Source: Glaucostegus cemiculus
Taxonomy: Eukaryota
Direction of reading: 5' to 3'
NCBI GenBank assembly: GCA_976551045.1
Contig: CDPCPM010000157.1
Location: 5,084,001 to 5,148,000 of the forward strand
Length of the DNA: 64,000 nt
Shown here piece after piece: positions 1 through 64,000 of the stretch; within the stretch, counting starts at the first letter, position 1; each line of letters opens with the position of its first letter. Both the position numbers and the translations under genes were made by a program. A model generated the notes under the pieces. The model had not been told where the DNA came from. It saw only the letters and a list, made by a program, of their open reading frames with translations, and searched no databases.

Positions 1-890
1 TTAAAAGGCTGGACAACACAGGGCCTACTGTCAATCTTGGACAAGATCTGCTGCAGGGAGCAGTTCTAAGTTTCAGTCACATCACAGGAAAAGGCAACTT
101 TTTCACCATGATGGGAGAAATGATGTTGGGGAATGTGAGTGTGGAATGAAATTATAGTCAGGTTAGGCAGGGAAATCTAAGGGTATCATCCTAACTCATT
201 GTTAATGAAGCTCTGCTGAAGAAAACGAGGAAACTAATACCTTCTGATGTCAGCTATCAAGAGAGAAGGTTAATATTTCCACTGGCAGCCTCTCAAGCTA
301 TAACTGTACCAAGTGAAAGCAAGAACAGCAATGAAACAAAGGCAGCAACAGAAATAGATTCCTGTCTCTGTGTCTTCAACCCAGCAATCCGAGTGGTGTA
401 GAAACCGAGACTCCCGACATCTGTGGGCAGTTGTATATTGGAGAATTAAATTCACCCATACAACCCACTCTCCCATCTTTAGCTCTTAGCTGTGCTCAGG
501 ACACTGTAGTATCAGGCAATGTTAACCAATATAAGGGAAAAGCGATTCTATGTTGATAGAAACTGGTTCTGCTTTTCCGATAGAGTCGGTCTGTGCTGCT
601 ACAGTTTCAGTTCTCTTGCTTTACCCCACCACTGACAATCACTGGTGCTACACAAATACAGGAATCTAGTTGGCTGTCTACATATTGGGTAAATTGAAAC
701 AACTGTCTTCAGTCCCCATTACAAACTCCACTCTCTAGCTCAGTCTGTATCCCAGGAAATGTCTGGACAGAAGCAGATAGTCCGAAATGTTGGTGTTATA
801 ATTCAACATTGGATCACAGATCTGTGGCATCACCAAGGCTGTCTGTTTCCACTGTTGTAACATCACCCAGCTCCTGCCTTAGTCCATCCT

Positions 891-1147
891 TAATTAAATT
901 TTTTATTTAAATTTTATTTACAGCATGGTAACAGGCCCTTTTGGCCCAACGAGTCCACGCTGCCCATTTTAAACCCCCCAAATTAACCTACCCGTACATC
1001 TTTAGAATGTGGGAGGAAACCGGAGCACCCGGAGGAAACCCACGCAGACACAGGAGAACATACAAACTCCTTACAGTCAGCGACGGGAATCGAACCCCGA
1101 TCACTGGCGCGGTAACAGCGTCGCGCTAACCGCTACGGTATCGTGCA
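891..1147 (-). mobile_element. Young V-SINE (HE1-like, tRNA-derived) with CR1-type tail
   Basis: Minus strand shows A-box (gtagcggttagc), B-box (ggttcgattccc), V-domain (gtgggtttcctccgggtgctccggtttcctcccac), gggcc..aagggcctgtt tail and A/T-rich end. Close copies at 15930, 19187, 30618, 35270 and 56015. Confidence 0.9.
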
Positions 1148-1149
1148 GC

Positions 1150-1530
1150 CCATCTGCTGAAACTCTAAACACTTCATTGTTACTTCAAGACATGACTATC
1201 CCCCAGACAGTTCTATCCACCCTTCATGAACTTGAGAGCATCTAAAACTCTCCTGCCCCTGCCCTAACCCACACCAGGCCCCACTCACCCACCACCCCTG
1301 CTCTTGCAAAGCTGCACTGGCTTCCCATTAAGCAAAGGACCAGTTTGAAATTCTTGTTCTTATTTTCAAGCCTCACCCTCCCAATCTCTGCAATCTGCTT
1401 CAGTCCTCTAATCCTCCAGGATATCTCATTTCCTCTAATCTTGCCCTCCTCATCCTGGAGTTTAATCACCGGATTAGAAGAAGAGCTTTTAGCTGCCAAT
1501 GATCCAGGTTCTTTCATTCCCTCCCGAGAC
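1150..1530 (+). mobile_element. Decayed L2 LINE ORF2 3' fragment
   Basis: Translates as TTPALAKLHWLPIKQR..KFL, matching the L2 C-terminal TP.L..LHWLP motif. Confidence 0.65.
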
Positions 1531-1704
1531 CTTTCAGCGTAAGCAGGCTGTCCCCAGGCAATAAATGGGCTCTGTTTTCACAGATGTCCATAAGTCAACT
1601 TTGTCCATAAGTCAGAAAATACACAAAAATCATTGAGTATGGTAACTATACCTCCACAGTATTGTAATGAATGGCATCAAAAGCACAGGAGACTATTAAG
1701 GAAG

Positions 1705-2385
1705 AACAGAATCAGAATCGGGTTTATTATTGCTGACATGTCATGAACCTTGTTGTCTTGCAGCAGCAGTGCAATGCAAGACATAGAAATTACTGAAAAC
1801 AACTTTTAATCTGGATATCCAAAACAAGAGTGTTAAACCGCCGTCTAACAAGACCTGCAATGTCTATCTCCCAGAATGCTGAATAAATAAGTGGAAAAAA
1901 AAATTACTATAAGTTACAAAAATAAATATAGTGCAAAAGAGGACTAATGAGATGGTGTTCATGGGTTTATAGACCATTTCAGAAATCTGATAGGGGAAGG
2001 GAAGAAGCTGTTTCTGAATCATTGAGTTTGGGTCTTCTGGTTCCTGTACCTCCTCCCCGATGGTAGTAACAAGAAGAGGGCATGTCCCGGATGGTGACAG
2101 TCCTTAATAATGGATCTGCCTTCTTGAGGCACTGCCTCTTGAAGGTGTCCTCATGATGGAGCTGGCTGAGTCTACAACCCTCTGCAGCCTCTTTCAATCA
2201 TGCACATTGGAGCCTCCACACCAGGGGGTGATGCAATCAGTCAGGATGTAGAAATTTCCAAGAGTCTTTGGTGACATACCGAATCTCCTCAGACTCCTAA
2301 CTAAGTAGAGCCACTGGCGTGCCTTCTTTGTAATTGCATCAATGTGTTGGGCCCAAGATAGATCCTCTGAGATGTTGATGCCCTT
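1705..2385 (-). mobile_element. Rex1/Babar LINE 3' fragment with (TTCTGA)n tail
   Basis: Minus-strand peptide fragment RQCLKKA and a frameshifted HPGH.LFLLLPSGRRY motif; cagaatcagaatc at 1707 is the reverse complement of the tail. Confidence 0.85.
1795..1903 (+). other. Short poly(A)-ended retroposed fragment inside the Rex tail
   Basis: AATAAA at 1882-1887, A-run at 1895-1903, flanked by direct repeat AAATTACT (1787-1794 and 1901-1908). Absent from the sister Rex tail at 12055-12208. Confidence 0.7.
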
Positions 2386-2407
2386 AGTAACAATGACCAG
2401 AAGTGGG

Positions 2408-2425
2408 GGAGAGAGACTGAGAGAG

Positions 2426-2463
<38 letters not shown>
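2408..2463. repeat. (GA)n microsatellite
   Basis: Directly visible. Confidence 0.95.
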
Positions 2464-2471
<8 letters not shown>

Positions 2472-2659
2472 TTTTGCCATAGGAAGAAATGTATGTACGT
2501 ACATTGGACTTTTGAATGTAGTAATATTATGACAGCTCGTTTGTATGTGGAGGTGACCACAGGTTGGGCAATCTTAACCTGGGATGCCCTGTACCTTTCT
2601 TTAAGATGCTCCTTTCAACCAATTTGAATTTTGCACTTGATTGCCTCCATATTTCCCCA

Positions 2660-2960
2660 TAACACAGAATGAGGCCACTTGGCCCATCAAGTCTATGCTG
2701 GCTCTCTGGGTACACCCATTAATCCTATTTCTCTATTTATTCCTCTGCAACTCATTCTCTCAGACAGCCCATCAACTCTTGGTTCTTCTGTCACCTGTCT
2801 ACACTAGGGGCAACTTAGAGCGACCAATTAACACAGCATCCAGCATGTCTTTGGGATGTGGGAGGCAACTGGAGCACCCAGAGGAAACCCACACGGCCAC
2901 AGTGAGTTCAAGATCGAACCTGCATCTGGGGTTGTGAGGCAGCTGTGTTAACCAGCTCAG
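2660..2960 (-). mobile_element. Older long V-SINE
   Basis: Reverse complement of the V-domain (tctttgggatgtgggaggcaactggagcacccagaggaaaccc) plus tail. Confidence 0.75.
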
Positions 2961-3469
2961 TGTCAAATGTTCTGCTGCTAACATTGTCCTGAAGCAGCAG
3001 GGGACATTTTGCAACACAAAGGGTTTGTGCCATTGCTCTGATTGCTCCTCTTTTAAGAAACCCGTAGAAACTTCCAGGCTCGGAGAAGAGACAGAGCCAA
3101 GCTGAAATGCTCAAACATTTCCAGTGAAAGGTCAGGTTGAGCTGTAAAGCGCTCTGGACTTTTGGGAGATGGACACACAAAGTAAGAGCAAGCCAGCAGT
3201 CACTCAACCTTGACAGGCTCAACCGAAAGGTTCCTGTCTCTTGACATGTTGTCTACGACATGCCAATATTTCTCAGTGCAAACAGTTTGGATAGTTTCAA
3301 TTTATTTCTCTCTGGTCTTCCCTCAGGCCAAAAGTCAACGTGCAGTATTTCACACACATCTTCCCATAAATGTATAAGGTTAAGGGCAGGGGAATATCAC
3401 AAAGGGTGTGGCAGACCGAGGTAGGCTGACTTGATAGAGATATATCAGCATCAGTTGAAAGGGCTCATA

Positions 3470-4565
3470 ACACTGTCAGAATGCTGTAAGTTCAAAGCTC
3501 ATTCCTCAGGTCTGAGCACATCATCTCAAAAGATACTCTAGTATCTAGTACAGTACTGAGGGAGTGCTGTACTGTTCAAAGTTCCATGCAGAGTTGAGGT
3601 CACAATCAGATCTACATGATCTTATTCAATTGAAGAGCAGATCCTCCTGCTCCTCATTCATATGTTTGTATCTCCATCTTTCAGATAAGATGTTCAACTT
3701 AGGCCCTATCTACACTACCAGGTGGATGTGAAAGTTCAAAAGGCACATCCCAAGGCACGTACAAGACATTGGTGAGACCACACTTGGAGCATAGTGTTCA
3801 GTTCTGGCTGCCGAGCTACAGAAGGATGTCATTGAGCTGGAAAGGGTGCAGAAGAGATTCACGAGGGTGTTGCGGAGACTGGGCAGCCTGAGTTACAAGG
3901 AGAGGCTGGACAGGCTGGGATTGTTTTCCCTGGAGTGAAGGAGACTGAGAGGGCTGTCCTTATAGAGACGTATAATGCCACGAAGGGCATGGATAAGGTG
4001 AATGGCTACGGTCTTTTATCCCCCTGAGTAGGAAAATCTAAAACCAGAGGGCATAGTGTTAAGGTGAGAGGGGAAAGAGTTAAAGGGGACCTGAAGATTT
4101 TCACACAGAAGGTGCTGAGTATATGGAACAAGCAGCCAGAGGAAATGGTAGAGGTTGATATAAATACAACATTTAAAAGACATTTAGACAGGTACATGGA
4201 TGGGAAAAGTTTAGAGGTTAATGAGGCAAATGCAGGTAAATGGGACTAGCTCAGGTAGACAACTTGGTCGGCATGGACGAGTTGGGCCGAAGGGCCTGTT
4301 TCCATGCTGTGTCACTCTCCGACTCCACGACTATTTAGAAGAAGAGCGAGGGAGTTTGCTCTGGTGTCCTGAGCAATATTAATGCAGTAAAACCATTAAA
4401 AGTAAATCACATCAACAGCACCTTGTTGCTACTTCGAGGGCAAATTGGCTGCTGTGCTTTCAATGTAACGGCAATGACTACATTTCAAAACGTGCTGCAT
4501 CAGCTGCCAAAGAATGCTGGACATCCTCTGGTCCTGAAAGTTGCTACATAAATGCAAATTTTTAT
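3470..4565 (+). mobile_element. Deu-domain SINE (SacSINE1/AmnSINE1-like), interrupted by CR1 pieces
   Basis: cagtactgagggagtgctg...caggtggatgtgaaag...[CR1]...ctatttagaagaagagc..ggtgtcctgagcaatatt and the ataaatgcaa tail. Confidence 0.75.
3755..4330 (+). mobile_element. CR1 LINE 3' end (HER1-like)
   Basis: YKTLVRPHLEHSVQFW, LERVQKRFTR, LGLFSLE and FTQKVLSIWN motifs, then the gggccgaagggcctgtt tail. Confidence 0.92.
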
Positions 4566-5680
4566 TTTAGGCAGTACACGAGGGGGTTGATTATTTTGTG
4601 TGTATGTTAAAGGTAAAATCCTACTTTTGCTTTATCTTGCCTGGTGCTGTGCACGAAGGTCAAGTGTAAGGTGAACAGAACTCAGTTCCAGAAAAGACTA
4701 ATCACTTGCTTCCCTGCTGTGTTAGTCACCCGAGCCAAAGGTTGCTGAGTTGGAAATACAGAAGCAGGCAGGATCTTTGTTCCCAACCACGATCCACCCA
4801 GATCTGTGCAAATGTGGAAATCCACTGACAATGGATTGGCTGGTAATGTGATTCACCCCATGCTCGAACAGCCAATCGATATTCATAGTGCAATCCCACA
4901 GGGGAAGAACGGCAAACCATCATCCAGCAGACATGGAACTGCTTCCCGACATGAACAGCATGAGCATTTTCATGCCGAATCGAGGAGGATTAGCTTTCCA
5001 GAGGACAGATGGTGGTAATGCAAATTTAACATTAATCACTGGCAGATATGCAGAACTGTTAAGGACATTCATCACACGGTGGGAGGAGAATCAAAACAAG
5101 TGACTGGAGAATCGGAATACGTCCTGGTTGTCTCGAAGCTCTGGGCCAGCAACGTCCTGAGTGAGAGTGACGACATCGAGAGATCTGAGACACGGTCCGG
5201 GAGAGGCGTATCATCAAGATTGATATTTCAGTGCAGGAGGGACAAACTGCTAAACAATCGGAGATGCTTCAGATTTAACATAACAAAGATGTGGTTTATA
5301 CCCCTCGGGCCAGAAGCACCACATCTTTAAGGAGGAACAATGTGAAGTGTACAAAATGCTCAGCACAAAGAAAGGAGAGATATTAAAGGCTGTATCATCT
5401 CTGAAAGTGGATTAATTATCAGGTCCAAATTAAATACATCCCAAGCATGGGAGGAAATAATGCAGCCTCTAGCTATTGTTTCCCAGTCCTCATTAGTTAG
5501 AGATTTGGTGCCAGAGGCTTGGAAGAAGACAAATGTGATATTGTTGATGTACAGAAGGGGAAAAACGGACAGAGCGTGTAACTACAGGGCAGTCAACCTA
5601 GCCCAGCCCTGGGCCCCAATTTTAACTGTTCTGAGGCAGCATTTATGAGCATTTGGACAGGCACAGGTTAATCACAGACA

Positions 5681-5908
5681 GAAGAAAAACACGATGATGC
5701 TGGAGGAACTCAGCAGGCCAGGCAGCGTCTGTGGAGAAAAACAGGCGGGTCAACGCTCAATATGTTGACCGCCAGTCTTAAAGAAGGGTCCTGACCTGAA
5801 ACGTTGACCGCCTGATTTTCTCCACGGATTTTCTCCTGGCCTGCTGTGTTCCTCCAACATCATAGAGATTTTCATCTAGATTCCAGCGTCTGCCGTCCTT
5901 TGTTTCTC
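5681..5908 (+). mobile_element. Penelope-derived hairpin element with a decayed hammerhead motif
   Basis: Inverted arms gatgctggaggaactcagcagg / cctgctgtgttcctccaacatc; agaagggtcctgacctgaaacgttgac at about 5781-5808. Confidence 0.75.
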
Positions 5909-6157
5909 CTCAATCACCGACAGGGTGGATTTCTTCAGGGAACATTGTGCCTGACAAACTATCGAAGAAGTAACATTGAGGGCTGATGAGGGCAGCACAT
6001 TTGATGTAATCTACATAGAGTTTAGATAAAGTCCGACATAAAAAACTGATTAGGTAAGTGTCCATGGATCCCTGAGGTAGTGGGAAGAGGGTTTGTAGAT
6101 AAGGAGGTTAAATGGCATGTGAGATGCTTTCCTTTCTCATCTGAGTCACTAAGCATG

Positions 6158-6372
6158 AGAACAACAAACAACCTGCTGGAGGAACTCAGCAGGTTGAACT
6201 CCACCTGTGGGAGAAAAGGAGCTGTCGATGTTCCCATTCGAAACCTTGATCATCAGGGTCCTGATGACCCAAAACATCAACAATTCCTTTCCCTCTACTC
6301 GACCCACTGAGTTCCTCCAGCAGACTGTTTGTTGCTCCAGATTCCAGCATCTGCAGTCTCTTGCGTCTCCAC
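6158..6372 (+). mobile_element. Penelope-derived hairpin element
   Basis: Arms aacaaacaacctgctggaggaactcag / ctgagttcctccagcagactgtttgtt; centre catcagggtcctgatg holds two head-to-head CTGATG cores. Confidence 0.75.
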
Positions 6373-6592
6373 AGAGTATAAAAGGTGGCGAGTCCTGCTA
6401 TACCCACCAGCTGTACACATTCTTCCAACCACGGCTGGAGTACTGTGTATAGTGCTGGTCACCGCACTATTGGAAGGATGTGACAGCACTGGAGTGGGAG
6501 CAAAGGAAGGTTATGAGGATGTTGCCAGGGCTTTGAGCAGAGACTGCGCAGGCTGGGGTTGTTTTCTTTCAAATGAAAGAGACCAAGGTGTG

Positions 6593-7425
6593 CAAAATTA
6601 TAGGATGCCTCAACTAGATAAGGAGTTGGCCACTAGGAGGCTTGGATTTAAACTAGAAGGACAGAGAGAAGGAATAAAAAGGAGTTGCAGATAGGAGTTC
6701 CCAGCCTCGGAGGGGTAAGAGTCTGGAAGGCAGAGTCTAAAATGATGGTGAATGTTGAAAGGTATTTAGCTGAGCTACAAAAGACCTGTAACTCACAAGG
6801 CTAATGGCTGAGAACATAGAACAGGCCCTTTGGCCCATGATGTCTGTGCTGTATCTCCTAAATCAAACCTTTTTCGGTCAACATGGACATAACAGCCTCT
6901 CCTGTGCCATAAACTGCTCTGATTCTGTGTAAGAAACTACAGCCACCAGCAAATAAAAGAGGTAAGGAAACTAGTACATTGACGGAACATACAGACAATG
7001 CTAGTGACGGGGAGGTACAGTGATACATAATAAGTGACCAAACAGATGATAAGATCTACAAAAAGATCTACAGAAAGAAAGTTTGCAAGAGATGTCATAA
7101 TTTCTTCACAGGAGAAACCTACAATCCCATTAGTCAGTCCAGTGAACATTTGCTGTATGCTCTGTTTTGCAAGTATTTCATACATCATGGGCCAAAGGGC
7201 CTGTTCTATGTTCTCAGCCTTGTGAATTACAGGCCTTTTGTAGCTCAGCTAAATACCTTTCAATATTCACCATCATTTTAGACTCTGCCTTCCAGACTCC
7301 TAACCCTCTGAGGCTGAGAAACCTATCCGCAAATCCTTTTTATTCCTTCTGTCTGTCCTTCTAGTTCAAATCCAAGCTTCCTGATAGCCAACTCCCTATC
7401 TACTTGAGGCATCTTATAAAATTTG
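6593..7425. repeat. Inverted repeat with ~250-bp arms (6593-6843 and 7182-7425)
   Basis: For example gagtctggaaggcagagtctaaaatgatggtgaat pairs with attcaccatcattttagactctgccttccagactc; roughly 85-90% identical. Confidence 0.95.
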
Positions 7426-7439
7426 TTATAATTACATTT

Positions 7440-8385
7440 GAAAAGAGTGGTCAGGAGCAATGAGACCCTGTGAAAATAGATAACGGTGATAAGGCGCTAG
7501 TGTGGAGTGTGAGAAGAACGCAGGGAGATTTCAGGGGATATGGACAGGCTAAGTGAATGGACAAGGATGTGACAGATGGAGTGTAATAGGGAAAAGTGTA
7601 AGGTCACAGACTTTAGTCAAAAACAATGGAAATGCAGAATATTTTTAAAACAGTAAGAGTCTGATACTTGTTGGTGTTCAGAGGGACATGGGGATCCTTG
7701 TACTCAAAGCACTGAAAGTGAACATGCAGGTGCACTGGGCAATTAGGAAGGCAAATTATGTATTGGCCTTTCCTGCAGGTAGATTTGAATCCTAGAGTAA
7801 GCAAATCTTTCTGCAATTATATAGGGCCCTGGAGAGACTGCACCTGGAATATTGTGTACAGAGTTGGTTCCCAACCTCAGGAAGGAAATACTTGAAAAAC
7901 AAAGCGTATAGCAAATGTTCACTGGACTGACTAATCGGATTGTAGGATTCTCCTGTGAAGAAAGATTCATAAAGCACCTATATTCTCTCTATTGTTCTGT
8001 ATTTAGAACAATAAGAGTTGATCCCATTGAAACCTACAAAGTTCTTTCAGGGCTTCACAGGGCAGATGTGAGGCTGATGTTCCCAGGCCGGGGATTTCAT
8101 GAACCAGGGGTCACAGACTCAGAATAAAGGATCATCCATTCACGACTGAGATGAGACAAAATTTCTTCATTGAGTGGGTGATACATTTTTGGGAATCTCT
8201 TCCCCAGAGGCTGTGGAGGCTAGGTTCCTGAATGCATGTAGATTGTGGGATGATAAGGAAATCGAGGTATATGGAGTTAGTGCAGGAAAGCGGCACTTGA
8301 GGTAAGAGATTGGACACAATCTTAATGAATGGTGCAGCAAGCACGAAGGGCAGGTGGCCCAGGTGTACATCCATTTCCTCCAATG
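7440..8385 (+). mobile_element. CR1 LINE ORF2 3' portion and tail
   Basis: LYRALERLHLEYCVQ and DPIETYKVL motifs; CR1-type 3' UTR. Confidence 0.85.
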
Positions 8386-8799
8386 TAAAGGCAGATAAAG
8401 AAATGTGTACCTGTTGAATAATTACATCAGTACATTCCTAAGAAGAGAAAAGCATTCTGGAAATTCTAAAGAAACAAACACTGAATCAAAAACTGCGATT
8501 CCACCAAAAGGTGCTGTAGTGAAGAAAATAATGATACTTAAGGATGACAACTTCCTGAGTCCAGATGGTTTGCACTCCTGGATTTTATAGGAAGTAGGTG
8601 ACACCACAGAGGGTGGAAAATTCTTTGGTTACAATATTATTTAATTCTTATCATGTTTCCTGACACGTTGGAGCAGCAGAGAGTGATATTTCCTTCCTTG
8701 GCAAGGACATAATAAATAGAAGCAAGTGTAGGACCTTCATGCCTGCCTTGCCTGTCAATCAGATCATGGATGATCGTCTACTCTCCTGCACTGACTCCA

Positions 8800-9081
8800 T
8801 GTCCCTGTGTGTTTACCACCACCGATGGCCCCACTAGCCTTGGATTCCACAAACACCTTGTGCCCACTCCGCCTCCCCTCCCTTATCCACCTATCACTGC
8901 TCTGCTTTTCCCTCCTATACGTTGGGCTTCCCCTTTTCCTATCCTCAGTCCTGAGGAAGGGTCCTGACCCGAAATGTTGACCGCCTGATTTTCTCCACGG
9001 GTGCTGCCCGGCCTGCTGAGTTCCTCCAGCATCATCGTCTTTTTCATCTAGATTCCAGCATCTGCAGTCCTTTGTTTCTCA
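8800..9081 (+). mobile_element. Penelope-like element pLTR/3' fragment
   Basis: C-rich leader, hammerhead motif, then the gctgagttcctccagcatc...agattccagcatctgcagtc end shared with the hairpin elements. Confidence 0.75.
8946..8983 (+). ncRNA. Minimal type I hammerhead ribozyme motif (Penelope-associated)
   Basis: cagtc-CTGAGGA-a-gggtc-ct-gaccc-GAAA-tgtt-gaccg: CUGANGA and GAAA core, closed stem II, stem I cagtc/gaccg. Confidence 0.75.
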
Positions 9082-9189
9082 AAGGAAAACAAGATCTGGA
9101 AATCCAAATCAAAAACAGAGGATGCTGGAGGTGCTCAGCAGGACAATCAACATCAGAGGGGATGAAACAGAATTGATGTTTCGGTTCAG

Positions 9190-10130
9190 AAATGGGTTGT
9201 ACACAGCACTGGCTAGAACACATTGGTTAGCAATTTTGGCCATAAATAATAGGAAGGGAATATGGGGAGTATTGGCTTTGGAGGGAGTGCAGCGTACCAG
9301 AATGATACATGGACTCAAGTGGTTAAATTCTGAGACAAACCTGGATTGTATTACTGAAGCTTAGAAGGATAACAGATGGCTTGATTAAAGATTTTATGAT
9401 TATGGGAATCTGATGGGACATGTAGAGAAAAAAAGTATTTTTGCTCACTGATTGGGAAGTTGATTGGCTCCACCACAGCCACATTAAACATTCACTTCCT
9501 CCACCACCGGCACACAGTGGCTGCAGTGTGTACAGTCTACAGAATGCACAGCAGGAATTCATCTAGTTACCCTGACATGACCTTCCAAACCTGTGACCTC
9601 CATCAGCAAGGAGGACTGGGGCAGCAGGCACCACCTGCATGTTCCTTCACCAAGCTACAAACCATCCCGATTTAGAAATACAAGGCTAGACCTTCATTGT
9701 CACTGGGTCTAAATCCTGGAACTCCCTATCCAACAGCACTGTGGAAGTACTTCCGCCAGAAGAATTGCAGTGGTTCAAATAAGTAGCTCACCACCACTTT
9801 CTCAAGGGTAATAAATGCTGCCCTTACCAGTGATATGGTTAAACTTATGAGACAAACGTGGATTGCATTACTGAAGCTTAGATGGATAAGGCTTAGAGAA
9901 CCACCTCCAGAAAATGAATACATTCTAAAACATGTCTGCAGTTGGAGGACAGAACCTAAAAATTAAATTCAGGCTTTTCAAGTCTTAAGTTGGAAAGCAC
10001 TTCCACACAAAGAGATAGAAGTTTGACTCTCATTCACAAGCGACCACTGAACTGTAAATTATAAACCTGAGATGATAGTTTGTCGTTAGTAGGATTATTC
10101 AGAGGTATGGCCACGAGTTTAGAGTCTAAA
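9190..10130 (+). mobile_element. Old CR1 fragments with a second LINE 3' end (about 9465-9835) between them
   Basis: ALEGVQR motif; second element has HRHTVAAVCTVYRMH and the gctcaccaccactttctcaaggg..aataaatgctg tail. Confidence 0.6.
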
Positions 10131-12054
10131 CGTTGGAAGGTACAACTTCCAATGATGAGACAAATGGACAAAAGGATGGGGAATAGGGGAGAGGTGGAGG
10201 AACGCTATTCCTGGAATTCAGCCACAGATGAACCACAATCTGCTTGAATGACAGAACAACTCCAAGAGCTTAACATAATGTAGATTGTGTACACTTTCCA
10301 CCTGTTCGGGTGGGTGCTGAAGATCCAATGGAATTATTATACAAAAAAGGCAGGGAATTCTTCTGGGACGCAGGTCAACATTTTTCTGCAGATGGAGCAA
10401 GGCTTTATAATGATGCATCACTCCCACAAAATTCACTGTTGGCAGTCCCTGTTTTGGTCAGCGCATGCCTAATGTCATGGTGAAGTGTTCAATGATGTTG
10501 CCATTTATTTCAGGAGTTTTGACATTTTAACTAAGATTATAGGAAGACAAGTTGCATCATCGCTCATACATATAGCTTGTCAACTCCATGACTTTGCTGG
10601 AGTTTAATTCAGGACATTTTGGGAGGACAATTAAGGGTAGGACTTTCACAAGGGTAGGAGTGTTGTGGAACAGAGGGACCTAGGGGTACATGAAGTTGGA
10701 CCCTACCTGTTCAAGTAGATTAAAAAAGTCTCACAAAGAGCAGAGGGTGCTCTCAGAGCAATGGGCAAAACTGCTTACTCCAACAGCACATCGCTGTTTG
10801 TGGGATCTTGCTGTGTGCAAACAGGTTGTCACGTTTGGTTAAATGCTTTTGGACCATAAGTGACAGGTGCCATAAGGAGCTTTCACTAGACATTTTAAAT
10901 TGCTTTCAGAGAGCAAATAATACTGACACAGTATCGCAGACAGTAATGCGGTTTCATGCCCTTTTTCTTTCTAGAACACAGAGCAGTTTTAATTAGAATC
11001 TGTTGTGACTGAGTTGTGAGGAGAACAATGGTGGCCTGTTGTTAGCTGAGATCGCTCAGTTCAAGGCCTTGAGAAATATTCCCTTGGACAAAAGTAGAAC
11101 AGCTTGGTCTGAATGAGAGCCAAGAAATGCTTTAGAAAATATCCCCACTTCAACTCAAGAGTAAATTCAGTTCTGGTGATGTTAACAGCAGGGGCACTTC
11201 CTGCCATTGATAGCAATTGGCTCTGTAGGGTCATGTACTAGTGGCTTCAGGATGGTGAGAGTTGGTGCAGCGTTAGCATTCCATCCCCCCAACAATGCAG
11301 GAAGGTTCTGTGCTGAGCAGCTGATCTCAACTGGAAGCTTGCCGTTGGCCTCAGTATCTCAAGACTGGGCGGAGGGCAGGCATAATGCCAGGGTTCCCAA
11401 CCGTGAGACATAGATGGAGGGACAATGAGACTTATCGATGACGTCTCTCACTGGCTGGCACTTACTGTCTGAAGGATCGGGGGAGATATCTTGTCTATTG
11501 AAGTGACCCTTGTCTCCCCCATAAAAATTCAAGTTTCAAACACAAGAGCCTAGAGTCTGCGAAGGTTTGTTCAATGGTGATTAACAAGCTGCATTTACCA
11601 ATTTACCTCAACCTGTGCTCAAAATTACACTGTTTCTACCTCTGCTGTAAATTGGAAGCAAGGTCAGTTGAAGGTAAAACCAATTAGCCCCAAAGTCACA
11701 CAATACGTCAAGGCTTCACTGCATTCACGGGGAATGTACTGCAATTAGCCTGCCACCAAATTAACAATGTGAAGGTCCTCTCAATTAAACTAGCTATGTA
11801 TGTTACCATGCCAACTGGGCAGCCGCTAGTCAAAAAAGGTTATGTGGTGACAAAAGTAACCTTTCTATGGAGGCGGAATCTGAATAAACATCGTCAAATT
11901 AGATCCTTCTTATCGCTCTCCATTTACTGAACCGAACAGCACCAGAGGCCATTCTGCCCACTTCACCCGTCCTGGATCTGTGAAACGGCGGTTGGTTCTT
12001 AGTCCCACATCCCCGCTTCTGGGTGTGACTTTCCAGGCTTTCCAGTCTCCATGA

Positions 12055-12208
12055 ACGGTCCATGAACACCACCTCATTATTCCTCTTTCGCACTATTTAT
12101 TTAGTTTTGTAACTTATAGCATATTTCTATGTCTTTGCACTGCACTGCTGCAGCAAAACAACAAATTTCACGACATATATCAGTGATAATAAATCTGATT
12201 CTGATTCT
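12055..12208 (+). mobile_element. Rex1/Babar 3' UTR with (TCTGAT)n tail
   Basis: aatttcacgacatatatcagtgataataaatctgattctgattc; homologous to 1705-1980. Confidence 0.8.
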
Positions 12209-15200
12209 TTCTCTCTACCCCGGACCTCTCACCCCACCTCACCCATCTCTCCCTTCCCTTTGGTAACTCCTTCTCCTTAACTTTGTCTCCACACAACCCG
12301 TCGTAATGCACGTCATCCTGTGAAGCCACTAAACAGGCTACCAGCAAACAGCAGCTGAAGAACAATGACGTGTGTCTGAGACATATATGTACACTTCTCT
12401 GGGTGCCTCTGGACACTGCAGTGTACAGCTACTTCAGCTGAGGAGTTCTCATAGAATTCCCTCCTGCTTTTGCGTTCTGACAAGGGTCTGCGGAGAGGGA
12501 ATGCACTGAGCCAACTGAAACAAAAGCAGAAGATGCTGGAAGTCCTCATGAGGTCAGGCCCCACCTGTGGGAGGAGAAACAGACCCAATGTCTCAGGTCG
12601 TAAACCTTCATCAGAACTGGGTAGGAGTCTCAGATTTTCAGCGTCTGCACATTTTTGATTCTCACTGAACCAGCTCCTGAGTTAAAGCACAGAAAGAAAA
12701 CCTTGCACTTCATGATCCAAGTAACAACACGCAGCAGACTAAGCCCACTTTATCAATGCGTTCACAGTTGTAACACTGGAAGTGAAGCAACCAACTTACA
12801 CTCATGAAGCTCCCACAAGGAGCAATGAGAAAATGAGCAAGTGGTCTATTTTAGTGACGTTGCTGTTCCACAGTCCTTGGTTGTCATTAAGTTCAGGCTT
12901 GGAAAATTTCCCTTTAGCTACAGAAGGTGAAGGGTTCCAGCAGATGGGCTCTCTATTCTTAGCTGACGGCGGTGATTTTTCACATCAGAATGCAATTTCA
13001 GCATTTATTTAAAGGTCCGGGCATCACCTCTGCCACCGTAACCCCAGCTGACGTGGGCTAGCGTTCGGGATAACCTTGCTTAGAAAGGCAACAGAATGAG
13101 GAGGCCGACAGTGGCACCCACAGCTCTTGGGAGGAGCTATCCCAGACACTGTTTGCAATACTCCCTGATATAAATCAGAGACTTCTGACGAAGACTTATT
13201 AAGTTTTAGAATTCAATAAAACTTTGAAATCATTCACCCGCAAGGACTGTCCGCCATACACTTGTCTTTCCAACGTCACCACCCAGAGTTAAATTCATCC
13301 CCATTCAAGGGGAACAATAGCCAATGTGAGATGGGTTGGGGAACGTGAGCAAGCCAGTTCCAAGTCAGCATGGACAACAGCATCGCATGCTCCTCAACTT
13401 AGCATTTAATTGGCTGCTACCCTCCTACGAGAGGCTGATAAATAGGGAAGGCCACACAGTACATTCTTGAGGTTACAATCATGTGCCTTTCTCGCAATCT
13501 GGGAGCTTGTCGACACTTGTGTAAGCCACGCCATATGAATGGGGGCACTTGGCCAAGGTGTTCCAGCACGAACCATCTCGTTCTGCAGTGGCACTGGAGA
13601 AGAGTGAAGATCTAATGGGATTGTGTGTGAACACAATCTTAGCTGGAGGTAAGCTCCCAGAAGACAACACAGTTATCAATTTCTATTTGAACAACCCTTT
13701 GTCGCCATAGAGAATAAAGTTGTGCTCCATTGGGAAGACAGAAATAAAGCTTTCAGGATTTCCATTCCTGTTGGCAATCCAGATGTCTCTGCTGGTTAAC
13801 AGAAACATGTGGGGATTGAGTGAATGGTTCAGCTGGGATATCAGCCACAGTAAAATGACTTGTCTTGGTATGAGAGATGGCCGCTCGAGTGTGTTGCTAA
13901 ATGGTTGCCTAGGCATGGTAACCATGGTCACGTCATGAGCATCACCAGGAGAGAAATGGAGGAAACTAGGGGATTCAAAAAAATAATAACACGCCTCACA
14001 TTGCAGGTGATGTGAGACAACTTGATGCTCAGGGAAATGGGACTTGCAGAAAGATGCGCGTGACTGGAAGAAACGTTGGTTTGATCTTGAACACTTAGTG
14101 ATCTGTGAGTTAATACAGAAAGTGCAGGAAAAACTCAGCCAGTCAAGCAGCATCTGTGGAACCCAGTCAACAGTTCAGGTCAGCGATTTTTCCTCAGCAC
14201 CTAGTCATCTGGGAACCCAGATGACTAGTCTTAGAAATAAGGGAACAATTATTTTAACATTTTAATATCTATTCCTATGTATTGCTTTAGAAAATAAGGG
14301 CAGCAGCCACCTGCTTCCACATCCCTTCTCCATGCTTACACAGCTAGTATCTGACGTGAAACAGTCACACCCTTGGCCGACGTTCGCACTGGCCAATGGC
14401 AAAGCTTTAAATGAAGACGTCAAAGTGCAGAGGGGCCAACCAGAGTTCCCTGAACTCAAACCAGCTACTTTTGTCATTTCTCCACATTCCAGCTCAGTCC
14501 TACACGAGCTCAAGCCTTCTCTAACCTGATTGACAGCTGAGGCTCCCTTGAACTCCATCTCAGAACCGTGTATTAGAAAGGGTAGCATCTGTCTACAAAC
14601 AGACCAGCTACCAAGCCACCGCTCTACTTGCAGGATGACCTCTTGACCAGAGTAAAAGAGGGGACCTCATGAGAGAGCCAATCAGACTCCCAGAATGAAA
14701 GCCCAGGACATCAAAGCCACCGCGGGTGGCTGGGGGAGGAGAACTCTGGATAGGGAGAAAAATCCAAAGGCAAAGGCTTGTGCCTGATATAGGATACAGT
14801 CTTGATTTCCCTCAAGCAGACAGAAGCCACAGCTCCTGTAATTCACAAACCACATCTTGTGTAACCTCCCTTTACTCCTTCTGGAAATTAGCCCAACAGA
14901 CAAGTGGAGAGGGATTCTCTGGAGATGGATCAGGGCTGGCACCACTGAGCAGCACTTTGTGAAGAACCCTTGGGAGAGAGGAGGCAGCCTCGGAGATGAG
15001 AGTACCAGGGTTCGCTGGCTCCCACCCAACCGTGGGTGAAACCGCTTGGGGACATCTTTCAAGTGCACGGTAGCCCTTCAGGTTTTGCCCACAATCAGAC
15101 ATGGGTGAGCATTCACAAGGAATGATCAGTATCAAGCCACGTGTTCCCCACTGATTTACCCTCTCCGTGCCACCATGGGGAATGCCCCAGCAGGCTCCCA

Positions 15201-15929
15201 GGTGCCAGGTGGCAGGCATCTGTCACCAAGGGCAGGGGTTCTCCTATCTAGCTGGATTCCAATTCCCAGAGGCTCTTGAGAAAGTGCATCTCCAGGGCCT
15301 CCCTTTCTGGATGGCGAACCAATCCCCTCCACAAGGGAGAGCAGCTGCAGGTCCTGGAGTTACTAGAGAAACTTCCACGCAAACAAAAGGTGGCCGCCTG
15401 AAAATGGCAGCTGACACTGATGAGACCGAACAGCCTGGGAAACCCACTGTGATTCTGGGCATCGAGGGGTGGTAATGGGTGAAGACAAGTGGTGGGGGTT
15501 GTGGATGGACCTGGCTTCGCAGGACACAATTCTCTGTTGCAGGGGCAGGAGCCGAACCCTGACATGAGACTGTGGGAAGGAATATTCACGGTACACAGAG
15601 AAAAGCAAATGAAGATGGATGAAAGAATGGGTGATATTTTATTCAGTAAATTCAGAAGAGTTATCCTTTCATATTACGGACACCTAGACTTTCCCCTGCG
15701 GCACAGCAATCAAAAGAAAAACTGCTCCACTGGGCTGAGACCTGTAAATCTGACATAGTTGGCTCTGACAAGCCGAATGAATGTGTGAATCCATTCCAAC
15801 ACCCAACGCATTCTCAGTGATCTGCAGTCCTGTGCCAGTTATGGACACCTCTTAGCATTCACATTGAGAATGGATCCTTAGCATCATCTTTCTTCAAAGC
15901 AGGATAATACCCCATGAGATAATGATAAG

Positions 15930-16180
15930 TAGCGTAGCGGTTAGCGCGACGCTGTTACAGCACCAGCGATCGGGGTTCGATTCCCGTCGCTGTCTGTAAG
16001 GAGTTTGTATGTTCTCCCGTGTCTGCATGGGTTTCCTCCGGGTGGTCTGGTTTCCTCCCACATTCTGAAAGACGTACGGGTAGGTTAATTTGGGGGTTAA
16101 AAATGGGTGGCATGGACTCGGAGGGCCGAAAGGGCCTGTTACCATGCTGTAAATAAATAAAAAAATTATTTAAAAAAAAA
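15930..16180 (+). mobile_element. Young V-SINE with CR1-type tail
   Basis: A/B boxes, V-domain and A-rich end. Confidence 0.92.
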
Positions 16181-17029
16181 TCCCTATAGTGGTCAACTGG
16201 ATAGGGCACGAGAGATTAAAAGACTGGACAATAAAGAAGAGGATGGATTGGAAAGGTTTTGAGGGACATGGGTCAAACATGGGCACGTGCATCTTGGTTG
16301 GTATGGATGAGCTGGGTTGAAGGGCCTGTTTGTGCTGTATGACTCTGTGGCTCTACATTAGGTGCTGTTCTGGGGGACTCTTTTTTGAGGCAAACTTGGT
16401 GAACCAAATGTTGTTTCAACTATATCTACCTCTGTGGTCCCTCCACACTGCACCTATTTAACAGTACAGGAGGAACACTATTGGACCAGAGCCCCAGAAC
16501 CCCCAGTTAGTGATACGAAAACTCTAGCCATAGGTAATGGTGACCATAAACTGCTGTCAAATTTATTGTTTCTGAGTTTTACCACACCAGACTCACTGTA
16601 ATACAGCTGGCTTCTCACTGCGCCTTGCAGTGGTCTGACAGGTTAGGGCATTCAAAGATGGGCAATAAACGCTGGCGTTGCACACAACTTCCACATCCAT
16701 GACATGAATGGGACGGCACCTCTTCACGCAAGGTAAACACACTGGTCTGGTTGATCCGACGATATCACAGTTATTCTCTTTCTGCTGCAACATTTTTTGT
16801 TTCCCTCCCAACGTGTTAAAAGATCCATGGCTTTATTTCAGAGAACTGTGGGCTGTTTCTCCCTGGTGTGCTGGCCAATGTTTACCCCCCACCAGCACTG
16901 CCAAAACAAGACACCATCAGAGAGTAGTGACTCTTTGCGAGCTGTCATCAACAGATCCACTCATTACAATTATTAGTCATTCGATTCTTTCAAATCTCAA
17001 CTCTGTCAGATTCACTATCGATTTCTTCC

Positions 17030-17320
17030 TAAATAAGATATTTTTATTAGTCACATGTGCATCAAAACATGCAGTGAAATGCATCTTCTGCAAGCTGTTC
17101 TGGGGGCAGCCTGCAAGTGTCGCCACGCTTCCAGCACCAACATAGCACGCCCACAACTTCCTCACCCGTATGTCTTTGGAATGTGGGAGCAAATTGGAGC
17201 ATCCGGAGAAAACCCACACGGACACAGGGAGAACATACAAACTCCTTACAGACAGTGGCTGGAATTGAACTTGGGTCACTGGCTCTGTAATAGCGTTACG
17301 CTAACCACTACAGTACCGTG
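17030..17320 (-). mobile_element. V-SINE subfamily with Rex-like tail
   Basis: Same head and V-domain, but 3' part gttggtgctggaagcgtggcgacacttgc...tttcactgc..gtgactaataaa. Confidence 0.85.
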
Positions 17321-17324
17321 CCTG

Positions 17325-17500
17325 CCCTGTCTACCTGCACTGCACTTTCTCAGTAGCTGCAACATTATATTCTGCATTCTACATCCTCCTTTCTTCTTAC
17401 TACCTTGATGTACTTATGTATGGCATGATTGGCCTGGATGGTATGCAAACAAAAGCTTTTCACTGTACCTCGGTGCAAGTGACAATAATAAACCAATGTT
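17325..17500 (+). mobile_element. Rex1/Babar 3' UTR fragment
   Basis: gcttttcactgtacctcggtgcaagtgacaataataaaccaat. Confidence 0.8.
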
Positions 17501-18584
17501 TCAATGTTAACCGGCCATTATGCGCTGTCAGTTGGAGTTTGCTGTTCACCACAACAGTGACCAAACATCAGAGATGTCTGTAAAGCTCTTTGTATGTCAT
17601 GAGGTTGTGAAAGCTGCTTAATAAATGCAAGTTCTTTCTCACCTTTCTTAATATTTACATTGCAAGTAGGAGCCAGCATTTCTCCTGTTCAAATCTCACT
17701 TTCCCCAACCTTCCCTACGTCCGGTTAAACCTGAACCTCCTACTTGAGCGACCCCGTTTTCTACCCTGATGACCTTGGCTGTGTCTGCAGTGGGGCCTCA
17801 GCCTTTCCTTGGACCTAGCTTGATTATCCAGTAATTGCAGAATGGTATTTATTTTATTATAGTGTAAGTACTACAATCTGCTCAGTGAGACATGGAAATC
17901 CAATCAGGGGAAGCTCATTGGACCCTGCGGTAATGAGTTGGGATTAGAGCGGATCATCCTGGCTTTCCGACACAGAGGTCAGAATTTGAAGGATTTCACA
18001 TTATCGTTAGGAAGGGAGCATATTAGGTCAGCGGTATTCAACACAGAAAAATTGTTTTTCTGCTTAAGGGATTGAAGAAAAATAAATCACAGTTTATCAA
18101 ATATGAACATGAACCAAACAAATACATAATCTTGGTGAGGGTGAGATAATTAAAAAAAATAAAAGTAGGATTTTAACTAACTTCTCATAATATTCCATGG
18201 AAAATTCAAGTATTTCTTAAGAGTGAATTTTAAGAGTGGGCAAGCAGTTTTATACCCCATTAAGACATGTTTCCACACCCATGACAGTCACCTGATGAAC
18301 TACATTCAGTGGAATGAAACACCAGAGTTTTCTCGATGGGCTGATGACCACTAGTGTCCTGTAAAGTTCTTTAGCACCGGGGGAAAACATTAAAATAAAA
18401 GTGTAGCTCATGGGAAATGTGCTAGCACTAGCTGTTCCAAGAAAAGGGGCATCATCCTGCCATTGGAAAGTCTCACTTCTTAAAACTGGCTGCTTTCCAC
18501 AAAGTGTATTGTTAACAACGGTCTGGGTGCAAGTCCCCAGGATGTTCAACTGGCCAAAGAAGGAAGAACCATTCAGTTCTTGAA

Positions 18585-18846
18585 CCAACTGGCACAACCC
18601 TAATCACTACATTCTGGCAAAACTATGACCACTTTGATCACTGGCACTGAAAAGGACTCTGTTTTTGTTTTGTTCTAATTGTGTTCGTTCTTGTGAAAAT
18701 TGTGCATAATATGTTTAATTTATGTTTTTCTTGTGAATGCTGTTTATATGCTACTATAAGTGCCTGTGATGCTGCTGCAAGTAAGTTTCTCATTGCACCT
18801 GTGCATACATGGACTTGTGCATACGGCAATAAAATTGAGTTTGATC
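18585..18846 (+). mobile_element. Rex1/Babar 3' UTR (second subfamily)
   Basis: gcctgtgatgctgctgcaagtaag..cattgcacctgtgc; same family as 49552 and 61050, which carry Rex ORF ends. Confidence 0.8.
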
Positions 18847-19186
18847 AGAGGAGAACTCCCTTCCATTATAATGAACACCTAAAATCCCTCCAACCAAATC
18901 AAGCAAAAAAATCAAAACTGCCAGTGGATTAGCCTTTGTGGAACCAATCACATCTGCTGCAACCACCTTAAAAAAAACAGCATTTGGTTTTCCTGATGAA
19001 ATGTTCTGGGCTCCAAACCTTTCCTCCCTGGATGATTTTCAATAATACCTGAAAGTCCACTCTTAACTCTCCTTATAAGTCCAAATTCAACAGGAGCTTA
19101 ATGTTGGTAACACAGCATGTGAGTCACTATTCACTTGTGAATATTTGATCAATATTTATCTCTCCAGGAGAGAAGAACACAGCTCT

Positions 19187-19419
19187 TTTTTTTCATTTAC
19201 AGCGTGGTAACAGGCCCTTTTGGCCCAATGAGTCCACGCCGCCCATTTAAAATCCCCAAATTAACCTACCCGTACGTCTTTAGATTGTGGGAGGAAACCG
19301 AAGCACCCGGAGGAAACCCACGCAGACACGGGAGAACGTACAAACTCCTTACAGTCAGTGATGGGAATCGAACCCCGATCACCGGCGTTGTAACAGTGTC
19401 GCACTAACCGCTACGCCAC
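19187..19419 (-). mobile_element. Young V-SINE fused at its 5' end to the ferritin fragment
   Basis: T-run at the left, full body, head ends at gtggcgtagcggttag on the minus strand. Confidence 0.92.
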
Positions 19420-19761
19420 GAGGAGTGGGAGCATGCGGAGAAACTGATGAAGTTCCAGAACCAGCGCAGAGGACGTGTTATTCTCCAGGACGTTTCGAAA
19501 CCTGACCAGGACGAGTGGGGCGATGGACCTGAGGCTCTGCAGTGTGCCCTTCACCTGGAAAAGACTGTCAACCAGTCTCTCCTGGAGCTCCACAAACTTG
19601 CTGCCAACAAGAATGACCCTCATATGTGCGACTTCTTGGAAACCCACTACTTGCATGAGCAGTTCGAGGCCATAAAGAAACTTGGAGACATGATCACCAA
19701 TCTGACTTGCATGGGGGCGCCCCAGAACGGCATGGCGGAGTACCTGTTGGACAAGCTCTGA
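19417..19761 (+). pseudogene. FTH1: Processed pseudogene fragment of ferritin heavy/middle subunit (about residue 60 to near the C-terminus)
   Basis: [94 protein letters not shown]. It reads through two conserved vertebrate ferritin intron positions, has no N-terminus, and shows a likely CpG change (R to W). H versus M subunit is not resolved. Confidence 0.95.
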
Positions 19762-20075
19762 GGATCAGGGTTTGATCGCGACCTCGGGTGCTGTCTGCAC
19801 GGAGCTTGCACATTCTCTCCGTGACCACAATGGCTTCTTCCCGGTGCTCTAATATCCTCCAACATCTCAAAGACACACCAGTAGGTTAACAGACCACTGT
19901 AAATTACAGCTTAGTGTAGGCTAATGATGAAAAAAAAATCAAAGGGGAACTGACTGGCATGTGTCAGAAAAAAAATGTAGAGGTACTGGGAAATAAGAGG
20001 GATAGTGGAGCCAACAGAATTACTCTGCTGGGTATGGGAATGGACTCGATGGGCCAAATAGCCTCCTTCTGAGTC
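19762..20075 (+). mobile_element. Older V-SINE (target of the SINE-ferritin insertion)
   Basis: gggtttgatcgcgacctcgggtgctgtctg B-box region, V-domain and tail; its preceding cacagctc segment lies at 19178-19185. Confidence 0.75.
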
Positions 20076-20509
20076 AGTATATGCAGCGGATCCAACTTAA
20101 AAAGGTCATCCTACCTACCATTCTGACCAAATCTTTGTCCCATTGTGCTAATGCCTCTTTATGTGGCCCAGTGTCAGTCTTTGACTGATTTTGCTTCTGT
20201 GAAGTGCCTTGGGATGTTTTCACAGTGCCAAAGATACCATATAAATGCAGGTTGTTATTAAGGTCATTTGATGAACACATCAGGGTGTGCTTGGAGATTC
20301 CTTGGGATAAGTGGTGAATAAAGAGAGCTGTTGAAGAAAATGTCAGAAGGGGGCTGCTTGGAGGAAGAGCCAAACCTTTTTAGACCTGACAACGGGGAGA
20401 ATGAATCTTAATTTTCCCAATAACCATGATCTCAGTTGGAGGAGATTCCATGAGTTGGGACTATTTGCATTAAAAGTTATCTCCTAGCTTGTTGCATACA
20501 GAAGATTCA

Positions 20510-20730
20510 TTTTATTGCTCATCATAAATTTTTCTTTGCACTACTGTCTTGTTTTTGCAGTCTTTCTTTCTTCTCTCTCTCTTCACTGTCTTGTATAATT
20601 TATGTATAATTTATATTCTGTGTGTTGCCTGTACCTACGTGCCTGTGATGCTGCTGCATGCAAGTTTTTCATTGTAGCTGTACCTCACCATGATTGTGTA
20701 GATGACAAGAAACTTAACTTGATACGACTG
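20510..20730 (+). mobile_element. Rex-type LINE 3' UTR
   Basis: gtgcctgtgatgctgctgcatgcaagtttttcattgta...gatgacaagaaac. Confidence 0.65.
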
Positions 20731-21489
20731 TCCATAAAGTGAGCTTTCCGGGAGGGATGTGAAATGGGGCTGTTCTGAGTATCGGAAGAGGCCAATTAAA
20801 TCGATATCAGTGAATAGAGGGACATGGAGCAAAGGCAAGTGATGGGAGCTGGATGAGTACATCACCTTTGACCTAAGTGAAATGTGGACAAAATGAACGT
20901 TTTTACCAACTAACTGATGTCTGGGATGAGAGCCTGGTCACCTGACCTGGGCTCGATGGTACTCAAAGCAACAAATGGTAAGTACTCAGTTTTGGAAGGG
21001 CTGAAGATCAGGTCGGGTTTGGGCCATGTTTTAGTTTTAGACCCGAGCAGATATCCATTTGGGGCAGGCTAAATGGCGTGGGTTGCCATAAACATCTTGG
21101 GAAACTGGCCTAACTCTCAGAAGTTGCCAGTGAAACGTATGGTGGAAGAGTGACCCACTCAATTGTTATCCATGCAACTTGGAGTCACAAAGACAGGCAG
21201 CATGGAAACAGACCCTTCAGCCCACTGAGTCCACAACCATCATCAACCAACCATTGTTACACTCAACTCAAAAGTCATTTTATTCTCCTCATATTCCCAT
21301 CAACTCTGCCCAGTTTCCACCACTCTCCTACTCACGAGAGGCAATTTTCAGTGGTCAATTACCCTACTAGTGCACACATTTTTGGGGGATATGGGAGAAA
21401 ACCAGGGCATCTGAAGGAAATCTGAGCATCTCTCATTAATTATTCCAAGACTGACCACATTCCAATTTCAAGCATCGACCAGAAATGCC

Positions 21490-21741
21490 TTATACGGTGA
21501 CATGGACTCTGACCTCACAATCTAGTTTGTTGTGACCTTACATCTTATTGCACTGCACTTTCTCTGTAGCTGTGACACTTTACTCTGTACTGTTATTGTT
21601 TTTACCTGTACTACCTCAATGCACTCTGTACTAACCCAATGTAACTGCACTGTGAATGAATTGACCTGTACAATCAGTATGCAAGACAAGTTTTTCACTG
21701 TACCTCAGTGCAAGTGACAATAATAAACCAATACCAATACT
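21490..21741 (+). mobile_element. Rex1/Babar 3' UTR with (TACCAA)n tail
   Basis: Closely matches the UTR following the Rex ORF at 40094-40760 and the copy at 53555. Confidence 0.88.
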
Positions 21742-23959
21742 GTCTTTCTCTTAATTTGGATCATCCGAGACCTGCCTCTCTCCCGTGCCTCTGGATGCTG
21801 ACTGGATTGTGATTGCAACTTATCCCAAACCATTCAGGCCAGGTTTGGAGACGGGCCATTATATATTAATGTATGCAGGGCACTGGGTGTGGCTCCTATT
21901 TCTGCTGGTTACACATTGACCCTTGCTTAAAAAAGTTCCAGAAGTAGAGAGGGAGAATAAGCCACATATTCCGATCCTGGGACTAACATGCAAAGTTTGG
22001 AGTCACACCCTTGGACACTCTTTGCCACCAGACGAAGATGCTTTCAAGAGGAGGGAGAAGATTAGGATACTGGAACAGTGGAACTCCTCTCATCTCCTTC
22101 ACTTCCCTCTGTGAAAGTTGGGCTGCCACTGTGATAATGTCCAGATTTCCTGACTGATGCCACCATGGAACAATATTCTTTGGGAGAATACAAGAGAGGG
22201 AGAGACAAATGGAGTGGCAGTCCAGTCAGACAATCATAATATTTATTTCAGCACTTATTAGTGCATAACATCTTTTTCAACTTCTAACATGAAATTTTGC
22301 ACTTCAAAAAGGTCACATTCTGAATTTCTGAAAATTGGAATTATCACAGAATACTGATGGCGCCCATGAAAAGCTTCCCAATAAATCTTCGGCCTGGCTT
22401 GGAGATTTCAGACGGTTCAGATTAGAAATAACCAATTTGCAGACCTTTGTGCTGCAGCCTATTTAATCATTCACCCAGCAAGTCAAATCGAAAACTGGCT
22501 TCTCCTGGAGTGATTAGACTTCTAATGCAAGCTGCTGCTGCAGGTGGCTCCAGCAGTGAGCTGACGTGGACCACATCTCATGTGCTGTCCTTTTGACTTA
22601 TTCTTACAGAAGAAGCAGAAGAGGAGAATAAATGAGCAAAAGTTATTTTTACATTTATCGAAGTGCTTGTTCCTGGCGAAGATGCTCACAGTAAATGATA
22701 TGGATCTCAATTTTAGGATTTACAGGGCTGCACTGGCTCTGTGTACAACCAATGCTTTATTCTACTCCACAGTCCCGAGCCCAGTTGATTGTTGTATCCA
22801 GAGGGCAATTGCTTCTGGGCATAGGAAATCATGGACAGGCAGATGCTTGTAAATGTTTGAATTCAGGTCAAAAGAAACAAGAATGAAATGTTTTTTTTTC
22901 TTTCTTTTGCTGCTTTTGGATATGATCCTAGAAATATTTCCATGTCTTTTATTGGTGTTGAAACCTAATGGTGTTTGTGAACGTTACAGCAAAGAGTGAA
23001 AACCTCGAATGCGAAATTCGGAGAAGGGTGTTGCTGGGTTTCCCTGTGTCGAGGTCTGCTGAAACCAGGATGGTCAGTACAATATTCCCTGTTAACTTGT
23101 TGGTAGTTCTCACAGGTCTCAGCCTATAGTACAGCAGATACAATCACTGCAGCCAACTTTTAAAGGGATAGGCTATGGGCCAAATGCAGGAAAGTTGCTC
23201 GGTTAGGCAACTTGGTCAGCACGGACGAGTTGGGCTGAAGGGCCTGTCTTCCATGCTGTAATACAAGCAGCATTCTTACAGCTACTGGGGGGTGGTCCAA
23301 CTGAAGGAATGGATGGTGAAATGATAGGAGTGAGGTGGGAAGATGCTGATGCGAGGGTCAGAAGGTCCTGGAGAGGCTGGTGATGAATGGTGCCATTAGA
23401 AGCCGCGCAAGGGGACCAAGGAGATTCTCCAGGGCTACAGCCAGGCATCACCAGCAAGAGTTGGCCAGGGATGTCTCCTCAAGGTCATAAGTGGTCTCCA
23501 AATGCCTGTGCCCTGGCGAAGCCTGAAGTGCCGGCAAATGTTGTGCCCACCCTGCCTCCTCTTGTGGGCTGAAGAACAAGTAGATGAGGTCTTCTCTCCT
23601 TCGTAAAGCAGCAGCGAGCGGTAAACAGTGAGCGGGGGGCCTGCACGGACCCTGAGGCCGGGAAGCTGAGAGCGACCGTGGCCCTGATCTCCACGGTACA
23701 CACACAAGGTTGTGTTTGAGGTCTGAGAACGTCACTGATCTCAGCGAGAATAAAAGTATTTGCCCTGTAACTAGGTTCAGAGGAAATAAGGTGAGTGAAA
23801 ACTTGTTGCTCGGTCAATAAATAAAAACTAGAGGCACAGAGGACTGCAGATACTGGAATCTGGAGCAAATAATAAACTTCTGCTCCTATCTCCATTCTTT
23901 CCATTCATCTTGCTCCAGAGCACAGTGCTCCTGTATCCCTTAAATTCTCTCAGCATCTC

Positions 23960-23997
23960 CATCTCTCTCTCTCGCTCTCTCTCTCTAACTCTCTCCG
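23960..23997. repeat. (TC)n microsatellite
   Basis: Directly visible. Confidence 0.9.
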
Positions 23998-24654
23998 TTT
24001 TTCTCTCACTGAAAATACTCATCTTGGCACAATGAAGTCAAAATTAGTTCTGCTGTTTCAAAATCCGAGTCAGTCCTGTCATGGAATAGTAACCAAACAA
24101 CTTCTTCATGCTTTATTGAAAAGTGTTTCTTGTCCTTTCATCAGTCCCAATGCCAAAGCAAATAGAATTGAAATTTAATCCAGAATTTCCTCTCAAGTGA
24201 TGGTAGATCTTTCCGGGAGATGGAAATGAGATGTGGAATGATTCCCAGGAGGTGCACTTGGCCCAGCTTTTGTTCCACTCTGTTCGACCCCCCCCCCACT
24301 GAACGACCCCCCTCCCCTTCAGTTCCCCACATCCCTCGAAGGTTCTGCATGGTGTTGGGGGTTACCCAGGCTCTAGCAATACTTGGAACAACCACAGAAA
24401 TGCTGGAACAACCCAGCCTGTCAAGCAGCACCTGAGGAAGCAGAAACCAGCCAACATTTCAGGCTCAAGACCCTCCATCAGAACTAGCAATACTAGCAAT
24501 ACTCCATCAGTGCGTCTAGTTCCACTCTGTGTGAGTTCAATACGAACCAGTCAGCAGCCGTGTGGATTCATGGAGTATGACCCACAGGGGTAAGGCTAAT
24601 CAGTCCACTGCCCCCATTCTGACCCTTAGTAAAAGAGGATGGCTTAATCCGACA

Positions 24655-24955
24655 ACCAGCACGATAGCATAGTGGTTAGCACAATGCTTTACAGCGCCAG
24701 CGACCTGGGTTCAAATCTGGCCACTGACTGTAAGGAGCTTGTATGTTCTCCCCGTGTCTGCGTGGGTTTCCTCCAGGTGCTCGGGTTCTCTCCCACATTG
24801 CAAAAGACGTACAGGTTAGGAAGTTGTGGGCGTGTTATGTTGGCGCCGGAAGCGGAGCGACACTTGTGGGCTGCCCCCCAAAATCACTACGCAAGAGATG
24901 TATTTCACTGTGTGTTTCGATGTACATGTGACTAATAAAGATCTCATCTTATCTA
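24655..24955 (+). mobile_element. V-SINE subfamily with Rex-like tail
   Basis: A-box gcatagtggttagc, B-box ggttcaaatc, V-domain, tail tttcactgtgtgtttcgatgtacatgtgactaataaa. Confidence 0.88.
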
Positions 24956-26004
24956 CATCTCTCTGCAGGGACAGCAAGGCATCAGTTACAGTTGAAGAGC
25001 AGGCTCCTCCTTTCTCCAGATCCTCCCGTGCTGGATTGTGAGACAAGAGTGACTGCGATTTCCCGTGAAGCCTGTGGTGCAGAGGAAGAATTAAGAGGGG
25101 GCAATGCTGCGCTGCCTCTCCCACAGGAGTGGTCCAGTCTGTCCGCTCAGCTGGGGAACACAGGTGCCCCATCGCCATTTTGAACAACGGAGGACGATCT
25201 TTCGACCGACAGCACCAGATTAACTTGCAGCTGCTGGTGGGATCTTGCTGTGCACAAACTGGCTGCTAGGTCCCCTTGCTTAAGGATAGTTACCGTTAGT
25301 TTGGACGTGCTTTGGGACATGCTGAAATGTGAAGGTGGCCTCACAAATGCAAACCAGAGACGTTCTTTAGACATCTCCGTCCAAGGCAGCTGAGGATTAG
25401 TCGCTGAGCACATTCCAGACAGATTGATTCATTTTTGAACATTAAGGGAAGCGAGAGATATGGGGTTAGTGCAGGGAAGTGGTGATGGAGTGGGGTACAT
25501 GGATGGGAACGGTTTAGAAGGTTATTGACCAAATGCTAGCAAATGGGATTAGCTTGGAGTTGGGCTGTAGGGCCTGTTTCCCTGCCTTATGACTCTAAAT
25601 GGTCAGCCACAATCTGAACAAATGAAGGAAATCGAGGGATATGGGGCTAGCGCAGGGAAGTGGTGCTGAGGTAAATGGTCAGCTTTGACATGAATGGATG
25701 ACAGAGCAGGCACAATGGGCTGAATGGCCTAGTCCTGTGTCCATTTCTCATGTTCACATGTCCTGTGAACGCCCGGCAGGTAACTGAGATTCAAGCGGGG
25801 GCTGAGGTATGCCCTTCTCCCCAGGGGGGTCAAGCTTCCTCCCTCAGATGCCGACTGGTGAAATGTGTGGCTTGGTAACCCCAAACACCACATCATCTCA
25901 GGTAATGGCACCTTCCACTGTAATGTAAGAAGCTACCTACCATTCTGCCCTTTAAATGCATGAAGAGAATTAACCTTCCAACTGCACTGCAGAACAGAAC
26001 CACA

Positions 26005-26176
26005 ATCACAAGATCACAAGACAAAGGAGTAGTAGTAGGCCATCCGGCCCATCGAGTCTGTTCTGCTATCTCACAATGAGCTAAACTATTCTCCCCTCTA
26101 GCCCCAATGTCCGGTCATTTCCCTATATCGCCCGATACCTTGACTAATTAGACACCTATCAATTTCCTCCTTAAAC
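26005..26176 (-). mobile_element. CR1 3' end
   Basis: FKEEIDR.L..QGI peptide; same subfamily as 52100-52365. Confidence 0.8.
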
Positions 26177-26519
26177 ACTGAAGGTGCGATCCACCCCGAG
26201 CAGGAACAGATCTCCGTCTCTGCAGCCCGAATCCAGCACAGAAGACACATAAGCGCAATTTTCAAATTTGGCCGCGCTCCAGCTTCCCATGTTACAGACC
26301 CAGAGCTGAACCCGGTATTTCTACCTGATGAGGGGTCTGATACAGAAGTTCTGCTTTGCAGCCTGAAGCCAAGAGGCTGAATCAAAGCTCAGCTGACAGG
26401 TCTAACGTGTTGAACCACACATTCTGCCACTTCCCTGTATCTGTCTGCTGCTGGTATCAACATTTCCTACAGTCCCTGGACTTGAAAACCATGGGCTCCC
26501 TTCCCCCTTATCCTAACTC

Positions 26520-27269
26520 TCAGAATCAGAATCAGAATCATTTTATTGTCACAACCATATACACACACACAGTCTGCATAGGAGCGAGATACCGTCCTCC
26601 ACAGGTGCACGTCACATTAAATAACAAGCAGAAGACACACTAAAAAACAAAACATTAAAACCATGAAAATTAAATTAAATTCAGCAGGTTAAATAAATAG
26701 TTTTAAAGTGAACGAACTGGTAGTGGGCATTTAAAGTGCTGGTGCGTTTCTGAGCGCCTAGCACCCTTTAGTGTTAACAGGGTAGATGGAGGAATGCGAG
26801 AGTTCACAGTTCTGATGGCTTGCGGGAAGAAGCTATTGCACAGCCTCGTCGTTCTCGCCCTGATGCATTTGAGCCTCTTTCCAGACGGCAAGAGTGTGAA
26901 GAGATGATGGGAGGGGTGAGGAGGATCCGACATTATATTTTTGGCCTTCCTAACACAATGGTCCTTGTATATGTCTGCGATGGAGGGGAGAGAGACAGTA
27001 ATGATCTTTTCCGCTGCCCTTACTATCCTCTGGAGGGACTTCTGTCCAGCAGCTGAGCAGCTCCCAAACCAGACAGTGATACATTGAGTTAGGATACTCT
27101 CGATGGTCCCTCTATAAAAAGTTTTCATTATCGAGGGATGGGAGTTCACTTTCCTCAGTCTCCGCAAGAAGTAGAGGCGTTTCTGGGCTTTCTTAGTGAG
27201 GGCCGTGGTGTTAGTGGACCAGGTCAGGTCATCAGTGACCTGCACCCCCAGGAACTTGGTGCTGCCTAC
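26520..27269 (-). mobile_element. 5'-truncated Rex1/Babar LINE with uninterrupted C-terminal ORF
   Basis: KFLGVQVTDDLTWSTNT..KKAQKRLYFLRRL..FYRGTIESILTQCITVWFG..DPPHPSHHLFTLLPSG..RTTRLCNSFFPQAIR; (TTCTGA)n tail at 26520-26540. Confidence 0.95.
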
Positions 27270-27374
27270 TTGGTTATGGTTGGTTATGTTCACATAACCA
27301 ATACATAACCAATACACAACCATGTCAGAAGATCAAGGTCCAATCCGAGAACATTTTATTACCAAGGCCGATTG

Positions 27375-27710
27375 AGTGGACAGTCAGAGACTTTCTCCCA
27401 GGGTGACAATGGCTAACATGAGGGGACATAATTTTAAGGTGATTGGAGGAAGTTATAAGGGGGATGTCAGCAGTGCTTTATTACACGGAGTGGTGGGTGC
27501 GTGGAATGCACTGGTTGTGGGGTCAGATACATTAGGAACATTTAAGAGATTCTTAGATAGACACATGAGTGATAGAGAAATGGGGGGCTATGTGGGAGGG
27601 AAGGGTTAGATAGATCTTAGAGCAGGATAACATGTCGGCAGAACATTGTGGGCCGAAGGGCCTGTACTATCCTGCCAGCAGGATAGCAGTTGTCCATGTT
27701 CTATGTTCAT
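27375..27710 (+). mobile_element. CR1 3' end
   Basis: RGHNFKV..VVGAWNAL..TFKRFLDRHM and tail. Confidence 0.88.
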
Positions 27711-27724
27711 TGGGGAAGTAAATA

Positions 27725-28352
27725 GATAAATTGGTTTATTTTTGTCACAGGTACTGAAGTACAGTAAAAAAAACTTTGTTGTGTATGCCTTCCATACAGA
27801 TCATTTCATCACATCAGTGCTTTGAGGGAGTACAAGGGAAAGCTATAACAGAATGCAGCAGATAGTGTTACAGTTACAGAGAAAGTGCAGTGCAGCCAAG
27901 CAATAATGTGCAAGGCCATAACAGGGGAGTTTGTGATGTCAAAGGTCCATCTTATCATACTAGAGGACCATTCAATAGTCTTATACCAACAGGATAGAAG
28001 CTGTCCTTGAGTCTGGTGGTACGTGCTTGCAGGCTTTTGTATCTTCTGCCTGATGAGAGAAGGAAGAAGAGAGAATGTCCGGGATGGGTGGCGTCTTTGG
28101 TTATGTCGGCTGCTTGACTGAGGCAGTGAGAGGTGCATAACAGAGTTCATGGAGGGGAAGTTGGTTTTCATGTTATACTGGGCTGTGACCATAACACTCT
28201 GCAGTTTCTTGCAGTCCTGGGCAGAGCAGTTGCCATACCAAGCTGTGATGCATCCAGATAGAATTCCTTCCATGGTGCATCGATAAAAATTGGTGAGGGT
28301 CAAAGGGGACATGCTGAAACTCTATAGGCTCCTGTGGAAGTAGATGCATTGG
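27725..28352 (-). mobile_element. Rex1/Babar LINE 3' fragment
   Basis: MSPLTLTNFYRCTMEGILSGCITAWYGNCSAQDCKKLQ, frameshifted further on. Confidence 0.92.
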
Positions 28353-29499
28353 TGTTATACTGCTCAAGGTTTTGGCATTTGGCACACGTTAAAGCTGAGC
28401 TTCACTGAGCTTGTTCAGGGACTCCTGAGAAATTCCACGGTACCATTTTAAGAAGAACGAGGAATTCATTTAAACACAAATTAACCTCATTGCTCATGGG
28501 ATCTGGCTGTGCACAGACTTGCCCATTTAGCAAGAATATACAAGAGGAAGAACACAGATAAAGTGAAGCATTCACAAGGATAGAGGGATTTATGTGACAG
28601 AGATATGAGAAAGAGAAACAAATGCACACTGATAGCACAGAGAAATTTGTGTCCATCAGTACAGTTGGATTTCAGCCAAGCTCCTCATGTAAAAGAAAAG
28701 TAATATATTCTACCACTGAACCCAATTCTATCATTTCAGACTTTAGCTATAATATTGTCCATCTGCTCAGGTCCTCTACCAAAGATCACCTACAGATCCC
28801 AGAGTCTCAGGATGCCATGATCTTCCACAACACAACAGTAGACCTGAGGGCTGAATGGCCAACCCTTGCTCTTATCTGTGATGTTCTTGAGAGATGGCAG
28901 TCCATTCCTTCATGTAAAGCATTCAGCTTCTTCTCACCATTTGCCAGAAGAGTATCAGGAGTAGGTGTGCTGGGGGTTGGAGGGTGGGGGGTGGATGGTA
29001 GTAACCAGACACTAGAGGAGCTGGAGGTGAAGTACCCAAATCCCACTGGAGTCAAGACTTACTCCTCTGTCGACTCTCGAGGTCAACCCTTTGCTTTGGA
29101 TGTGAGGAGATCAGAATTTGGGCCCGTATTTCCATATGACACAGAAAGAGACCATTCAGCCCATCGAGTCCAGGCCAGCTTACAGAGGAATCCCGTTCCC
29201 CTCCTAATTTTCCCTGTAACCTATTTTCCCCACATCCCCGATAATTCTACTGCACAACCACAGTTTTCAGTGGCCAATTAACTCATCAACCTGTACACCT
29301 TTGGGTGTGGGAGGAACCCCAAGCAGTCACAGGGAGAATAAGCAAACTTTACACAGACAGCACTGGAAGTCAGGATTGAACTGGTATCACTGGAACAGAG
29401 GCAGCAGCTCCATTAGCCGCACTGCTATACCATCCAGTCAATACAGCCCCCAGTGGATCCAATGAGAAAGTCAGGAGGAGCTTCATCAGGAATTACACA

Positions 29500-29738
29500 G
29501 AGATGGACTCTGACCTCATGATCTACCTTGTTGTGACCTTGCACCTTACTGCACTGCACTTTCCCTGTAGCTGTGACACTTTACTTTGCACTGTTATTGT
29601 TTTTACCTGTAGTACCTCAATGCACTCTGTACTAACTCAATGTCACTGCAGTGTGCAATGAATTGACCTGTACGATCAGTATGCAAGACAAGTTTATCGC
29701 TGTACCTCGGTACAAGTGACAATAATAAACCAATACCA
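29500..29738 (+). mobile_element. Rex1/Babar 3' UTR
   Basis: Closely matches 21490-21741. Confidence 0.88.
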
Positions 29739-30617
29739 GTTGGTGGAGTCACCACCTTTTGGAGTGGTTGAAATGAACAATGCAGCTACTGTTGGGGGGA
29801 TGATGGATGAACACGCGAAAGGGAAAGGAACAGTAGGTTATGGTGATAGGGGGAGGTTAAGGACGGGTTTCAGGTGCATCGACATTGGGTCAACACGTTG
29901 GGCCAAACTGCTGAGATCTCACTGCTTCCCTTTCCCTGCTGCTGTTTTGCTCTCATTTCTTCCCCCCCTCCCACCTTTCTTTGTCTTTGTTGCTTTCTCA
30001 GTGTTTAGTTTTTGGTCCCCTGGCACCAGAGATTAATGGAGCATGGGATAATGAGTGCCTGGAGTCCTGGAACTCCTGAAGTCCTCCAGTGTTGCTGAGC
30101 TGGTGCCATCAGGCTGCCTGCCCCCACTGGGTCTGTTACTATTTATGGGACAGAGTGACAGACAGCCCCATGATAGCAGCACAGAGGATGTTCCAAAGGG
30201 TATATGATCCTTATTAAGCTGATTAATGAGGTTTATTCTTCAAATGTCAGCGGCTGAATATTTGGAAATGAATGATATTTATCTTATTAAAAGCATAAAG
30301 CAACAGGAGCCTGTGCGCAATAGAGAACAGAGTGTCAGGATCAGTTCTTTTGGGGATCCAGTGAAGCCTGTGCTTGGAGTGAAGTGGAGAGGCAGCTTTG
30401 TGCACACCAGGTTAGGAATCAGCCCATTAAGTATTGAGGCTAAGTAGAGGAAGCTTTAACCACATGTACCAGCGCTCAGCAAACGCGTTCCAACTTCTCG
30501 CAAGGAACCGGCATGGACAAGGCTCAAGAATGCACACAGGAACCTTTGACCCTCCATTCTTGTTCGAAAGAACATCATATGCTTAGACAGACATGTTCTG
30601 TGCTTGACTGCAGAGCG

Positions 30618-30862
30618 CAGTACGGTAACGTAGCGGTTAGCGAGATGCCATTACAGCACCAGCGATTGGGGTTCGATTCCCGTCGCTGTCAGTAAGGAGT
30701 TTGTACGTTCCCCCGTGTCAGTGTGGGCTTCTCCGGGTGTTCCGGTTTCCTCCCACATTGCAAAGACGTACGTGTAGGTAAATTTGGGTTTAAAATGGGC
30801 GGCGCGGACTCATTGGGCCGGAAGGGCCTGTTACCACGCTGTTAATAAAATTTAAATTTAAT
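30618..30862 (+). mobile_element. Young V-SINE with CR1-type tail
   Basis: A/B boxes, V-domain and tail. Confidence 0.92.
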
Positions 30863-31482
30863 GTGCCCCTGACTGATACAGCTACCGCGCAGAGTTCCAG
30901 AGTTAACCTTGTATGTATAAATAAAAACCTTTCAATGCAACTTCTGTTTTGTCCATTCAGTTCTTCGAGTCCTTTTGATGTAGCCCTACCTGTAATCCAA
31001 ATCCTAACCTTATTAGGTTATTTGTACCCCTACTCCGTGCACCTCACTCCCACCCTGTCCCAGGACAGCAGCTGCTTTCTGGAGATTTTCACCTTGCTCA
31101 CTCTCACCTATCCCATCGCTAACCTTACCAATGTGCCTCTTGTTTTGGATTCCTCCCACCCAACGACCAACCAAAATAGTGGCTCTGCCACCATCCTGCT
31201 GAACTCAATCAGATGAGCCCTCCGATATTTGAAACTCAAGGGAGTGTGAACCTCAGAACTGAACCCAATGTCACTCCAGCAGGTATACACTTTGCCTCAA
31301 TCAACAAATTATCCTGAGATCAGAGCTCAAAAGTCAACAGATGGGTCTGATCAAGCCATTGAATCACTTGCAACAAACAGTCTGCTGGAAGAACTCAGGG
31401 GGTCAAGCAGTGTCTGTGGGGGGGAGGGGGGAAAGGAACTGTCAACATTTCGGGTCAAAACCCTGCATCAGGACCCTGACTC

Positions 31483-31872
31483 TGTCACAATGTTGATTGA
31501 AGAGCAAGATCACAGAGAACCCAAATGCAGCACACTGGTACAAGACTGGAGTCAGGATACTTCCTCAGGACGAAGGAAATCTTGCCTTGGAGATCTGAGT
31601 AGTAATCCCAATACAAACTGAATCTTCAAGCAGGACTAGGGAATGCAGGACTGCTCTAGAGTAGACCACTCTAAGCAGCAAGGAGCCAAAGAATACCCAA
31701 AGGTTGACCAATCCTCTGGCAACTAGTGCTAGAGAAACCCAGGTACTTATGCTAGGCCCCTGATGGGGCTCAGGTGTGTGTCATTGTGCAATCAGTCCAG
31801 CATGGAATCCATGTGCTGTACAACGAGGCATCTAAGGAGCCAAATCAAGGGCCAGTACTCAGAATCATGACA
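31483..31872 (-). mobile_element. Solo LTR (Gypsy-like), 390 bp
   Basis: Starts TGTCACA and ends TCATGACA (TG..CA with TGTCA/TGACA inverted ends), flanked by perfect 5-bp TSD GACTC (31478-31482 and 31873-31877). Strand is inferred. Confidence 0.8.
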
Positions 31873-31905
31873 GACTCAACCCGAAATGTTTACAATTCCT
31901 TTTCA

Positions 31906-32200
31906 TTGAACATAGAACGCTACAGAACAGTACAGGCCCTTCAGCCCACAATGTTGTGCCGACATTTTATCCTGCTCTAAGATCTATCTAATCCTTCCCT
32001 CCTACATTGCCCCCTACTTTTCTATCATTCATGTGTCTATCTAAGAGCCTCTTAAATGTCCCTAAAGTATCTGCCCCCCACAACCTCTGCAGGCAGTGTG
32101 TTCCACGCACCCACCACTCTCTGTGTAAACAACTTACCTCTGACATCCCCCTTATACCTTCCTCCAATCACCTTAAAATGATGTCCCCTCGTGTTAGCCA
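31906..32200 (-). mobile_element. CR1 3' end
   Basis: Reverse complement of the subfamily at 27375-27710. Confidence 0.88.
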
Positions 32201-32464
32201 ATTTCCTCCCACAGATGCTGCTCAACCCACTTGAGTTCCTCCAGCATCTTGTGTGTTGCTGTCCCCTGCAAGCTTCCCGTCCTAATATTCCAGAACCACT
32301 GTGGGAAGAGTGCTTATCACCCGCTTAGCTCTTCCAGCAATGTTCCAGGTTTGTTGCGCTGTGCTTCACATCCACCTTTGCACTCTGCTGGTGGCCTTCC
32401 TGCAACCAAGTGTGGGGGGCACCAGAACCAGGCACTCATGCAGTGCCCACCAGTTCTGTGGCAC

Positions 32465-32945
32465 CACAGACTCACAGATGTACAGTATAGAAACAGGCCC
32501 TTCAGCCCACCATGTCTAGGGCGACTATCTTGTCTATCTAATAGTAAACCCACTTGCCTGCATTAGTTTCACACCCCTCTGTGCCCCATTCGTTCAAGGA
32601 CCTGCCTGGGTACTTCTTAAATGTCGTTACTGTTCATGCCGCCAAGACCTCCTCTGGAGCTCATTCCAGATACTATTCCAGATTGCCGCTCAGATCTCCT
32701 ATAAACTGCCCCCCTCTCACTTTAAACCTATGCCCTCTAGTTTTAGACACCCCTATCAAAGGAAACAGGCTGTGACTATCTACCCTGTCTATGCCTCTCG
32801 GAATTTTATATCCTTCCAACATGTCACCTCTCAGACTCCTTCACTCCAGGGAGAACAGTCCCAGCCTATCCAATCTCTCCTGATATCTGAAGCTCTCCAA
32901 TCCAGGCAACATCCTTGCGAATCTTTCCTGCACCCTGTCCACACC
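32465..32945 (-). mobile_element. CR1 3' end
   Basis: RVQERFARMLPGLESFRYQERLDRLGLFSLE. Confidence 0.9.
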
Positions 32946-35269
32946 GCATCCAGAGCAGAGCACCGGCCTGCATTGCTTCATGGCGATGGGAGTCACAGTG
33001 ACAGCAGAAAACTGCAGTGCTGGTGGCCCCATGTTACCCCAGGTGTCTTGCCTTTCCTTACGGCATACAATCAGGCCATTCGACCCATTGAGTCTATGCC
33101 AGCCCACAGAGCATCAGTCCCACTCCCCAACTTACTGCCCTTTCACCCTGCATTCTCCCTCACATGCCTATCAACTCCCTACCCCTGATTCCGTCACTCA
33201 CCGACCCCTCGGGTTAGTACAGCAGTCCAACCAACCAGCACATCTTCGGATATGGTACGAACACGGAGCAGCCAAGGGGAAACACACACAGTCACGGGGG
33301 GACATGCAAACTCCACACAAACACCGCTCAAGGTCAGGATTGAACCTAGGTTGTTGGTGCAGCACTAACTGCTGCAACACTCTGCCTCCTCCAACTGTGT
33401 GACCATTAAGAAAGCAGCATCTTCTTCAAGAGTGTCTAAGTCAAGCTGTTTCAGTTTACTTAATAGGCTGTGCACGTTGTCATTAACTTACCAACTAGCA
33501 CATCTCTGGATACAAAACGACACTGTAGCACCCAGGGGAAACAGACATGGTCACAGGGAGAATGTGCAAACACCACACAGACAGAACCAGAGGTCAGGAT
33601 TGAACTCGGATTCACTGGAGCTGTGAGGCAGCAGCATTAACTCTGGGCCCAGGCAGCAGTGAGCCACCGAGTTCTGCCCGACTGTAGCGGACACCAGCTG
33701 CTTAGGGAGGTTGTATGGCGGCAGACTGACATAACAGCAGCCCGGAGTGTTGAGTCACCCAGACTACAGCTCCTGGTCCACTTGTCCCCTAGGGAGCAAT
33801 GCATCACACGGTCTTGCCTCCCTCACACGAGGCAGCTTAGGTTTAGACACAGTGCCCATTGACGTGAGGAGTTCCAACTGCTTCGCGGGGTCTTGAGGGA
33901 GTTATTTGACTCTGCCAAGAGCTGATTTCATAAAGGTCCCTGCAGGACAATGTAATTTAAAATTCACAAAAACTATCTAGCTATTGTCACAATGTTAATT
34001 ACTGCACTGTGCAGCTGTGCTCAAAGAAAACATTCTCTGGCCAGTTCAAACCTACAAGGCAGAGGATACCTTTGCTCGACCCAAGGGATGGGCAGCAGGT
34101 CTCCAATCTCCCTGATCCTCAGAGGGACATTTTTACAGCCTCCCATTGCCCCTTTCTATTTTTTTATATAGAAGCCTCATTCATCTATAAAGCTAGATGT
34201 TAATCATTCTCTCCAACCTTTAAAGTTGTCATGGACTGACAACGCACATTGTCTGGACAGCAGTGGTCATTGGATAGTGATCAGGGTCCTGAACCCCAGC
34301 AAAGTCTGTCACTCCTCTGCCCATCTCTAATGGCCTACTGGGCTCAGATGGCTGTGTTCCAACGGGCAATCTAACTTAAGTCCAACAAATGATCGAAACC
34401 ATTCTGACTGGGCTCTTTTCCAAAGCCCATCTGATTTACTGTCCCAATATTTATTGCCAAGGCCACGGTCGACTCAGATAACCTTGATGTACCAGAGCCC
34501 TGCCAACTTCTGTTAGCAGAGCTCAGAGATGGAGGACGGCTCATCCCAAGAGTCTGGTTCCAATGGAAGCTGGCGGCTCTTCCCTTCTCCCCTTCCTCCT
34601 ACGACCCACAGGATGTTTGAACTCATGCCTCACCCAATCACCATGTCCAGCTTATTGCTTCTTCTCTCTCAGTCTTTTCAATGCTCTCCCTTGGATGATA
34701 AGTGGTAAAGAAACAAGACTGTTGACCTTGATGAGTTTGTCAGGTTGGCATGAAAGGAGTTTATCCATTCCTTTTGATTTCCTGGACCTGGAAGGATGCA
34801 AATTCAATCCTAAGCCTTTGTTCATTGGCTGATCTAGGCTTGACTGGTAACAGGATTGGTTCTGATATCCCTGGGTCATGTGGACAAGTCAGTGCAGATT
34901 GCCAATCTAGACCAGTCTCCAACAACCTCAGACAGAAGACCTGCATTTATATACCACTTCTAACAACCTTGGGAAATTCCAAAATATTTAACAATCTATG
35001 AGGTATTCTTGGAATTGTTAACAATGCTGTAATATGAGCTCGGAAGAAAATAACCCATGAAAGCTCATTATGAACTTTCAGTCCTACAAAAGGGTCAGTT
35101 GGATGACATATGCCAGAAGATGCTCTTTACTGCGACACACCAGAGGAAGACATTCACTGTGACACACCAGAAGATGGCCTTCTATTTATTTTTTTTGGGA
35201 GGGGGAAGTGGAATCAGAACACCATCAGCAAGGCCAGCATTTATTGCCCCTCCCTTTCCGTTCTTGAGA

Positions 35270-35516
35270 ATTTTAAATTTAAATTTTATTTACAGCGTGG
35301 TAACAGGCCCTTTCAGCCCTCCGAGTCCACAACGCCCATTTTAAACCCCCAAATTAACCTACCCGTAAGTCTTTCAGAATGTGGGAGGAAACCGGAGCAC
35401 CCGGAGGAAACCCACGCAGACACGGGAGAACGTACAATCTCCTCACAGACAGTGACGGGAATCGAACCCCGATCGCTGGCACTGTAACAGCGTCGCGCTA
35501 ACCGCTACGCTATCAT
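35270..35516 (-). mobile_element. Young V-SINE nested in an older LINE tail (about 35205-35800)
   Basis: Full A/B boxes and V-domain on the minus strand. Confidence 0.92.
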
Positions 35517-35867
35517 GTGAGCTGCCTGCTTGAACCAGTGCGGGCCTATTGATGAAAATTCTTCAACAGTGATGTCAGGGAAGGAGTTTCAGGGTTTAGA
35601 ATGAATGGCAAGGAAGAACTGGTGATATATTTGCAAACCAGAATGGTGTAGGACTTGGAGGGGAATTCCTGCCTGCAATGATGTCCCCATGTTCCTTTAG
35701 TCCGTGTCCTTCTTGGTGTGGTGGTCACAGGTTTGGGAGGTGCTCTCAGAGGAGCCTGGGTGAATAACTATAATACATTTTGTAGACGGACTCACTGTAG
35801 TCAATACATATCAGCTGTGAAGGGGATAAATGTTCAGTGTGGTGGGAGGAATGTGAATCAAGGGCGT

Positions 35868-36428
35868 CATGGAGTTATAGAATCATACAGCATGGAAACA
35901 GGCCCTTCAGCCCAAGTGGGCAATGTTGGCCAAGATTCACAGCTAAGCTGGTCCCATTTACCTGCGCATGGCTCATATCCCCCGTGCACCTATACAAGTA
36001 CCTTTTAAACGTCGTTAATGTACCTGCCTCAACCTCTTCCTCTGGCAGCTCATTTCATACACTGTCCACCCTTTGGGTTAAAAAGTTGCCCCTCAGGTGT
36101 CTACTAATTCTCTCCCCACTCACCTTAAAGCTCTGCCCTCTGGTTCTTGATATCCCAACCCTGAGAAAAAGACTGTGTGCTTTCACCCCTCTATGCCCCT
36201 CATAATCTTATACACCTCCATAAGATCACCCCTCATTCTCCTATGCTCCAATGAAAAAAGTTCCAACCTGCTCAACCTCTCTCCATAACTCAGCCCCTTG
36301 TGTCCTGGTGACATCCTCATAAATCTCCTCTGCACCCTCTCCAGCTTAATGGCATCTTTCCCATAGCAGGGTGACCAAACCAGAACACAACAGACCAAAT
36401 GCGGCCTCACCAACACCTTGTGCAACTA
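35868..36428 (-). mobile_element. CR1 3' end
   Basis: KVLVRPHL..CV.VWSP....KLERVQRRF..LELFSLEHRRMRGDLMEVYKIMRG. Confidence 0.93.
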
Positions 36429-37139
36429 ATCATGGTCCCGAATGGTCGCTTTGTCCTGAATGATGTTGGCTTCTTGGTGCTGAACTCATCTAGACAAGTG
36501 GAGAGTATCCCATCACGCCCCTGGCTTGTGCCTTGTAGGTGATGGAAAAACCTTTGGAGCATCAGGGGGTGAATCACTCACAGGGGGATACGCAGTGTCA
36601 GAGCTGTTGTGGTCCTCACAATATTGATAGAACTGATCCAGTGGTGCTTCTGATCAATGGTCACCCCCTTGTTGTTTACCGTGGGTGGCTCTGCAATGAT
36701 GGTAAAACTCACCACCTGCCACTTCCGTGCCTCTTATCAGAGCGTGCCTGTGGCACACTGGAGGAAGACACTTACTGCAACACGTGCCAGAGGATGGCCT
36801 GTGTACGACTGGGAAGGTGGTGCTGAGGCCAAGACTGGGTCAGCATGACCTTACTGAATGACAGAGCAGGGTCAAGGGGCCGATTGGCCCACTCCTGCTC
36901 TTGCTCAAAGGTGTCGGTGTTCAATGTCTTCAGAAGAAGAGTGGAGAAGAACAAAACCTTGGTCATGCCGGAGGATAGTCTTTATTGTGACATACACTGG
37001 AAGATTATTGATAAGGCTTTGCCCCTCCTTATTTCCATTATTTCCCCCTGCTCCACTCCACCATCTTTGAACTCCTCCATTCCTGGCCCTTGACCATCTC
37101 TGATTTCAGTTGCTCCACCAACGTTGGACAGCTAACAGG

Positions 37140-37800
37140 TTACACCACTCACCTACAAACAGGGAGCAATTTATAGCGGCCAATTAATCTATCAACCTTC
37201 ATGTTTTTTTGGGATGTGGGAGGAAACCAGAGTTCCTGGAAGAAACCCATGTAATCACAGGGAGAACATACAAACTCCATACAGACAGCACCCAAAGTGA
37301 GGACTGAACCTTGGCTGCTGGAGTTGTGAGACACCTGCACTGCCTACAGAGCCCCTGTGCATTGGAGGTAATGCAGAGAAGGTTCACTAGTTCGATTCCA
37401 GGGCTGGAGGGTTTGATGTATGAGGTACGTTTGAGCACGTTGGACCCAGGCTTATTGACGTTTAGAAGAATGAGAGCTGATCTCATTGAAACATGCAAGT
37501 TTCTGAGGGGGATTGACAGGGTGGCTCCAGACAGGAGGTTTTCCTGACTGGGGCTATCTAAAACTAGGAGCATTGTTTCAAAATAAGGAGTCAACCATTT
37601 AATGCGGAGATGAGGAAGAATTTCTTCTCTCAGGGACTCATGAATCTCTTTAATTCTCTAAGACTCATTGAATATATTCAACAGAGAGACTGACAGACAT
37701 TTAAATTAAAAAGGAGTCAGGAGATATAGGGAGAGAGCAGAAAAGTGGTGTTGAAGCCAAGATTGGATCGGCATAGCCTTCCTGAATAACGCAGCAGGCT
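37140..37800. mobile_element. Older V-SINE (minus, 37140-37350) followed by CR1 3' end (plus, 37360-37800)
   Basis: Reverse-complement V-domain; ALEVMQRRFT..RRMRADLIETCKFLRGIDRV. Confidence 0.8.
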
Positions 37801-38780
37801 CCTGTCTCAGAGCCAATCATGTTCAATGTCTTCAGAACAAGAGTGGGGAAGAACAAAAGCAGTAAATATTTTACTGGTAGAAAAGTTTTACTGTAGGGAG
37901 AGTTTTGACATTTGTTCGGCAGCAAAAAAGTTGAGGATATCACCCTCGATGGTGTGCATGAAGCCATTTTGGGAGGACGAAGCAACCATTTTGGGGGCTG
38001 TGTAGAAAGCAGCAGGTAACCAATGATACCCTTTGGTGCCTTGTCCCATGTCAGAAGGAGAGACCAAGAACCTTGCCCAGCAGAATCACAGCAAAGAGGA
38101 GATGCTACTTTGAACAACCTATCAACAAAACGCAACTGGACAAGCTGGCTCACAGGAACCAATCAACATCAATGGAACCCATCACCGTGAAGGCTGGTTT
38201 TAGTCTTTGTGTTCAGTCTGCCTACAAGTCAGTAACTGACTGTGTACAGCAGAAAGAAGGGAATGGAGGAAAGAACATGGGGAATATAAACACTGCAGCA
38301 CCGATAGTAAGGAACAAATCCCAAAGCAACAATAAAAAGCACTCAGACTCCAATTTAATCTTTATGACAGAAATCATTCCAGCCAATGAAATCCATTTTT
38401 AATCTTGTAACTTTAATATTCCTGATGAATTCCCAGTGCTTATAATTTACTGTAATAAACTCAATTTTCATAAAACACTGTATAAATATTTTATCACAAT
38501 CTGCTCCAGTTATTGTGGCTCTCAGGAATCGAATATTAAACAGAACGGAGCTGACAGTAGGAAGCAGATGTCAGGCAAGGATGTACCTGGGGCTCCACTG
38601 GCAGACACTGACAGTGTCAGCCTGGTGTCAGGCTTCTTCATCGTGAAGCCTGGAGCTGAACGGCAGGATGCAGATCGAGTGCCAGGGACTGGGGCAGGAA
38701 GCAGGCAACGTCACTGTGAGCCACTTCGTATTTTTATACCCAACTCATGTTTAGCTGGTTTAGAACTCACTTGTTGTAGG

Positions 38781-39440
38781 TCACGTCATTGATTCCAACC
38801 CATGGCATGCAGTGGCACCCACACTGAAGACTATTTGACTACATGGAGCACTGCCTGTTCCTAAAGTACAAGGGTCTGTAGAACCGTCTGTTACTATGGT
38901 GCAAGGCTCCATAGCGCCGCCTGTTCCTACGGTACAAGGCTCCATGGCACTGCCTGTTCCTACAGTACAAAGCTTCATGCCACTGCCTGTTCCTATAGTA
39001 CAAGGGTCTATGGAACCGTCTGTTCCTATGGTGGAAGGGCCCATGGCACGGCCTGTTCCTACGGTACAAGGCTCCATGGCTCTGCCTGTTCCTTCAGTAC
39101 AAGGCTTCATGGCACTGCCTCTTCCTATAGTACAAGGCTCCATGCCACTGCCTGCTCCTACGGTGCAAGGCTCCCTGGCACTGCCTTTTCCTAAGTTAGA
39201 AGGCTCCATGGCACTGCCTGTTCCTACAGTAAAAGGATCCATGTCATCTCCTGTTCCTATAGTAGAAGGCTCAATGTCACCGCCTGTTCCTACGGTACAA
39301 GATCCCATGGCACTGCCTGTTCCCCTGGATATCCCTGCACAATGTTGCTTTGAGCCTGTACCCAATAAACAGGCAGATCCATTGAACTTGTACTGTCTAA
39401 CAGCCAATAAACACAGAACCAAGCCTCGGGCAATGTCTCC
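38781..39440 (-). CDS. Candidate terminal coding exon, 219 codons, with 11-aa repeats (TVGTGSAMEPC)n; product unknown
   Basis: Acceptor with branch-point-like ctaac, pyrimidine tract and CAG directly before 39440; frame open to TGA at 38783-38781. No homolog recognised and no upstream exon found. Confidence 0.3.
   Translation of the reverse strand, partial: GDIARGLVLCLLAVRQYKFNGSACLLGTGSKQHCAGISRGTGSAMGSCTVGTGGDIEPSTIGTGDDMDPFTVGTGSAMEPSNLGKGSAREPCTVGAGSGMEPCTIGRGSAMKPCTEGTGRAMEPCTVGTGRAMGPSTIGTDGSIDPCTIGTGSGMKLCTVGTGSAMEPCTVGTGGAMEPCTIVTDGSTDPCTLGTGSAPCSQIVFSVGATACHGLESMT
38848..39324. repeat. 33-bp minisatellite, about 14.5 copies
   Basis: Consensus cctgttcctacagtacaaggctccatggcactg; no indels between units. 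Confidence 0.95.
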
Positions 39441-40093
39441 CTGAGAGATGGGGAGAAACCCAGGGAGTTAGGGAAGAAATGACAGGGAGTTAGGGAAGAA
39501 CAGGGAGGGTAACTCCCTTGTTGGGAGTGACTGTAAGCAACAGCACGTTCTGCAAATCACAGGCCTGTAGCAAAACATTAAGTAAATCAGATCACATGTG
39601 TGTTGTGTGCAGGACCAGGGCAGACAATGTGCCTGTTAACCACTGGAGTTTTTCATCTCATGAAAACATTGCAATCTGATCCGGGCTGCTTAAACTCCCC
39701 ACTCGAAGCCTCTCTGCGTGCCAAACACTGCAGTTCAATTGGAGCTGTCAGGATGAATAACGTCTGCCTGTCTGTTGCTGCAAAGTGATGTTTTATTAAA
39801 GTCATCGCGCAGGCACTGGGTTTGAACCAAGAGATTATCAGGAGACGCCTGCTGTCTGTGATGGAACAAGAAAAATGCCCACTCCTACCCCAACAAATCA
39901 CAATGGCAGTGAGGAATTCTCCCAGGATACCAAAGGGAGCCTTCGTACCTGGCTTCCAGAGAGATAATTAGCACAACTAGACAGGCATAAAATGGGATTC
40001 CATTTCTCTGCGACCTGAGCATTGGTTGTGTAGTCACTTTGTAGTCTAATTATGGGTTAGTCCAGCAATGGTTACAACAACAACAACAACAAC

Positions 40094-40760
40094 TTGCATT
40101 TCAGAATCAACCACGTAAACACCACGGCCAAGAAAGCTCACCGGCGCCTCTACTTTCTCAGGAGGCTAAAGAAATTCGGTATGTCCTCTTTGAGGCTCAC
40201 CAACTTTCATCGATGCATCATAGAAAGCATCCTATCTGGATACCTCACAGCTTGGTACGGCAACTGCTCTGCCCAGGACCACAAGAAACCGCAGAGAGTT
40301 GTGGACACAGCCCAGTGCATCACGGAAACCAACCTCCCCTCCAAGGATTTTGTCTGTACCTCTCGCTGCCTCAGTGAAGCAGCCAGCATAATCAAAGGCC
40401 CCACCCACCCTGGGCATTCTCTCTTATCCCCTGACCCATCGGGCAGAAGATACAGGAGCCTGAAGGCACATACCACCAGCCTCAAGGACAGCTTCTATCC
40501 TGCTGTCATAAAACTATTGAATGGTTCTCTAATACAATAAGATGGACTCTTGACCTCCCAATCTACCTTGCACCTTATTGTCTATCTGCGCTGCACTTCC
40601 TCTGTAGCTGTGACACTTTACTCTGTGTTCTATTATTGCTATACCCTGTACTACCTCAATGCATTGTGTAATGAATTGATCTGCACAAACAGTATGTAAG
40701 ACAAGTTTTTCACTGTACCTCGGTACAAGTGGCAATAGTAAACCAATACCAATACCAAAC
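40094..40760 (+). mobile_element. Rex1/Babar LINE 3' fragment with open ORF end and UTR
   Basis: AKKAHRRLYFLRRLKKFGMS..IESILSG..AWYGNCS..HPGHSL...PSGRRYRSL..TTSLKDSFYPAVIKLLN; (TACCAA)n tail; preceded by (CAA)n. Confidence 0.95.
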
Positions 40761-41059
40761 CAAGCTAGCTTGCCTTTATCCAGTTTACGACATCCAAAAG
40801 ATATTGTAAAATACCTTCACCCAGAAAAATGTCTTCAAGAGGCTTCACACCCCTAGGTTGAGCGAGTGCCAGGAATCAGAAGGATTTGGTATACTTCTAC
40901 CAGTATCTCCCATGAAGGTGATGCTTTGAGAGAGAGTTTACTGGACACTAATGACATTGTTCATCATTTTAAGCATTTTGAAAGGTGGCATTGAAGTAAA
41001 ATGCTGAGATATCACTGGAAGGTCATCAGCCTCTGTCAAACTAGGAACCGTGTGGAATA

Positions 41060-41640
41060 GAATAGCGAGATAGGGGAGGAGCAGAAGGAGAAAGGGAGGA
41101 GGGGAGTGGGTTAAGAGAAGGTGAGAGAGAGTGAGTAAAGACAGCAGAATGTGAAGGACAAGTAAATAAAGAGTGAGGTGGTTAGGTGGGCAAGATTGGG
41201 AGAATACTGGTCAGGAGGGATAAGGAACACAATATAAGGCAGGAAGAGAGGAGGCAACAATCTCAAGCAGGGGGTCAGGTAACATGGAGAAGGAGGATGT
41301 GTGAAAGTACAACGGGGGGAGGGGGACGGGGAGAGAGAATGCAAGGAGTGCAAGTGGATGGAGAGTCAGCACAGGGAAGGAGAAAGAGTGCCAGATTAAA
41401 AAATAGAGAGGGTGGGCAGAGAGAAAAGAGGAAGGAAGCTGGAGGAAAGGAGAATGGATAGGAAGAAAAGGGGCAAGAGGGAGGGAAGAGAAGGGAGGGA
41501 GATGGGGGGAGGGAGAAAGGTAGAAGGGAGGGAGGAGGAGTAGAAGAAGGGAAAGAGAAAAAAAGGGTGGAGAAGGAAAAGATCAGTCAGGCCAATGAGC
41601 AAAAGAGAAAAGAAGGGTGAAAGAGAGAGAGAGAGAAAGT
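41060..41640 (+). repeat. Long purine-rich low-complexity tract
   Basis: Strongly A/G-biased over about 580 bp. Confidence 0.85.
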
Positions 41641-42424
41641 AACATTGAGATTCCTCTCAACACCGACATCACTCAAGTGAATGAACATAAACCTCAAGTG
41701 CCTGAGCCTGGTCTCTCACCTGAGACAGAGGATGTAACACCAAGTCACCACTATTGATGTAGGTTCCATGAAATATCATGTGGCATCAACCCTGATTATA
41801 AAGCTTTCAATGTATCTTTATTAAACATTCCTGAATTAAACATCGCTGTAATCCACCATTCTGAGACTAATTTTGCAGCAAATTAGCAACTTTATAGCTC
41901 TAACCACCAGCCCCATCTTCCCCTGTTGCTGATAGGGTCCTGTCCCATTGGTGTTAGCTTTCCATTGGCATCTTATCCAAATGAACATGCCTTCCCCATG
42001 GGAATGAAGTCAGGAAGAGCTGGCCAGCAGTTCTGCCATGGGGACTGGGCATTGTTAAACATTGCGCTTTTAAATTCTATTTAAGATTGGAAGTAAATGT
42101 TCTTGTTCAACAGAAAAGAGCAAATTACAGAAATCAAAGCTACAAAGATAAATACTGAAGCAGCTTGTGACTGATGAATTGTTAGTGACAGGCTGCAGTG
42201 AGCGTGAAGCCAAACTAGAACGTTGGAACATGCTGCACATCTGCCAGTCAACTCCAGGAAGAAGAAACACAGTCCTGTGTGTTGGGTAAGAGTCTCGATC
42301 TTCAGGGGAACATACATGGTGAGACTGCACACACAGCTTGGGCAAAGATTACCACCTAAATTATAAAGCAGCCTCTGCTCTTCCAGTGTGAGCCGATAGC
42401 AATGCCTGGAGCACTCTTCAACCT

Positions 42425-42650
42425 GAAGCCTGACCTCTCTTTCTTTCTCTGCTGATGCTGTTTGACCAGCTGAGTGTTTCCAACTTCTACCAACGCACGC
42501 AAAATGCTGGAGGAACTCAGCAGGTCAGGCAGCATCTACGGAGGGAAATAAACAGTCGACGTTTTGGGTCGAGATGCTTCATCAGTTCCTCCAGCATTTT
42601 GTGTGTGTTGCTGCAGAGTCCAGGATCTGCAGAATCTCTCGTGTCTCCAA
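42425..42650. mobile_element. Penelope-derived elements with a decayed minus-strand hammerhead motif
   Basis: Minus strand reads ctgatgaagcatctcgacccaaaacgtcgactg; arms aaaatgctggaggaact / agttcctccagcatttt. Confidence 0.7.
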
Positions 42651-42769
42651 CTTCTCCTGTGCTTTGTTAACTAAAGCAGGTGGAGGGATTGGGCACTATG
42701 GGGACAAGGATTGTAATCTGCCGGTTCCCAATTAAAATCTGTCTGGCTGCAGGCATGACGAAATGTCAT

Positions 42770-43010
42770 GGTATTGGTATTGGTATTATTTACTATTGTC
42801 ACTTGTACCGAGGTACAGTGAAAAGCTTGTCTTACAAACCGATTGTACAGGTCAATCCATTACACAATGCAGTTACATTGAGTTAGTACAGAGTGCATTG
42901 ATGTAGTACAGGTGAAAACAGTAACAGTACGAGTAAAGTGTCACAGCTACAGAGGAAGTGCAGCGCAATAAGGTGCAAGGTCACAAGGTAGATCGTAAGG
43001 TCATAGTCCT
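42770..43010 (-). mobile_element. Rex1/Babar 3' UTR
   Basis: (GGTATT)n followed by the reverse complement of the 21490 family. Confidence 0.88.
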
Positions 43011-43699
43011 CCTTACTGGATTCACCAGTGATTATATTGATCAGACTGCAGAGGGGCACAGCAAGTGGGGCTTGCTCTGCGGAGTTTGCACATTCTCTGT
43101 TTCTTCTGGGTGCTCCAGCTTCCTCCAAGATCCCAAAGATGTGTGGATTAGTAGATTAATTTGCCACTGCACATTGCTGCTTGTGGTGAGTGGTGGATTC
43201 TAGAGGAAATAGATGGGAATGTAGGGAGAATAAAATGGGATTAGTATAATGAGTGTTTGATGGTCAGCATGGATTCGGTGGGCTGAAGACCTTGTCTCCA
43301 TGCTGGATGACTCTATGACTAGAATACTGATATTAGCCTTTCATTCCAGATTTAATGACTGGAAATTTAAGGTCCCCAATTGCCTTGGTGTTTCTGGATC
43401 AATAGCCTATGTCTCCAGTTCCGTATCCACTGATTTAGTACTGAGGCCTACTACAGGCTGGAGGAAGCAGTTGGGAGATGAAACCTCACCGACGTAACCC
43501 TCCGGGGTGTGTCCAGTCTTGGCAGCTTCCTTTCCCTTTGTCATTTCCACAAACACTTGGGATTTTCACTGACCATGAACCCTGACTAACAGATTACATC
43601 ACTGATAAATACCCTTTTGTAACCATTGACTGCCAGAGATAATTCCAAGATGTCTGGGGGCATTGGGGTGCAGGTGGGGGGGGGGAGGTGTCGCTGAAT

Positions 43700-44085
43700 A
43701 CTCATAGAACATCGAACAGTAGAGCACAGGAACAGGCCCTTCAGCCCACAATGTTGTGCCGAATTAAGCTAATAACACCTAATCCCTTCTGCCCACACAA
43801 CATCCATATCCCTCCATTGTCTGCACATTCATGTGCCTATCTAAGTGCCTCTTAAACATTTCTACTGTATCTACCTACCCCACTACCCCGGCAGCCGTTC
43901 CAGCCACCCACCACTCTCTGTGTAAAAAAAACTTGCCCCACAATACCGCACATCTCCTTTGAACTTTCTCCCTCTCAACTTAAATGCATGCCCTCTAGTA
44001 TTAGGCGTTTCAACCCTGGGAAAAAGATACCGGCTGTCTACTCTATCTATGCCTCTCATCATTTTAATAATCTTCTGTCAGGTCC
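43700..44085 (-). mobile_element. CR1 3' end
   Basis: catagaac..acaggcccttcagcccac tail in reverse and CR1 ORF2 end. Confidence 0.85.
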
Positions 44086-44334
44086 ACTGTTACTGTCAAC
44101 TTTTATTCACCCCGATTACTTTTTTTCATTGACCCAATTGATTTAAGAGCATAATTATAGGTTGGGAGGATTGTGTAACCCAGGATGGGAAAGGCTTCTG
44201 TGCTCCTCCTTCCTTGTTAAACAATAGCCAATCCCTTGTTACCTTAGAGAAATTCTATAACCCCGGCTGTGTGTGCCATGCTCAGTGCATGGGACAAGGC
44301 TTCACTTTTACTTTCTTTAAGGACCAGGCTTCGT

Positions 44335-44675
44335 TATAAGATATTTATTTATTAGTCACATGAACATCAAAGCACACAGTGAAATGTATCTTTTTGCTTT
44401 ACTGAGAAACACACAGTGAAATGCATCTTTTTGCATTACTGAGAATGTTCTGGGGGCAGCCCGCAAGTGTCGCCACGCTTCCGGTGTCAACGTAGCATGC
44501 CCACAGCTCCTAACCCGTACATCTCTGGAATGTGGGAGGAAACCGGAGCACCTGGAGGAAACCCACACAGATACACAGGGACTACCTACAAACTCCATAC
44601 AGACAGCCGCCGGAATTGAACGCGGGTCGCTGGCCCTCTAATAGCGTTACACTAACTGCTACACTGCCTTGCCAC
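44335..44675 (-). mobile_element. V-SINE with Rex-like tail containing an internal ~37-bp tandem duplication
   Basis: acacagtgaaatg(t/c)atctttttgc(t/a)ttactgagaa occurs twice at about 44373-44445. Confidence 0.88.
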
Positions 44676-46267
44676 CTTACTGATATGGGCTGGTAATGGC
44701 TGATTGGTGGGGTAAGCAATAGCACAGCAGGGTACAAGGTCACTCAAGGTTACCAACACCGCACAGCTGTGAGAAATGGTCACTCTTCCAGAAGTGACAA
44801 TGTGGGATTAATTGTAAAGGTTACAAAAACAGAAAAGGTTGGAAATACTCAGTAGGTCAGGCAGCATCCGTGGAAAGAGGGGCAGAGGTAGCGGCAAAGA
44901 CCCTTTGCTGTGAAGGTTCTTTGCTGACCACTTTGGGCCTACCTGACAGAGTCTTTAGTTCCCCGCTCTGTGTTTCCTTGTCCTTTGAAGGTAACGGACA
45001 AGAGCTGTGCTGGACCACAATGGCCAGGAGCAGTTGAAGCCCCTTCAAATCAGTGAAACTTTAATCACTTTAATCAGTGGGTCAAAGGGGCTTTAGTGAA
45101 CTAGATCAGGTTCTTACACTTCTGGTAGCTTTGTGGGCGCCATTACTGATATTGGGCTAAAACTTAAATTGCCCTGCTGCTATGGTGGGATTTGAACTGC
45201 TGTCTCCAGAACATTGACCCAGGCTACAGATTACTAGTCCAGTAATTTAACCATTACACTACACACCTACTCAGCTTAGGTCATTAGAGCCAGGGGCTGC
45301 CTTCAGAGCCAATGGCCAGGAGTGGCAGAGGGTGAGGCAAAGTTGGTTGGAATATCAAACCTACTGGGTGACCCCTGCTGGGAAGTGTGGACTGTAGCGC
45401 AAGAATTGTACCAGAGTTGAGTGACACCGGTGGTTCAAATGGAGGGTTGTGAGGCAGATTGGAATACCTTCCATAACAATGCAACCTGTGAGCCATCCAG
45501 TTTAGTACAGAACCAGGGTACAGAACAGCTGGGATGTTTAGAGAGTCAGTCACAGCTCTGTGGGTAACTCTCTTGCCTTGAGTCAGAAGATTGTGGATCT
45601 ACGTCCAACTCCTCAGATTTGGGGTAACTGAGGGAATAAAAACAGACGATGCTGGAAACTCTTAGCAGGGCAGGCAGCGCCTGTGGTGAGAGAAACAGAG
45701 CTCATTTTCAGATCAAAGACAATTTGCACCTTCTGCATTTTGTTGCATTTTGGTGGGGGGAGGGGATGGTTGGAGGGGTTGACTCATGCACGAGATGTTG
45801 ACTGAGGGACATCCCTCAGGAGAGGCTAACACGGATTCATCAGGCAACACTGTGGAGGCAGAAACAAAATTGCAAATAGAATCATAGAGTCACACAGCAT
45901 GGAGACAGACCCTTTGGTCAACTGGTCCATGCTGACTGTGTTGCCCAGCGAGCTAGTCCCATCTGCCCGCGTTTGGGCCATAGCTCTCTTAACCCCTCCT
46001 ATCCATGAAATGCTGGAAATATTCTGCAGGTCACAAAGCACAAAGACACAGAGTTTCAGGTTCTTGGGCAATAACTGGGTCAGGGTCACCGGGTAACCCA
46101 CTGTCTCAATCTTTCCCCTTTCAGCTATCAGGCCAGGGGGGCACAAAGTAGATCGGCTGAACAGTTTACCCACACCCAGTACACTAGCACACCACCCCCC
46201 CCGCATGACCAGTCGTCTTGTCAATGTCATTTCGCTCTGACAAATAGCTTTAAGCGAGAACCATCTT

Positions 46268-46270
<3 letters not shown>

Positions 46271-46313
<43 letters not shown>

Positions 46314-46360
46314 CTGTGTCATTGTGTGTGCGCACACGAGTCAGTGTGTATAAGTGCATG

Positions 46361-46423
<63 letters not shown>
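46271..46423. repeat. Two (TG)n microsatellites
   Basis: About 20 and about 29 units, directly visible. Confidence 0.97.
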
Positions 46424-46425
<2 letters not shown>

Positions 46426-46910
46426 CCAATTAGCGCACCATTGTGGTCCTGGACCCAGTGACAGCACGGAGCTGTCTGTGCGAGTGGTGAGGGACACAAA
46501 GCGATCCGACAGCAGCTGGAGAGCCGAGCTGTTCGTCAGGTGGACCTCCTGGGTCCTGGAAGCCAGCTGGTGCCAGGCTGGTTGACAACAAGAGTGGTAG
46601 ATCTACAACAATACCCCATCTGCAGGGGGCTCCTCAAGGCCACAATGCCCTACAACACAAACCCGGCATGGACTGCTCAGGCAACCGCCCACACGCCATC
46701 CGTCAATAAAACTGGAGAAATCACAACACATTAATTAATCTCTGAGTTTGACAACTGAAGGGTACGGGACACAGGCAGTCTCCATCTGTGCAGATAATAA
46801 CCTCTGCCCTGTAACCTACACATATATTGGAACAGTATATTAAACAGTAAATCTTAAACCTGCAACTTCCAACTGAAATGATGGCAGCAACAGAACAGAG
46901 TCTATTGATT

Positions 46911-47851
46911 GAATTCAAGTCTGTAGCTTATATTGAGGTATCACTTACTCTATATAAAACCTATCCAAGTGCCTTGATTAGATTCTAGCCTGCAACTCAA
47001 GTCTGTTACTTGGGATATCACCGATGCAAATCCCTTAACTTATATTAATGAGTGGAGCTTTCTCCTGTAAATCTCATCTCTGCAGTTACAAGATCCGAGG
47101 GCTCGGGCCCTGTGATGTTGTTTGGTTCAGATTACAGTTTGTGTATGCAGCAGGGCTGGATTAGACAACTGATAAGAATTATCAATGTGTCTACAATGGG
47201 CAATTGCATTATCTGGGACGAGTCTGCAGTGTAGTACTGAGGGAGCGCTGCAGAGTTAGAGTCGTGTCATTCAAGTAAGGCTTTAATCAAGGACACCATC
47301 TGCCCCTCTCAGATGGAGGTAAAGGATGCACAGGCACCATTTTGAAGATGACCGGGAGCCATCCCTGACATCCTGGCCGATATTATTGGAACAGTAGCAC
47401 AGCTGATAGAGCTGCTGCCTCACAACTCCTGAAACCCAGGTTCGATCCTGACCTCCAGCACTGTCTCTGCGGGGTTCACACGTTCTTCCCGTGACCCTGG
47501 GTGCTCCTGTTTCCTCTCACAAGGCGGGTGAATTTTGAAGCGATGGTTGCATTGAGGCTTAGGACTGGACAGAAGGGTGGGGAGGACAATATCGATCGGA
47601 TTCAAGTCTTTAGTTCATTCTGAGGTGTCACTTACTCTGTATAAAAGCCAGCCAAATGCCTTGATTAGAGTCTAGCCTCTAATCCATCTATTCCTTGTGC
47701 TATCATCTATGCAAATCCCTGAATTTATATTCCTGACTGGAGCTCTCTCCTGTAAATCGTTAGTCTTTATAGTTACCACATCCAAGGGCTAGCGCCCTAT
47801 AATGTTGTCCAGCTCAGATTACAGTTTGTTTTTCCAGCAGGGCTGGATTAG
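46911..47851. repeat. Diverged direct duplication of a ~250-bp block (46911-47164 and 47596-47851), separated by SINE remnants
   Basis: Colinear shared blocks tcacttactct.tataaaa, tgccttgattaga, atgcaaatccct, tctcctgtaaatc, cagattacagtttgt, cagcagggctggattag. Confidence 0.92.
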
Positions 47852-48177
47852 TAAGTAAATGAAGAGGAAGGAAAAAACTTTCACAGCATCGGTTATAAGG
47901 ATGGAAGGCCAAAGGGTCTCGGGAGGTTGGTTCGAGGGAATTGGAGAGCAGCAGGGGATGGACAACACTGGGGGGGAGGAGGGGTGGTTCTGACGCAGGG
48001 TTTCAACATGAAACATCAGCAATTCCTGCCCCCCCCCCACACACACAGATGTTGCTCGACCCGCTGAGTTCCTCCTGCGCGTTGTTTGTTGCAACGTAGG
48101 GAGGCTGGGATGGCTCAGGGCAGGTGGTCTGTACGGTGTTGGGAGTGGGTGCACGAGGATTTGAGGGACATTACTTT

Positions 48178-48490
48178 GGGGCGGCACAGTGGTGCAGTCA
48201 GTAGAGCTACTGCCTTGTAGCTCCAGAAACCCCAGTTCAATCCTGACCCTGGCTGCACTGTGTGGAGTTTGCACCTTCTCCACTTTAACCTGCCTGCACT
48301 CCCTCTGGCTACTCTGGTCTCCTCCCGCATCCCAAAGACATGCACATTGGTAGGTTGACTGGCCACTGTAAATTGCCCCTGGTGTGTAGGTGAGTGGTAG
48401 AACCTGGGGGGAGTTGGTGAGATTGCGACGGAGATTAAAAAATGGGATTAAAGTAGGATTAATGCATATGAGTTGCTGATGGTTGGCAAT
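48178..48490 (+). mobile_element. Older long V-SINE
   Basis: ggcggcacagtggtgcag head, gttcaatcc B-box, V-domain. Confidence 0.85.
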
Positions 48491-48639
48491 GCTCCAAAAG
48501 GATTATTGCACTGAAAATAGCAGCCTTCCATGAATGACTGATACAGAAACTGCATCAGGGTACAAGGAGGTTCACATGAGGAAGTGCCCAGTCAAACTTC
48601 AAGCATTATATCTCCTGGAAATGCTGACTGCTGCACAAC

Positions 48640-48840
48640 AAGAGACCACAGATGCTGGAAATCTGAGATAAAAACAGAAAATGCTGGGGATTCTCAGCAG
48701 AATGGGCAGCCTCCACAGAGAGAGAAGAACAGAGTGAGCGTTTCAGATCAAGAACCCTTCATCAGACTTCGCCCACCTGCTTCCCTCTCTACAGATGCTG
48801 CTTGACCTGCTGAGTATTCCCAGCATGTTCTGTTTTTTAT
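48640..48840 (-). mobile_element. Penelope-derived hairpin element
   Basis: Arms ataaaaacagaaaatgctggg / cccagcatgttctgttttttat; minus strand ctgatgaagggttcttgatctgaaacg. Confidence 0.7.
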
Positions 48841-49551
48841 CCTAGTGGCTAATGCATTTCACTCAGGAAATGGAATTGATTTTCATTTTCATAACATCAT
48901 GCAATTGAATTTTTAGGCGACAGGATTAAGAATGTGAAAGAAGTTGTCTACAGAAGCTGAAAGGACTGCTGCATTAAAACAGCCTTCCCAATGCCCTTCA
49001 CACCCAAGGGAGCCCAGAGCTGCTGTTACTGTTCTCTGGAGATAACCAGAGGCAATTATAGACTGATGCTGCTTCCAGTAATTTTCTATGGGGCCGGCTC
49101 GCACAGGTTGCGATGTTATATCCTGGGTTTGTAGCTGGACTGTAGCCGTGAATCTGATGGGAGATTCATCAAGAGATACCCCCACCAGATCCTGGTACCT
49201 GAACTGCAAGAGGAGCAAAATGAAAGGGCAGCAGAATTCCCAGCGGCAAAAGGAGAAAAGGTATCCCAATGAATATCAGAGAAAAGGAATCACAATAAAT
49301 CCCAAAGAACTCCTGCATGAGACCAGGGTGCACTGGCTCCTAGATTCTGGGGCTGTGGTTCAGTGGCCTAAAGCAAGATTCCATCATCATGGCCATTACT
49401 TAAAGCAAGAATAACTAATTTCTAAGTATTACTTTTCCTGTTTATAAAGATCCCATGGAGATAATAAGTTGCAAAATCTTGAGTTGCCAAATAATATGAT
49501 AAAAATATGGCAGTATTGCTTCTTTAAAACACAATACGTCTATGTTTATAG

Positions 49552-49990
49552 GCACCATCGGCAGTATCCACAGGAGACGTTGCCTCAAGAAGGTAACATC
49601 CATCATCAAAGATCCCCACCATCCGGACCACGCTATCTTCTCGCAGCTACCATTTGGCAGGAGGCACAGAAGCCTGAAGCCCCACACCACCAGGTTCAGG
49701 AACAGCGACTTCCCTTCAACCATTCGGTTTTTGAACCAACCGGCACAACCCTAATCACCACCTCAGTAAAGCAACACTGTGACAATTTTGAACTACAATG
49801 GACTTTTTGTTTGTTCTAATTGTGTTCTTTCTTGTAAAAATTGTGTACAATTAATGTTTAATTTGTGTTTTTCTTGTGAGTGCTGTTTATATGATGTTTG
49901 TGCCTGTGATGCTGCTGTAAGTCGGTTTTTCATTGCACCTGTGCACACGTTACTTGTGCATATTGCAATAAATTCAACTTTGACTTTTGA
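49552..49990 (+). mobile_element. Rex1/Babar 3' fragment
   Basis: RRRCLKKVTSIIKDPHHPDHAIFSQLPFGRRHRSL..TTRFRNS.FP.TIRFLN. Confidence 0.92.
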
Positions 49991-52099
49991 CATTATACAA
50001 GGGTGTGATAGTCACGATTGAAATCTTCCTGGAAGGAATGTTCACTGGAGTGGAAACGCTTTGGACACCAAGAACCTGAGTGTTGAATCTTCCAAATTTT
50101 AATCTTAATTAAATCTCCTTACACTTCCATTGCTCTTTCAATGGGTGTCTACTCCTCCAACAGCAGGGGACACACAGTCCTCTGCTGCTGCTCCAAGGTA
50201 CCGAATGTAAAATGTGTCGGCTGGAATTATTGACATTGGTTTCTTCTGTATCCTCAACACATTTTGGTTGAAAGAACAGTCTGTTCCTTCTATTCCTGAA
50301 ACACTCCTTCCAGGAAGAATGTAGGAATCGGGATACACCTATATGGTTTGACCTTTCAATAATTTCTGGACAATCTATCCAATCATGCTTTATCAATCCA
50401 TGTAATTTTCCTGAATGAAGAAAAAAATACTTGCCCTCCAGACTCAATAGTGAACTCAACAATTTCAGATAACCAGCTTTCCTGTTGACGTCAGAACTGG
50501 CCTATTCTGATGCAAGGCGATCCACCTTCATTGTTTTTATCTTTCCACAGATGCTGCCTGACCAGCTGAGTATCTCCAGCGCTAGGATACTTGGCTGCTT
50601 CTGCTATTCGATCCTGGCCTGATATCCCCTACAGCCAACCTAGCTGGTGGTAACAAGTTTGACCCCTCCCACCTGTAACAACTCCTTCCAGCCTGAAGTG
50701 CCATTACAACCCTAGCCCATATCTAGATCCTTTAGGAACGAAGTGACCTGATGCCTCAAGTCCCAATAGAGGTCAACACGGGTACAAAATTAAGACCCTA
50801 CCTGAACACAGCCTATTTAAACTTGACCTGTGTCAGGGGATCCACAAATTAATTGGCTCCTGCATCTGACCATTGCCAAGAACCATGCCCTGATGTCCAA
50901 ACACTCTCACCCCAACGTCGAAGATGCCCCAGCCATTAGATTAATCTGTCCAATTTCTAAAACTTGGTTCAAGCGTATTTATAAAGGGAATTAACATTTC
51001 ACATTGATGAGTTTTCATCTGATGCACCTTGATTTTGCTTCCCTCTCTACCTGCTGACTAAATCCAGCGTTCTGTGTTTTGATTACATATGGTTGAGTGC
51101 AGTTAAGCTCCGGTTGGGTTTAAATCCTAGGCATTCATTGCTCTGGGTGGTGGGGCCAACATGGACCACAATCACAGTTAGCACTGGGACAGGCAGCTCC
51201 GTGCTTGGCTCTTTGGGTGAGGTACCTCAGAGTCAGGGCGATGCTAGTGGAACTCTCGCTGTGGCAGCAAGACTCATTGGCGAGAGAGAACAATTACACA
51301 GCTGGGACACAGGATGGTGGGAGTGACAGAACATTTTCAGTTTATTACTGTTTCAAAGCGACTGATTCTGCTGCAGACATTTCCAAGAAACGGCAGGAGT
51401 CCTTGAGCACTTGATGGAAGCTTCCCCCACTCTCTAGGGGAACAGGGCCAATAGTGCGTGAGCAGAAAGCAGAATCAAACTTCAAGCAAATCAGGAAAAT
51501 CGTTTTCCTAAATCCGACTTTCTTTACCCATCCGAAAGGATTACGAGGCTTGTAGCTGGTCATAAACTGTTTAAGACTTTCTCAGCACTGTACATAAAGC
51601 AGGCTGATTAAATTTAAAACCTGCAATCTGCCACTATCACAGGAATCTCTGCATAATGCTTGATAAGATTATTGTCAGCAGGCAATGAACCCAACTCTGT
51701 CCACCTCCCTCTCACCTGGAAGGTTTGTATAAAGTCGATAACCTAGATACGGTTATGCACCCTGAAAGGTTTGCAACGAGGTCATTGATTGCATGGTACA
51801 ACTGCCGGTAATGTTAGCAGTGCCTGAATCTTGCCATTGTACAAGGGACACGGTGGGCGATGAGATGAAGTGGATGGAGGAAGAGGCCCCTCGTGCCTGC
51901 TTTGCCATTCAGTAATTTATAGCTGATCTTTTGCCTCAGTGCCCCTTTCCTGCACTATCCCCATAGCACTAGATTCCTTATGCATTCCTTTCACATCTGC
52001 TGAGGTCTGTGTTGAATACAATCAGCGACTGAGCTTCCACAGCCCTCTTTGCTGCCAAATTCCAAAACTGCCAGACTTTGGGGAAGAAATTCAATCTTA

Positions 52100-52365
52100 G
52101 AATTAGAGGGTACCAGTTTAAAACAGAAATGAGGAGAAATGAGCCAGAGGGTAGTGAAATTATGGAATTCTTTGCCACGGACAGCTGTGGAGGCCTGATC
52201 ATTGGGGGCATTTAAGGAGGAGATTGATAGGTATCTAATTAGTCAAGGTATCAAGTGATGTGGGGATAAGGCCAGAAATTGGGGCTAGATAGGAATAGTG
52301 TTGGTTTGGCTCATGGAGCAGATTCGATGGGCCGAATGGCCTACTTCTGCTCCTTTGTCTTGGGA
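52100..52365 (+). mobile_element. CR1 3' end nested in an antisense older CR1 (about 51870-52460)
   Basis: WNSLP and FKEEIDRYL motifs plus tail. Confidence 0.8.
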
Positions 52366-53554
52366 TCCCTGTCCCGAAGGGGCAATCCTTTATTTTGACA
52401 CGCTGATCCCTCATTCTGCACACCCCAGCCAGCAGAAACATCGTCCCATCCTCTACCCTGTCGAGGTCAGTCGGGGTTGATGTGAGGGATGAGAGAGGGC
52501 TGGCAGTCTGGGTGGGGGAGGCAGTGGTGGGAGTCCAATCAGGTCGGAGTTTGACACCTTGAGAAAGAAGTGGGGGCCGGGAGGGAAAGGAAAAGTAAAA
52601 ATTGGGGTCTCAACTAGGAAAGTTAGGGTACAGTGAAGTCTCAAGGAGTTTAGAGTGTCAGGACTAGTGGGGGATTAAACCAATAGGTGATGGGGTGTTT
52701 ACTTCTTCACCTCAGGATCTGGGAGTCATTGGGAAGGCCAGCATTTATTGCCTGTCCCTCACTGCACAGAGAAAGGTCGTGGTGGCAACCGAGTGACTAG
52801 ACTGTTTCCAAGGGGTTTTAAGAGTCAACTAAATGGTGTGGATCTGGAGTCACATATAGGCTAGACCATGCAAGGTACTCTGAAGAACATTAATGAAGCA
52901 GATGTTTTCTTTTACAAGGAATGTTTTGTTTTAAACAAGGATCCAATAGTTTTTATGGTGGTCATCACTAATGACGAGATGTCATGGTGGGATTTGTACC
53001 CAGACTTCTGGATTACCGGCCCAGTAATTTGACCGCGGTGCCACCAACATAGAGTGGAGTTATGAAAGCCCAATTATTCTGGGAGCGTTTTGGGCCAGCT
53101 GTTCCTCAAAGAAGCATGCATTAATGTGCCCAGAATGTTCTAAGAGAAGCATGACACGGACAATGACATCATTTCATGCACATCTGGCATAAATTCAGAC
53201 AGATGTGATCGAGTAGCTGTCAAGTTCCTGGAGCGGCATTGCACTGTGGGGGTAGGAAAGCATGTCTCAGGCACCTTTGCCTAAAAATTGGAGCTCATTT
53301 TGTTGGTGTGGTGAAAGCTCATTGCTTGTGGCAGCTACATCCAATCAGATCTCCTCCAAAATTGACGCAAAGCAAATACGCAACAGCGTCAGTGTAGTCT
53401 CTAGCCCAAAGGATACATCGAATTGCGACCTAAGTGCAAATTTTGCCACAATTCCTTGGAAAAATTGTCAGCCCTTAAAGGCACAGTCCTTGGAGTGGGT
53501 GGGCACCAGCAGCACACAGGCTGCCACAGGGGAGAGGGAGGCGGGAGTGGGGAG

Positions 53555-53990
53555 GGTATTGGTATTGCTTGATTATCATCACTTGTACCGAGGTACAGTG
53601 AAAAGCTTGTCTTACAAACCAATCGTACAGGTCAATTCATTACACAGTGCAGTTACATTGTTAGTACAGAGGGCACTGATGTAGTACAGTAAAAACAATA
53701 ACAGTACAGAGTAAAGTGTCACAGCTACAGAGAAAGTGCAGTGCAATGAGGTGCAAGGTCACAACAAGGTAGATCATGAGATAACAGACCATCTCATTGT
53801 ATAAGGGAACCGTTCAATAGTCTTATCACAGTGGGGTAGAAGCTGTCCTTAAGTCTGGTGGTGCGTGCCCTCAGGTACCTGTATGTTCTACCCAATGGAA
53901 GAGGAGAAAAGAGAGGATGTCCCGGATGAGTGGAGTCTTTGATTATGCTGGCTGCTACACCAAGGCAACGAGAGGTAAAGACAGAATCTT
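53555..53990 (-). mobile_element. Rex1/Babar 3' fragment
   Basis: SRCLGVAASIIKDSTHPGHPLFSPLPLGRTYR..TTRLKDSFYPTVIRLLN. Confidence 0.93.
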
Positions 53991-55124
53991 CGAAATGGTG
54001 CATTCCTGCCCCTCCTGGAATCACCTGCCCCTCCTGGCCCCACACTGAGGCTAACTGTGGGATAACCAGTAAGCCAAACATCACATCTTTCCCCCATTAG
54101 AAAGCAGTTGTTGTTAATTTGAACCCAGTCTGAGCACTTCAGAATGTGAGCATTAAGTTTTGAAGCTGCCTTGTGAACGGTCCTGACAACAGCAGTGTCC
54201 CTTTAAATCTCAAATAAAACAAAAATGTAGTGCAACGTGCACTTAGTCCTACCGAGACTGCTCATTGTGTGTGGAACTTTGAGCACCAACTTGCGTCAGT
54301 GTAGGCTGAAACTTGCATTGCATGATAACTTACATCATTAGGTGTATGCCCTATGTAGGGAAATGTCAGCATCCCAACTGGAAGTGCCCAGTCCAATTTT
54401 ACTAATGACATAATTTAATCGAGGAATCATCACTAATATGATTTACTCCATAAAATCAATTTTGAGTTACACAGAGCTTAAAAGAAAACAGCACTCTGCA
54501 ATTCATTTTAATGGCTGTACAGTTCGATAACATAATTTTATGTGTCCACGTTTAATGTAAGAATAGAAAAGATAGGAACAGATATTCAACCCACTGAGTC
54601 TGCTCTGCCTTCCAACTGGATCTTCCACCTCAATGCCATTTTCCTGCGCTATCCCCATTCCCTGATCGTTATCCACACAATCCACACGCACGCAAAGCCA
54701 TGGTCGGGCTTATCATCGCTAAGCAGCCAGTCAGCACTCACTGCCTGAACTTGCAGCTGAGGATTAGGCCTGGTGAGACCAGAGGGGCCAACAGCCAAGG
54801 GATCAGAGAGAACAGGGAACAAAAGTGGAAGGATTCGCTTAAGGTAGGGGCGCATCCTGTGGGAAATGTAAATGGGACTATGTAAGGAAATAAAAATGTC
54901 AAAATTGAAATGTCTGGAATTAAATAGATCATCCATTACTGCTCAGCTAATAAAAAAAATAATTGACATATGAGCTTTAGTAATGTGTACACGAGGGAAT
55001 TAATACACGGGGAATGTTCTAATGTCAGTCCTGCTATTGTCTGGCAGAAGGACAGAGTGAATCAGACATCCTTTTCCTACTTGAGGGTGGGTTGGAGCTG
55101 GGGGGAGGGAGCGGGGCAGGATTG

Positions 55125-55562
55125 CCATAGTTACAGAAACAGGCCCTTCGGCCAGCGTGCCCACCTGAGGTAGTTCCAGTTGCCTGCGTTTGGCCCATTT
55201 CCCTCTACACCTTTCCAATCCATGTACCTGTCCACATGTCTCTCAAATGTTCCAATTGTAGCCACCTCCACCACTTCCTCTGGCAGCTTGTTCCATATAC
55301 CCACCACCTTCTGTGTGGACAACCTGCCCCTCAAGTCTCACCTTAAACCAATGCCCTCTAGTTTAAGACTCCCCTACGCTTTGAAAATGACTGCGAACAT
55401 CAACCTGAGCGACGGCCCTCCTGACTGTATCAACCTCTGTGGGGTCACCCCTCAACCTCCTTCACTCCAGGGAAAACAGTCCCAGCCTGCCCAGTCTCTC
55501 CTTGTAACTCAAGCCCTCCAGTCCCGCCAACATCCTTGTGAATCCTTTCTGCACCCTCTCTA
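55125..55562 (-). mobile_element. CR1 3' end
   Basis: LERVQKGFTRMLAGLEGLSYKERLGRLGLFSLE; TQKVVGIWNKLPEEVVE. Confidence 0.92.
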
Positions 55563-56014
55563 GATCATGTGGGGCGTCAATAGTGGGTGAAAGGACATTT
55601 AAACTTGGTAGGGGAGGTATTAAGTGCAGGGCTTTTTGCGAGGAGCCGCATTCTTTACCACAGAAGCTTCTGGATACCTGAGGTGTGTCTAAGATAAATG
55701 CAACATAAAGAAGGTGGGATCCTTCAGGGGGCAAGAGCTTGCAGGAATGATCCTTCCAGGAGCCATCTCACATTCACTTCGGAATATAACGCAACTGAGG
55801 GAGCTTCAGAAGGAATCCAGTAGCCTGTCCCAATGGACAATGCTTGGTAGAGAGAAGCTAACAGGAGAGGAGATATGTGGGAATAATGTATATGAATGGG
55901 TTTGGATGACTCATCACTCAGATCCAACGTTCTTGCAGTTATCCCTCAGCTGAGATGAACTGATACTTCGAGAATCAAAGCAACAGGCCTTACAGTCTAC
56001 TAAGCACACTGAAA

Positions 56015-56276
56015 GGGTGGCACGGTAGCGTAGCAGTTAGCGCGATGCTGTTACAGCGCCAGCGTTCGGGGTTCGATTCCCGTCGCTGTCTGTAAGGAGT
56101 TTGTACATTCTCCCCGTGTCTGCGTGGGTTTCCTTCGGGTGCTCTGGTTTCCTCCACATTTCAAAGACGTAGGGGTAGGTTAATTTGGGTTTAAAATGGG
56201 TGGCACGGACTTGTTGGGCCAGAAAGGCCTGTTACCATGTTGTAAATAAAATTTAAAATTTAATTTAAAAAATTTA
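56015..56276 (+). mobile_element. Young V-SINE with CR1-type tail
   Basis: Full length; followed by older V-SINEs at about 56290-56530 (minus) and 56840-57065 (plus). Confidence 0.92.
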
Positions 56277-57065
56277 AGTCTGTACCAAGTGTCATGCACC
56301 CATTTACATTAATCCAACACTACTCCCACTTTACTCTGCCCACAGATTTGACCACTCACTGACACAGAACAGTGGTCAGTTAACCTACCAGCCTGCACAT
56401 CCCTGGGATGAGGAAGGAAAGCTGAGCACCTGGAGGAAACCCACGTGGTCGGAGAAGAATGTGCAAACTCCACACAGGCAGCACCAGAGGTCTGGACTGA
56501 ACCTGGATCATGGGATTACGAGGCAGCAGTGCAACTGTGTGTCCCCGGAAAAGAGTTCAAGTGTTCAAAGGTCTGGAATGAGTGATGGGAGTCTCACAAC
56601 ACACAGTGCCCTTCATTGCCTGATGTGGGCTTCAGTTAGCAGGTGTATCCACTTCAGGTGTCATACACCCTGGAGATGAAAAGTCAATTAATTAAAAAGA
56701 GGGCAGTTTGGTAAGGAAGCTGTGAGACAGCACCCCAGCCGAGGAGCCTACTGCAAGGCCCATTAAAATAATACAAAATGCTGTGGCAGACGGCACTGTG
56801 CTCCAGCTTGCTGAGCAGCCTGCTCACATCTCCAGCAAGAAGGGTGCAACCCTGATCTCTGGCGCTGTCGGTGTGGAGTCTGCACGCTCTCCCTGTGACT
56901 GTGTGCATTTTCCCCAGGTGTTATGGCTTCCTTGCACATCCCAAGGGCATGTGGTTTGGTAGGTTAGCTGGCCGCTGTAAGTTGTCCCTGGTGTGAGTGG
57001 TGGAATCGGAGAGGAGTAGGTGAAGACGTGGGCGGAATAAAATGGGATTAGTGCAAATGGGTGCT

Positions 57066-57433
57066 GGAGAGGGGGGGGGGGGAGAGGGAGGGTGAGGGAG
57101 AGTGGGGGAGAGTGGGGGAGTGTAGGGGAGTGTAGGGGAGTGTGGGGGCGAGTGGGGGCGAGTGGGGGTGAGTGGGGGTGAGTGGGGGCGAGTGGGGGGG
57201 AGAGGAGGAGAGGGGAGAGAGGGAGAGGGAGAGTGAGGGAGGGGGAGAGAGAGGGAGAGTGAGGGAGGGGGAGAGAGAGGGAGAGTGAGGGAAGGGGAGA
57301 GAGAGGGGGAGAGAGGGAGGGGGATTGGGAAAGGGGAGAGGGAAGAGGGAGAGGAGAGAGGGAGGGGGAGAGGGACAGGAGAGAGGGAGGGGGGAGCGGG
57401 AGGGGGAGAGGGAGGAAGGGGGGGGGAGAGGGA
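57066..57433 (+). repeat. G-rich purine tract: 10-bp units (gagtgggggN)n grading into (GA/GGA)n
   Basis: Directly visible. Confidence 0.95.
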
Positions 57434-58011
57434 GTTTAAGAATGAACTAAGAACTGGGCTGCTGGACTGGGATGCCTCCCAGTCCAATAGACTGGAACAC
57501 TTGACTTTAAGCAGCTGGGTATTAATACTTGCTATTTGATGAGTTATTGACGGGACCAGGAAAATACAGGACTGTGCTGCAGCTCAGAATTAGAGGAAGG
57601 AAAAATAAATTATGAGAAAAAGAAACACAGCTTTGCAAAATAAGCCCAGATCACCTGCGGCGATACTCAATATTTCATGAAGAAGATGAAGGTTCAGTGG
57701 TTCAACCGGGTTCTGCTGCATTTGTTTTAAAATAAAAGAGAGAATCTCTTCAAAACAACTGTTCATTCTAGGAAGCTTTAATTAATCCCGAAAGCTTTGG
57801 TAACACATAGGTTCTAAATATAACTGGAAATGAAGGTGTTTTACAGCCCTAAGTGTTCTCTTCTTGGACTAGTTAAGCCCAATAATTAAGGCTGAACCCA
57901 GCCAGTTCGCCCATTATTGAGCAACCAGTCTCTGCCAGCTAGCCCTCTGAGGTAGTCCTCACAATGAGAGGAGTGAGGTCTTCAAAAATCAGACGTGCGT
58001 AACTATATGCA

Positions 58012-58135
58012 GCAATGAACACAGAATGGTGGAGGAACTCAGCAGGTCAGGCAGCATCTATGGAGGGAAATGAACAGTGGACGTTTCGGGCCGAGACCCT
58101 TCATCAGGACTGGAAAGGAAGAGGGAAGAAGGCAC
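58012..58135 (-). mobile_element. Penelope-derived pLTR fragment
   Basis: ggaggaactcagcaggtcaggcagcatct arm with an embedded hammerhead motif. Confidence 0.75.
58075..58112 (-). ncRNA. Minimal type I hammerhead ribozyme motif (best core in the window)
   Basis: Minus strand cagtc-CTGATGA-a-gggtc-tc-ggccc-GAAAC-GTC-cactg; palindromic ACGT in place of stem III; one C-C mismatch at the base of stem I. Confidence 0.8.
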
Positions 58136-58294
58136 AACTATACATTAAACCTCACACTGCCATTTCTGGCTGTCTTGTTGTGAGAAGGACAGTTCCAAGA
58201 GGAGTGGTTGGTGTTGACAAAGCAGGCAGGCACATCTGGGGCAGTGTGGATGGCCACAGGTTGAGGCTGAAGGGAGTTTAACCAGATCCAGGGT

Positions 58295-58600
58295 GACACC
58301 ATGGCATAGTGGCACAGCTAGTAGTGCCACTGCCTCACAGTGCCAGAGACCCAGGTTCAATCCCGACCCCAGGTCCTCTCTGTGTGGCGCTTACACGTTC
58401 TCCCTGTGACTCCATGGGTTGACTCCTGGTACTCCATATCCCAAAGACATGCGGGCTGGTAGGTTAAATGGTCCTGTAAATTGTCCCTCATGTGCAGGTC
58501 CAAGACAGAATTTGTTGGGGAGTTGGTGGGAATTAGAGTAAATGGGTGCTCGGGCATGGACTTCAATGGCCCAAGGACCTGTTTCAGTACTATACAGTAT
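58295..58600 (+). mobile_element. Older V-SINE
   Basis: Head, ggttcaatcc B-box, V-domain and tail. Confidence 0.8.
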
Positions 58601-58639
58601 CTCAGGAATTAGCAGTGGATATATGGTCAGGCTCCAAGT

Positions 58640-59020
58640 GGGGAAGTTCTGAGTTCAAATACCACTTCACAGACTCAAATTCATAATGCAGGCTGGCAAA
58701 TGGGAGAGGGAATGCTGCTTTGTTGCAGGAACTAACCTTAAACACCACCCATGTTTATTCTTCAGGAAGAAAGAAAAGATCTCCAGCATTATTTAAATAA
58801 AGAGTGGAGCAGTTTCTCCTGTACTCTGGCCAACACTAAGCGAATTTACCAACATCTCCTTCAAAGCAACCTGACCGTCACCACGAGACTGATCAGTAGA
58901 GCTCGCTGTGAGCAGTTCGGCTGCTGCATTTTCAATGATAAAACAATAACTGTACTTCAAAAGGACCTTCAATGCCCGTTAAGAGCTGTGGGCCGTAAAA
59001 GGCATTCTACATATTAAACT
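58640..59020 (+). mobile_element. Decayed Deu-domain SINE
   Basis: Colinear with the element at 3470-4565 (gttcaaat head, gagggaatgctgc, ctggccaaca, tail). Confidence 0.55.
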
Positions 59021-59940
59021 CAATTTGTTTTAGTGCTCGCTGCACTGTCACAAGGATGTTTGATCCTCCTCCAGGTTATCTGAGCGATCGTGTTCTGGGC
59101 GCCTCAGCTGCGGGGTTTGTCTGTCAACAACATAAGAGTCCATTTTAAGTACAACTGCTTGGATATAAAGCTCCCAGGTGGCTCGATTGAGGGATGTGGC
59201 CATAATCTATGTGCAAGTCACACATAAAACCCAGTCGGCACGTGTTTCAATGCGGGTGTGGCCATACCCTGCAGAAGTGCAGCCCATTGGGTAGCCGGGC
59301 ACGTTCTGCTCTCCTGTGTCTGATGTCCTCCCAGTCACACACGCGGCGACATCACCAACCCGTGCGCCACCCCCCCCCCCCCACCGCGTCAGAGCAATGA
59401 AGTCCAAACTTCAACTGAAACAGAAAATGATGGAACCTCTCAGCAGGTCAGACAGCGTCTGCGGGGAGTGAATCAGTTAATGTTTCGCGCCTGGGATGAT
59501 TCATCCACAATCTCCGTCACTAACTCACAGTAAAACGAGGAGCAAACCCTGCAGTGAGCTGGCTGGGAGCTGTGATTGAAAGGATTCTGGCTGGGGTGTC
59601 GATGTACCGCTGTCTCTGTGTGTGCCCACCTGCGGTTCCAATGCCGTGCACTTGTTGCATCATCGTTGGGTCTCCTGACTCTCAAATTCACGTGCAGCAC
59701 AGACACCCTAAGACCTTGGTCTGAACAATGGACCTGAGACACGTGGTGATGTAGGGCCACTCACAGCAATGGGACTCACTCTGGAAGGACAACCATGGGC
59801 TGAGATGGGTGGCAGTCACACACACACTGAGATATGTAGACCCCACCCCCCCAACACCATGTCCTCCATGTTTTCCCTCACCTTCACAGCAACCTTGTAC
59901 CATGGCAGTGATCTGCTTCCCATTGCTCCTCACAGCTAAG

Positions 59941-60214
59941 ATGCAGCAGCTGCCTCTGGGAGTTGTGCAGGTTGCATTTGAACACATGCAGCAGCTGCAT
60001 TTGGTAAACTGCACAGGTTGCATTTTAGCACCTGCAGCAACTGCCTTCAGGAACGGTGCAGGTCGCATTTTAGCACCTGCAGCAACTGCCTTCAGGCACG
60101 GTGCAGGTCGCATTTTAACACATGCAGCAACTGCCTTCAGGAACGGTGCAGGTCGCATTTTCACATGTGCAGCAACTGCCTTCAGGAACGGTGCAGGTCG
60201 CATTTTAACATTGC
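59941..60214. repeat. 45-bp minisatellite, about 6 copies (2 degenerate, 4 near-identical)
   Basis: Unit gcaggtcgcattttagcacctgcagcaactgccttcaggaacggt. Confidence 0.95.
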
Positions 60215-61049
60215 AAGTTAGGTGAAAACCACTGGAATTTTAAAACATTTTCCCGCCTTTCCAACTTAGCCAGAGAACCAGTCCTGCAAAATAGGATTAC
60301 AGTCCTTGCAGTTTCCCGCACTGCCCCCCTCAGCACGGCTGACACAGTCCTGCACTGCAGCAGCGACAGAAATCAAAGCCTGCAGCCACATGGGGAGCGG
60401 TTACACTCCCTCCCCCTTTGGTGCTGCTGGGTGAGAACACAACCATAAATGCCCCGTTACACAGAAAGAAGGGTTGATTGATGAGCAGACCTCTGGCCTG
60501 ACCAGATGACCCTTCACCGGGAGGCAGTCAGCCACGTCAAGCCTCCAGCAATCCAGTTCCTGTCAATGTGTGCTGGTGTAATGAGGCTGGGAACTGGCTG
60601 CTCCATCCTTTGTTGAGTGTTAGAGATCTGGTCTCTGCAGATAGCCGCCAGCCTGCTTGGAAACCTTATATCAACATGACTATTCAGAATCTGCATATGC
60701 GATTGCATTTTTAATCCCAGTCCCAAGGATTCTGTAATATTTTACCCAACAGCTTTAACCCGACACTCTGCATCTTACAGTTACAAAACAGATCAAATCA
60801 CTTCTTTCCCTTTCCACTTCAGTGAGATGCAATCTCTTGATTGTTCAGCTAAATCGGTCAATGCAACAGCTCATTACTCAATAAGTACCACAGTCCGGGC
60901 CCTGCAGGTGTTGGAGTTGCAGAAGAGATTGCCACTCGGCTAATCCCCAAGAATTGTTCAGCTCTCCCTGACCAGTCAGTTAAACAGAATCAGGAGAGAA
61001 AGGAAAAGGACAGGAGCCCAGACTAGCGTTGCAACCTCATGGAGTTTTC

Positions 61050-61618
61050 TGAAATCGAAAGTCTCCTGCCTGGTCACATCATGGTCAGGTGCGGCAATTC
61101 GAATGCGCAGGAACGTACAAAACTGCAGAGAGCAGTGGACTCAGCCCAATACATTACGGGCACATCCCTCCCCCCCCCAATCGGTAGCATCTACAGGAGG
61201 CGCTGCCTCAAGAAGACAACGCCTATCGTCAAAGATCCCCACCATCCCATCTTCTCACAGCTACCACTGGGTAGAAGGTACAGAAGCCTGAAGTCCCACA
61301 CCACCAGGTTCATGAACAGCTACTTCCCTTCAACCATTCAGTTCTGAACCAACTGATACAACCCTAATCAATACCTCAGTATAGCAACGCTATGGCCACT
61401 TTAATCACTTTGCACTAAAATAGACTTCATGTTATTTTTGTTCTACTTGTGTTCTTTCTTGTGAAAATTGTGTATAATTTATGTTTAATTTATGTTTTTC
61501 TTGTGAGTGCTGCTTATCTGATGCCTTGTGCCTGTGATGCTGCTGCAAGTAAGTTTTTCATTGCATCTGTGCACACGTATACTTGTGCATATGACAATGA
61601 GCTCAAATTTGACTTTGA
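61050..61618 (+). mobile_element. Rex1/Babar 3' fragment
   Basis: IESLLPGHI...GNSNAQER.KLQR.VDSAQYITG..YRRRCLKK..KDPHHP..GRRYRSL..TTRFMNSYFP. Confidence 0.92.
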
Positions 61619-62483
61619 AGGTTAGTCTCCTGCAGTAAATGAAGACATCAAAAGTCATATGAGTGTTTAAAAAAAATACTAATTATTTCTTTTTCTTTGA
61701 ATGCTTTTATAGAAACACTGCAGATAATAGTGCTAGCTTGTGCTTCTATGTCGTGAAGAAATAGGGAAAGAGATTTGGGATGTGGCGAGGAACAAGGGAG
61801 ATTGGGGTGTGGAACCTACAACAAAACAATGATCTTGACGTGAAGACACACTGCTGGGCTCCATCCGTGGAGAAACAGTCCCAGCCAGGCTGACTCTACC
61901 CAGGCTGATAGCAGCAGCAATTTTTATTCATTAAGTATGTTAATCGAGGAGAGTTAATGAAGACTTAAAGGATAATGGCCGCACTGGTGAAGATTTTATA
62001 GCTCTGAAGTCAGAAGTCCACTGTAGCGGAGAATGGGAAGCAGTGGCAGACCACGTGTGAGGCACTGGACCATGGAGCCAGCAGCTGCCACAGTGACAGC
62101 GTGATTAATCGATTGCTTCGTCTGGTGTCGGGTTAACAGAGATCCACGGGTGACTTTCAGTCCCTTCCTCCTTCAGCTCTGCAATGGGTTCTTCGGCTCA
62201 TCAAGGTGAGGGTTGATAGTCTCAAAGGGGGAAGTGACAGAGTGAGGCAAATCAGCATCTATACATTCAAAGAGATCCACACAGCAGCATCAGAGGGCTT
62301 GTGGCTACTGTGCTCTTCCTCCTGCTAGAAGACCAGAGCACTGTACAGGGGATAATGTGACAGCTGCGATGTAGGAAACACAATGGCCGTAGTGCGCACC
62401 AAACTCCCGCAAACAGCAAGGAGACAATTGCCAGATCGGTGGCTTTTAATTATGTTGGCAAAGGAATAAGTATCAGCCAGAGA

Positions 62484-62790
62484 GCGGCACAGTGGTGTTG
62501 CTGGTAGAGCCGCTGCCTCACAGCTCAGGCAACCCAGGTTCAATCCTGACCTCCGCCGCAGTCAGCGTGGGGTTCCTGCGTTCTCCCTGCAACCGTGTGT
62601 GGGCTTCCTCTGGGTGCTCCAGTTCCCTTCCTCATCCCAAAGACATGTGGGTCAGTAGGTTAAATGGCCACTATAAATCGTTCCTGGTGTGTCAGTGAGT
62701 GGTAAAATCTGGGGGGAGTTGATGGGGGTGTGGGGAGATTAAAGTGGGACTAGTGTAGGATCAGTGTAAATGGGTGCTTGACAGTCCAGT
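62484..62790 (+). mobile_element. Older long V-SINE
   Basis: gcggcacagtggtg head, B-box and V-domain. Confidence 0.85.
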
Positions 62791-63284
62791 TTGACTAATG
62801 ACACCTTGCCCCTGCCCCTCCACTGGACATGTGCAAATGCCCCAGAAGTCAGTTCAACCTGTTTGTGTCTCTACAGATGCTGCCTGACCTGCTGAGTGTT
62901 TCCAGCATTCTCTGATTTCCAGTATATGCAGTTGTTCTGATTGTCAGTATTTCACTGAGATGAATTCTCTTCAATACTGCATGACTGACAAGGGACATTG
63001 CAGATTCTGGAACTTCCGGGAAAAGAAATCCCTGGATTCTGAAGGCGGTGAAATCTTGTCTGTTGACATTTTGATCTTTTCAGAATTCTCAGCTCTATAA
63101 CGTCCTCACCAATTGTGCACTGCATTACTGGGACCAGCCTGGTGTTGCTGTGTGCCTGCACGTTGGGATGTGGGAGTTCAGGGGTCACAAATCAACACAG
63201 CTTTTCCAACTTTAATTGGTGCCTAAGGATTAGAGCGAGTGAGGAAAAATAGGCTGTTTCTGTAAGGTAATCACGTAAAGAGAG

Positions 63285-63562
63285 AGTCTCTGTGTGTGTG
63301 CGTGAGAGAGAGAGATGCACACATGCTAACAGGAGTGAAAAAAGAGAAGGATAATTTGTATGTGTGAATGCATAGACACACTCACACACTCTCCATTCTG
63401 CGGGTGTGGAAGAGATTGTGTACACATTTGATGAAGGACATAAAGAGGGGTAATGCCATGAAGTACCATATCTACTAGCAGATACGGGCAGTGAAAAATC
63501 CATAGACAGACAGACACACACACACACTCACACTCACACTCTCTCTCTTGACACACACACAC
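63285..63562. repeat. Mixed (TG)/(GA)/(CA) low-complexity cluster
   Basis: Directly visible. Confidence 0.8.
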
Positions 63563-64000
63563 CAATTGCAGAGAGAACTGAGGCAAACAGATCATTGCAG
63601 CAGGTAAATGATCAGGCCTCGAAGCAGTTGAAATAATTTGACTAAGAGGATGGTGGAAAGGCCACACACCCCGTCAGCTGGTGAGCAGAGTCGAGACGCA
63701 CAGCAAAGATGTGTGTCTGTGGAAGATTAGCCAGGTGTAAAGCCTCCACTCTGCTACCAGTGCTGGGAACTAACCTCAGGAGCAGTCGGTGCTTTTCCTC
63801 CGAGCAGTTTATTCCAGAAAGCTTAGAAAGATAGAGTCCAAAATCCTGACCAAATTCAAAAGCCCAAGGCCAACACTTAGTTCCATGTTCTTCAGATTAC
63901 AGTAAGGAACGTGTGACTCAGCAAGCTCGCTCTTGCCACACATCCGCTCAAACACAGACGAGAGAAAACAGAGAGGTAACACAAACGGTAGCAGAGGAGA

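Follow-up and report, generated by a model that had tools for sequence, protein, structure and literature searches.

A minimal type I hammerhead motif lies on the minus strand at 58112-58075 of the window, by which we mean the whole 64-kb stretch of DNA analysed here, and is contained in an insertion of about 128 bp that belongs to a repeat family. The insertion and the parts of the motif, following the known layout of such motifs, are these:

58008..58135, minus strand: whole insertion of about 128 bp; its 5' truncation falls about 25 nt upstream of C3, and its short 3' end has no tail; aligned sequences show loose ends at 58131
58136..58142, minus strand: upstream copy of a 7-bp AT-rich direct repeat, a candidate target-site duplication whose score is reached by 17% of unconstrained controls
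58001..58007, minus strand: downstream copy of the same 7-bp repeat, at the other boundary
58025..58065, minus strand: downstream box present in every subfamily; no other part of the repeat is as well conserved or as deeply covered
58112-58075, minus strand: minimal type I hammerhead motif, with 12/12 scored core bases, an extra A, stem II and an ACGU palindrome
58112-58108, minus strand: stem I, 5' strand
58107-58101, minus strand: core box C3-A9
58100, minus strand: extra unpaired A after A9 (between 9 and 10.1)
58099-58088, minus strand: stem II and its loop, with the pair G10.1-C11.1 (G58099-C58088)
58087-58080, minus strand: second core box G12-C17, including the palindrome
58084-58081, minus strand: ACGU palindrome in place of stem III
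between 58080 and 58079, minus strand: predicted cut, after GUC; base 1.1 (58079) is C in this copy
58079-58075, minus strand: stem I, 3' strand

About 28% of the window matches itself elsewhere, and SINE-like families with 5-8 or more copies each are found at 58303-58470, 968-1137, 15930-16168, 19246-19415, 35274-35512 and many other places. A 385-bp spacer lies between two inverted repeats of about 100-120 bp (6598-6816 and 7202-7419), which are nested and 89% complementary. A 33-bp tandem repeat of 14 copies at 38848-39323 has one open frame per strand (201 aa on the plus, 228 aa on the minus strand) and no convincing Pfam match; it may represent a minisatellite that codes within an unrecognised exon. 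Another tandem repeat (59965-60210; 45 bp, 5.4 copies, 88% alike) likewise has open frames on both strands. Pfam searches of 649 stop-free frames of at least 48 aa (268 of at least 70 aa and 381 of 48-69 aa) matched one ferritin piece, three ALKBH8_N pieces of LINE type and otherwise only weak models below threshold; they recognised no host exon and no piece of a Penelope-like element (PLE), that is, neither a GIY-YIG domain nor a PLE reverse transcriptase, and motif searches did not find the latter two either. For a candidate exon at 28970-29227 the Atlas returned nothing usable. The ferritin piece (19408-19758, plus strand; Pfam Ferritin, E 3e-22) is intronless, is cut on its 5' side by a SINE-like repeat and looks like a processed pseudogene. 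The ALKBH8_N domain is a marker of LINE-type reverse transcriptase ORFs, namely of their 3' part, and we take the three matching frames (2197-2526 and 26706-27332 on the minus strand, 40061-40537 on the plus strand) to be truncated LINEs.

The sequence-only reading had called a hammerhead at 58075..58112 on the minus strand, and we confirm the motif at exactly those positions, with all core bases kept. Compared with the definition of PLE minimal hammerheads, it possesses all 12 scored bases of the core (C3-A9, G12-A14, A15.1-U16.1 and H17), the palindrome at 15.1-16.1 that takes the place of helix III, and the unpaired base between 9 and 10.1 next to a G10.1-C11.1 pair. Helix I, which in this class has 4-5 bp from 2.1-1.1, forms four of its five pairs; the innermost, 2.1-1.1, adjoins the scissile bond and is a C-C, where the family majority pairs. 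The stem I proposed earlier (CAGUC/CACUG) thus holds except at that pair; the proposed stem II (GGGUC/GGCCC) is also present, but as drawn it closes a 2-nt loop, and the folding program gives four pairs and a 4-nt loop instead. The strict core pattern has a single match in the window, namely this site, against a mean of 0.03 and a maximum of 1 in 30 dinucleotide shuffles of the window, and a fuzzy match to this copy recovers four occurrences against none in the shuffles; the loose core pattern alone is not above chance (10 matches; shuffle mean 6.4, maximum 13). The folding z-score of the copy is unremarkable (-0.46), and an Rfam scan of the window with E up to 5 returned no hammerhead model, its three matches all being microRNA models below their gathering scores; both results are unsurprising for a motif that has no helix III. 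Scans of viral contigs, metagenome contigs and prokaryote genomes with the exact motif pattern gave 0 loci. A core-like string at 15417-15442 in the window lies outside every family match and was treated as chance.

To delineate the family we ran an iterated DNA profile, seeded on the copy at 58008..58135, on the 64-kb window and on a reversed control. It gave 26 matches (one of them weak, E 0.15) against none in the reversed window, some of these being the two arms of one insertion. The repeat family posited from the letters alone is real but larger than the roughly ten copies then counted; all nine of the other sites listed at that time fall inside family matches, although most of their cores are broken. 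When 25 regions were scored for the core, 12/12 bases were present in two (58112-58075, minus, and 8951, plus), which are on opposite strands and 49 kb apart, and 11/12 in nine. The family unit spans about 110-150 bp and runs from a 5' hammerhead through a pyrimidine tract to the conserved downstream box, followed by either a short end or an extra tail of about 35 nt; tails, called by eye, are full in five and partial in two of the 25 regions. Several subfamilies are mixed among the copies. The upstream continuation of the family has no further occurrence elsewhere in the window. The copies that bear on the argument are as follows:

8944..9070, plus strand: the only other copy with a 12/12 core, of another subfamily, with U-G at 15.2-16.2 and one stem I mismatch; besides a 3' tail it includes some 100 nt of upstream sequence rich in pyrimidines
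5679..5898, no single strand: head-to-head inverted pair, tail on the plus arm only, core broken; the direct repeat on its two sides is 9 bp long and matches at all but one position
6143..6358, no single strand: head-to-head inverted pair, tail on the plus arm only, cores broken
42490..42634, no single strand: head-to-head inverted pair of the same subfamily as 58008..58135, tail on the plus arm only, G12 changed; the inverted arm replaces the stem I 5' strand
48644..48854, no single strand: head-to-head inverted pair, tail on the minus arm only, U16.1 changed
24369..24495, minus strand: single copy in which A9 is changed; its flanking direct repeat measures 11 bp and ends 2 nt before C3
14087..14206, minus strand: single copy whose core is broken; the direct repeat that flanks it has 14 bp with 2 mismatches and abuts C3
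31363..31484, minus strand: single copy with C at position 9, as in the copy at 47981-48094 (plus strand)
12504..12624, minus strand: single decayed copy, 11/12 core bases
59413..59519, minus strand: nearest same-strand neighbour of 58008..58135, 1.4 kb off, 10/12 core bases, stems broken

Among 14 copies, a set biased by being selected because their cores were recognisable, 11-13 retain the core positions. At the CpG in the middle of the palindrome (15.2-16.2), 10 of the 14 are changed, nine of them by CpG-type transitions, which points to neutral decay of the kind seen in methylated repeats. Covariation in the stems, for which 11 copies with a recognisable core were compared, did not exceed what shuffling gives (four measures: 112-237 of 500; pair types: 39 of 500), a comparison of little power on copies so old and truncated. 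In two or three of the old copies 10.1-11.1 is A-U, which may be either a true two-sided change or decay plus a register shift, and was left uncounted. Taken together, the motif features and the family matches support a minimal type I hammerhead of the PLE kind within a high-copy non-coding repeat. Three further observations concern the family. The C that replaces A at core position 9 and is then followed by A recurs at 31471 (minus), 47990 (plus) and 50507 (plus), and is possibly a subfamily core variant rather than decay. At 8944-9216 two copies of different subfamilies stand tail to tail, forming a hairpin that gives rise to a spurious sub-threshold MIR7504 match. A long pyrimidine-rich stretch at 41200-41560 (minus), with a faint likeness to the downstream box at its end and no profile match, may be an old, longer pLTR copy that is missing its core.

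We then turned to four public runs (two RNA runs and two contig sets), aligned to 57450-58290 from 85% likeness; the RNA runs are ordinary libraries of another species, of which 18% and 24% were read. The run search behind them listed 24 runs, all with shares of 0.16 or less, and named no RNA run as holding the sequence, which counts as no evidence. Repeat depth is confined to 58001-58145. Over the core the summed contig depth is about 10^5 times that of the flank in run X3 and 4x10^4 times in run X1, figures which do not amount to a copy number and mean simply very many. Some members of the family extend upstream of 58131, following a single consensus (578 reads in run X22; 281 and 121 contigs in the contig sets), which implies that the copy at 58008..58135 is 5'-truncated; in X3 the family depth falls about six-fold from 58088-58116 to 58117-58145. 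Single-depth X3 contigs cover both flanks and enter the element by about 30 nt on each side, borderline by a 31-letter rule, and as they span its edges the insertion probably predates the split from that relative, whose flanks are about 5-7% different. The family makes up 0.09-0.10% of the relative's RNA reads (9,780 of 11.05 million and 12,472 of 12.90 million), with both strands represented over the core (59:41 and 56:44), and the copies must be dispersed because 99-100% of these reads continue into unlike sequence. A splice-acceptor role, brought to mind by the pyrimidine tract and AG that precede both the stem I 5' strand and the downstream box, is unsupported, as no loose end falls at either place among the 24 listed of 627.

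The anatomy of the copies is that of PLE insertions, which are described as strongly 5'-truncated, often with an inverted 5' copy and with a 30-40 bp tail frequently at one end only (PMC8557442). Window copies show the same combination known from endonuclease-bearing PLEs, being 5'-truncated, with an inverted 5' arm and an optional tail at one end. In all four inverted pairs the tail of about 35 nt, read by eye from the ends, is on exactly one arm. The inverted arms recur in a relative: opposite-strand joints make up 7 of the 15 listed (44 in all), and in the contigs of run X3 many such joints connect 58058-58085 to 58105-58131. A score of at least 10 is reached by the direct repeats around 2 of the 10 single copies and by 2% of controls; the 7-bp repeat bordering 58008..58135 is only suggestive as a target-site duplication. 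The family has two alternative 3' ends, about 60 or about 100 nt downstream of the ribozyme. The sequence-only reading had looked to an associated PLE reading frame, and neither such a partner among frames of at least 48 aa nor a full-length copy, with direct pLTRs on both sides of an ORF, was found in the window, a finding of little power given how old and truncated the copies are, since an ORF is not to be expected beside truncated copies; hence the putative link to a GIY-YIG plus reverse transcriptase ORF draws on motif and anatomy.

These features can be set against known systems. Minimal hammerheads in the pLTRs of PLEs were described by Cervera and de la Pena in 2014 (PMC4209133), a paper that catalogues the class; in fish, coelacanth and Xenopus it reports thousands of copies in each genome, some of them solitary and some forming close pairs on opposite strands. 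The family shares with them the type I topology, the absence of a real helix III with a palindrome at 15.1-16.1, the extra base after A9, G10.1-C11.1, the short stem I of 4-5 bp, and the prevalence of single motifs in truncated copies alongside some opposite-strand pairs. It differs in stem II, of 4-5 bp in the window as against 7-8 bp in the Schistosoma families of that paper, and in density, 26 matches in 64 kb exceeding the 4,000-9,000 per genome given there for coelacanth and Xenopus; the copy at 58008..58135 is further set apart from the hammerheads of that paper by its mismatch at 2.1-1.1. Two of the paper's supplement files contain no shark or skate terms (its file 1 was outside the search). 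A closer parallel is the Poseidon PLE of Anolis carolinensis, PAc (Frangieh et al. 2024, PMC11167929), in which a tail of 30-40 nt separates two 3' ends and the hammerhead lies about 100 nt further upstream, the target is AT-rich, and, according to that report, RNA-seq ends at the cut site are wanting. However, PAc has an ORF starting from stem II and a demonstrated protein-assisted cleavage, whereas the window family is known from its sequence and has no linked ORF. Animal non-LTR retrozymes (PMC7229834; bioRxiv 10.64898/2026.07.22.740005) are likewise non-coding, bear a type I hammerhead and are thought to depend on PLE proteins, and the preprint reports them in the one cartilaginous fish that it sampled. 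Within the cartilaginous-fish literature searched, from which most subscription papers and repeat databases were excluded, searches for the family brought up that preprint alone, covering retrozymes and PLEs in one species; the exact family was absent from the papers searched, yet may well be already catalogued, possibly in the preprint's supplements.

Based on these observations we propose that the copy at 58008..58135 is a solo, 5'-truncated pLTR fragment of an endonuclease-bearing Penelope-like retrotransposon, a reading to which we assign a probability of roughly 0.85. A protein of the parent element would nick AT-rich DNA, and reverse transcription would start inside the element RNA at one of two sites downstream of the ribozyme, leaving a short or a tailed end; for the Anolis PLE the tail is explained by two internal reverse-transcription starts about 110 nt into an ORF that begins at stem II (PMC11167929), and the two 3' ends of the window family match these in number and lie similarly far from the ribozyme. 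The cDNA would then run 100-150 nt through the ribozyme before it stops or switches template, the latter giving the inverted 5' arm. The hammerhead would serve, if anything, the RNA cycle of the parent, as a dimer or with protein help: a second copy is needed to form helix III in such motifs (PMC4209133, PMC6765202), and the element protein can assist cleavage (PMC11167929). The completeness of the core and the apparently shared insertion could also be explained by weak selection.

The strongest competitor, which we nevertheless consider unlikely, is a discrete unit of about 130 nt transcribed and mobilised by PLE proteins on its own, as a SINE-like mini-PLE or a monomeric retrozyme. Such a unit would account for 12 of the 22 non-self first-round matches starting within 8 nt of C3, for the flanking duplications that abut C3 in two copies, and for the vast excess of short copies over those with upstream sequence seen as the depth drop in X3, and the 2026 preprint (bioRxiv 10.64898/2026.07.22.740005) holds such units to be non-autonomous PLE derivatives. 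Against it, part of the family extends upstream beyond 58131 with a single consensus, the 5' ends are variable, subfamily differences upstream also halt alignments near C3, and RNA reads derive from both strands. Moreover, the retrozyme-like organisation suggested earlier for the family has no support in the window. Non-LTR retrozymes are head-to-tail tandems of at least two consecutive units, each with a complete ribozyme, and form circular RNA, whereas the window copies are dispersed singles or inverted pairs; none of the 24 tandem rows of the window is an array of the family unit, and the family here consequently falls outside the retrozyme definition of the preprint. Joints that go back number 2 among the 15 listed of 44 in contigs, and none among the listed RNA joints, which come from a library type unsuited to circular RNA.

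The pLTR-fragment reading also bears on whether this copy can act. The C-C at 2.1-1.1 is a departure of the copy from its family: base 1.1 (58079) is the pairing G in 2756 of 4023 and 3339 of 4696 reads of the two RNA runs, and in 72% and 66% of the contig depth of the other two. A mismatch at this place slows engineered hammerheads at least 500-fold, according to the review PMC3138052. The motif had been presented as intact; with a C-C adjoining the cut site where 66-72% of the family carries the pairing G, it is instead probably crippled. At 58091, by comparison, about 66% of RNA reads turn the stem II U-G into U-A, a common one-sided change. The hammerhead is not the best predicted fold, either as a monomer (-7.3 vs -10.1 kcal/mol) or as a dimer (-13.1 vs -28.5 kcal/mol), in a model that leaves out the core contacts, and the 25 scored regions include no intact partner on the same strand. 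Given the mismatch, the want of such a partner in the window and the better alternative fold, the copy is probably an inert passenger.

It had further been suggested that intact copies inside introns could cut host pre-mRNA in pairs. Active ribozymes acting on host transcripts in this way, or a domesticated copy at 58008..58135, appear very improbable to us. The core at 58112-58075 is still complete, and with the family at 0.09-0.10% of a relative's RNA reads, partners for an intermolecular dimer do exist. Yet the pairing of this copy is broken next to the cut, the two full cores of the window are opposite-stranded, 49 kb apart, with no recognised host exon, and the two RNA runs show neither reads on the unique flanks of the insertion nor a pile-up of molecule ends at the cut site or elsewhere, a weak negative from ordinary libraries of another species. 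The Anolis study likewise reports no RNA-seq reads that end at the cut site (PMC11167929). PLE minimal hammerheads are described as cutting poorly in vitro even as dimers (PMC4209133), and eight of nine Xenopus dimers stayed uncut in the preprint (bioRxiv 10.64898/2026.07.22.740005). As for a chance likeness to a hammerhead inside an unrelated short repeat, the plain folding score, the silence of Rfam and the insignificant covariation would fit it, but we consider it extremely improbable in view of the strict-pattern count, the presence of all four diagnostic extras of the published motif, the retention of the core across copies (in a biased set) and the PLE-type insertion anatomy.

As a single locus the insertion has little weight: the copy is decayed, and its motif class has been on record since 2014. 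The family is of some use as material, because so many copies in one genome permit a statistical test, through 5' breakpoints, intron orientation bias and end-capture sequencing, of whether PLE minimal hammerheads cut inside cells, a question that earlier work leaves undecided (PMC4209133, PMC8557442, PMC11167929). In the window, first-round alignments of 4 of the 22 matches start at 61-72, where base 1.1 is 62, which neither shows nor excludes a pile-up of arm starts near the cut site. It is a long shot, but conceivable, that a ribozyme-bearing PLE end has multiplied here to one copy per few kb and about 0.1% of cellular RNA reads, that insertion 5' ends piled at the ribozyme record where the template started, and that young intact copies pair between molecules and cut host RNAs. 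If 5' ends do pile up at base 1.1 or just before C3, they would be a fossil record of the start of the template RNA, and such a pile-up would, if true, supply the missing in vivo evidence for cutting by the minimal hammerheads of Penelope-like elements.
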